Positions 1-38,732 of a stretch of DNA of 38,732 bases are shown one piece after another. Location of the stretch: IMG/VR virus record IMGVR_UViG_2718218126_000001; one strand, 5' to 3'. Each line of letters starts with the position of its first letter. Position 1 is the first letter of the stretch. A model generated the notes under the pieces. It was not told where the DNA came from. It ran no database searches and saw nothing but the letters and a program-made list of their open reading frames with translations. Position numbers and translations under genes: made by a program. Origin of the DNA: a virus (taxonomy: Duplodnaviria; Heunggongvirae; Uroviricota; Caudoviricetes).

Positions 1-798
1 TTAATGAACATTCGTCGCCGAAAACGAGTCTGTATCATTAGTGCGATGCAGTCTCTGCAAAGGATCTTGTTGATAAAATTGGCAGAAACGTTGCCACAAT
101 GAAGGGAAACGAGGAGCAAAAAGTTCTGGGGCGCTAAAGAAATATTCAGAAAGTACGGCAAAACATTCAGCAGGATCACTGGCAGCATAAGCATCAATGC
201 TCGCCGCATTCTCGCCAACCAATTCGATTTCTTCCTGAATGTTGTTCATTGCAGCATGAAGATCGTGTTCCCAGCCAGCAACCTCACGCAACGGAATAAA
301 GGGAACTCCGCTGGCGCGATCGCCGTTACGGGTGTCCAGCTTATGAGCGACTTCATGAATAATCAGGTTAAAACCAGAAGCATCAAAAGAATCTTGTATA
401 TCCAACCAGTTCAAAACGATAGGCCCTTGCTGCCAGCTCTGACCTGACTGAACAATACGTTGGTTATGCACCAGACCGATATCGTCTTCCCATTCATCAT
501 CGACCACAAATGGCGCAGGATAAATTAAGACTTCATGAAAACCATCCAGCCATTCCAGTCCTAACTCCAGAACGGGTAGGCAAAATAGAAGTGCTATCCG
601 GCAGCTTCTTAATGAATCCAGTTCAAAGCCCTGTAAAGGAACAAGCCGCTTTTGCTGTAAAAAACGTTCGGCAAGAGTGACTAATTTGCTTTGTTCCTGT
701 TCCGTCAGACACGTTAAAAGGGGGATCGATAGTGCTTCCTGCCAGGGAAGGGCAGTTTGATGTGCTGATTCTTGTACTTTCCAGGGCCACTTAATCAT
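1..798 (-). CDS. mtfA: Mlc titration factor MtfA (host gene, complete; stop codon at 1-3)
   Basis: ORF 1..837 matches MtfA/YeeI over its full length ([20 protein letters not shown]..., HEVAHKLD zinc-peptidase-like motif). Start assigned to the internal ATG at 796-798, giving 265 aa. Confidence 0.85.
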
Positions 799-891
799 CG
801 TTTTGCTCGCAAACTCGTCACTTGAACAAAATTGCACGGACAGGGACTGTTAAAATGCCAAATTTCCTGGCATCATGGCAACCATCTGAAC

Positions 892-981
892 GGAGAGATG
901 CCGGAGCGGCTGAACGGACCGGTCTCGAAAACCGGAGTAGGGGCAACTCTACCGGGGGTTCAAATCCCCCTCTCTCCGCCA
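892..981 (+). tRNA. serU: tRNA-Ser (anticodon CGA), 90 nt with long variable arm and encoded CCA
   Basis: GGAGAGATGCCGGAGCGGCTGAACGGACCGGTCTCGAAAACCGGAGTAGGGGCAACTCTACCGGGGGTTCAAATCCCCCTCTCTCCGCCA. Anticodon loop CT-CGA-AA; class II tRNA architecture. Confidence 0.9.
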
Positions 982-1038
982 CTTTATCAATGACTTACGT
1001 CACTCACTTTTCACCGTCGATCCCCCTGTTAGAACGGA

Positions 1039-1061
1039 CTTAGAATATTCACTTAGAATTA
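1039..1061. repeat. Two direct copies of ACTTAGAAT between tRNA and int; possible integrase arm-type sites
   Basis: acttagaatattcacttagaat seen in sequence directly upstream of the int stop. Function is inferred. Confidence 0.25.
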
Positions 1062-1066
1062 GACCG

Positions 1067-2095
1067 TCACGGGTTTCTGCTCAGAACTGTGACATCCAGC
1101 ACCGGAATATCCAGAGTCGGAGAAACTGCAGGTTTGCGATCATACGTCAGCACCTGCGCCTCAGTTTTGTGACCAGAGAACAACTGCTTTTCTTTACTGC
1201 TTCCGTCGTAGTCTGAGATCCCCTTCGCTTTTAAATCGTGAAACGTTCCCGTAATCGGGTAGCCCAGCTTTTCACTTGCCGCCGCCCTGGCTTTACGCCA
1301 GATATCGTTAAATCCGGTATAACTGTATTGCCCGCCATATTTGTTACAGACCACGAAATGTTGTCCTCCCAACGATTTCGCCTGCTCAAGTGCGAACGTC
1401 AGTCGCTCTGAATACTGTTTGATCTGCTTTTTGCCAGTCTTACCCTGTTGGATAAACAAACCCTTACTCATAACCTGATCCCACGTCAGCTTTCGTATAT
1501 CGCCGATCCGCGTGGCGCACAGATAGGCGATCTCCATCGCGCACTGTAAAACGGGAGATGCCTCCTGATAAATTGCGATATATTCCTCGTCCGTGAAATA
1601 GTAGTCGCGGGGCTTGAGGGAAAATTTACTGACGCCCTGGCATGGATTCCCTTTTACGTATCCGCGTTCGTATCCCCAGCGGAATACTCGCGACATACTG
1701 GCTTTTTCATGGTTCGCCTGTGTTTTGCTTTTCAGCCCCCGCTTGTCCATATACAGCCGCACGTGAGCAGGTTTTATGTTGTCGGCTTTCATTTTCCCGA
1801 ACGCGGCGAGTAATTTCTTCTGGTGCTGCAGATAATCCTTTTGTGTACGCTGACCGAGTTCCAGATAGTAGGTGCTGTTGAGAAATTTGTTCCAGAGTTT
1901 ACTGAACGTCATGACATCAATAGCATCATTCAGGATCTCTTCGTATTTCACCCATACCTGAGCAATTGACAGATCATTAATTTTACCCAGCGTAATACAC
2001 TCTCGGGGCGTTGGTTTGAAATAATAGCTGTATTTGTTTTTATAAACGCGGGGTGGCAGCTTATTATCTTCCGCGCTTTTTCGTGTTCTGCTCAT
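1067..2095 (-). CDS. int: Phage integrase, tyrosine recombinase family
   Basis: 342 aa with RIGD, HDLKAKG and C-terminal LTYDRK-type catalytic Tyr region. Adjacent to tRNA; ATGA overlap with upstream gene. Confidence 0.9.
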   Translation of the reverse strand: MSRTRKSAEDNKLPPRVYKNKYSYYFKPTPRECITLGKINDLSIAQVWVKYEEILNDAIDVMTFSKLWNKFLNSTYYLELGQRTQKDYLQHQKKLLAAFGKMKADNIKPAHVRLYMDKRGLKSKTQANHEKASMSRVFRWGYERGYVKGNPCQGVSKFSLKPRDYYFTDEEYIAIYQEASPVLQCAMEIAYLCATRIGDIRKLTWDQVMSKGLFIQQGKTGKKQIKQYSERLTFALEQAKSLGGQHFVVCNKYGGQYSYTGFNDIWRKARAAASEKLGYPITGTFHDLKAKGISDYDGSSKEKQLFSGHKTEAQVLTYDRKPAVSPTLDIPVLDVTVLSRNP

Positions 2096-2310
2096 CAGAT
2101 TGCATCAAAATTTGGTTGTTCTTCTTCGGCAATCTGCACGGACCTTGCTCCGGACAGCGCAGCGTTTACATGCGTCCATGTGACGCGAGGTCGCCCATCG
2201 CGGCGTTTTACATAAGAGATCCCGGCACGGGTCAGGGCGCCGCATTGTTTTGACGGGAACTGGTAGCCGGTCAGTTCAACCAGTTCCTCGTCGTTTAACA
2301 GATCGTTCAT
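2095..2310 (-). CDS. DUF4224-like small protein (excisionase-like position)
   Basis: 71 aa with LVELTGYQFPSKQ motif typical of DUF4224 proteins found beside integrases. RBS GAGGAAAG upstream; stop overlaps int start. Confidence 0.5.
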   Translation of the reverse strand: MNDLLNDEELVELTGYQFPSKQCGALTRAGISYVKRRDGRPRVTWTHVNAALSGARSVQIAEEEQPNFDAI

Positions 2311-2470
2311 GGTCTTTCCTCATTATGTAGCTTATTGCGTCATCTGCCACATGGCAGGCACGGGCAATATCAGACTCGGTCAAGGCCTGTTTCCTGACGC
2401 TGGCCGACAGTCGGCCAATTTTGATATCAAATGCGGAGAGCAGAGTTGCTCCCGGTTGCCATCGCAGCAT
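2276..2470 (-). CDS. Hypothetical small protein (64 aa from internal ATG; possible small DNA-binding or directionality factor)
   Basis: ORF 2276..2500; ATG at 2468-2470 is preceded by AGGAGG at 6-nt spacing. Function unknown. Confidence 0.35.
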   Translation of the reverse strand: MLRWQPGATLLSAFDIKIGRLSASVRKQALTESDIARACHVADDAISYIMRKDHERSVKRRGTG

Positions 2471-2519
2471 TGTGATCCTCCTGTTACTGGTGAATCGCAA
2501 TGCTAGCGATGGTGAGTTT

Positions 2520-2702
2520 TTATTTCTGATTAGGCGTAATCAGTTCTGGTGGGGGGAATGCCGATTTCTCCCGCGTGACCTTAATGTTTTCTGGCAGGTG
2601 TAGCCCAAGTTCGCAGCGACTCCGTGCTTCAATAATGCCATTGGTACCATCGGCAAGTACCAGGTGAACCGCGTCACCACGCTTTAATGTGAGTTTAAGC
2701 AT
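2520..2702 (-). CDS. CsrA/RsmA-like small RNA-binding protein (putative)
   Basis: 60 aa: MLKLTLKRGD...GLHLPENIKVTREKSAF aligns by eye with CsrA MLILTRRVGE...GVNAPKEVSVHREEIY. 1-nt TAATG overlap with upstream gene. Confidence 0.4.
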   Translation of the reverse strand: MLKLTLKRGDAVHLVLADGTNGIIEARSRCELGLHLPENIKVTREKSAFPPPELITPNQK

Positions 2703-3271
2703 TAGCGTACCCTCAGCGAACGTTCGCCGCGTTCCAGATGTGCGCCTGGTACCGGGTTTAATAACTCGGCTGGTGGTGTTTCTCCACGCGCCAGTATTTC
2801 GGCGGCAACCGCCTCCGCAGATTCAATCACTTCTTTAATGGCTCGCTTGTTTGGTGTAATAACCGTTTCTACATCAACAAGTGACACGCCTTCATACTCA
2901 TCCGGGATCTTATCTTTGCTATCGATAATTACCCGGATAGCCCCCTGTGCATCAGTAAATGTGTTTTTTGCGGTTTTTAGTTTATCCAGGCCAGCAGCTT
3001 GCTGGCAGGCGAGCATATGCTTCCGAATTGCTTTTTCCTTGCCTTCAAAGGACGTCTTACGGGTAGCCAGGCGAGACATTTCTTCAGCGCAGGTACTGGC
3101 ATTGCCCTGTAAATTGCGGCAGATGACCATCATGGCGTCCAGTTTGTCTCCCAGTTCTCCTTCCATACCTTCAAGTGTGTCGGCGATCATCTCTGGCGTC
3201 AGTTCGTCGGAGGTTTCCAGCAGGTCAATCAGGCTGGCGTATTCTTTTGCAATAGCGATAGCGGTGCTCAT
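2702..3271 (-). CDS. Phage protein, Siphovirus Gp157-like (putative; recombination-module associated)
   Basis: 189 aa; N-terminal IAKEYASLIDLLETSDE...DTLEGMEGEL pattern recalled from the Gp157 family. RBS AGGAG; translationally coupled to neighbours. Confidence 0.45.
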   Translation of the reverse strand: MSTAIAIAKEYASLIDLLETSDELTPEMIADTLEGMEGELGDKLDAMMVICRNLQGNASTCAEEMSRLATRKTSFEGKEKAIRKHMLACQQAAGLDKLKTAKNTFTDAQGAIRVIIDSKDKIPDEYEGVSLVDVETVITPNKRAIKEVIESAEAVAAEILARGETPPAELLNPVPGAHLERGERSLRVR

Positions 3272-5484
3272 GCTGTTTGCTCCTGTGCGGCGGCGAGAGC
3301 GGCGAGGCGTTCGGTTTTGATGTCGCTGATACGGCGCAGACGTGATCCCAGATACGATGAATATTCTTTATCGCCTTTGGCTTCCGCTGCTTTCCTGTGT
3401 ACATCCACTTCGCGGGCGATGAGGCCAAATACCTTGTTTACTTCGTTGGCGGTTACCGCGGCGGCCAGCGTATTGGCAACGTTGATAAGCTTCTCATCCA
3501 GTTCCTTACGCAGACGGGTAGCATCTTCCGCATTTTCGCTGGCATTCTTGATATCAAACTCAGCTTTATTCCTCTGGCGGTATTCCGGATTGTCGTACAG
3601 GCCCATGAAAATATCGGCGCTGAATCCGAGAGGGGATAGCGCTTTCTTAACAGCATCCGTCCAGGATTTCTTCGGCGCTTCGCCGTCGCTTGTTGGTCCG
3701 TATTTAGTGTCGTAGATATAAGGTGTGCATCCGTAAGCCTCGGACTCACCGCGCACTCCATTCAATATGTACCAGACTCTAACTTTCATGGTGTGGTGCA
3801 TTTCACATAGGTACCCGCCAACACCGTCTTGAATCAGATCCCATTCTATTTTTTCACCAACCTGTTTTTTGCGAACTATCGGTGCGCCTTTATCAAAACG
3901 CTCTTCCACCACCTCTACACCCCAGCCAATACCAAACGGCCCAAATTCGCGAGTCGCTTTCATCGCTATATAAGTGCCGTTGATGGATGTGCCGCCGCCG
4001 TTCTGAGAGAAAGCACTGGTGAAGCGCTCATCGGTTTTGAATACGTTCTTCCACAATGCCAGGTTATCTGTGTCGTCGGAGTCCTTTAACTCCGTTTCGA
4101 TAGCTGAGATTGCATTCTGCCGCTTGTGCTCTTCGGTATGGACCCGCTCAACCAGCGCGTCAACGTTCTGCACCAGATCCTTTACCTGCTCGCTAAGTTT
4201 TTCTTGTGGAGGAGTCTCTTCTGCCAGGGTAATTGCTGCAGGTTCCCTCTGTGATACGGCGTTATTTTCAGGTACGTCATACACATGGCGAGGCGTGACA
4301 AACTGCTCACGCAACTGCTGCAAACTACGTTCTCCAGCATTTGCAGCTTCGCTTTTTTCGCCCTGATTTGAGGGTGTTTCTGACATCATCCCATCAATTG
4401 AGAATCGTCCGCCGCCGTGGTTGGTGACTTTTACATCATCCTTTGGTGCTGCTTCCTTTGGCTTCTCTTCAACAGCATTTGCATCACGCTGCCCGTTAGC
4501 TTGCAGCCAGTTGTCGATGTGACTGCGCAGGGATTGTGGGAAGTGGTACGTGTCTTTTGCGGGGGCGCTCTGAATAACACCGAATACTGATGCACGGTCA
4601 TAGGCAAGGATCTGATCCGTTGTGCGCAAGGCCATTGACCAGCGTTTAAAATCTTCCCTGTCCTGACTGATTATTTCGTCTGCCGCTTTCAGGATGCTGG
4701 GGGTGATTTTTTCCGGGCCAACGGGTAACAGGGCGCAGGCAATTTCACGATCCAGTGTGGCGTGAGTCTGTTGGTAAGGACGTGCGGATGCTGTTTCTGG
4801 TTTTACCTCCGGCAGCATTTCATCGCGTTTACCGGGATTCTCTACCCATTTTTTTATAAATTTGGAGATAGTCCAACTGGTCGGGTTTTGTTCCTGGGTA
4901 TCGCAACTTGCCAAAATTGCATGTACCAGATTATTCAATCCAGCAATATGCATGTACTCGATGGGCTTACACGCCACCATGGCATCAAGAACGATGCGGT
5001 TAAACGCGTCAACCTCATCCTCACTGTCAGTATCACTGTTGTCGAGCATCTCCAGGTATTCACGCGTCTGCGCAAGCAATTCACTGTCGACTTCGTTGGC
5101 ATCGTGGCTGAACAGCAGGACGGCGGCGAAGCGTTCACGAGCAGGCAGTTTCATCAGGTCGCTAACCTGTGAGATATCTGCTGAACTGCAACCTGAATCA
5201 ACAGGAGTGTTAACTACCCATCTCTCGCCATCAAAACTGTGTTCTGTGGCAAACGTCTCATCAAACTCACCGACGCCTGGGCGCGGTTGGCCCGGGGCAT
5301 CTTCCCAGATTTTAGGTTTGAAATAGTTGTCGCCGTGGTCAGGGTAGGCTTCCCACAATTTGCCGATGATGATGTTCTCGGCAACTTTTTTGTTAGGGGC
5401 GTCGATGGCGATGGCCAGCGCCGGGATCGCGCCGTTTTTGAGCGCACCTTTTTTCGCTTCTAACAAGCCGTTAAAAATGGTCAT
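3268..5484 (-). CDS. Large early protein with Rad52/Sak-type single-strand annealing domain and ~450-aa N-terminal extension
   Basis: 738 aa. Residues ~480-640 carry Rad52 signatures (GPFGIGWGVEV, KKSWTDAVKKALSPLGFSADIFMGLYD). RBS GAGGAAAG before the ATG at 5482-5484. Confidence 0.6.
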   Translation of the reverse strand: MTIFNGLLEAKKGALKNGAIPALAIAIDAPNKKVAENIIIGKLWEAYPDHGDNYFKPKIWEDAPGQPRPGVGEFDETFATEHSFDGERWVVNTPVDSGCSSADISQVSDLMKLPARERFAAVLLFSHDANEVDSELLAQTREYLEMLDNSDTDSEDEVDAFNRIVLDAMVACKPIEYMHIAGLNNLVHAILASCDTQEQNPTSWTISKFIKKWVENPGKRDEMLPEVKPETASARPYQQTHATLDREIACALLPVGPEKITPSILKAADEIISQDREDFKRWSMALRTTDQILAYDRASVFGVIQSAPAKDTYHFPQSLRSHIDNWLQANGQRDANAVEEKPKEAAPKDDVKVTNHGGGRFSIDGMMSETPSNQGEKSEAANAGERSLQQLREQFVTPRHVYDVPENNAVSQREPAAITLAEETPPQEKLSEQVKDLVQNVDALVERVHTEEHKRQNAISAIETELKDSDDTDNLALWKNVFKTDERFTSAFSQNGGGTSINGTYIAMKATREFGPFGIGWGVEVVEERFDKGAPIVRKKQVGEKIEWDLIQDGVGGYLCEMHHTMKVRVWYILNGVRGESEAYGCTPYIYDTKYGPTSDGEAPKKSWTDAVKKALSPLGFSADIFMGLYDNPEYRQRNKAEFDIKNASENAEDATRLRKELDEKLINVANTLAAAVTANEVNKVFGLIAREVDVHRKAAEAKGDKEYSSYLGSRLRRISDIKTERLAALAAAQEQTA

Positions 5485-5617
5485 TGGTCTTTCCTCATTA
5501 CAGGTCAGTGGTCTTTAGTAGGGGATTTCAACGGTATCTGGCGTGTATTCGATGCAAAGTAACTGAATCGCCCCGGGAATCCTGGAGACTAAACTCCTTG
5601 AGAGAGAGGTAAACAGG

Positions 5618-5944
5618 ATGACTAAAAATACGCGCTTTTCCCCTGAGGTCCGTCAGCGGGCCGTTCGTATGGTTATCGAAAGCCAGAATGACTATGACTC
5701 GCAGTGGGCGGCCATCAGCTCCATCGCCCCTAAAATCGGCTGTACGCCTGAGACCCTGCGTACCTGGCTGCGTCAGTATGAGCGCGATGCCGGTGCAGGT
5801 GACGGCGGACTGAGCACCACTGAACGTCAGCGTCTGAAGGAACTGGAGCGTGAAAACCGCGAACTGCGCCGCAGCAACGATATCCTGCGCCAGGCTTCCG
5901 CGTATTTTGCGAAGGCGGAGTTCGACCGCCTGTGGAAAAAATAG
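5618..5944 (+). CDS. IS3-family transposase OrfA (HTH)
   Basis: 108 aa [19 protein letters not shown]...[31 protein letters not shown]; leucine-zipper-like C-terminus typical of IS3 OrfA. Confidence 0.9.
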
Positions 5945-6831
5945 CGCCTCTGGTGGATACCCTGCGTGGTGCGCACGGGGTCGGACCGGTATGCCACGAG
6001 CTGGCTGTCGCCCCGTCAACGTATTACCGGCATCGTGCGCATCAACGGCATCCGGATAAACGCAGTCAGCGGGCACAGCGTGATGACCTGCTGAAGCCGG
6101 AGATACAGCGCGTGTACGATGAAAACCACAGCGTGTACGGTGTGCGCAAGGTCTGGCGCCAGTTGTTGCGTGAGGGGGTGACCGTGGCCAGGTGCACAGT
6201 AGAACGGCTGATGAAGGTGATGGGGCTTGCCGGTGTGCGCCGGGGTAAAAAGGTCCGCACCACAGTCAGCCGGAAAGAAGCCGCTGCGGGTGACCGGGTG
6301 AACCGCCAGTTCGTGGCAGAACGCCCCGACCAGCTGTGGGTGGCTGACTTCACGTATGTGAGCACCTGGCAGGGCTTCGCTTACGTGGCGTTCATCATCG
6401 ATGTGTTCGCCGGCGTCATTGTGGGCTGGCGGGTCTCATCGTCGATGAAAACGACGTTCGTGCTGGATGCACTGGAGCAGGCGCTGTGGGCCCGTCGCCC
6501 GTCGGGCACCATCCATCACTCAGATAAGGGGTCACAATATGTGTCGCTGGCATACACTCAGCGGCTTAAGGATGCAGAGTTGCTGGCGTCAACCGGCAGC
6601 ACAGGCGACTCATATGACAACGCGATGGCGGAGAGCATCAACGGACTTTATAAAGCGGAGGTGATACATCGTAAGAGCTGGAAAAACCGCGCCGAAGTGG
6701 AACTGGCCACACTGACGTGGGTGGACTGGTACAATAACCGACGGTTGCTGGAACGACTGGGTCATATCCCGCCGGCAGAAGCGGAAAAGGCATATTACGC
6801 TTCCATCGGAAATGGTGGTCTGGCAGCCTGA
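5932..6831 (+). CDS. IS3-family transposase OrfB (DDE catalytic domain), expressed as OrfAB by -1 frameshift in the A-run at 5936-5941
   Basis: 299 aa in the -1 frame relative to orfA, overlapping at TGGAAAAAATAG. Contains [18 protein letters not shown] and [15 protein letters not shown] motifs of the DDE core. Confidence 0.85.
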
Positions 6832-6873
6832 GTTCACAGATAAAACACTCTCCCGGAAAACCGGGGCGGTTCA

Positions 6874-7128
6874 AACGCGATGGCGGAGAGCATCAACGGA
6901 CTTTATAAAGCGGAGGTGATACATCGTAAGAGCTGGAAAAACCGCGCCGAAGTGGAACTGGCCACACTGACGTGGGTGGACTGGTACAATAACCGACGGT
7001 TGCTGGAACGACTGGGTCATATCCCGCCGGCAGAAGCGGAAAAGGCATATTACGCTTCCATCGGAAATGGTGGTCTGGCAGCCTGAGTTCACAGATAAAA
7101 CACTCTCCCGGAAAACCGGGGCGGTTCA
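6874..7128 (+). repeat. Tandem 255-bp duplicate of the IS right end (copy of 6619..6873), including a second right terminal repeat
   Basis: Exact repeat seen in sequence; ORF 6880..7086 duplicates the last 68 aa of OrfB. Most likely a remnant of a second IS copy after rearrangement. Confidence 0.85.
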
Positions 7129-7184
7129 GAAATGTCCGCTCTCTCATCCTCTGGACAGAATGCGGCGCAGCTCGCCATGCCAAA

Positions 7185-7688
7185 ATGCTGGAAACAGAAC
7201 AGGCCTGGGAAGTTTTCGAAAAGCTGGAAGATTGTTATTTTAGACAGCGTCCAGAGAGGCGGAGTACAACTACCGATGACCGTACTCCCTTACGTGATGC
7301 CGTTAATATGCTGGTCGGTAAGAAAGGCATGATGTATCCCGATGCCTACACCATGATTCATCAACGCTTCGCCGTCTCTCACATAGAACAACTGTCACAG
7401 ACGCAAATGTTAGAGGCGATTGAATACATCCACTGCCTGCTACTCGATGAAAATCAGCCAACCATTCCAGATTTTTCTTTTATCACCACTATCAAAAATG
7501 GAAAAGTGACCAGGATGCGCCATGTTGCCAAAGGCGAACATCTGATGACGTTTGACGCTTTCAAAGAGATCGCTGAGCGGGCAGGGTATCTGGTGATCCA
7601 CAGCGACAACCTGCGAAGTATGACGCTGGATAAATTGATGGTAATGGGGAAAAAGTCGGTTGTATCCGTTGCTGATTCAGCATTTTGA
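7185..7688 (+). CDS. Phage regulatory / antirepressor-like protein, probably 5'-truncated by the IS-associated rearrangement
   Basis: 167 aa from ATG 7185, but the same frame is open back to the IS end at 7129 with no upstream start. Functional assignment weak. Confidence 0.35.
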   Translation: MLETEQAWEVFEKLEDCYFRQRPERRSTTTDDRTPLRDAVNMLVGKKGMMYPDAYTMIHQRFAVSHIEQLSQTQMLEAIEYIHCLLLDENQPTIPDFSFITTIKNGKVTRMRHVAKGEHLMTFDAFKEIAERAGYLVIHSDNLRSMTLDKLMVMGKKSVVSVADSAF

Positions 7689-7720
7689 CAGGTTGAATGT
7701 TTGGCGCGGTTATACTCTAT

Positions 7721-7797
7721 TTGCGCTTAAAAAGGTATTTAGTCACAACCAGCACGAGGCCGAATACTCTGTCAAAGTACCGCCCATGTAAAACTGT
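7721..7797. repeat. Direct repeat copy A (~77 bp, ~93% identical to 11322..11398); decayed copy of the 3' end of the membrane-protein gene
   Basis: ttgcgcttaaaaaggtatttagtcacaaccagcacgaggccgaatac... versus copy B; 4 mismatches and a 1-bp deletion that breaks the reading frame. Confidence 0.8.
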
Positions 7798-7865
7798 TAC
7801 GTATGTACTTGATGACTAAGCTGGCACCAGGTTAACACCAGGCGCCAGCTTGAAGGAAACTTCAG

Positions 7866-8789
7866 TTATTGGTTTCTGAGGAAAGCGATTCTTGAAAGGG
7901 TCATTTGCGTCTGGCAGTCGACCATTTTCTTGACTTCAGCATCTGTTCCCTGCATTGAAACTTTACCGCACATAGCATCCTTAGTTTTGATCCACTGACG
8001 CTGAGAAGGCAGCAACTCTTTTTTCTTCGCCGGCGTTAACCTGCCCCAGACTGTATTCAAATCAGAGTCAGCATTCGCAAATGCCATTCGGGACTGATCA
8101 AGGCTTTCAGCTTTTTGCGGCTGAAGTTGTGCCTGCCTCTCTATTTGCTTCTCCGCCTCATACCTGGCCTGTTCCTGTGCCCTGAGTTGCACCTGTTGTT
8201 CCGCTTCAATTTGACTCTGTTGGGCATCCTTAGCCTGCTGGATTTTCTGCTGCTCAACGATCGGGTTGATAATGGAAAGCGATGTCAGTAAAGCGGCGCC
8301 CACTGATATCGGATTATCAGAAGAGGTTTTTACAAAAACGTTTTTCTGATCGTCGGTCGCCTGCACGGTGTAGGTGATACGTTTTGAAAAGGCGTTTGCG
8401 TTGTTCTCCAAAAACAGATTTTCCATTTGCTTATCGAGATTACGATTAAAATTCTTTCTGTAAGCATCAGAAAGCTGGACGTACTCGTTCGCAGGTAGAG
8501 TCATCGTCACGGTCCCTTCACAAGTTTTCATTGTGCTGCCCGTGTCACTTGATGTTGTGGAGATTTCAGAGACGGCTAGTTTGATCTTGTCCAGTGTGCT
8601 TCGTTTGGTCTGATTAGTGACATCAGGGTATTTATCGACCTGTTCAGAGAGTCCTTCATAAGCAGATTTTTTTAATAAATCCATGAGAGCTGATTGGGTC
8701 ATTTCCGAAGAACAACCGATCTCATCTTTTTTGTTATCACAGCCTGTAAGGGCAATGGCGAGTAAGAGTACTGAGTATTTTAATCTCAT
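7866..8789 (-). CDS. Lipoprotein with C-terminal DUF1311 (LprI-like lysozyme-inhibitor) domain, putative
   Basis: 307 aa; signal peptide plus lipobox LAIALTGC; Gln-rich coiled-coil middle; C-terminal ...DLNTVWGRL...QRQWIKTKDAMC...MVDCQTQMTLSRIAFL resembles DUF1311. Confidence 0.55.
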   Translation of the reverse strand: MRLKYSVLLLAIALTGCDNKKDEIGCSSEMTQSALMDLLKKSAYEGLSEQVDKYPDVTNQTKRSTLDKIKLAVSEISTTSSDTGSTMKTCEGTVTMTLPANEYVQLSDAYRKNFNRNLDKQMENLFLENNANAFSKRITYTVQATDDQKNVFVKTSSDNPISVGAALLTSLSIINPIVEQQKIQQAKDAQQSQIEAEQQVQLRAQEQARYEAEKQIERQAQLQPQKAESLDQSRMAFANADSDLNTVWGRLTPAKKKELLPSQRQWIKTKDAMCGKVSMQGTDAEVKKMVDCQTQMTLSRIAFLRNQ

Positions 8790-9415
8790 GAATTCCCTTT
8801 AGAGTAAGGATTGGTTTTTAAGACGCGGTCTGTAATCAGTTCCGAGAGCTACAGTAAACAACGCTGAGCACTGAACGCATCACAGGCAAGGTAAAAGGTG
8901 ATATCGGCAAAGGCTGTGAAACCTTTAATTCAACAGATGGGAACGGTATGCACAGGATCCTGTAACGACGCTCCCAAAACCGGAAACCTGTAAGGCATGT
9001 TTTCGCTGCTGAACTTAATATACGAACCTGCACTATCATGAACATATTTTATATCGTTATACCCCGAGTGATTGTGCCCGGCAATGGATAGTGTCCTGGA
9101 GGAACTATTTCTACTGTAAAAGGTAGACATTTAATTTCAGTGTGGAATTATTCCCTGCTGTTAATAACCATGGCTCTATATGGCACCGAGCGGACTAGTT
9201 AACTTGCCTGAAAGCCGCTATGAGTGAGGAGCGAATATTGGCACGATAGGATACCTGAACCATTTTTTGGACATGCGCTAAAAGCGAATGATTAGTTTTA
9301 TCGGAATATTTACAGTATACTTACAAGGCAAGCTTGGCGTACCGTCTTGGGCGAGATTGCTTAAATTATTTTGTGGATATATCATTCAAACAAAAGATAA
9401 TAAAATGAGGTTGTT

Positions 9416-9613
9416 ATGTCATATATTCGCGTAGAGAAAGATGGCCTTCAGTATGAAGCAGAATACTTCCGTGAAGAGGATATGGTCACAGTCTTTGGGG
9501 TTAGAGGAGGGCATTCCAGCGTGGTTCTAAATGGAATGACAGAAGTCGCGGCTGCTCGTACTGCGTTACGAAATCTTATTAGAGAAAATCAGGTTGATCC
9601 TCTAACTGATTAA
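9416..9613 (+). CDS. Hypothetical small protein (65 aa)
   Basis: RBS TGAGG 8 nt upstream of the ATG; AT-rich surroundings; no recognisable motif. Confidence 0.4.
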   Translation: MSYIRVEKDGLQYEAEYFREEDMVTVFGVRGGHSSVVLNGMTEVAAARTALRNLIRENQVDPLTD

Positions 9614-9817
9614 AAATAAGCCATCTTAACTGAGAGCATATTTTGATATAATTTAGATTAAATCTATTTTGAAGGTTAGTTTGGGATGAGAAGATTACAT
9701 CAAAACCGTTATTACTAGCAATAAGTTGTGTAAATCAAATAATACATAATCAGGTGGTAATATATACTAAGCGTAGTAAAGTTTTTATATATTCCTGTAA
9801 CTTTGTGAGAAACTTCC

Positions 9818-10483
9818 ATGAAAGCCGACAACTTAAGAATTATAGAGAATGGCAAATATGTTTTCGATATGTTCTTGGATACTGGTGAATTTTACTATAC
9901 AAGTCATGCCTTTGACACGAGAGAAGATGCAAAAAGCTGGATGGAAGAATGGCAGATTTGGGCAAATAATGTATCGAGTGGGAAAGTAAGTAGTATTTAT
10001 TATATTTTACAAGTGCCTGATACTTGGGCCGGTTCTTCAGATAAAAATAACCCTTACTCGGGACTTTATGTGAAAATAGGGCGTTCCAATAATGTGCTAA
10101 AAAGGTTGTCTAACCTGCAGACAGGTGCATTTGGTCAATTAATATTACACGCTTTGGAACCAGGTGGTTCAGAAAAAGAAAACTATCTTCATGAAAAATT
10201 TAGCAACGAAAGACGTCAAGGTGAATGGTTTGTTTGTACTAAGGAACTTACCAAGCATATATTTACAACATGGTTTAAAAACAAAATGCTCCCACCAGAA
10301 CATCAAATAAAAATAATGCAGCTCGCAGAAAGAATAGGTATTTATTCGCATGTTCATACACTAATGGGGGGGAAGCCAGACTTAGTAAACCCATCTATTA
10401 GTGAACCTTGGGAATGCGAAAAATATGTTTTGGTTGATATGATTTATAGCTCTTTAGCAAAGCAAGTTAATCATAAAAAATAA
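9818..10483 (+). CDS. T5orf172 / GIY-YIG-like domain protein (putative nuclease)
   Basis: 221 aa; SSIYYILQV...GLYVKIGRSNNVLKRLSNLQTG...EKENYLHEKFSNERRQGEWF matches the GIY...YIG...R...E pattern of T5orf172/MUG113 domains. Extended -10 TGaTATAAT upstream. Confidence 0.6.
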   Translation: MKADNLRIIENGKYVFDMFLDTGEFYYTSHAFDTREDAKSWMEEWQIWANNVSSGKVSSIYYILQVPDTWAGSSDKNNPYSGLYVKIGRSNNVLKRLSNLQTGAFGQLILHALEPGGSEKENYLHEKFSNERRQGEWFVCTKELTKHIFTTWFKNKMLPPEHQIKIMQLAERIGIYSHVHTLMGGKPDLVNPSISEPWECEKYVLVDMIYSSLAKQVNHKK

Positions 10484-10803
10484 AGTGTTACATTTTAACT
10501 ATACAATTATTGATTCACTAATGAAGAGGTGATTTAGACGTATGAAGTTTTAATAAGCTCCAAGAATATTTTGTCATACATGGGTTAAAGAGTTATATAA
10601 TAATATCTGCTTCTGGAACACAGCAGACAAGCACCTGCAGATAAAGGTCTGCTGAGAGCGAGAAGCGGATCATACGTTGGAAGTTGTTTAGGCAAATACG
10701 TTATAAACGTATTTGATTAAATTTACTTGGATCATAGTCTTCAATAACGCTTTATTATATTGTTTTTCATGCAGCAAACAGGTTCACAGGTAGGTAATAA
10801 GCT

Positions 10804-11208
10804 ATGAGTGGATGGAAAGAGCCTTTTACATTAGCAGAACAGATACAATTAGCATTAAATTTAGGTTATGAGGCTGTACCAGATGAAGAGGCATATACTG
10901 GGGCATACTTCATTAAAGGTGGTAAGAAGTGGATCTTTAACATCATCGGTCTCAAAAAGACATTGAATATATCTTCAGATGATGAACTAAGAGGGCAGGA
11001 TTATGATGTTGATATGTATTTCGAAATTCGCCAAAATTGGGCACAATACCAAGATATGATCTTTGGAAGCGAAGATATCACTCCTTCACCTAAAAATGAA
11101 CTTACTTCAATTTACCATGACCTGCAGGTAACGGATGAACCCAGGGAAATGGTGTATCTTTCTGATGGGATGTGGCTGGATCCCAACGGACGAATTGTAC
11201 AACGATAG
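10804..11208 (+). CDS. Hypothetical protein (134 aa)
   Basis: Own upstream region with palindromes (aaatacgt/acgtattt at ~10694-10715); no recognisable motif. Confidence 0.45.
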   Translation: MSGWKEPFTLAEQIQLALNLGYEAVPDEEAYTGAYFIKGGKKWIFNIIGLKKTLNISSDDELRGQDYDVDMYFEIRQNWAQYQDMIFGSEDITPSPKNELTSIYHDLQVTDEPREMVYLSDGMWLDPNGRIVQR

Positions 11209-11317
11209 CACTCGAACACACTCAGTAATCGTCTATAAGGCCAGCACTTGTTACTTGGTCATTTGGGGTTGCTGGTCTTCTCCATTAAATCGACTAAAGT
11301 CTGTTCCATAGAGAGAG

Positions 11318-11923
11318 TTACTTGCGTTTAAAAAGGTATTTTGTCACGACCAGCACGAGGCCGAATACCTCTGTCAAAGTACCGCCCATGTACAACTGTA
11401 GTGTTAAATCCTCAAATTCCAGCTTACCTGCGCCGTCGGCAATAAATACACCATTCATTATCAGAAGTTGGCAAGCAAGGATAATCAGGAACCATTTCCC
11501 GTATCGTTTTTTTAGAGCGATTTCTGCTTCAAAATCTTTGTTGTTGAGTTGTTTGCGCTCATGCTCGGTATCAAGTGAATTCACCTGTTTCACAGATGTG
11601 AACTCGGTCAAGATTTTACTCTCAGTACGGGTGACTTGTTGAGAGGGTGTAACAGTTGGAATTCTTTTGCTAGACGCAGCTACAGCCATTTTGCGAGCTT
11701 CGGCAGCTCTTTTTCTGGCTATTCCGCGAATACGGACAGCCGTTTTTTTGGGGGCGTGCGAAACCTTTGGCTGAGGTGAAGTTTCGTCAGGAGACTGAAC
11801 CGGGGTTTCATCGTCCCCCGGCTCAACCTCTTCTGCTAACTGACGGTGTAGGTTGAGGGAATCCTTCAGTCGGCGTGCAACTTCCTGTTTGAAACGGCTG
11901 TTAAAATCGTCATCCGATGGCAT
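11318..11923 (-). CDS. Membrane-anchored protein: hydrophilic basic N-terminal region, two predicted C-terminal TM helices
   Basis: 201 aa; WFLIILACQLLIMNGVFIADGAG and TLTEVFGLVLVVTKYLF hydrophobic segments. Starts 9 nt after the peptidase stop; last 25 codons lie inside direct repeat copy B. Confidence 0.55.
   Translation of the reverse strand: MPSDDDFNSRFKQEVARRLKDSLNLHRQLAEEVEPGDDETPVQSPDETSPQPKVSHAPKKTAVRIRGIARKRAAEARKMAVAASSKRIPTVTPSQQVTRTESKILTEFTSVKQVNSLDTEHERKQLNNKDFEAEIALKKRYGKWFLIILACQLLIMNGVFIADGAGKLEFEDLTLQLYMGGTLTEVFGLVLVVTKYLFKRK
11322..11398. repeat. Direct repeat copy B (~77 bp), coding the 3' end of the membrane-protein gene
   Basis: Matches 7721..7797 with 4 mismatches and 1 indel. 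Confidence 0.8.
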
Positions 11924-11932
11924 TCTAAAGCG

Positions 11933-12421
11933 TTACCCCAACCTCAAGTTCTTTAAACGATAAGTCATCGCATCGTCAGATACGCCAAAATAATGCGCCA
12001 TTATATAACTTGGTTGGCCGTCAGCGTGCAGTTTTCTGACCTCATCAACCGGCATCAGAAGTTCTGCTGCGAACTTGTTCGCAAAAATTTCATCAGGATG
12101 CGTTCCGGCGCTTGCGGTTTCGCCACGTAAATCAACGTACTCATATTCATCACTATGCGATGCTTGCCGGGCGATGTAATGCCCCAACTCATGCCCACAT
12201 GAAAAACGTTGACGAACTTTGTTGTCATCACTGTTTAGAAAGATCGCTGGATCTTGATCTTTTTGTTTAATCAGTGCGCCAGAAACTTTCCCAGGAAGAT
12301 CGGTAATAAAAACATCTAATCCCATGTCGTGAGCAATTTTCGCTGGATCAACAGGGAAACCACGCCCGCACCAGAACGTGTCCAGCACTCGCCGGGCGTG
12401 CTCTCTTGGGTTGGTAGCCAT
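11933..12421 (-). CDS. ImmA/IrrE-family (DUF955, M78-like) zinc metallopeptidase
   Basis: 162 aa; HEXXH as CGHELGHY and downstream DEIFANKFAAELLMP, the family signature. RBS GGAGG. No fused HTH domain. Confidence 0.7.
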   Translation of the reverse strand: MATNPREHARRVLDTFWCGRGFPVDPAKIAHDMGLDVFITDLPGKVSGALIKQKDQDPAIFLNSDDNKVRQRFSCGHELGHYIARQASHSDEYEYVDLRGETASAGTHPDEIFANKFAAELLMPVDEVRKLHADGQPSYIMAHYFGVSDDAMTYRLKNLRLG

Positions 12422-12495
12422 AGCTCCTCCAGTTACTGCATTACGATTGTTGGTCGAAATATAGACAACATGTTCCGTACCACTTTCCTGTGAAA

Positions 12496-12510
12496 GTGCA
12501 AATTCTGCAC
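12496..12510. promoter_or_regulatory. Perfect inverted repeat GTGCA-N5-TGCAC upstream of the peptidase operon; candidate operator
   Basis: gtgcaaattctgcac seen in sequence, ~75 bp upstream of the peptidase start on the minus strand. Confidence 0.3.
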
Positions 12511-12750
12511 TTCTGGTACGATATTAACTGTTAGTAGTAAAGTCTTCCAGATAAATCACTTTAAAATCTTGTGAATTGCTTGCTTTTTACGCTGCATTGT
12601 GGATGGCTCAATGTTTCCAGTAAAAACATACATGATAATCATGACATTAGTGGTTTTTTAAGCGTCCATATGTTTCTTAAAAAAATGGATGCCACAAGAG
12701 GCCAGATGAGAACGGAAAGGGAAGGCTATTACATGTGTGATTTATTACAT

Positions 12751-12766
12751 CTGTAAAAAAATACAG
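12751..12766. promoter_or_regulatory. LexA-box-like CTGT-N8-ACAG motif (weaker match)
   Basis: ctgtaaaaaaatacag in the divergent intergenic region. Confidence 0.3.
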
Positions 12767-12855
12767 ATCTAACTTGATCTTTTCATTGAAGTTTTTCTTG
12801 GTCCTGGATAGGATCTGGAGGTTGCGAAGTTTTTAGAGTCGCATCAAAGGGAAAG

Positions 12856-12879
12856 CCCTGACAGCGCCAACTGTCAGGG
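12856..12879. other. Perfect 9-bp stem / 6-nt loop hairpin of unknown function
   Basis: ccctgacag-cgccaa-ctgtcaggg in a 540-bp non-coding region. Confidence 0.3.
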
Positions 12880-12988
12880 CCATACAAAAACATCGGTTAA
12901 TGCTTTCGTTGAGATCTCGGTTTGGGAGATTACCTCAACCGGGATCCCGTGTAAAGCATTCATTACCGAAAATGATATAGGTCAATGA

Positions 12989-13267
12989 ATGAAACACATC
13001 TGTAAAAAGTCACATCGTCACGACAGTATGTTTGATGTTCTTTCTGCAAATCAGGGTAACGTTGGGCGGCACAAGTGTTGTGGATGTGCCTATGATAAAG
13101 GTATGTGGCATGCATTAATCGGCGTTCCGCGTGCGGTTGATGACTCTGTTTTAGGTGATTTACCCGAAAGCCAGGCTGGGCATGTCCGTCATAAAGATGC
13201 TTTTGAAGCATATAATATGGGCTATGACCATGGGATGCATAAAAAAGCCTACGGTATGGCCTCATAA
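12989..13267 (+). CDS. Hypothetical Cys/His-rich small protein (92 aa)
   Basis: Followed immediately by a strong intrinsic terminator, which favours this strand over the overlapping minus-strand ORF. Function unknown. Confidence 0.4.
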   Translation: MKHICKKSHRHDSMFDVLSANQGNVGRHKCCGCAYDKGMWHALIGVPRAVDDSVLGDLPESQAGHVRHKDAFEAYNMGYDHGMHKKAYGMAS

Positions 13268-13288
13268 TCTGGTGCAAATGAATAACTA

Positions 13289-13316
13289 ACCCGCTTCGGC
13301 GGGTTTTCTTTTTTAT
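13289..13316 (+). terminator. Rho-independent terminator
   Basis: acccgc-ttcg-gcgggt stem-loop followed by tttcttttttat. Confidence 0.6.
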
Positions 13317-13385
13317 AGAACCCTGCGATGTGAAAACGAATAATAAATTTTGCAAATAATGCAGTTTTTATTATTCGAGGTAATT

Positions 13386-14027
13386 ATGAAAACCTTCTAT
13401 GAGGACTGGCCTGAAACTTTCGTTAGCCGATTAGATATGTTACGAGCTCTGGATGATCGCGGCTCGACCCGGAGGCTCTATCTTGAGCGGACCGGGGCAA
13501 TATTTGACGCTCTGGCAGAAGAGATACGTACAGCCGTTGCCGGGCATCCTGAAATCGACGTGAGTGAACTTGATATCGGGCCGCTGTATCGCTATTACAA
13601 ACGTGGAGAAAAGGGGAATCCGCTGGCTGACTTACTTATTGAGTTGGCTCCACCAACTTGTGAACGGGTTCGTATATCTCCTGAAGTGTACACAATCCCG
13701 TATCTGTTTTTTGCACTGTTGCTAGCGCAAGGCGCTGACAACGATGCCCGCGATTTTTTCAATATGATGATGCGACCGTTGATCATCGCCTACCGTTTCA
13801 AACAACTGGCGCGCTACCTTGGCACTAAGGGCGGAGGACGACCACAGCACAGATTAAAAAGCGAAGCCATTGAACTGGCTGATCGTTTTTTTACTGAAAA
13901 CCCGACAGCGCCATTATCGCGTGGTGTGCAATACATATCCGGTATTTTTGTGGCGAAATACTCTGACCCACCTGCAGCGTCGACGATTAGAAAATGGTTA
14001 ATTTCAATTTACAGGAGTGATAAATAA
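13386..14027 (+). CDS. Hypothetical protein (213 aa from ATG with GAGG RBS)
   Basis: ORF 13350..14027; preferred start MKTFYEDWPETF at 13386. No recognisable motif. Confidence 0.5.
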   Translation: MKTFYEDWPETFVSRLDMLRALDDRGSTRRLYLERTGAIFDALAEEIRTAVAGHPEIDVSELDIGPLYRYYKRGEKGNPLADLLIELAPPTCERVRISPEVYTIPYLFFALLLAQGADNDARDFFNMMMRPLIIAYRFKQLARYLGTKGGGRPQHRLKSEAIELADRFFTENPTAPLSRGVQYISGIFVAKYSDPPAASTIRKWLISIYRSDK

Positions 14028-14069
14028 TGACCATAAACGGTTTAATCTCCTATAAAACCGTTTAATAAA

Positions 14070-14089
14070 ATTCACGACGTGAATATAAT
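14070..14089 (+). promoter_or_regulatory. Palindrome ATTCAC-GAC-GTGAAT overlapping a perfect TATAAT hexamer; candidate operator/promoter
   Basis: attcacgacgtgaatataat seen in sequence. Confidence 0.3.
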
Positions 14090-14140
14090 TGTTCATTATT
14101 CCCTCATTGTATCTGGCGTTATGACAAATGCCATAAAATA

Positions 14141-14156
14141 CTGTATAAATGTACAG
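14141..14156. promoter_or_regulatory. LexA (SOS) box, strong match to CTGT-N8-ACAG consensus
   Basis: taCTGTataaatgtACAGgt, 22 nt upstream of the ATG at 14179 and overlapping a TGACAA / TATAAA promoter-like pair. Confidence 0.5.
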
Positions 14157-14178
14157 GTAATGGCGTTAGGGGGAAGAC

Positions 14179-14358
14179 ATGAATATTCAAGAATCTATAG
14201 GCGAACTACCGGAAACATGCCGGGCTGTTATCAAGCGTAAGGACGGACACATCGTTGGTGTGCGTGTTCTGACCGATGATGAACGGATTGCCAGCCTGAT
14301 GGCGTTTCTCGAGTTGGCAGAAATAGCTGGATATACTATTACACCCCCTGACGCGTAA
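14179..14358 (+). CDS. Small protein (59 aa), probably SOS-regulated; not in the supplied ORF track
   Basis: ATG with strong RBS AGGGGGAA; translation MNIQESIGELPETCRAVIKRKDGHIVGVRVLTDDERIASLMAFLELAEIAGYTITPPDA; LexA box directly upstream. Confidence 0.45.
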   Translation: MNIQESIGELPETCRAVIKRKDGHIVGVRVLTDDERIASLMAFLELAEIAGYTITPPDA

Positions 14359-14435
14359 AACACGGTATAATATCGGTGCTGGATTGAACACCCGGCACCA
14401 TTTTCTGAACACTGCCGCGCCACCTGGAGTTAAAC

Positions 14436-15032
14436 ATGGCGCAGCATTCATTTATCAGGGTATCCGGCGGTTCGCTAATACCCGCGACACCAGACACGCA
14501 ACGCTGGTTGACTGAACGAGTCAAACCAGGTGCTGTTGTGTATGCAGATTTCAAACAGGCACGTAATCCCGCGTTTCACCGTAAATTTTTCTCACTTCTC
14601 AACCTGGGCTTTGATTACTGGCATCCGTCCGGAGGGGCTATTTCTCCTGCGGAGCGAGAACTGGTCCACGGCTACGTTAAGTTACTGGCGTATTACGGTG
14701 GGCATGGTGATGTCATGGCTGAGCTGGCTGATCAGTATCTTCTCGATGAGTCGGAAAAGCGCGCGGGGAATATCAGTGCGGTGAAGTCGTTCGAGGCGTT
14801 TCGCGCCTGGGCGACTATGGAATCTGGATTTTATGACGTTCATCAGATGCCAGATGGTAGTTTGATGCGTGTACCTCGTTCAATCTCGTTTGCTGCGATG
14901 GACGATCTTGAGTTCGGTCAACTGTATTCAGCCGTTTTAGATGTGCTGTGGAATTATATTTTGTTCCGCACGTTTGCCTCTCAGGAGGCCGCTGAAAATG
15001 CTGCCGCGCAGCTGTTGGATTACACATCATGA
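14436..15032 (+). CDS. nin-region phage protein, DUF1367-like (putative)
   Basis: 198 aa; RBS GGAG; position upstream of Q. Family assignment from memory of lambdoid nin-region proteins. Confidence 0.5.
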   Translation: MAQHSFIRVSGGSLIPATPDTQRWLTERVKPGAVVYADFKQARNPAFHRKFFSLLNLGFDYWHPSGGAISPAERELVHGYVKLLAYYGGHGDVMAELADQYLLDESEKRAGNISAVKSFEAFRAWATMESGFYDVHQMPDGSLMRVPRSISFAAMDDLEFGQLYSAVLDVLWNYILFRTFASQEAAENAAAQLLDYTS

Positions 15033-15322
15033 AAAAAATCGACCTGAGAAAAGCTGCACGTGGTCGCGCTTGTACTGTGCGTATCCCCGGTGTGTGCAAT
15101 CACAATCCTGAAACCAGCGTACTGGCTCATTATCGTCTCGCCGGAACGTGCGGCACAGCCATCAAACCTCACGATATGCAGGGCGCTATCGCCTGCAGTG
15201 CGTGTCACGATGCCATCGACGGACGTACAAAAACGGATTACGAGCACGACTCATTGTTGTTGATGCACGCTGAGGGAGTTTTCAGAACACTGGCTATCTG
15301 GCGCGATGAGGAGTTTATCTGA
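15029..15322 (+). CDS. nin-region protein, DUF1364 / YbcO-like putative nuclease
   Basis: 97 aa; KAARGRACTVRIPGVCNHNPETSVLAHYR...ACSACHD Cys/His pattern recalled from the YbcO family. Overlapping stop/start with neighbours. Confidence 0.55.
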   Translation: MKKIDLRKAARGRACTVRIPGVCNHNPETSVLAHYRLAGTCGTAIKPHDMQGAIACSACHDAIDGRTKTDYEHDSLLLMHAEGVFRTLAIWRDEEFI

Positions 15323-15993
15323 TGAGTAACGAGTATTTATTGGAATATACCCGCATAAAACTGCGCGCTGCATTACGGGATTTGTCTGGTGGTTCTAAGG
15401 GGCAACTGGAAGCATTGTGTGAGCACCCGCCAGCAGATAAAAACGCATACCCACGCAAACATATTCATCGTGTGCAACTGGAGGACCGGACCGTTGATGC
15501 TCTGGTTACGCCAGTTTATGCCCTGGAAAGTTTCAGCAGACGTCGTCCCGCGCCGCCGATGAATGATTATGAATTCGCTGATTCATCGTGGCGCCGCGCC
15601 GTGAATTCGCTCGACGTTAGCCAGCAGGCGTGGTTGCGCTATTGCTACGGTGGTCACCTGGCGTTCAAACACCAAACAGCTATTTGTGAGGCTGTCTGGA
15701 GTCGCTATAAAGGACACATCCCCGCGTCAACTCAGAGAAAAGTAGCTAAGCGTCTGCTTTCGTTGGTGTGGTTGTCCGTGCAGGCGGTTGCAGCAGCAAA
15801 TAAACGCGAGGATTTTAAGGAGATGGCTGGATCTGCGCTAGCTGGAATGTTGTCTGTTTCTCGTTCCACCTGGTGCGAAACATACTCCCCGCACTGGGTA
15901 GGAATGAAAGAGGCGGTGAGAGCACTTGATGAAATGGCACTTCTTGCAACTTTGCATCATTATCAAAACCATTTAGACGACGTTTGCGTATAA
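15322..15993 (+). CDS. Putative late-gene antiterminator (Q-like), assigned by position
   Basis: 223 aa directly upstream of a promoter/terminator-like region and the lysis cassette; sequence-level assignment weak. Confidence 0.45.
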   Translation: MSNEYLLEYTRIKLRAALRDLSGGSKGQLEALCEHPPADKNAYPRKHIHRVQLEDRTVDALVTPVYALESFSRRRPAPPMNDYEFADSSWRRAVNSLDVSQQAWLRYCYGGHLAFKHQTAICEAVWSRYKGHIPASTQRKVAKRLLSLVWLSVQAVAAANKREDFKEMAGSALAGMLSVSRSTWCETYSPHWVGMKEAVRALDEMALLATLHHYQNHLDDVCV

Positions 15994-16090
15994 TGCTTGC
16001 AAAACCGAACAAAACAGGCCATATTAAACGCTAATTTGGTATGTTGCCAAATTTCTAAGAACCTCGCCACGGCGGGGTTTTGTCGTTTCT
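15989..16090 (+). promoter_or_regulatory. Putative late promoter region with short GC hairpin plus T-tract (PR'/tR'-like)
   Basis: Perfect TATAAT at 15989-15994; hairpin cgcc..ggcgggg followed by ttttgtcgtttct at ~16063-16090. Confidence 0.3.
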
Positions 16091-16105
16091 GAATCAGGAA
16101 AAATC

Positions 16106-16489
16106 ATGTCTGAACCTCTAACCGCTGGCGTTGCTGCTGGCTCGGCGGGGGTGACGTTTGCTGCGTTATTTCCTGAGGCAACACCTGCAGTGATGATCTG
16201 TGCGCTGGCTGGCGCAGCTCTCTATGTGTTGTCGTCCGGGCAGCATCGATTCTGGAAGCAGGTTATTTTCGCACTCATTTCGTTTGTTGGCGGTGTGTAT
16301 TGCGCTGAGACAGCGTCAGCCATCATTACCGGTATTCTGAACGCGGTGCTGAGTCACCTGAACCCTCCCGTAACAGTAAAAGTCTCTCCCGCCATTGGTG
16401 CACTGGTTGCATCAGTAATCAGCGTTACATCACTGTTGCGGATCATGTCACAAGCTCGTTTATGGAAATCAGATAAGGGGATGAAATAA
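16106..16489 (+). CDS. Putative holin (multi-TM small membrane protein)
   Basis: 127 aa with three hydrophobic segments; first gene of the lysis cassette; RBS AGGA. Confidence 0.5.
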   Translation: MSEPLTAGVAAGSAGVTFAALFPEATPAVMICALAGAALYVLSSGQHRFWKQVIFALISFVGGVYCAETASAIITGILNAVLSHLNPPVTVKVSPAIGALVASVISVTSLLRIMSQARLWKSDKGMK

Positions 16490-16773
16490 TGACCCTGCAC
16501 TCTGTCCTCATTAATGCCAATGCAATTATCTGTCTGATGCTGGCACTGCGGTTGATGTTTTTTCAAAAAACAGGCCGCTATCGTTTTTTCATCTCACTAA
16601 CTGCTTACCTGGCGATTCTGTCTGCTGCGTGGATAGCCCTACGAATTTTTTACGGGAAATACACGCAGGTTGATCCCGCAGAGTTCTTTCTCAATCTCAC
16701 CATCTGTATTGCTGTCTGGCGGGCACGAGGGAATATTTCAAAAATAACAGGAGACAGGTATGACCGATCCTAA
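16489..16773 (+). CDS. Second small membrane protein of lysis cassette (holin/antiholin-like)
   Basis: 94 aa with two or three hydrophobic segments; start overlaps the previous stop (TAATG). Confidence 0.45.
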   Translation: MTLHSVLINANAIICLMLALRLMFFQKTGRYRFFISLTAYLAILSAAWIALRIFYGKYTQVDPAEFFLNLTICIAVWRARGNISKITGDRYDRS

Positions 16774-17239
16774 ATGGCTAATTGAGGCACGAAAAAATCT
16801 CGGCATTCGGGAAATGAAAGGGAAGCAACATGCTGCAGAAATTGTGCAGTACTGGAAAGATATCAAACGCGGCGGCATTAAGGATGATGAAACCCCGTGG
16901 TGCGCTGCCTTCACCGGAGCAATGCTGGAACGTGTAGGTATTCGCTCAACGCGTTTTGAGTCTGCGAATTCTTATCTCGATTGGGGTAATGAACTGAAGG
17001 AACCCGCCTATGGATGCATTGCTATTCTGTCTCGGTCTGGCGGTGGTCACGTTGGCTTTGTTGTCGGGAAAAATGCCGCCGGGGATTTAATGATTTTGGG
17101 TGGTAACCAGGCAGATGAAGTAAATATCAAAGCTTTTCCTCGTTCCCGCGTAACAGGCTACCGCTGGCCAGCAGGCCAAACTGATGTTCCACAATCACTT
17201 CCATTCGTGAATGCTGAGAAATCTATCTCAGAAGCGTAG
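16760..17239 (+). CDS. Endolysin, cell-wall hydrolase (CHAP/NlpC-P60-like, TIGR02594-type)
   Basis: 159 aa; PWCAAF and GGHVGFVVG motifs; position after the holins; RBS AGGAGA. Confidence 0.6.
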   Translation: MTDPKWLIEARKNLGIREMKGKQHAAEIVQYWKDIKRGGIKDDETPWCAAFTGAMLERVGIRSTRFESANSYLDWGNELKEPAYGCIAILSRSGGGHVGFVVGKNAAGDLMILGGNQADEVNIKAFPRSRVTGYRWPAGQTDVPQSLPFVNAEKSISEA

Positions 17240-17246
17240 GTAAAAC

Positions 17247-17441
17247 GTGAAAAAACTTCTCTTAGCTGTCGCGTTCTTCACGCTGGCAGGCTGCACACAT
17301 TCGACATACACCGAAGCGACTCGCGCTGACGACAGCAGTATTAAACACGTGACGATCGCGCCGGGTACGAAGATTACAACAGCGAACGGTGGTTGTATTG
17401 ATTCAACCGGGGCAGTGGCTTCATGCCCCGTTGGAAAATAG
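17247..17441 (+). CDS. Small lipoprotein, possible outer-membrane spanin component (Rz1-like)
   Basis: 64 aa, GTG start, signal peptide plus lipobox LAGC; no partner inner-membrane spanin recognised. Confidence 0.45.
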   Translation: MKKLLLAVAFFTLAGCTHSTYTEATRADDSSIKHVTIAPGTKITTANGGCIDSTGAVASCPVGK

Positions 17442-17579
17442 GGTAATTTATCTTAATGAATTGACGATTGGTCATTTGGCCCAGGCAACCTGACCACACA
17501 AAGGTGCTAAAGACAGAATCATAAATATGACATATTTTTAAATGCCGATTTAACTGGGTATTTTTTAATAGGAAATTAT

Positions 17580-17858
17580 ATGTCACAGTTTTTGTTCGTT
17601 GGTGGGCCTTTTCACGGTCGTGTTGAAGACATTTATTCTAATTCCGCTATTGAACCCGTAGGTAGCACGGAGTTAAGGGTTTCTGTGGGGGATGAGGTAG
17701 TAATTTATGAACGCTCCGATTTTAGTCGATGGAATGGACCGCATTATCGCGTTGCAGTTGCAAATGGCGCGAGTGAGTTAATTCCTCAGACTATCGACGA
17801 GATGAATTATCACACATCTAAAATTTCTCCTATTTCGAAAGTTACTAGCACTGACTAA
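17580..17858 (+). CDS. Hypothetical protein (92 aa), moron region
   Basis: RBS AGGAAA 7 nt upstream; AT-rich flank. Confidence 0.45.
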   Translation: MSQFLFVGGPFHGRVEDIYSNSAIEPVGSTELRVSVGDEVVIYERSDFSRWNGPHYRVAVANGASELIPQTIDEMNYHTSKISPISKVTSTD

Positions 17859-18196
17859 TAGCCCGGATAGTGACCTTCAAAGATGTGCACGGGATGTTTT
17901 GTACGTGCATATTCAGCAAGGATTTTGTTTGTTAAAGGTGTCTTGAGTGTTGTTGGCTCTTTTAATAGATCGATGGCATCAAGACGCCTTAGTGCATCGC
18001 CCTTCAGATAATTTATCGTAATGGTTGTGATTAAAAAATCACCGCAAAAACCACTGCAATGAATTTTCCAGCACGTATCGTGATTTGTCCATGTGGCATC
18101 AGAGCCGCATACAGGGCAATTTTTTGATTCCTGCATACCAATAACCATAGAGCATTTCTCTTCATTGAATGTTCGAGTTAAAAGCATAGACGACAT
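17855..18196 (-). CDS. Cys-rich zinc-ribbon protein (possibly Lar-like restriction-alleviation type)
   Basis: 113 aa with CPVCG...W...HCSGFC arrangement. Lar assignment is a weak memory-based guess. Confidence 0.4.
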   Translation of the reverse strand: MSSMLLTRTFNEEKCSMVIGMQESKNCPVCGSDATWTNHDTCWKIHCSGFCGDFLITTITINYLKGDALRRLDAIDLLKEPTTLKTPLTNKILAEYARTKHPVHIFEGHYPGY

Positions 18197-18227
18197 CTGG
18201 GCACCATGAGAATACAGTAGGATTTAA

Positions 18228-18398
18228 TTACATGAGCTAACCGGGACTGGGCTTGAGCTTCAGAAGCGATTCCTGTCCGAGTACGTCAAATCATGTGTAT
18301 CACCGAAAGAATGGTGTGACGCGCAGGGACTGAGCTTCGCAACAGCTCGCCGACGTATAAAAAACAACTGCGCAATGTGCCAAAGAGCTGGTGGCTGA
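18228..18398 (+). pseudogene. Remnant of a terminase-small-subunit-like N-terminus (frame-disrupted, no in-frame start)
   Basis: Open frame ...TGLELQKRFLSEYVKSCVSPKEWCDAQGLSFATARRRIK; the ATG at 18232 is out of frame and followed by TAA. Confidence 0.3.
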
Positions 18399-18425
18399 TG
18401 AAAGAGACGCTTTACTTAAACGAGA

Positions 18426-18451
18426 GGCCGCCTTTTTGTTTTAAGGCGGCA
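18426..18451. terminator. GC stem-loop (gccgcc / ggcggc, 12-nt loop); possible terminator for the minus-strand gene upstream
   Basis: gaggccgcctttttgttttaaggcggc; weak T-tract on the minus strand. Confidence 0.25.
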
Positions 18452-18464
18452 CACATTCAACAGG

Positions 18465-18710
18465 TTAAGGTAACCGATTTGACCATTTAGTTGCACGCCA
18501 GTTGTTCTGAATCATAATCTCCTCAAGTATCTCATCTGAAGGCTCTGCTTCGCCGCTTAACCATTCTCTTAAAGTTGGACAATGTAGGTAAGAGGAGTTC
18601 GCACGATAAAAAGATACGATGGCGTCCTCTGATAACTTCTCAGGAAATTTTTTGGGGTCAGCTTCTTTTAATATTACGCTCATTAAGGCTTCGATTTTTT
18701 CTTTGTTCAT
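18465..18710 (-). CDS. Hypothetical protein (81 aa from internal ATG)
   Basis: ORF 18465..19028, but only the C-terminal 81 codons look protein-like; the upstream part crosses AT-rich non-coding-like sequence. Confidence 0.4.
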   Translation of the reverse strand: MNKEKIEALMSVILKEADPKKFPEKLSEDAIVSFYRANSSYLHCPTLREWLSGEAEPSDEILEEIMIQNNWRATKWSNRLP

Positions 18711-18954
18711 TTTTTTTGTGTGCTCATGGTTGTTGCTTTTCTGTAAGAATATCAATAATTTCAAGATATATACACATAGGGAAAACTTTGTTCGGTAGTC
18801 TATCGATACAGCGCAAAAGGATGGCTCGCTGCCAAAGTGAAAGCTTACGCTGATAATGAGATACACAAAGCTGATGTATGCAAACAAGTACGCCGCGAGG
18901 CTACAGTCGAGTTTGATGAACCTGATGCGAGCCCCCGATTCCTGTCCTGAAAGG

Positions 18955-18990
18955 GATATAGCCCCCCTGGTCGCGGGTCCTTTCCGAAAT
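18955..18990. other. Putative cos (cohesive end) region upstream of the Nu1-like gene
   Basis: ccccctggtcgcgggtcctttccg...tttccggtt resembles the lambda cosN/cosB neighbourhood as recalled; exact cut sites not determinable. Confidence 0.25.
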
Positions 18991-19082
18991 TCAAAACACC
19001 GAGGGTCGGTAGACGCGCAAAAACTCACTCATTTTTAGTATTTTTTCATTTTATGTATTTCCGGTTCCGGTGAGGATTTTTA

Positions 19083-19649
19083 ATGGCAAGTCAGGCTGAG
19101 GTCGCAGCACATTTACTGCTATCAGATCGTCGTCTGCGCGATCTCGCAAAACTTCCGGGAGCACCAGTCCCACAAGGACGTGGTGATTGGGAGCTAGACG
19201 CCTGGCGCCATTTCTATATTCATTATCTCCGGAGTAATAGACGCGACACAGTTGGTACTGACGAACCGGAAGTGGGGGACAATTCTCCCGAAAAAAATCG
19301 CGAGCAGTGGCTGAAAAATGAGGAACGACAGGAGCGAATCCTGATGGCTCGCGTGAAACGCCGCATTCTTGCTAAACGCTACGCGCCAATTGAATTAATC
19401 AGCGTCGCTGTATCTCGCGTCGCAGTTGAATTACGTACCCGTGTCGAATCGTGGCCACCACGGTTGAAAAAGGTGTGGCCTGAAATGCCGCAGGAGGCGA
19501 GCAGTGTTTTACGAGAGGAGCTGGCGATAGCCCTGAATGAACTGGCAGACATACGAGTCGACTTCAGCGATTACGATGTCAGCGATATCGAACGCGATCT
19601 CGACAGGGTTGAATCCCTTGCGCGTGACGATACCGATGACGGGGGTTGA
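19083..19649 (+). CDS. Terminase small subunit (Nu1-like), putative
   Basis: 188 aa directly upstream of and overlapping the large terminase gene; weak N-terminal HTH-like similarity. Confidence 0.55.
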   Translation: MASQAEVAAHLLLSDRRLRDLAKLPGAPVPQGRGDWELDAWRHFYIHYLRSNRRDTVGTDEPEVGDNSPEKNREQWLKNEERQERILMARVKRRILAKRYAPIELISVAVSRVAVELRTRVESWPPRLKKVWPEMPQEASSVLREELAIALNELADIRVDFSDYDVSDIERDLDRVESLARDDTDDGG

Positions 19650-21501
19650 GTGGGCTGATAAATATTTTTATCTCCCTGAGGGCTCCAGCCACATCGCTGG
19701 CCACTGGACGACTCAGCCGGTCCAGGTAGTGATGCTCAATATGATGACTAACGACGCGATAAAAATCGTGTCTGTTCGCAAATCAGCTCGTCTCGGTTAT
19801 ACAAAAATACTCGTCGCGGCGCTGCTCTATTTCGCTGAGCACAAAAAACGTAGTGCCGTGGTCTATCAGCCTATCGATGACGAATCGGATGGATTTGTTG
19901 CCGACGAGGTTGACCCCGCTATCGCCGAAATGCCGGTGATTCAGAAAATTTTCCCCGACTGGGATAAAAGCAACGAGCGTAACAATCTCCAGCGTAAAGA
20001 AATGAGCGGCGCGATTATTGATTTTCGCGGCGCGAGTGCACCAGGAAATTTCCGGCGACTAACGAAACAGGTTGTCGAGGGTGACGAAGTTGACGGCTGG
20101 CCGCTGGAAGTTGCCAAAAAAGGCAAAGGCGAGGGCTCGCCCATCGAACTGGCGCTCGTTCGAATTAAAGGGGCAGCGTACCCGAAGGCGATTTTCGGCT
20201 CGACGCCAACCGTCACCGGAAAAAGTCATATTGAAATGCTGGAGGATGCCGCTGACCTGACGTTTCGTTTTTACCTGAAATGTCCGCATTGTGGCGAGGA
20301 GCAGGTCCTGGTATTTGGTTTCGACGGCATCGAATATGGCCTCAAATGGGATAATAGCCTGCAGACAAATGAGGCGAAATCGTCGTCCGCGTATTACCAG
20401 TGCTGCCACTGTCCTGAGCATTTTTACTATCGCGATCTCGAAAAAATGGAGCTCGCGGGGCGCTGGATAGCAGAGGACTGCACCTGGACGCGGGACGGTA
20501 TTCGTTTTTTTGATCACGACGGTGGTGTCGTTCGCGCGCCGAAACACGCGGCGATCGTGATAAACGCCATGTATTCGCTGAATCTCGACGGCTGGGGCGA
20601 GATTGTCAGCGAGTGGCTGAAAGCGAAGGGCGATCCGCTCAAAGAAAAGACGTTTCATAACACGACGCTCGGCGAACTCTGGAGTGACGTAGCCAGCGAG
20701 CAGCTGGAGCACGATATTCTGGTTAATCGCCGGGAAAAATACGCCAGCCAGGTTCCTGACGGTGTTGTTTATCTGACCGGCGGCATCGACTCTCAGACGT
20801 CCGGTCGCTACGAGTGTTACGTGTGGGGCTGGGGAGTGGAGGAGGAGTGCTGGCTGATTGATAAAACAATCGTCCTCGGTCGCTACGACGAGGAGGACAC
20901 GCTGCAGCGCGTCGACGGAGTGATTCGCAAACAATACCGGCGCAGCGACGGGACCACAATCGGCGTCAGTCGCTGGGCGTGGGATACCGGTGGTATAGAT
21001 GCGCAGGTCGTTTATAACCGCTCGCTGAAACTCGGTCCGCTGTGGGTCATTCCAATTAAAGGTGCGAGTTCATACGGTCAGCCAGTCGTAAATATGCCGC
21101 GTACACGTAACGCGAATAAAGTCTATTTGTCGTTAATCGGTACTGATACGGCAAAAGATTTGCTCGCAATGCGCCTGCCGCTGGAACCCGATTCTAAATC
21201 GGCGACACCAAGTGCGATTCATTTTCCCAACGACGACGAAATATTCGGCACGACAGAGGCAAAACAGCTCGTCTCTGAAGTTCTGATCCCGAAACTGATT
21301 AACGGTCGCGTCGTTTATCGCTGGGACAACCAGGGCCGGCGAAATGAGGCGCTCGACTGCTGGGTATACGCGCTGGCAGCGCTACGTATCAGTAAAATTC
21401 GTTTCCAGCTCAATCTCGAGACGCTCGCTGAGCAACGGAAAAAATCACAAAACAAACTGTCTCTCGAGGAGATGGCCAGAATGCTCGGAGGGAGCTCATG
21501 A
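19537..21501 (+). CDS. Terminase large subunit (lambda gpA-like)
   Basis: 654 aa with extensive collinear similarity to lambda A (VEWADKYFYLP, KSARLGYTK, CPHCGEEQ, GIDSQ, WGWG, IPIKGAS, NEALDCWVYALAA). Confidence 0.9.
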   Translation: MNWQTYESTSAITMSAISNAISTGLNPLRVTIPMTGVEWADKYFYLPEGSSHIAGHWTTQPVQVVMLNMMTNDAIKIVSVRKSARLGYTKILVAALLYFAEHKKRSAVVYQPIDDESDGFVADEVDPAIAEMPVIQKIFPDWDKSNERNNLQRKEMSGAIIDFRGASAPGNFRRLTKQVVEGDEVDGWPLEVAKKGKGEGSPIELALVRIKGAAYPKAIFGSTPTVTGKSHIEMLEDAADLTFRFYLKCPHCGEEQVLVFGFDGIEYGLKWDNSLQTNEAKSSSAYYQCCHCPEHFYYRDLEKMELAGRWIAEDCTWTRDGIRFFDHDGGVVRAPKHAAIVINAMYSLNLDGWGEIVSEWLKAKGDPLKEKTFHNTTLGELWSDVASEQLEHDILVNRREKYASQVPDGVVYLTGGIDSQTSGRYECYVWGWGVEEECWLIDKTIVLGRYDEEDTLQRVDGVIRKQYRRSDGTTIGVSRWAWDTGGIDAQVVYNRSLKLGPLWVIPIKGASSYGQPVVNMPRTRNANKVYLSLIGTDTAKDLLAMRLPLEPDSKSATPSAIHFPNDDEIFGTTEAKQLVSEVLIPKLINGRVVYRWDNQGRRNEALDCWVYALAALRISKIRFQLNLETLAEQRKKSQNKLSLEEMARMLGGSS

Positions 21502-21731
21502 TGTCGCGCGAGGTTTTAACAGAACGGCTGCTGGAAGCTGAAATTGCCCTGCACAAATTATTAACGGGTAGATCGACTGTATCGCTGTCTCACGGCGATT
21601 CAGCGGGAAATAACCGGAGCTATCAATACTCACAGGCGAGTATTGAACAGCTCCGAACGTACATTATCGAGCTGAAATCACAGCTCGGTCTGAGTACGGG
21701 ACGCCGCCGTCCCGTGGGAGTTCGATTATGA
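21498..21731 (+). CDS. Head-tail joining protein (lambda gpW-like)
   Basis: 77 aa; EAEIALHKLLTG...IEQLRTYIIELKSQLG resembles lambda W; sits between terminase and portal. Confidence 0.7.
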   Translation: MMSREVLTERLLEAEIALHKLLTGRSTVSLSHGDSAGNNRSYQYSQASIEQLRTYIIELKSQLGLSTGRRRPVGVRL

Positions 21732-23299
21732 CTGCTCAGCAGTTGCTCGGGCCTGACGGTAAAACGCCACTACGCCGTTACGCGGGGTATAACGGCGGCG
21801 GTCCCGGCTTCGGTGGCCAGCTGATTGACTGGAATGCACCACAGCAAAGCGCCGATGCGGCACTGCTGCCTAATTTTTATCGCGGTAACGCGCGAGCAGA
21901 CGATCTCGTTCGTAATAACGGCGTCGCGTCGAACGCCGTGCAGCTGCATCAGGATCATATCGTCGGCAATCTGTTTAAGTTGAGTTATCGCCCTAACTGG
22001 CGTTACATCGGGATATCTCGCGAGGACGCCAGGGCGCTGGCGCGTGACGTTGAGGTCGCGTGGACTGAATACGCCGAGGACCCTCACTGCACGATTGATA
22101 TCGAGCGGAAACGGACGTTCACAATGATGATTCGCGAAGGCGTGGCCACTCACGCGTTCAACGGTGAAACCTGCGTACAACCGGTGTGGGAGAGCTGCGC
22201 CGGCAGCGTTTTTCGGACGCGATTCAAAATGGTCTCACCGAAACGAATTCGAAATCCTGGCTACGCAGCTGACACTCAATTTCGCCGCGCCGGTGTTGAT
22301 ATCGATAAAAACGGGGCCGCGGTTGGGTACTGGATAGCCGAGGATACCTATCCCCTCGGCGGAGTTGGTAAATGCCGGCGCATACCAGCAAAACTCAGCA
22401 GCGGCAGACACGCATTCATTCACATATTCGAGCCGCTCGAGGACGGACAAACCCGCGGAGATAACATTTTTTACAGCGTAATGGAGCGGCTGAAAATGCT
22501 CGATACGCTGCAGCAAACACAGCTGCAGAGCGCCATCGTGAAGGCGATGTACGCCGCCACAATCGAATCAGAGCTCGACAGCCAGCAGGCGTTTGAATAT
22601 ATCGCCGGCGCGGGTACTGATATCGACTCGAACCCGCTGAGTTCGTTTATTCAGAGTTACGTGACGTACTACAACGGCGCAAATATCAAGCTCGGTGGTG
22701 TGAAAGTTCCCCACCTGCATCCCGGCGACAAACTCAGTTTACAGACCGCTCAGAATGCTGATGCTGGTTTCAGTTCGCTGGAAAAATCACTCCTGCGTTA
22801 CGTTGCCGCTGGCGTCGGCGCGTCATATGAGGAACTGAGTCGGGACTACAGCCAGGTCAGTTACTCCAGCGCGCGGGCCAGCGCAAACGTGAGCTGGCGT
22901 TTTTTCATGGGCCGTCGACGTTTTATCGCCGCACGACAGGCGTCACTGATGTTCTGCTGCTGGTTTGAGGAAGCTCTGGCGCGCGGAGTTATCACCCTGC
23001 CACGCTCAGCGGTCCGGTCGTTTTATGAAGCGCGGAACTCCTGGACGAACGCGCTCTGGATCGGCGCTGGTCGCATGGCGATTGATGGGCTGAAAGAGGT
23101 TCAGGAGAGCGCCATGCGCATCACGACTGGCCTCAGCACGTATCAGAACGAACTCGCGCTGCAGGGGCAGGACTACGAGGAGGTCATGGAACAACAGGAA
23201 TACGAAATTCAGCGCCGGCGCGAAATGGAGCTGAGCGAACCATCCTGGTCAGTATCTCACCCCTCAAATACCAACGATAACGGCTGGGGAGGTAACTGA
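21728..23299 (+). CDS. Portal protein (lambda gpB-like)
   Basis: 523 aa; position and size match lambda B; overlapping stop/start with neighbours. Confidence 0.85.
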   Translation: MTAQQLLGPDGKTPLRRYAGYNGGGPGFGGQLIDWNAPQQSADAALLPNFYRGNARADDLVRNNGVASNAVQLHQDHIVGNLFKLSYRPNWRYIGISREDARALARDVEVAWTEYAEDPHCTIDIERKRTFTMMIREGVATHAFNGETCVQPVWESCAGSVFRTRFKMVSPKRIRNPGYAADTQFRRAGVDIDKNGAAVGYWIAEDTYPLGGVGKCRRIPAKLSSGRHAFIHIFEPLEDGQTRGDNIFYSVMERLKMLDTLQQTQLQSAIVKAMYAATIESELDSQQAFEYIAGAGTDIDSNPLSSFIQSYVTYYNGANIKLGGVKVPHLHPGDKLSLQTAQNADAGFSSLEKSLLRYVAAGVGASYEELSRDYSQVSYSSARASANVSWRFFMGRRRFIAARQASLMFCCWFEEALARGVITLPRSAVRSFYEARNSWTNALWIGAGRMAIDGLKEVQESAMRITTGLSTYQNELALQGQDYEEVMEQQEYEIQRRREMELSEPSWSVSHPSNTNDNGWGGN

Positions 23300-24609
23300 T
23301 GCCGTGGAACAATTTTCCGCACCTCGCCGCTAGGGCGTTCAATCAACCGCTTTTGCTGGAGCCCGCCTACGCGCGGGTATTTTTTTCTGCGCTGAGCGAC
23401 CGGTTCGGTACCGGGCGACTGATTGATACAGCGTCAGGAGAGGTAATGAACAGCGACGAAATGAACGCGCTCGCGATGGGGTGGGACAGCAGCGAGCGAA
23501 CACGCCAGAAATCGTATCGCGTGGAGCGTGGTATAGCCGTTCTGCCGGTTACCGGGACGCTGGTTCATAAATTGGGTTATATCAATCCGGTCAGCGGGAT
23601 GAGTGGTTACGACGGAATCGCAAAACGCCTGCAGCAGGCGATTTCTGATCCCGATGTTAAGGGGATCCTGCTGGATATTGATTCCCCTGGCGGTGAGGTC
23701 GCCGGCGCGTTTGATACCGCTGATTTAATCGCCCGGGCGCGAGAGCAAAAACCGGTGTGGGCGCTGGCCAGCGATACGGCCTGCAGCGCCGCATATTTGC
23801 TGGCGTCAGCGTGTTCGCGCCGGCTGATAACGCAGACCGGCACGGTTGGTTCAATCGGTGTCCTGATGGCTCACCGCTGCGTCGAAAAGGCGCTGGAGAT
23901 TGCCGGCGTTGACGTGACGCTGATTTACGCCGGCGCGCACAAAGTCGACGGGAACCCGTATTCCCAGCTGCCCGACGACGTTCGCGACGAATTCCAGCTG
24001 AGTATTAACAGCACACGCGAGCAGTTCGCGCAAAAAGTCTCGGATTATACCGGGCTGAAAAAATCCAGGGTGCTGGCCACAGAGGCCGCAGTATTTATCG
24101 GCGCGGACGCGATTAAATCTGGTCTCGCTGATCAACTCGTTAATTACGCGGACGCTATCGCAGTGATGGCCGACGCACTGAAACCAAAAACGGAGCGATT
24201 TATGCCAGGTACAACAGAAACCACGGCGGAGACCACGACCACAGAACAAACCGCGGCTACGACTACGGTCGCGCCGGTTGAGTCCAACGCGGAGCAGATT
24301 CGCGCGGACGCCGCATCGAGCGAACTGGCACGCGTGATGGCCATCATCAACTGTCCCGAAGCTGTTGGGCGCGAGGCGCAGGCAAAAGCGCTCGCTGCCG
24401 TCCCCGGGATGACGGTCGGGCAGGCGCAGGCTGTCCTCGCGGCAGCACCGCAAACAGCGCAGGCGCGGACAGAAACGGCGCTCGATACACTCATGAGCAC
24501 TGAATCACCGGAAACTATTCAGGATGCCGGCAGCACCACGGCAACAGGAACAACCGCAAACGTCTCGATGCTGGTCGCGGCAGGGCGTTCAATTTTAGGG
24601 GATGAATAA
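23299..24609 (+). CDS. Head maturation protease / scaffold (lambda gpC-like, S49 ClpP-like peptidase)
   Basis: 436 aa; S49-type core (GILLDIDSPGGEV, SAAYLLASAC); Thr/Ala-rich C-terminal region where a nested Nu3-like scaffold would lie. Confidence 0.8.
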   Translation: MPWNNFPHLAARAFNQPLLLEPAYARVFFSALSDRFGTGRLIDTASGEVMNSDEMNALAMGWDSSERTRQKSYRVERGIAVLPVTGTLVHKLGYINPVSGMSGYDGIAKRLQQAISDPDVKGILLDIDSPGGEVAGAFDTADLIARAREQKPVWALASDTACSAAYLLASACSRRLITQTGTVGSIGVLMAHRCVEKALEIAGVDVTLIYAGAHKVDGNPYSQLPDDVRDEFQLSINSTREQFAQKVSDYTGLKKSRVLATEAAVFIGADAIKSGLADQLVNYADAIAVMADALKPKTERFMPGTTETTAETTTTEQTAATTTVAPVESNAEQIRADAASSELARVMAIINCPEAVGREAQAKALAAVPGMTVGQAQAVLAAAPQTAQARTETALDTLMSTESPETIQDAGSTTATGTTANVSMLVAAGRSILGDE

Positions 24610-24938
24610 TGACCACAGAAACGTATAGCCCGGATGATTTTATTCTGGGACCCGATCTTGTTGTGACGACCGTCGGTCATTTTCAGGGCGGGATCAACGT
24701 ACCCCGGCTGACACCGATTATGCTCGACGCTACTGCCGGGACGTTTAAAGTCTGGGACGGCTCAATTGGTAAGGCGGTTGGTCTCACAGCCACAGCAGTT
24801 AATACAGGCTCCAGTTCTGCAGACTGCTCGTACTACAAATCAGGATCGTTTCGTTATACGGCGATTAACTGGGGTACGGTTACTGACGTCGCTAAACGCA
24901 AATCAGCGTTTGCTGGTACGCCAGTCAGCGTTGGCTGA
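24609..24938 (+). CDS. Head decoration protein (lambda gpD-like)
   Basis: 109 aa; YKSGSFRY...KRKSAFAGTPVSVG resembles the lambda D C-terminus. Confidence 0.8.
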   Translation: MTTETYSPDDFILGPDLVVTTVGHFQGGINVPRLTPIMLDATAGTFKVWDGSIGKAVGLTATAVNTGSSSADCSYYKSGSFRYTAINWGTVTDVAKRKSAFAGTPVSVG

Positions 24939-24962
24939 TAGCAAAAAAAAAACTCAAAACAA

Positions 24963-24984
24963 GCCGCCTCCGGGCGGTTTTTTT
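24963..24984 (+). terminator. Intrinsic terminator-like hairpin plus T7 run between D and E
   Basis: gccgcctccgggcgg followed by ttttttt. Confidence 0.5.
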
Positions 24985-24999
24985 ATACAGGATATATAA

Positions 25000-26034
25000 A
25001 TGAGCGATTCGTTTACTACGTCAGAACTGATTACCGCAACGCAGCAGGTATTTAAGTTCAATCCGTTGTTTTTAAGATTGTTTTTCCGTGAGACCTACAC
25101 GTTTACGAGCGAAGAGGTTTTTCTGGATAAAATCCCGGGCAAAGTCAATATGGCGGTATATTGCGCGCCGATGATCACCGGCAAAGTTGACCGCACTCGC
25201 GGCTATTCAACGAACCATTTCAAACCGGGTTACACGAAGCCGAAACACACGATCAATCCGAATATGAGCATTAAGCGCGCCGCCGGTGAGCAAATTGGTC
25301 AGCCGGAAACGCCGGTCGAACGTCGTGCAAAAATCATCATGCAGAACCTGCTCGACGAGGAACTCAGCATCAGTCAGCTCGAAGAGTTCCAGGCAGTGCA
25401 GGCGGTTCTGTACGGTAAATACACAGTCTCCGGCAGCAATATCGAGACCTATGAGATCGATATGAGCCGCAGCGCGACGAATAACGTCACTCAGTCCGGT
25501 TCGACAGCCTGGTCTACTCAGGACGCGGAAACGTATGACCCGAGCGACGATATCGAATCCTATGCAGACCTCGCCTCCGGTGCTGTTAACGTGATCATCA
25601 TGGACGGTAAAGCCTGGAAGCAGTTGAAGCGCTTTAAAAAATTCTGGACGGCACTGGATACGCGCCGTGGCTCAAACAGCCAGCTCGAAGTCGCGCTGAA
25701 AAACCTGGGCGATGTCGTTAGCTTTAAGGGCTATTACGGCGACACGGCGCTGTTCGTTTACAAGGGGCAATATATTGACCCTGTAACAGGCATTGAAACG
25801 CGTTATATGCCGGATAACACGATGATCCTGGGCAACACAAAAAATCGCGGACTCCGCACGTATGGCGCGATTCAGGACGAAGACGCGCTGAAAGAGGGGA
25901 TCTGCGAGGCCACGCGCTATCCAAAAGTCTGGACGACGACCGGTGATCCGGCAGTGACGCAGACAATGACTCAATCCGCGCCAGCAATGGTGCTCACGGA
26001 CGCTGATGCATTCGTCGTCGTAAAAATCGCGTAA
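25000..26034 (+). CDS. Major capsid protein (lambda gpE-like)
   Basis: 344 aa collinear with lambda E (FKFNPLFLRLFFRE, PGYTKPKH, LDTRRGSNS, LPDNTMILGNT, RTYGAIQD). Confidence 0.9.
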   Translation: MSDSFTTSELITATQQVFKFNPLFLRLFFRETYTFTSEEVFLDKIPGKVNMAVYCAPMITGKVDRTRGYSTNHFKPGYTKPKHTINPNMSIKRAAGEQIGQPETPVERRAKIIMQNLLDEELSISQLEEFQAVQAVLYGKYTVSGSNIETYEIDMSRSATNNVTQSGSTAWSTQDAETYDPSDDIESYADLASGAVNVIIMDGKAWKQLKRFKKFWTALDTRRGSNSQLEVALKNLGDVVSFKGYYGDTALFVYKGQYIDPVTGIETRYMPDNTMILGNTKNRGLRTYGAIQDEDALKEGICEATRYPKVWTTTGDPAVTQTMTQSAPAMVLTDADAFVVVKIA

Positions 26035-26053
26035 GAGCCGAAAGGCTCTTTTT
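26034..26053 (+). terminator. Rho-independent terminator after the capsid gene
   Basis: agagcc-gaaa-ggctct followed by tttt. Confidence 0.55.
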
Positions 26054-26064
26054 AAGGAATCAAC

Positions 26065-26472
26065 ATGAGCACAAAAACAGAATTGCTGGCGCGCATCGAT
26101 GATCTGAGCGCCCAGCTTGGTCGCGAATTACCGCGTAGCGGGACTATTGCGGAACTGGAATCAATCGTCGCCGGCGCTGAGTCAGAGCTCGATATTCTGA
26201 ACGAGCAATCCGGCGACGAGAGTGATGCCGACACTAATGCAAGCGCATCAGATGATGGTGACGGTGCCGAACAACCGTCAATCGCGAGCACGACGTCACA
26301 ACCAGAACTGTCCCCCGCCACGCGCCGCGTCAGACTGCGTAACACGCTGGACGTTTATCACTACGTGAACGGGCGTCGCGTTCGCGAGATTGTTGCTGCT
26401 GGCCGGGAAATTGTTGTTGATTCACCGGAGGTTGCAGACCTCATCGCAGCTGATCACGTTTACGCGCTATGA
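26065..26472 (+). CDS. DNA-packaging protein FI-like (putative)
   Basis: 135 aa; N-terminal MSTKTELLARIDDLSAQL resembles the lambda FI start; acidic linker. Confidence 0.5.
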   Translation: MSTKTELLARIDDLSAQLGRELPRSGTIAELESIVAGAESELDILNEQSGDESDADTNASASDDGDGAEQPSIASTTSQPELSPATRRVRLRNTLDVYHYVNGRRVREIVAAGREIVVDSPEVADLIAADHVYAL

Positions 26473-26849
26473 GCTACTACGATGACCTCCGGGCTGGCGA
26501 CGAGGAGATGATCCGTGAGTGGGGATGGCCCGTTAAATTACGCGGTAAAACCGACCCTATTATCGCTATTTTCAACGAGCCTTACGCGCGCGTTGACGTT
26601 CCTCACGCTGGTTTTATTACCGGTACAGTAACGAGCCTGACAGCGCTTTCAGACGACGTCGCTGGCGTTGTTGCGCGTGACGTTGTCCAGGTCCCAAAGC
26701 AGCGCAGTATCGCTGCTGACGGCTCTGTTACCTGGTCTGACTGGACCGATTACGTGGTTAAAGAGCCTCAACCGGATGGCATCGGTCTCACGAATATTTT
26801 TTTAGAGCCTCACACGTCCAGCGAAAACAGCGAGTATTCAAAATACTAA
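26469..26849 (+). CDS. Head completion / head-tail adaptor protein (putative)
   Basis: 126 aa, assigned by position; followed by an 18-bp perfect palindrome GTGGGACCGCGGTCCCAC at 26852..26869. Confidence 0.4.
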   Translation: MSYYDDLRAGDEEMIREWGWPVKLRGKTDPIIAIFNEPYARVDVPHAGFITGTVTSLTALSDDVAGVVARDVVQVPKQRSIAADGSVTWSDWTDYVVKEPQPDGIGLTNIFLEPHTSSENSEYSKY

Positions 26850-26880
26850 GTGGGACCGCGGTCCCACTTAAGGGGGAACC

Positions 26881-27561
26881 GTGGCCGATTTACGTAGTAA
26901 CGCGCAGATGTTCGATATCGATGTTTCGGCGCTGGAGCAGCTCAGAGTCGAAATCAGCGCGACGCAACATCAGATGCTGATGGCATACAACAGAGCGCTG
27001 AACCGAACTGCAAAGCATATGCACCGAATTTCAGCAGGAATGATTTTGACTGCACTGGCAGCTAAAAATCATAAGGCCGTAAATAAACGAATCAAACCGT
27101 TCATTAAGCGCCGCAATTTTACAAAAGAAGGGGCAGGAGATCTGAGTAGCGTAAAACTCTGGTACGGCCTGAACGATTTCCGTGTATCTGAGCTAAAGGG
27201 GCAATTACAAAATCCCAGGAAGCAGAAGCAGCCTCGCAATCCAGAGACCGGTCAATTTTTGAAAACAAAAAAAGGCGCTCGAGGGGCAACTTTTACGCCC
27301 AAAAGTGCAGGGCTGGCGATGATTAGTTGGCCAGATTCATTCGTAGCGAAACGCTACGGTGCGAAAAGCGTCTGGATTCGACTGGCTCGCGGAGGAATCG
27401 AAGAGGCTCGCGTACCTGTGCACGACGCGCTTGAGGATGCTATCGATGATTATATTTTTGAAAACATTGGCCCTGTTTTCATGGGCTTTTTTGAGAAAGA
27501 TTTGCGCGGTCGAGTGAAAGGACGCGTTCACGTAGACCCTAAAACAGGTAAACGATTATGA
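26881..27561 (+). CDS. Putative virion morphogenesis / tail completion protein
   Basis: 226 aa, GTG start with RBS AGGGGGAA; position equals P2 R/S-like genes ahead of the baseplate genes. Confidence 0.4.
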   Translation: MADLRSNAQMFDIDVSALEQLRVEISATQHQMLMAYNRALNRTAKHMHRISAGMILTALAAKNHKAVNKRIKPFIKRRNFTKEGAGDLSSVKLWYGLNDFRVSELKGQLQNPRKQKQPRNPETGQFLKTKKGARGATFTPKSAGLAMISWPDSFVAKRYGAKSVWIRLARGGIEEARVPVHDALEDAIDDYIFENIGPVFMGFFEKDLRGRVKGRVHVDPKTGKRL

Positions 27562-28094
27562 GCGGACTGGATGCATTTGACGAATATCTTGATCGCGTTA
27601 AAGGCGCGGTTTTACAAATACCGTTCATCAAAACATTCGGAATTTATCCAGAAATTCCGGCAGGATTTGAAACGCCAGCTCTGTTCCTGGAAATCAGCAA
27701 CTGGTCACAGAGTGACGAATCGGTTCCAGGCTCAATTCAGTCAGTCGAGCTGTCGTGTAATTTGTATTTGCTGCGTGAGTTTGCTGCGGATCGGTACGGA
27801 CTGAAATCGCAGAATGCAGCGCTCTATATGACGAGCTGGATTGATGGGCGAATGTTCGGTCCCGGAACTAAACCGGCAAAATTCAGCGACGCGGAACCGT
27901 GTGACTGGATTAAAAACGGGCAGTCAGTCGGTTCGCATTCAGTTCAGTGCGTGTCGTTCACGCAGGTTGTCGGCGTTGGTCCCGATATTTTCGATTACCC
28001 ATCACAGGGAACCCTGAAAAATTTATATGTCGGAATAGCGCCAGATATCGGCGCAGAACATGAGGGCGACTACTATGGCCCAATCGGACGATGA
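27558..28094 (+). CDS. Putative tail completion protein
   Basis: 178 aa, overlapping start/stop with neighbours; assigned by position. Confidence 0.4.
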   Translation: MSGLDAFDEYLDRVKGAVLQIPFIKTFGIYPEIPAGFETPALFLEISNWSQSDESVPGSIQSVELSCNLYLLREFAADRYGLKSQNAALYMTSWIDGRMFGPGTKPAKFSDAEPCDWIKNGQSVGSHSVQCVSFTQVVGVGPDIFDYPSQGTLKNLYVGIAPDIGAEHEGDYYGPIGR

Positions 28095-28977
28095 ATATGC
28101 TGCAGCGGAGAACGCGCGCCGGCTGCGTGACGCAGTTAAACGCGGCACGATAGCTGCAGTTAAAATGAATCCTCCTCGCTGCCGCGTCTCATTTGGCGGC
28201 GAGCACCAGTCAGGCTGGCTGCAGTGGTTCACGCACGCGACATCGGAACGAGTGGATTGGAGCGCTCCATCAGTGGGTGATCCCGTTACCGTTGTTTCTG
28301 AGGGCGGGGACACGCGGAACGGCGTAGTTATGCTCGGGCTGCACATTGACAACAAAGCTCCGCCCAGTAATGACCCCCATGATCATGTCACTGCATACTG
28401 TGACGGGGCTACGATGACGTATAACACAAAAAATCACACTCTGACATGGCAGGGCGTACCGGACGGCGTAGTAAAAATACTCGGTGAGTCTGAAATAGAA
28501 ATATTCGGACGTGCAGACGTTACTATTAATAGCGAAAACGTTGTCAATATTCATGGTGGAAAATTAATTAACGCAGACGCTGACATTATTAATGTGACAG
28601 CAACTGACACAATTAACGCACATGCTGATTTAGTGAACGTTATAGCAACGAGTTCTGTTAGTGTTACTGCTGCGAACAGAATATCGCTGACAGCTCAAAC
28701 AATCAGTGCGTGGGCTCCGGGTGGGATAACACTAGCTGGTCCAACGCATATCACCGAGACATTAATTGTAGATAAATTAGCGACATTCCGTAACGATATT
28801 TCTGTCACTGGAGATAACGGTGGAACAGGTAATATCACAACTCGCGGTAGTGTGTTAGCAGGACAAGAGGTGCAGGATCGACAAGGCACAATAACTGAAG
28901 TCCGCACAACGTATAACGGACACACTCATACATGCCCGGACGGGGAAACACAACAACCGAACCAACCAATGGCGTAA
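28075..28977 (+). CDS. Baseplate spike / assembly protein V (P2 gpV-like)
   Basis: ATG 28075 preferred (RBS GAGGG); ORF opens at 28060. Repetitive beta-helix-like segment and C-terminal TYNGHTHTCPDG motif. Confidence 0.8.
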   Translation: MAQSDDEYAAAENARRLRDAVKRGTIAAVKMNPPRCRVSFGGEHQSGWLQWFTHATSERVDWSAPSVGDPVTVVSEGGDTRNGVVMLGLHIDNKAPPSNDPHDHVTAYCDGATMTYNTKNHTLTWQGVPDGVVKILGESEIEIFGRADVTINSENVVNIHGGKLINADADIINVTATDTINAHADLVNVIATSSVSVTAANRISLTAQTISAWAPGGITLAGPTHITETLIVDKLATFRNDISVTGDNGGTGNITTRGSVLAGQEVQDRQGTITEVRTTYNGHTHTCPDGETQQPNQPMA

Positions 28978-28979
28978 AT

Positions 28980-29321
28980 ATGCTTGGAATGGACCGTAAC
29001 ACTGGTAAACCTTTATCCGGGGTTGACCACATTTGTCAGTCTATCGTTGATATTTTAACGACCCCGCTGGGAACCCGTGTAATGCTGCCGGAATATGGGA
29101 GCAAATTATTTGACCTCGTTGATAATCCCACAGATCCATCACTGGCTATACGGATAATCATGGAAAGTGCTGGCGCAATAGCACGCTGGGAACCACGCGT
29201 CAGAATTGACAGAATAAATGTGTTAGCAGTGGATATCGGGAAAATAACAATATTAATTATCGCAACAGATATCGAAACACAACAGCGATTAGAGTTTAAT
29301 AATATGGAGCTGATATTTTGA
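28980..29321 (+). CDS. Baseplate protein W (P2 gpW / gp25-like)
   Basis: ATG at 28980 just after the V stop; MLGMDRNTGKPLSG...LPEYGS...RWEPRV typical of gpW. Confidence 0.8.
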   Translation: MLGMDRNTGKPLSGVDHICQSIVDILTTPLGTRVMLPEYGSKLFDLVDNPTDPSLAIRIIMESAGAIARWEPRVRIDRINVLAVDIGKITILIIATDIETQQRLEFNNMELIF

Positions 29322-30238
29322 TAACATCAACAGTTCAGAACTCGATAGTGAAAACTATTGATATGAGTCTGCTGCCGCCGCCAGCATTCGTTAAAACCCC
29401 GTTATTTTCAGATGTTAAATCTAATCTACTGTCAGAGCTGCAGATATTATATCCACAATTTAACGCACTCCTGGAGTCAGACCCGGCAGTTAAACTGCTG
29501 GAAATAGTTGCATACAGAGAAATCATTATTACAGCTCGGGTAAATCAGGGGATGCTCGCTGTATTGCTCGCGTTTGCAAAAGGGACTGACCTCGACCAGA
29601 TTGGCGCTAATTTTGACTGCCTGCGGCTGTTGATAACGCCAGCTAATCCCGACTCAGTCCCCCCGACTGAAGCGGTTTACGAGAGTGACGACGAGTATCG
29701 TCATCGCATACAACTATCATGGTACGCGCGTAATACTGCCGGCAGTACAAACGCGTATAACTATTTCGCGCTATCGAGTGATCCCGATGTTCTGTCAGCG
29801 CAGGCATACGGCCCGCCTGTGACTCAGCCAGGGTACGTCGATATGTACGTTTTGTCCCGGACAGGCGACGGTGTACCCCCGCAATCACTACTGAATACAG
29901 TGAATGCGGCCCTGTCTCCTGACGACACTCGGCCACTAACTGATTTCGTGACCGTAAAACCTGCGTCGAACCTGAATTACCGGGTTGAGGCCGTTATCGT
30001 AGCGGGGCTCGGTCCCGACCAGAACGTATTACTCAACGGCGCGCAGAGCGACCTGGCGGTCTACGTGACCACGCAACATAAAATCGGGGCAACAGCAGCC
30101 CTGTCGGGAATTTACGACGCAATACATCGTGACGGCACCGAACGTGTGATTCTGATATCGCCGACAGAGGACGTCATTGCAGGTGTCGGACAGGCACCAT
30201 ATTGCACCGAAATTAAACTCAGCGTACAGATGGGGTGA
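29318..30238 (+). CDS. Baseplate protein J (P2 gpJ-like)
   Basis: 306 aa collinear with P2 J; TTG start with GGAG RBS (alternative ATG at 29363). Confidence 0.8.
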   Translation: MITSTVQNSIVKTIDMSLLPPPAFVKTPLFSDVKSNLLSELQILYPQFNALLESDPAVKLLEIVAYREIIITARVNQGMLAVLLAFAKGTDLDQIGANFDCLRLLITPANPDSVPPTEAVYESDDEYRHRIQLSWYARNTAGSTNAYNYFALSSDPDVLSAQAYGPPVTQPGYVDMYVLSRTGDGVPPQSLLNTVNAALSPDDTRPLTDFVTVKPASNLNYRVEAVIVAGLGPDQNVLLNGAQSDLAVYVTTQHKIGATAALSGIYDAIHRDGTERVILISPTEDVIAGVGQAPYCTEIKLSVQMG

Positions 30239-30240
30239 CA

Positions 30241-30867
30241 ATGACGAGCCAGAGTGTACTGCCTCCTAACGCAGTAACACCAGAAAGAGCGCTGGAAGCC
30301 GTTTTATCTCACGTCGGCGATCTGCCTGGCGATATTCGAATTATTAAGAATCCCGATTTGTGTCCTGCAAATCTGTTGCCGTGGCTTGCGTGGGAATACG
30401 CCGTCACCTACTGGAACCCCGACTGGAGCGAGCAGCAAAAACGCGAAATTATTAAAGCAGCTGCGTGGCAGAACAAGCACCGCGGAACGCGTGGAGCTGT
30501 TGAACGAGCGTTATTAACAGTTGGATTTGAGAGCAAAATGAGAGAGTGGTTCGAAGCCGCGCCCAGGGACGACCCGTATACATTCGCAATTAAAATATAT
30601 CTGCTAAAAAATATGGGGTTAGATTTAGAGCTATTGAATACATTTATTGCACAAATATTTGATGCAAAAAATTGTCGCTCTTTATTAAAAGAAATAAATT
30701 TCGAAACAGGTGTGGAAGGGGAATTTTTTATAGCTGGAACTCCTTACACAAAAATAGGCGTAAATATACCGGCAGATGGTGATGGTGGCGTGAAATTAAA
30801 TGGCGGATTATATATATCAGGCTCGCCAATCGTGAGTCTGTTAGTGGAGATTGGACCCAATGGCTAA
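30241..30867 (+). CDS. Baseplate/tail protein I (P2 gpI-like)
   Basis: ATG 30241; NPDLCPANLLPWLAWEYAV matches the P2 I motif. Confidence 0.8.
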   Translation: MTSQSVLPPNAVTPERALEAVLSHVGDLPGDIRIIKNPDLCPANLLPWLAWEYAVTYWNPDWSEQQKREIIKAAAWQNKHRGTRGAVERALLTVGFESKMREWFEAAPRDDPYTFAIKIYLLKNMGLDLELLNTFIAQIFDAKNCRSLLKEINFETGVEGEFFIAGTPYTKIGVNIPADGDGGVKLNGGLYISGSPIVSLLVEIGPNG

Positions 30868-31813
30868 ATTAAAATCAAATCTGAAAGCTAACGCGAGCCA
30901 AGTTTATGCGGTGCTGACAGACCGTGGCGCGCAATTAGAAGCTGCGGCGCTGGCGTCAGGCGTGCCGGTAGTGCTAAATAAATTCGTTATTGGTGACGCG
31001 AACGGAAATGACGACGTAACACCAGACCCGGCCAGAACGGCATTAATTCACGAGACGTATCGCGGAGATATTAAATCGTCAGAAAATAGCGGTAATCAGG
31101 TCATTTTTACACTGTACGTACCGCCGGAAACCGGCGGTTATACCATCCGCGAGGTGGGGATATTAACAGATAAAGGGGAACTGTACTCAGTTGCACGTTC
31201 ACCGGATATTTTAAAACCTACGGACAGCAACGGCGCGCTGATTTCAATCACGTATAAATACACTCTCGCGGTGTCCAGCACGTCTACTGTTAACGTTGTT
31301 ATTGATAACAGTAGCGGAATGAGCCAGGCAGATGCCGATAAACGATATTTGCAGATAGGTAAAAATTTATCTGAAATTAAAGATAAAGGCACGGTGGCGC
31401 AAAAAACGGCGCGAGAAAATATCGGCGTAAATCTTGATAATTATTACACCAAAGAAGACGTTGATGATTTAATTGATGCTAACGATGACCCTGCACCGGC
31501 GGTGCCTGCGTTTGCAGCTGTCGGCTCAGTTGTTTATGCTGGATTTACATTCGATAACTCTACTGTAATGCACTATAAACCTGGTGATCAGTTACAAGGT
31601 TCGATAATTTCCCCTGCATGCATTCAATGGAAATATACCGGAGGTGTCGGCTCTATGAGCGAAGCCACGCTTACGCTAACTTTTGGAAGTGAGCCATTGC
31701 CTGGTATTTGGCAATTGTGCGGACTGATCCCCCAGAGCTATGAGCCATCTTCCGGGGCTGGTGAAGATATCTATACTGGCAAATTTGCAACTAATTTCAC
31801 GAGGATAGCGTAA
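30860..31813 (+). CDS. Tail fibre protein with P2 gpH-like N-terminal domain
   Basis: 317 aa; N-terminal ~150 aa resemble the P2 H fibre N-terminus (ALIHETYRGDI, VPPETGGYTIREVGIL). Confidence 0.65.
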   Translation: MAKLKSNLKANASQVYAVLTDRGAQLEAAALASGVPVVLNKFVIGDANGNDDVTPDPARTALIHETYRGDIKSSENSGNQVIFTLYVPPETGGYTIREVGILTDKGELYSVARSPDILKPTDSNGALISITYKYTLAVSSTSTVNVVIDNSSGMSQADADKRYLQIGKNLSEIKDKGTVAQKTARENIGVNLDNYYTKEDVDDLIDANDDPAPAVPAFAAVGSVVYAGFTFDNSTVMHYKPGDQLQGSIISPACIQWKYTGGVGSMSEATLTLTFGSEPLPGIWQLCGLIPQSYEPSSGAGEDIYTGKFATNFTRIA

Positions 31814-31818
31814 AACAA

Positions 31819-32052
31819 ATGATAACAATTGATAACTTTTCAAATATAAAAACACAGCGCTATTCCAGCGCATCGAATAACAGTATTGATATTGTCTGTG
31901 ACATACAAGGGATCGGTAATGCTATTTTATTTACTGCATCTAAGACAGACTCCACATTATATGGCCGAGAGTTATACGAGCGCGCCGCTTGCGGTGAATT
32001 TGGTGATGTTGCTGAATATGTGGCTCCAATTATAATCGAATCAGGAGAGTAA
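31819..32052 (+). CDS. Small protein after the fibre gene (possible fibre assembly chaperone)
   Basis: 77 aa; positional inference only. Confidence 0.35.
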   Translation: MITIDNFSNIKTQRYSSASNNSIDIVCDIQGIGNAILFTASKTDSTLYGRELYERAACGEFGDVAEYVAPIIIESGE

Positions 32053-32057
32053 AATTA

Positions 32058-33551
32058 ATGAGCACTAATTTTTTGCACGGCCCCCGCACGCTTGAATACG
32101 ACGACGGCACAAAAGAGATCAGCGCGGTAGATATTTCGGTTATCGGGATTGTTGGTACTGCACCGGATGTTGGGCTGGGAGGAAGAGCTTCATTAACATG
32201 GGGGTCACCCTTGTCAGATAATGTGGTGACATTTCTCCCGGTTTATTCAGGGAGTTACGGAAATAAATTTGCAGTTGAAATTATTAAGAAGGGCATTTCT
32301 GGAATTAAATACGGATATAGCACGTTACCGGACGGGACAATAAAATTAACGCTCGGAACAGATAGTACAACAACGCCAGAGGTGCTGTCACAAGACGTTC
32401 TGACTCACAATGAGGGACGGAACGCGGAGGATTATATTTTTGTAGCGTTGGATGAGGCCAGTAAAAATGATGGAATTGTTTATCAGATGCCCGTCACGAG
32501 CCTGACGGGCGGTTCTGACGCTCCATTTCCAGTCAACATACCCACACTAATTGCAGGTAGTCAGAAAAAAGCGGCGCTCCTGGGTGCAGCAGGCACTCTC
32601 CCCGCAGCCATCACTGATATTTTAAATCAGACAGATGCGCTAATTGTTGTTGTTCGCGTAGACGAAAACACAGACGCGACAAAAGAGCGTGAGAACGTAA
32701 TCAACGGCATTAACGCTATGTTAACATCGGGACAGATAAACCAGGTGACTCCACGAATTTTGATTGCACCTGATTACAGTGCTAATGACGACGTCGCTGC
32801 CGCGCTGGAGGTAGTCACAAATAAATTACGTGGAGTCGGCTATATTGATTCTCCACGCACGGCATCGCCCGCAGACGTCGTTAACCGCCGCCATAAATAT
32901 AGCGCGCGCATGGAAATACTACGCCCGCGTGTGTTTTCAGCTGGCGATCTCAGTGATCTGTCGCGTCCATATTCAGCTATCGCCGCTGGTTTACGAGCCA
33001 GAATTGATAATGAAAAAGGGTTTTGGTGGAGTAAGTCGAATCAAAATATTTATGGAATAACAGGGCTTGAACAAATCGACGATTTTATTATTGGTGAGAC
33101 AAACTGCACAGCGAACCTACTGAACGCCAGCCAGGTCAGCACCATTATTCGCTACGATGGATTCCGGCACTGGGGTAACTATCTGTGCAGTCTGGATCCA
33201 CAATGGTCGTTTGAATGCGTTCGTCGGACAGCTGACGTAATTGAAGATTCTATAGCCCGGGCAATGATGACAGATTTTATTGATCGCCCGATAGACCTGC
33301 ATCTCGGAACAGACGTTGTCGAGTCGATAAACGCATATCTGCACAAATTAGAGGAGCAGGGTGCGATTAACGGAGGGCGTGCGTGGTTAGACGGTGAGCT
33401 GAATACAAAAGAAAGTCTGGCCGCTGGCAATCTTTATATTAATGTTGATTTTGGTCCGAAATCTCCGGCACAAACAATTACGTTAATGTACTGTATTAAT
33501 AATGACTATACAGTTGAGGCACTGGCCTCCCTTTTTAAAGAAACAGCCTGA
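32058..33551 (+). CDS. Contractile tail sheath protein
   Basis: 497 aa, RBS AGGAGAG; size and position (before tube, chaperone, tape measure) typical of P2 FI / Mu L sheath proteins. Confidence 0.8.
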   Translation: MSTNFLHGPRTLEYDDGTKEISAVDISVIGIVGTAPDVGLGGRASLTWGSPLSDNVVTFLPVYSGSYGNKFAVEIIKKGISGIKYGYSTLPDGTIKLTLGTDSTTTPEVLSQDVLTHNEGRNAEDYIFVALDEASKNDGIVYQMPVTSLTGGSDAPFPVNIPTLIAGSQKKAALLGAAGTLPAAITDILNQTDALIVVVRVDENTDATKERENVINGINAMLTSGQINQVTPRILIAPDYSANDDVAAALEVVTNKLRGVGYIDSPRTASPADVVNRRHKYSARMEILRPRVFSAGDLSDLSRPYSAIAAGLRARIDNEKGFWWSKSNQNIYGITGLEQIDDFIIGETNCTANLLNASQVSTIIRYDGFRHWGNYLCSLDPQWSFECVRRTADVIEDSIARAMMTDFIDRPIDLHLGTDVVESINAYLHKLEEQGAINGGRAWLDGELNTKESLAAGNLYINVDFGPKSPAQTITLMYCINNDYTVEALASLFKETA

Positions 33552-33568
33552 TAATTTGGAGATTAAAT

Positions 33569-34081
33569 ATGTCAGACAGCAACGCTTACCGCGCGTTTGC
33601 GCTATTCGTGCAGGGCGAACGGGTTTTAAATTGTACTGAATATACTCCAGTAGATATGAAAATAATCGAAGACGAGTTTAAAACAGGCGCGATGGATACA
33701 GCTATCACTCTGGATGGGGGGATGGAGAAAATGTCAGCCAGTTTTAAAGTTTCAGGTTCTGATTCTGCTGTTATGAGCTATTTCGGGTTAATACCGGGAG
33801 TGAAGACGCGGTTTGAAATTCGTAGTGCGTACACAGACTCTTACGGAATAAACTTTGAGCGCATTGATACCTATGAGGGGCTTATTACAGCAATCACTGA
33901 TGATGCCCAGGGGACTGATTCTAAATCGTCAGTGGGGCAATCAGTAACGATTGCGCCGAGCTATTATAAACGAGTTCAAAATGGACGAATTATTTACGAA
34001 ATTCATCCTGCAAAAATGAAACGCGTTATCAATGGTGTTGATGTTCTTGCGGGCGTCGCTCGAATCCTTCATGTATATTAA
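33569..34081 (+). CDS. Tail tube protein (P2 FII-like)
   Basis: 170 aa; C-terminal IHPAKMKRVINGVDVLAGVARILHVY resembles the P2 FII end; RBS GGAG. Confidence 0.8.
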   Translation: MSDSNAYRAFALFVQGERVLNCTEYTPVDMKIIEDEFKTGAMDTAITLDGGMEKMSASFKVSGSDSAVMSYFGLIPGVKTRFEIRSAYTDSYGINFERIDTYEGLITAITDDAQGTDSKSSVGQSVTIAPSYYKRVQNGRIIYEIHPAKMKRVINGVDVLAGVARILHVY

Positions 34082-34093
34082 AAGGTAAGTAAG

Positions 34094-34375
34094 ATGGAAT
34101 CATTATTAGACAGTATGACTATTACGCTCTCTCGACCATTTATTATTAAGGGCGAGAGCTGCGATACAATTACTATTCGCGAACCAAAATTACGCGACCG
34201 CATTATGTTCAGTAACGATAAAAGCGGTCTTGAAGAGCGGACAGCGACAATGCTGGCGCGCCTGGCAAATCTGGAGAGAGAGGATTTATATGCGCTCCCC
34301 GCGTGCGATTACGATCAACTGGAGGCCGCGTTTAACGAACTGGTAAAGCACCCGAAAGACCGACATCAGATATAG
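34094..34375 (+). CDS. Tail assembly chaperone (P2 gpE-like)
   Basis: 93 aa; position between tube and tape measure. A -1 frame stays open from 34336 to 34503, consistent with an E' frameshift extension. Confidence 0.7.
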   Translation: MESLLDSMTITLSRPFIIKGESCDTITIREPKLRDRIMFSNDKSGLEERTATMLARLANLEREDLYALPACDYDQLEAAFNELVKHPKDRHQI

Positions 34376-34483
34376 TAATTCTGATTCCGTTTATTGCGAA
34401 AAAACTTGCCATCCCGCCCGATACGCAAATGGACCTGCCGTATCGGGTTTTTAATTTCTATGTAAACGAGGTCATGAAAACCG

Positions 34484-36124
34484 ATGGCTATTTCTCAAAA
34501 CTTTAAAACGCAGGTTGTATTTGGGGGGAGAATAGACCCGTCGTTTCGGCGCGGTACAACAGAACTCAACGATGCAATTCGGCAGACGTCGTCTACTGTC
34601 GGAAAATTAACGAAAAGCCAGGATAAATTAAAAGACAAAATCGCAGCAATGAAACTGGCGGGTAAAGACGTTTCTGATTTATCTGCTCAGTATCAAAAGC
34701 TGGACCGTCGGATAAAAGCGACAACACAGGACCAGGAAGCTCTGAATACTCAGCTCGCCAAAAAACAGCGGCTGGAGAAGTGGACGGGGCGCGCAAAAGG
34801 TGCTGCAAAATGGGGAGGGCGAGCCGCCGCAGGTGCGGTGAGGGCCACGGGACGGGGTATCAAATGGGGGACGCTGGGGGCCGTGGGTCTGCTCGGCGGC
34901 GCGGCTGCTGGCGCGTTGGCAATGAATGCAGAGACGTCAGAAAAACTCGGTCTGGCGAAGTCCTACGGTGTTGGCATCGAAAAATACGCTGCGTGGGAAA
35001 ATATTGGTAAAGCTGCAGGGCTGAATGGCGAAAACGTAGGAGATCTGTCGGAGGAGTTGACTAATAAAATCGGGGAGGTTGGAAACGAAAAAAACCTGAA
35101 CCCCATGTTGTTTCAAATTGGCCTGACAAAAAAACGGATGGCTAAATGGGATCGAGAAAAACAGTTCAATGAAGTTATGCGGCGTATCTCTGAAATGAAG
35201 GATGATCAACAGGCGGCGAGTCTGGCTGATCAGCTCATGGGGGGGGAAGCTAATAAAATAATGACTTATATGCGGGCGACTGGTAAAAGCTGGGAGCAGA
35301 CTCTGTCGGACGCTCAAAAATCAAACCTGCTAACGAAAGAAGGGGCTGAGGGTGCAGCGCGCGCGCACGTATCCGTCACGAATCTGTGGGGGGCAATCAC
35401 ATCGGGGCTGGCAGATACTCTCGGGAAAATCGGAGGGGAACTCGCGCCGACGTTTGACGCTATGCGAGACGGGCTGGCATCCTGGTTTAAAGAGAATCAA
35501 GGGGGGGTTGTTGATAGTATTAAAGAATGGGTTAAGCCAGAAAATATGAAAAAAATGTGGGAGGGGATAGTCAGTTTTGGCGAGGCGTGCGTTAAATTCG
35601 GAAAAATAATTTGGGCAGTCGTAAAAAAACTGGAGTGGTTAATACCAGACGAGAAAACAGACGAGGAACAGCGCGTATATAACGAAGAATATAATAAAGC
35701 GTATCAGGAATTCATGGATAGTGGTGGTAAATATTCACCGAACCCAGGACTGGCAGCAGATAATGTAGCAAAAGCAAAAGCCGACGAAGCCGTCGATAAT
35801 ATGCGGCACCCTGAACGTCTTGCTCGTGCAAAATCACAGGCTGAATCAATGCTCTCGTTTGCTAACCCGTTTACTGGATTAATAAATAAAGACTCAACGC
35901 CTGAATCACAAAACTCAGCAACGTTGAATATTGACGCGCTGAGACAGGCAGTCGCAACTCCAGCGCCAGAGCAAAACAATAAAATTGAAATCAATATTAT
36001 CGGAGCGGCAGATCCACAATCAACACAGCAGGCTGCTGCATCGGGTGTGCTCGACGGGCTGAGACAAGTTGCGAGTTCGTACAACCGTGGTGCAATGTTT
36101 GATAAACCAGCGGCGGCGGGGTGA
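34484..36124 (+). CDS. Tail tape measure protein
   Basis: 546 aa, coiled-coil and Gly-rich segments; position after the chaperone. Confidence 0.85.
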   Translation: MAISQNFKTQVVFGGRIDPSFRRGTTELNDAIRQTSSTVGKLTKSQDKLKDKIAAMKLAGKDVSDLSAQYQKLDRRIKATTQDQEALNTQLAKKQRLEKWTGRAKGAAKWGGRAAAGAVRATGRGIKWGTLGAVGLLGGAAAGALAMNAETSEKLGLAKSYGVGIEKYAAWENIGKAAGLNGENVGDLSEELTNKIGEVGNEKNLNPMLFQIGLTKKRMAKWDREKQFNEVMRRISEMKDDQQAASLADQLMGGEANKIMTYMRATGKSWEQTLSDAQKSNLLTKEGAEGAARAHVSVTNLWGAITSGLADTLGKIGGELAPTFDAMRDGLASWFKENQGGVVDSIKEWVKPENMKKMWEGIVSFGEACVKFGKIIWAVVKKLEWLIPDEKTDEEQRVYNEEYNKAYQEFMDSGGKYSPNPGLAADNVAKAKADEAVDNMRHPERLARAKSQAESMLSFANPFTGLINKDSTPESQNSATLNIDALRQAVATPAPEQNNKIEINIIGAADPQSTQQAAASGVLDGLRQVASSYNRGAMFDKPAAAG

Positions 36125-36126
36125 CA

Positions 36127-36549
36127 ATGAGTGATGCAACAAACGGTGCTGAGGACATTATGCTCGGCCTGGGTGATTTCATTTTTGCTATATCAACAAT
36201 AGCGTACAACAAACTGCAACGTAGTGACGCCTGGCGCTGGGCTCAGCAAACACGGTTCGGAAAAAACGACGCATTGCAGATAACCGGACGACCGAACCCC
36301 ACAATCACGATCGATGGGAAAATAAATGCCTTATTCCTTGATGGGTGCGGCATTGGCTTGTTAACAGATTTGCGGGCACTGGGGAACTCGGGAGAACCCC
36401 AGCAACTGGTGCTGGGGACCGGGGAGGTGAAGGGGTACTGGGTTATCAGGGAGTTAACAGAAACGCAAAACAGTTTTCTGAAAGGAGGGACCCCAAAATC
36501 GCAGGACTTTTCACTCACGCTCGAATATTACGGAGCTTCGCTGGATTGA
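36127..36549 (+). CDS. Tail protein U (P2 gpU-like)
   Basis: LGLGDFIFAISTIAYNKLQRSDAWRWA resembles the P2 U N-terminus. Confidence 0.8.
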   Translation: MSDATNGAEDIMLGLGDFIFAISTIAYNKLQRSDAWRWAQQTRFGKNDALQITGRPNPTITIDGKINALFLDGCGIGLLTDLRALGNSGEPQQLVLGTGEVKGYWVIRELTETQNSFLKGGTPKSQDFSLTLEYYGASLD

Positions 36550-36770
36550 ACTTCTTTCGGTTTTTTATCACCGAGAGCGGACCACAGCAACAGAATGATC
36601 CACATCAAAAATATCCATCCGAATAATATATTCAGAATAACGACCATTGCGCAGCTTTTATGTCCCCTTATTAGAGCAATTACTAACGGTATTACGTATA
36701 AAATGATGGATATTAACGGGTTCGCCATTAACCATATATACAGAGCGATAACCCACGCAAATAATTCCAT
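36528..36770 (-). CDS. Small two-TM membrane protein, superinfection-immunity (Imm)-like, antisense within the tail operon
   Basis: 80 aa from the ATG with GAGG RBS (ORF reaches 36788). IRGHKSCAMVVILNILFGWIFLMWIILLLWSAL resembles the Imm_superinfect pattern; local AT-richness. Confidence 0.5.
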   Translation of the reverse strand: MELFAWVIALYIWLMANPLISIILYVIPLVIALIRGHKSCAMVVILNILFGWIFLMWIILLLWSALGDKKPKEVQSSEAP

Positions 36771-36786
36771 TTGAGGCCTCATAATC

Positions 36787-36999
36787 ATGATTACATATAC
36801 GACGCGGGACGGTGACCGTCTCGATCAAATCTGCTTTGCGGTCTACGGGAGAGCGTCAAAAACGACAGAGACTGTTTTATATCAGGTTTCGAATTACGGC
36901 GTAACTGATATGTGTGCCGTGTTTCGTGCTGGAGAAAAAATTGTTTTACCAGAAATCGAACCAGAACCGGTTAAAAAAGAAACGCAATTATGGGATTGA
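36787..36999 (+). CDS. Tail protein X (P2 gpX-like)
   Basis: 70 aa; RDGDRLDQICFAVYGR...ETVLYQ resembles the P2 X pattern. Confidence 0.8.
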   Translation: MITYTTRDGDRLDQICFAVYGRASKTTETVLYQVSNYGVTDMCAVFRAGEKIVLPEIEPEPVKKETQLWD

Positions 37000-37002
37000 T
37001 GA

Positions 37003-38046
37003 ATGGGTGATTACGTAAATACTGGCGTGGAGGCGTGGAAACCTAATTTTTATATATCTGCTGATAATAAAAACATCACGGATAAAATAAGAAAAGGGCT
37101 GATCAATATCACGCTGACTGATTATGGCGGCTCCAGTAAACAGACAGACGAACTCCGCGTAGCAATAGTTTCTGAAACTCTGAAAATTCCGGCCCGTGGA
37201 GTGAAAATTAGCATTGGGCTCGGTTTTGGTAATCAGATAATCGATAAAGGTATATACATCGTCGACGGGGCGAGCAGTGGCGGTGAACCTCGGGTAGTTG
37301 ATTTCACAGCAAAAGCGGCTCCGATGAACGCGTCAAAGGGCTCTCCGACAGTTCAGAGCAAAAAGACGCGCTCATGGAGCGACGTCACCGTCAGCGATAT
37401 CGTTGCGACAATAGCGAGTGATAACGGGCTAAAACCACGCGTATCAAAGCGGTTTGCAAACAATGTTATCACGCAACTCGATCAGGTCGGCGAGTCAGAT
37501 ATGCACCTGATGTCGCGGCTCGCAACGAGATTCGATGCGGTGAGTAAACCCGCGGGCGGGTACTGGATATTCCTGCCGCGCGGCGCGGGCGAATCTGTTA
37601 GCGGAGCACCGCTTCAGCACTACACGCTCACGCGTCGTGATAACTCCAGCTGGGGTTATTCGAGAAATGGACAAAACGGCGATAGTGGCGGAGGTGGCGA
37701 AAATGCGGAACCAACATATCTGATCAAATATCACGATACAGCAACGGGGCAGATCAAAGAATTGCGTACGGGCAGTGGCGGCGATCCTGTAATCGAGTGG
37801 CCGGCAGTGGAGCCGTCGCTTGATGCAGCGAAAGAAGCTGCGCCAGGACTCAAGGGCGGTGCGGCTAAAAAAGAGTTTTCCATGACGTACACAACGCCAG
37901 CAACGCTCGATTTAGTATCGCTGACTGCAGAATGCAAAGTCACAACACAAGGGTTCGGGACAGAGGAGGACCGAGACTGGACAATCAATACGTTGACGCT
38001 GACGCTGGCTGAAAACGGATTCTCTGCGCGACTGTCGCTGGAGTAA
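37003..38046 (+). CDS. Tail protein D (P2 gpD-like, late control D family)
   Basis: 347 aa; position after U and X as in P2-like and R-pyocin tail clusters. Confidence 0.8.
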   Translation: MGDYVNTGVEAWKPNFYISADNKNITDKIRKGLINITLTDYGGSSKQTDELRVAIVSETLKIPARGVKISIGLGFGNQIIDKGIYIVDGASSGGEPRVVDFTAKAAPMNASKGSPTVQSKKTRSWSDVTVSDIVATIASDNGLKPRVSKRFANNVITQLDQVGESDMHLMSRLATRFDAVSKPAGGYWIFLPRGAGESVSGAPLQHYTLTRRDNSSWGYSRNGQNGDSGGGGENAEPTYLIKYHDTATGQIKELRTGSGGDPVIEWPAVEPSLDAAKEAAPGLKGGAAKKEFSMTYTTPATLDLVSLTAECKVTTQGFGTEEDRDWTINTLTLTLAENGFSARLSLE

Positions 38047-38051
38047 ATGAA

Positions 38052-38732
38052 ATGGCAATAATATCGGGTGCATACGCAAATGGGGTCGGCGAGCCCGTTG
38101 TCGGCGTTCAGTTAGTATTAACAGCACGGGTCACGAGTTCACGCGTAGTAATGACCACTGTTGTAGAGCAAGAAACAGGCGCGGCGGGTGAGTACAAATT
38201 TGATATGAATCCCGGAGTTTACGTTGTCACTGCTAGTGCGGCATATCTCGGCGTGATTAACGTTAACCCGGACAGTGTTGACGGCACGTTAAACGACTAT
38301 TTGACTAATTTTAGCGCAGACGAACTGACGCCAGCTGCGTTGGCGGAGATTCAAGAGCTAGTATCGGCTGCGAAAAATGCTGCAGCAGCAGCAGACGCCA
38401 GCGCCAGTGCGGCGCACACATCTGAAACTAACAGCGCGAACAGCGCAGCAGCAGCAGCAGCGGCAGCCGCCAGTCTTGACTCGTCAAAATTCGCAAAACT
38501 CGATAAGGAAAATGAATTTCTGGAAAAAAACAAATTCAAAAAATTGGCGACATTTTTGTTGGGTGCCACGTTTGACTCACCGGCGACATTTAATAACAAT
38601 ATCCAGATAGGGAAAAATTCAGCAGGCAACACAAATACAGCATCATGCTATACTGACTTTGATTTATACTTCGGTCGTTCTGTCCGAATTTATTCCACTA
38701 CAGTTGACGGGGTCAAAAAAACGGTCAATTAG
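38052..38732 (+). CDS. Tail fibre protein with lambda Stf-like N-terminal domain; stop codon is the last 3 nt of the window
   Basis: N-terminal ~100 aa (GVINVNPDSVDGTLNDYL...) resemble the lambda side-tail-fibre N-terminus; Ala-rich low-complexity middle. Confidence 0.6.
   Translation: MAIISGAYANGVGEPVVGVQLVLTARVTSSRVVMTTVVEQETGAAGEYKFDMNPGVYVVTASAAYLGVINVNPDSVDGTLNDYLTNFSADELTPAALAEIQELVSAAKNAAAAADASASAAHTSETNSANSAAAAAAAAASLDSSKFAKLDKENEFLEKNKFKKLATFLLGATFDSPATFNNNIQIGKNSAGNTNTASCYTDFDLYFGRSVRIYSTTVDGVKKTVN

Follow-up and report, generated by a model that had tools for sequence, protein, structure and literature searches.

What is a small gene doing on the opposite strand of a phage tail operon, and what could its product do for the phage or its host? 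The window, as we call the whole stretch of 38,732 nucleotides analysed here, matches, with 100% identity, a prophage that adjoins yodB in E. coli strain E62. This lambdoid prophage is a mosaic, with CI/Cro/Q-type regulation, a lambda-like head, and a contractile tail. Its tail genes follow the order sheath-tube-assembly-T-U-[imm]-X-D-fibre, which is, imm aside, the order of phiCTX and the R-pyocins; the contractile-tail module is of the phiCTX/P2 type. Gene T (34484..36124, plus strand), located between the tail assembly gene and gpU, encodes a tape measure protein of 546 aa, the class of protein hypothesised below as a target. It belongs to PHROG 3654, with weak tape-measure matches, and carries a hydrophobic Gly/Ala-rich segment at residues 126–150; in every comparison, it is the fastest-diverging of the tail proteins. 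It is followed on the plus strand by the tail gene gpU (36121..36549; PF06995, E 1.2e-32), the gene of tail protein X (36787..36999; PF05489, E 6.7e-15), and a gpD-like late control or baseplate hub gene (37003..38046), assigned from a weak PF05954 match and the PGAP annotation. Among the structural genes, imm is the sole antisense gene, all others lying on one strand.

The first-pass annotation had placed an antisense reading frame at 36528..36788. It is indeed present on the minus strand, with 86 aa, its translation includes the quoted motif IRGHKSCAMVVILNILFGWIFLMWIILLLWSAL, and it spans all 237 bp between U and X. At its 5' end, it overlaps the start of X by 2 nt. At its 3' end, the last 6 codons and the stop codon are antisense to the last codons of U, forming a convergent overlap of 22 nt (36528..36549); the corresponding overlap measures 22 nt in the L009 lineage and 19 nt in the L006 lineage. 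The GAGG motif announced upstream of an internal ATG could be located on the minus strand at 36780–36777, followed by a 6-nt spacer and the ATG at 36770. As read from the sequence, it is part of a palindrome, GAGGCCTC (36773..36780), that offers a GAGG Shine-Dalgarno (SD) motif to each strand: on the minus strand, the imm ATG follows after 6 nt, and on the plus strand, the X ATG follows after 10 nt. This palindrome was found only in the window and in the L013 lineage, the SD motifs of other lineages being non-palindromic.

The internal ATG is almost certainly the true start. An ATG-GAA start preceded by a purine-rich SD motif 5–8 nt upstream is kept in 8 of the 8 lineages examined, whereas the in-frame six-codon extension MIMRPQ (36771..36788, minus strand), which accounts for the 86-aa frame, is not conserved across lineages, as in L009 and L006. 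In addition, among 5.8 billion proteins searched, 17 relatives were recovered, mostly of 80 aa and starting at the Met7 of the window. For these reasons, translation is predicted to start at Met7 (36770) and to give a product of 80 aa (36528..36770, minus strand, stop codon included), the extension being probably a 5' leader and not coding sequence. In some database variants, the C-terminus differs from about residue 70 onwards, in the manner of a frameshift.

The length of the frame tells little: 106 of 5000 shuffles of the 261 nt (about 2%) contained an 86-codon open frame, so that length alone is weak evidence of a gene. Instead, the case for imm as a gene is established by a profile match and by purifying selection, both read from sequence. 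The resemblance to Imm-type exclusion proteins, for which a search with the PF14373 (Imm_superinfect) profile had been suggested, proved well founded: the match scores 42.5 bits against a gathering cutoff of 27.9 (E 5.8e-11), covers profile positions 1–41 (41/42), and is accompanied by a match to PHROG 1039, 'immunity to superinfection' (3.2e-14). BLASTP against T4 Imm (UniProt P08986) gave 34% identity and 62% positives over 65 aa (E 5e-13), with an ungapped core. In T4 Imm, the substitutions R33A and W50A reduce exclusion (preprint 10.64898/2026.03.06.709160). Their counterparts in the 80-aa protein, by pairwise alignment, are R35 and W52, both of which are invariant in a family alignment of 17 sequences that has 23 invariant positions and 20 more nearly so. 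Judged by profile and alignment, the prophage protein is a member of the T4 Imm (PF14373) family.

Codon-level comparison adds the second line of evidence. Between the window and an E. coli homologue with 81% protein identity, 46.7 of 51 synonymous sites differ against 19.3 of 189 non-synonymous sites, a pN/pS of about 0.11; with a Salmonella homologue, the ratio is about 0.26, with synonymous sites saturated. This constraint is of a similar order to that on U and X. As far as these ratios can tell, imm is under strong purifying selection. In relatives ranging from 93% to about 40% identity, the frame is intact and the SD motif and start are kept. A plus-strand ORF of 59 aa in the gap (36595..36774) was also considered and was rejected as a shadow of imm, its length being unconserved and the selection fitting the imm frame.

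The protein had been described as having two transmembrane segments. At 80 aa, it has the size of the small membrane proteins of the Imm family (about 80–95 aa). Its hydropathy (KD15) peaks at 2.5–3.0 in two blocks, and an AF2 model of moderate confidence (pLDDT 69.5, pTM 0.36) contains three helices (residues 2–16, 18–35, and 38–66); two segments are a fair approximation of what is a predicted topology. In the same model, the charged C-terminal tail is disordered, including the part encoded antisense to U. At E <= 0.1, PF14373 was the only Pfam family found in the protein, which thus has no YebO-family match, and Pfam and PHROGs returned no holin or toxin family. NCBIfam and PADLOC gave no model or match, and PDB sequences gave no match.

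How common is such a protein? When 1.84 billion representatives were searched with a profile, 3835 clusters (at 50% identity) reached E <= 0.001, but only 10 reached E <= 1e-10. By these counts, the PF14373-type domain is very widespread and the full-length subfamily represented in the window is narrow. Many members of the wider family probably lie outside phages, so possession of the domain need not always signify a role in exclusion. The C-terminus of more distant members is extended by further domains (charged coils in some, CxxC...CxxC motifs in others), which suggests additional activities for these proteins. Within E. coli, imm was found in 17 of 5,426 complete genomes, including those of E24377A and SE11, each time between U and X and always at least 99% identical. 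RefSeq names the protein 'superinfection immunity protein' in 16 of these 17 copies; in strain E62, PGAP called just a 39-aa C-terminal fragment, as a 'hypothetical protein'.

The first-pass annotation had considered that related phages might have the same U-X spacer with a disrupted frame. What we found were the 17 nearly identical copies, together with homologues of 93% (E. whittamii, L013), 81% (E. coli, L009-L011 and L023/L034), and 72% identity (Salmonella, L006-L008), which occupy the same antisense U-X slot, show purifying selection, and sit in prophages at different chromosomal integration sites. A tblastn search of isolated phages with the Imm protein gave no match at E <= 1e-3, and at E <= 10 only weak matches to the imm genes of T-even phages; in this comparison, the gene is carried by no isolated phage record. 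Plasmids searched for the gene gave no match either, nor did Rfam over positions 36300–37000. A pattern scan of genome contigs derived from the Imm alignment recovered two loci only, the patterns being too specific. A separate observation concerns CRISPR immunity. In the type I-E array of E. coli N18-04097, 4 of 16 spacers are directed against the imm-bearing phage family, all with canonical PAMs, and one of these is a perfect match (32/32) to codons 2–12 of the sister imm allele. Spacer-length matches to the sister-imm segment are found in the annotated CRISPR arrays of 37 complete genomes.

The place where imm resides deserves equal attention. The 237-bp cassette that separates the stop codon of U from the start codon of X (36550..36786) is AT-rich, as had been stated: its GC content is 0.38, compared with 0.49 in T, 0.50 in U, 0.43 in X, and 0.51 in D. 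An alternative allele, consisting of an unrelated 173-bp sequence, lies between U and X in approximately 435 further E. coli genomes as well as in four induced phages (vB_EcoM-569R10 and relatives). U and X are about 92% identical between prophages with imm and prophages with the 173-bp allele, and the homology is lost precisely at the U stop codon and regained at the X start codon. The cassette also reassorts relative to its flanks: at L016, the U protein is 98.6% identical to that of the window, yet the junction carries the alternative allele.

Other cargo is found at the same junction. The 173-bp allele contains an antisense ORF of 44 aa, which we examined as an independent small gene and rejected. 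It is disrupted in L022, and it is homologous (60% identity, E 5e-15) to the N-terminus of a 176-aa antisense, membrane-anchored ORF that occupies a 1274-bp U-X gap in the IMG/VR locus L036; given this homology, the 44-aa ORF is probably a truncated remnant. A further locus, L035, has a different insert of 599 bp. By contrast with the 237 nt of the window, the U-X gap measures 11–47 nt in more distant tail clusters (L037, L038, and L040-L045), in which no Imm was found within 2.5 kb. Comparing U-X intergenic regions of related tail clusters, as had been proposed, thus revealed homologues in the slot on the one hand and gapless clusters on the other. Because U and X abut in the distant clusters and unrelated antisense cargo is found in other enteric lineages, the U-X junction is, on this comparison, an insertion (cargo) hot-spot. 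The designation of imm as a moron is supported in three respects: U and X abut elsewhere, the GC content differs, and unrelated cassettes occur at the junction. A promoter and a terminator of its own, as expected of a moron, could not be shown.

The association of imm with this tail reaches beyond the junction itself. Distant members of the subfamily (about 35–49% identity) are again antisense and again adjoin the T-U-X-D module, in other positions. In P0019 and P0020, the homologue is directly downstream of D, and U and X abut. In P0023, it is flanked by the tape measure gene and X, and gpU is not detectable. In P0018, a short contig of 1.1 kb, it adjoins X, while its other neighbour has no gpU profile match and no gpU is detectable. 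The identity of Imm correlates to a similar degree with that of T, X, and D (Spearman rho 0.71–0.74). This correlation reflects long co-inheritance with the tail module; the co-divergence with T is no stronger than that with X or D, and there is no tape-measure-specific signal. Judged by its positions and its co-inheritance, the imm subfamily is stably linked to the T-U-X-D tail module.

When would a gene in this position be expressed? Running against the late operon, imm cannot share a transcript with the tail genes, and it is for this reason most likely expressed on its own in the lysogen. Only 16 nt separate its start from that of X, so any promoter must be inside X or further upstream. A scan of the minus strand upstream of imm for strict consensus promoters found none, and no convincing sigma-70 promoter was recognised there. 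A PWM scan proposed a candidate antisense promoter within X (36876..36905, minus strand), with a weak -35 element, GTTACG (36905–36900), an 18-nt spacer, and an extended -10 element, TGaTATAAA (36884–36876), about 106 nt upstream of imm. This motif is found in all imm-bearing lineages and in all lineages with the 44-aa allele. The X codons that form it, TTA-TAT-CAG, are kept also in gapless lineages without cargo, so the motif is no evidence of selection by the cargo; it is at most a pre-existing antisense promoter that makes the site hospitable. Downstream of imm, a minus-strand scan revealed no terminator-like site, and the RNA folds no better than shuffled sequences (z = 0.21).

Taken together with what is known of T4, these features lead us to favour, with moderate confidence, the reading that imm encodes an 80-aa Imm-family cargo protein of the inner membrane, expressed by the lysogen, that would block the entry of superinfecting DNA by way of the tape measure protein. 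The gene would be expressed from the prophage while the late operon is silent; its product would sit in the cytoplasmic membrane of the lysogen and keep the DNA of superinfecting phages from entering. If T4 Imm is a guide, it would do so by binding the incoming tape measure protein and preventing it from forming a channel through the inner membrane. T4 Imm co-purifies with gp29, the T4 tape measure protein, and blocks genome translocation (preprint 10.64898/2026.03.06.709160). That the prophage expresses the gene, that its product excludes phages, that the tape measure protein is the target, and which phages would be excluded are all inferred. The tape measure protein of the prophage shows no detectable similarity to gp29, so the target is not transferable by homology, and the target specificity of the two Imm proteins must differ. 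In the literature, we found no publication on an Imm homologue in a prophage or in a tail operon.

The comparison with T4 Imm shows both likenesses and differences. The two proteins share the Pfam domain and are of similar size (80 aa here, 83 aa in T4), both have hydrophobic helices followed by a short charged tail, and the equivalents of R33 and W50 are kept in the prophage protein. T4, however, is a virulent phage that expresses imm early, whereas the present gene belongs to a temperate prophage and lies antisense in its tail operon. Likewise, T4 imm is found between genes 42 and 43, among genes of DNA metabolism and unlinked to the tape measure gene 29, whereas the prophage gene is just two genes away from its tape measure gene.

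In terms of function, the closest precedent in a temperate phage is gp15 of HK97 (YebO-like; Cumby et al. 2012, summarised in PMC3594210). This inner-membrane exclusion moron prevents the entry of DNA, with a specificity that maps to the tail of the incoming phage. Like the imm product, it is a small inner-membrane protein, encoded by an AT-shifted insertion inside the tail operon of a lambdoid prophage; its gene adjoins the tape measure gene. As described, gp15 belongs to a siphovirus, in which the tail chaperone gene is on one side of it and the tape measure gene on the other, and is equipped with a promoter and a terminator of its own; the prophage gene lies at the U-X site of a contractile tail, no promoter or terminator was identified for it, and the two proteins have no sequence relationship. 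The lambdoid morons as a class (definition of Juhala et al. 2000, as cited in PMC3594210) resemble the imm cassette in being inserted between normally adjacent genes, with a GC shift and a patchy distribution. They differ from it in that the imm cassette has no room for a promoter, has its stop codon inside U, and has no terminator that we could find, so that it is not evidently a self-contained transcription unit. Finally, P22 SieA and similar proteins are described (PMC10883804; PMC3594210) as inner-membrane proteins that are expressed from prophages and block entry of the superinfecting genome. In the profile searches of the Imm protein against Pfam and PHROGs, no sequence relationship to proteins of this type was seen.

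Not every reading of a genuine Imm-family membrane protein involves the exclusion of other phages. The product might take part in lysogenic conversion of the envelope, or protect the cell from tail particles or defective virions of its own type. The breadth of PF14373, in which T4 Imm alone has a tested function, leaves room for such a role, as do the extra C-terminal domains of distant members, and the persistent tie to a contractile-tail module would fit self-protection against that same tail just as well. Still, both residues required for T4 exclusion are invariant in the prophage family, guarding against own-type particles would itself be a form of entry-level exclusion, and positive evidence for any other function is lacking; we regard this alternative as rather unlikely, although it is the strongest of those considered. 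Less likely again is a role in the lytic cycle of the phage itself, in which Imm would close the cell to further injections during replication. This is how T4 Imm works, early after infection (preprint 10.64898/2026.03.06.709160), and no lysogen-type promoter could be shown for the prophage gene. Yet imm opposes the late operon at a distance of about 20 kb from the early region, and its transcription would meet strong late transcription head-on. Moreover, the gene was antisense in all the lineages and slots examined, as would be expected of a gene that is expressed when the late genes are silent.

Two further alternatives fare worse. The product is small and very hydrophobic, its C-terminal tail is charged, and its gene is overlapped in full by an antisense transcript. 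These features invite comparison with membrane toxins or holin-like lysis factors, for instance a type I toxin controlled by the antisense RNA of the late operon, and overexpressed T4 Imm reportedly impairs growth (preprint 10.64898/2026.03.06.709160). We consider this highly improbable, as the only match above threshold is to Imm, with no such family among the Pfam and PHROG matches, and the prophage already has a lysis cassette, of two holin genes and an endolysin gene, about 20 kb away. That the frame is a mere chance opening or a decaying remnant in an AT-rich spacer, as the shuffles, the 39-aa PGAP call in E62, and the remnant-like alternative allele might suggest, is effectively refuted by the Pfam match above the gathering threshold, the family alignment, the strong codon-level selection with saturated synonymous sites, the frame, SD motif, and start kept down to about 40% identity, and the 17 nearly identical copies, and is scarcely credible.

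What, then, does the locus add? The Imm family and the RefSeq name of the protein were already known, and imm is an uncharacterised member of that family and not a new kind of system. Its points of interest lie in the antisense cargo hot-spot at the U-X junction, in the attachment of imm to the tail module, and in an allele series for a specificity test. If the proposed exclusion holds, the prophage protein would be the first member of the T4 Imm family from a temperate phage with a defined setting, and the recently proposed Imm-tape measure mechanism would become testable outside T4. The material for this is at hand: two alleles occur at one junction in prophages that are otherwise about 92% identical, and the sister Imm alleles (93%, 81%, and 72%) are paired with tape measure proteins down to 54% identity. 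With these natural alleles and with lysogens such as E24377A and SE11, specificity-swap experiments are straightforward. There is also a practical side, since exclusion genes of this kind affect the host range of phages used in therapy, and the annotation of imm is inconsistent, as the truncated call in E62 illustrates.

A bolder extension, which we put forward as speculation and regard as rather unlikely, is that the U-X junction, or the T-U-X-D module at large, serves as a dedicated site for antisense cargo, read from a promoter already embedded antisense in X, and that the Imm subfamily stays with this module because each variant fits the tape measure protein of the tail type it accompanies. 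If this matching were true, a lysogen would specifically shut out heteroimmune phages with the same tail module as its own. Considered alongside the T4 Imm-gp29 pair and HK97 gp15, it would suggest that entry-blocking exclusion proteins target tape measure proteins generally, and that in temperate phages the exclusion genes are genetically linked to the tape measure allele that they neutralise.

The product of imm, the Imm-family gene lying antisense between the tail genes U and X (36528-36788, minus strand), is annotated inconsistently. In E. coli strain E62, whose prophage is identical to the window, PGAP records only a 39-aa C-terminal fragment named 'hypothetical protein' (WP_433961560.1; window 36528-36647, corresponding to NZ_CP022393.1 3712190-3712309). 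In 16 other genomes, identical imm DNA carries the annotation 'superinfection immunity protein', with a length of 86 aa (WP_000605931.1). Conservation of the start points to a true product of 80 aa. Ahead of imm and X lies the palindrome GAGGCCTC (36773-36780), which presents a Shine-Dalgarno-like GAGG on both strands. One GAGG copy precedes each of the two divergent genes, 6 nt ahead of the imm ATG and 10 nt ahead of the X ATG, and the palindrome is found only in the window and in the Escherichia whittamii lineage.

Within the Imm subfamily, two departures are seen among the more distant members. First, in two such lineages (loci L052, 1713-3881, and L047, 29-1146), the Imm gene is flanked by the tape measure gene and X, and tblastn and Pfam searches detected no gpU homologue at either locus, L047 being a short contig of 1.1 kb. 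Second, proteins P0018-P0026, encoded at loci L047-L052, harbor 30-55 additional C-terminal residues, whereas the tail of the window Imm protein comprises only 14 residues. These extensions are of two types, the first being highly charged and rich in Glu, Arg, and Lys (e.g. EEQYRKAREREEQARARMRDMYN), and the second displaying a CxxC...CxxC pattern reminiscent of a zinc ribbon.

In other lineages, the U-X junction is occupied by unrelated antisense cargo (L004, 3551-3723; L001, 2558-2692; the IMG/VR locus L036, 1227-2500; and L035, 1902-2500). About 435 E. coli genomes have a 173-bp allele there that contains an ORF of 44 aa. This ORF is probably a truncated remnant, since a 176-aa membrane-anchored ORF in L036 has a homologous N-terminus (60% identity, E 5e-15). 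The L036 insert contains a second antisense ORF of 220 aa with a hydrophobic segment at its N-terminus, and the 599-bp insert of L035 is different from the other alleles. None of the cargo of the 173-bp allele, L036, and L035 had a match in Pfam, PHROG, or PADLOC. According to the E62 annotation, further likely accessory genes are located in the early region, at about 7866-8789 (minus strand), 9818-10483 (plus strand), and 11318-12421 (minus strand); they encode an LprI-family lysozyme inhibitor, a GIY-YIG nuclease, and an ImmA/IrrE metallopeptidase with an adjoining hypothetical gene.

Among the tail proteins, the tape measure protein (34484-36124) diverges fastest in every comparison, with identities of 89%, 72%, and 54% versus 96-98%, 85-87%, and 64-83%, respectively, for U, X, and D. 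Its Gly/Ala-rich hydrophobic segment WGTLGAVGLLGGAAAGALAMNA (aa 126-150, window 34859-34933) could be a membrane-inserting helix.

The phage family is also targeted by CRISPR spacers. Four of the 16 spacers in the type I-E CRISPR-I array of E. coli N18-04097 (L053, 563-1567; NZ_CP047277.1) are directed against it. Three have their matches in the window, each with 1-2 mismatches (14787-14818, 18296-18327, and 29098-29129; PAMs AAG, ATG, and ATG). The fourth agrees at 32 of 32 positions with codons 2-12 of the imm allele of 81% identity (L009, 6004-6035), its PAM being the imm start codon ATG, and differs from the window allele at 9 of 32. Annotated arrays in 37 of 5,426 complete E. coli genomes match this L009 segment (33-36 nt, 95-100% identity), and the 81%-identity allele is absent from all 37.

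Finally, among the copies listed in complete E. coli genomes, imm is 100% identical over its 261 nt (36528-36788). Over the surrounding 1.3 kb (36000-37300), only 5 genomes reach at least 99% identity, and 13 others show 95-99%. Because the cassette is thus more uniform than its flanks, these comparisons suggest that it has spread recently by recombination.
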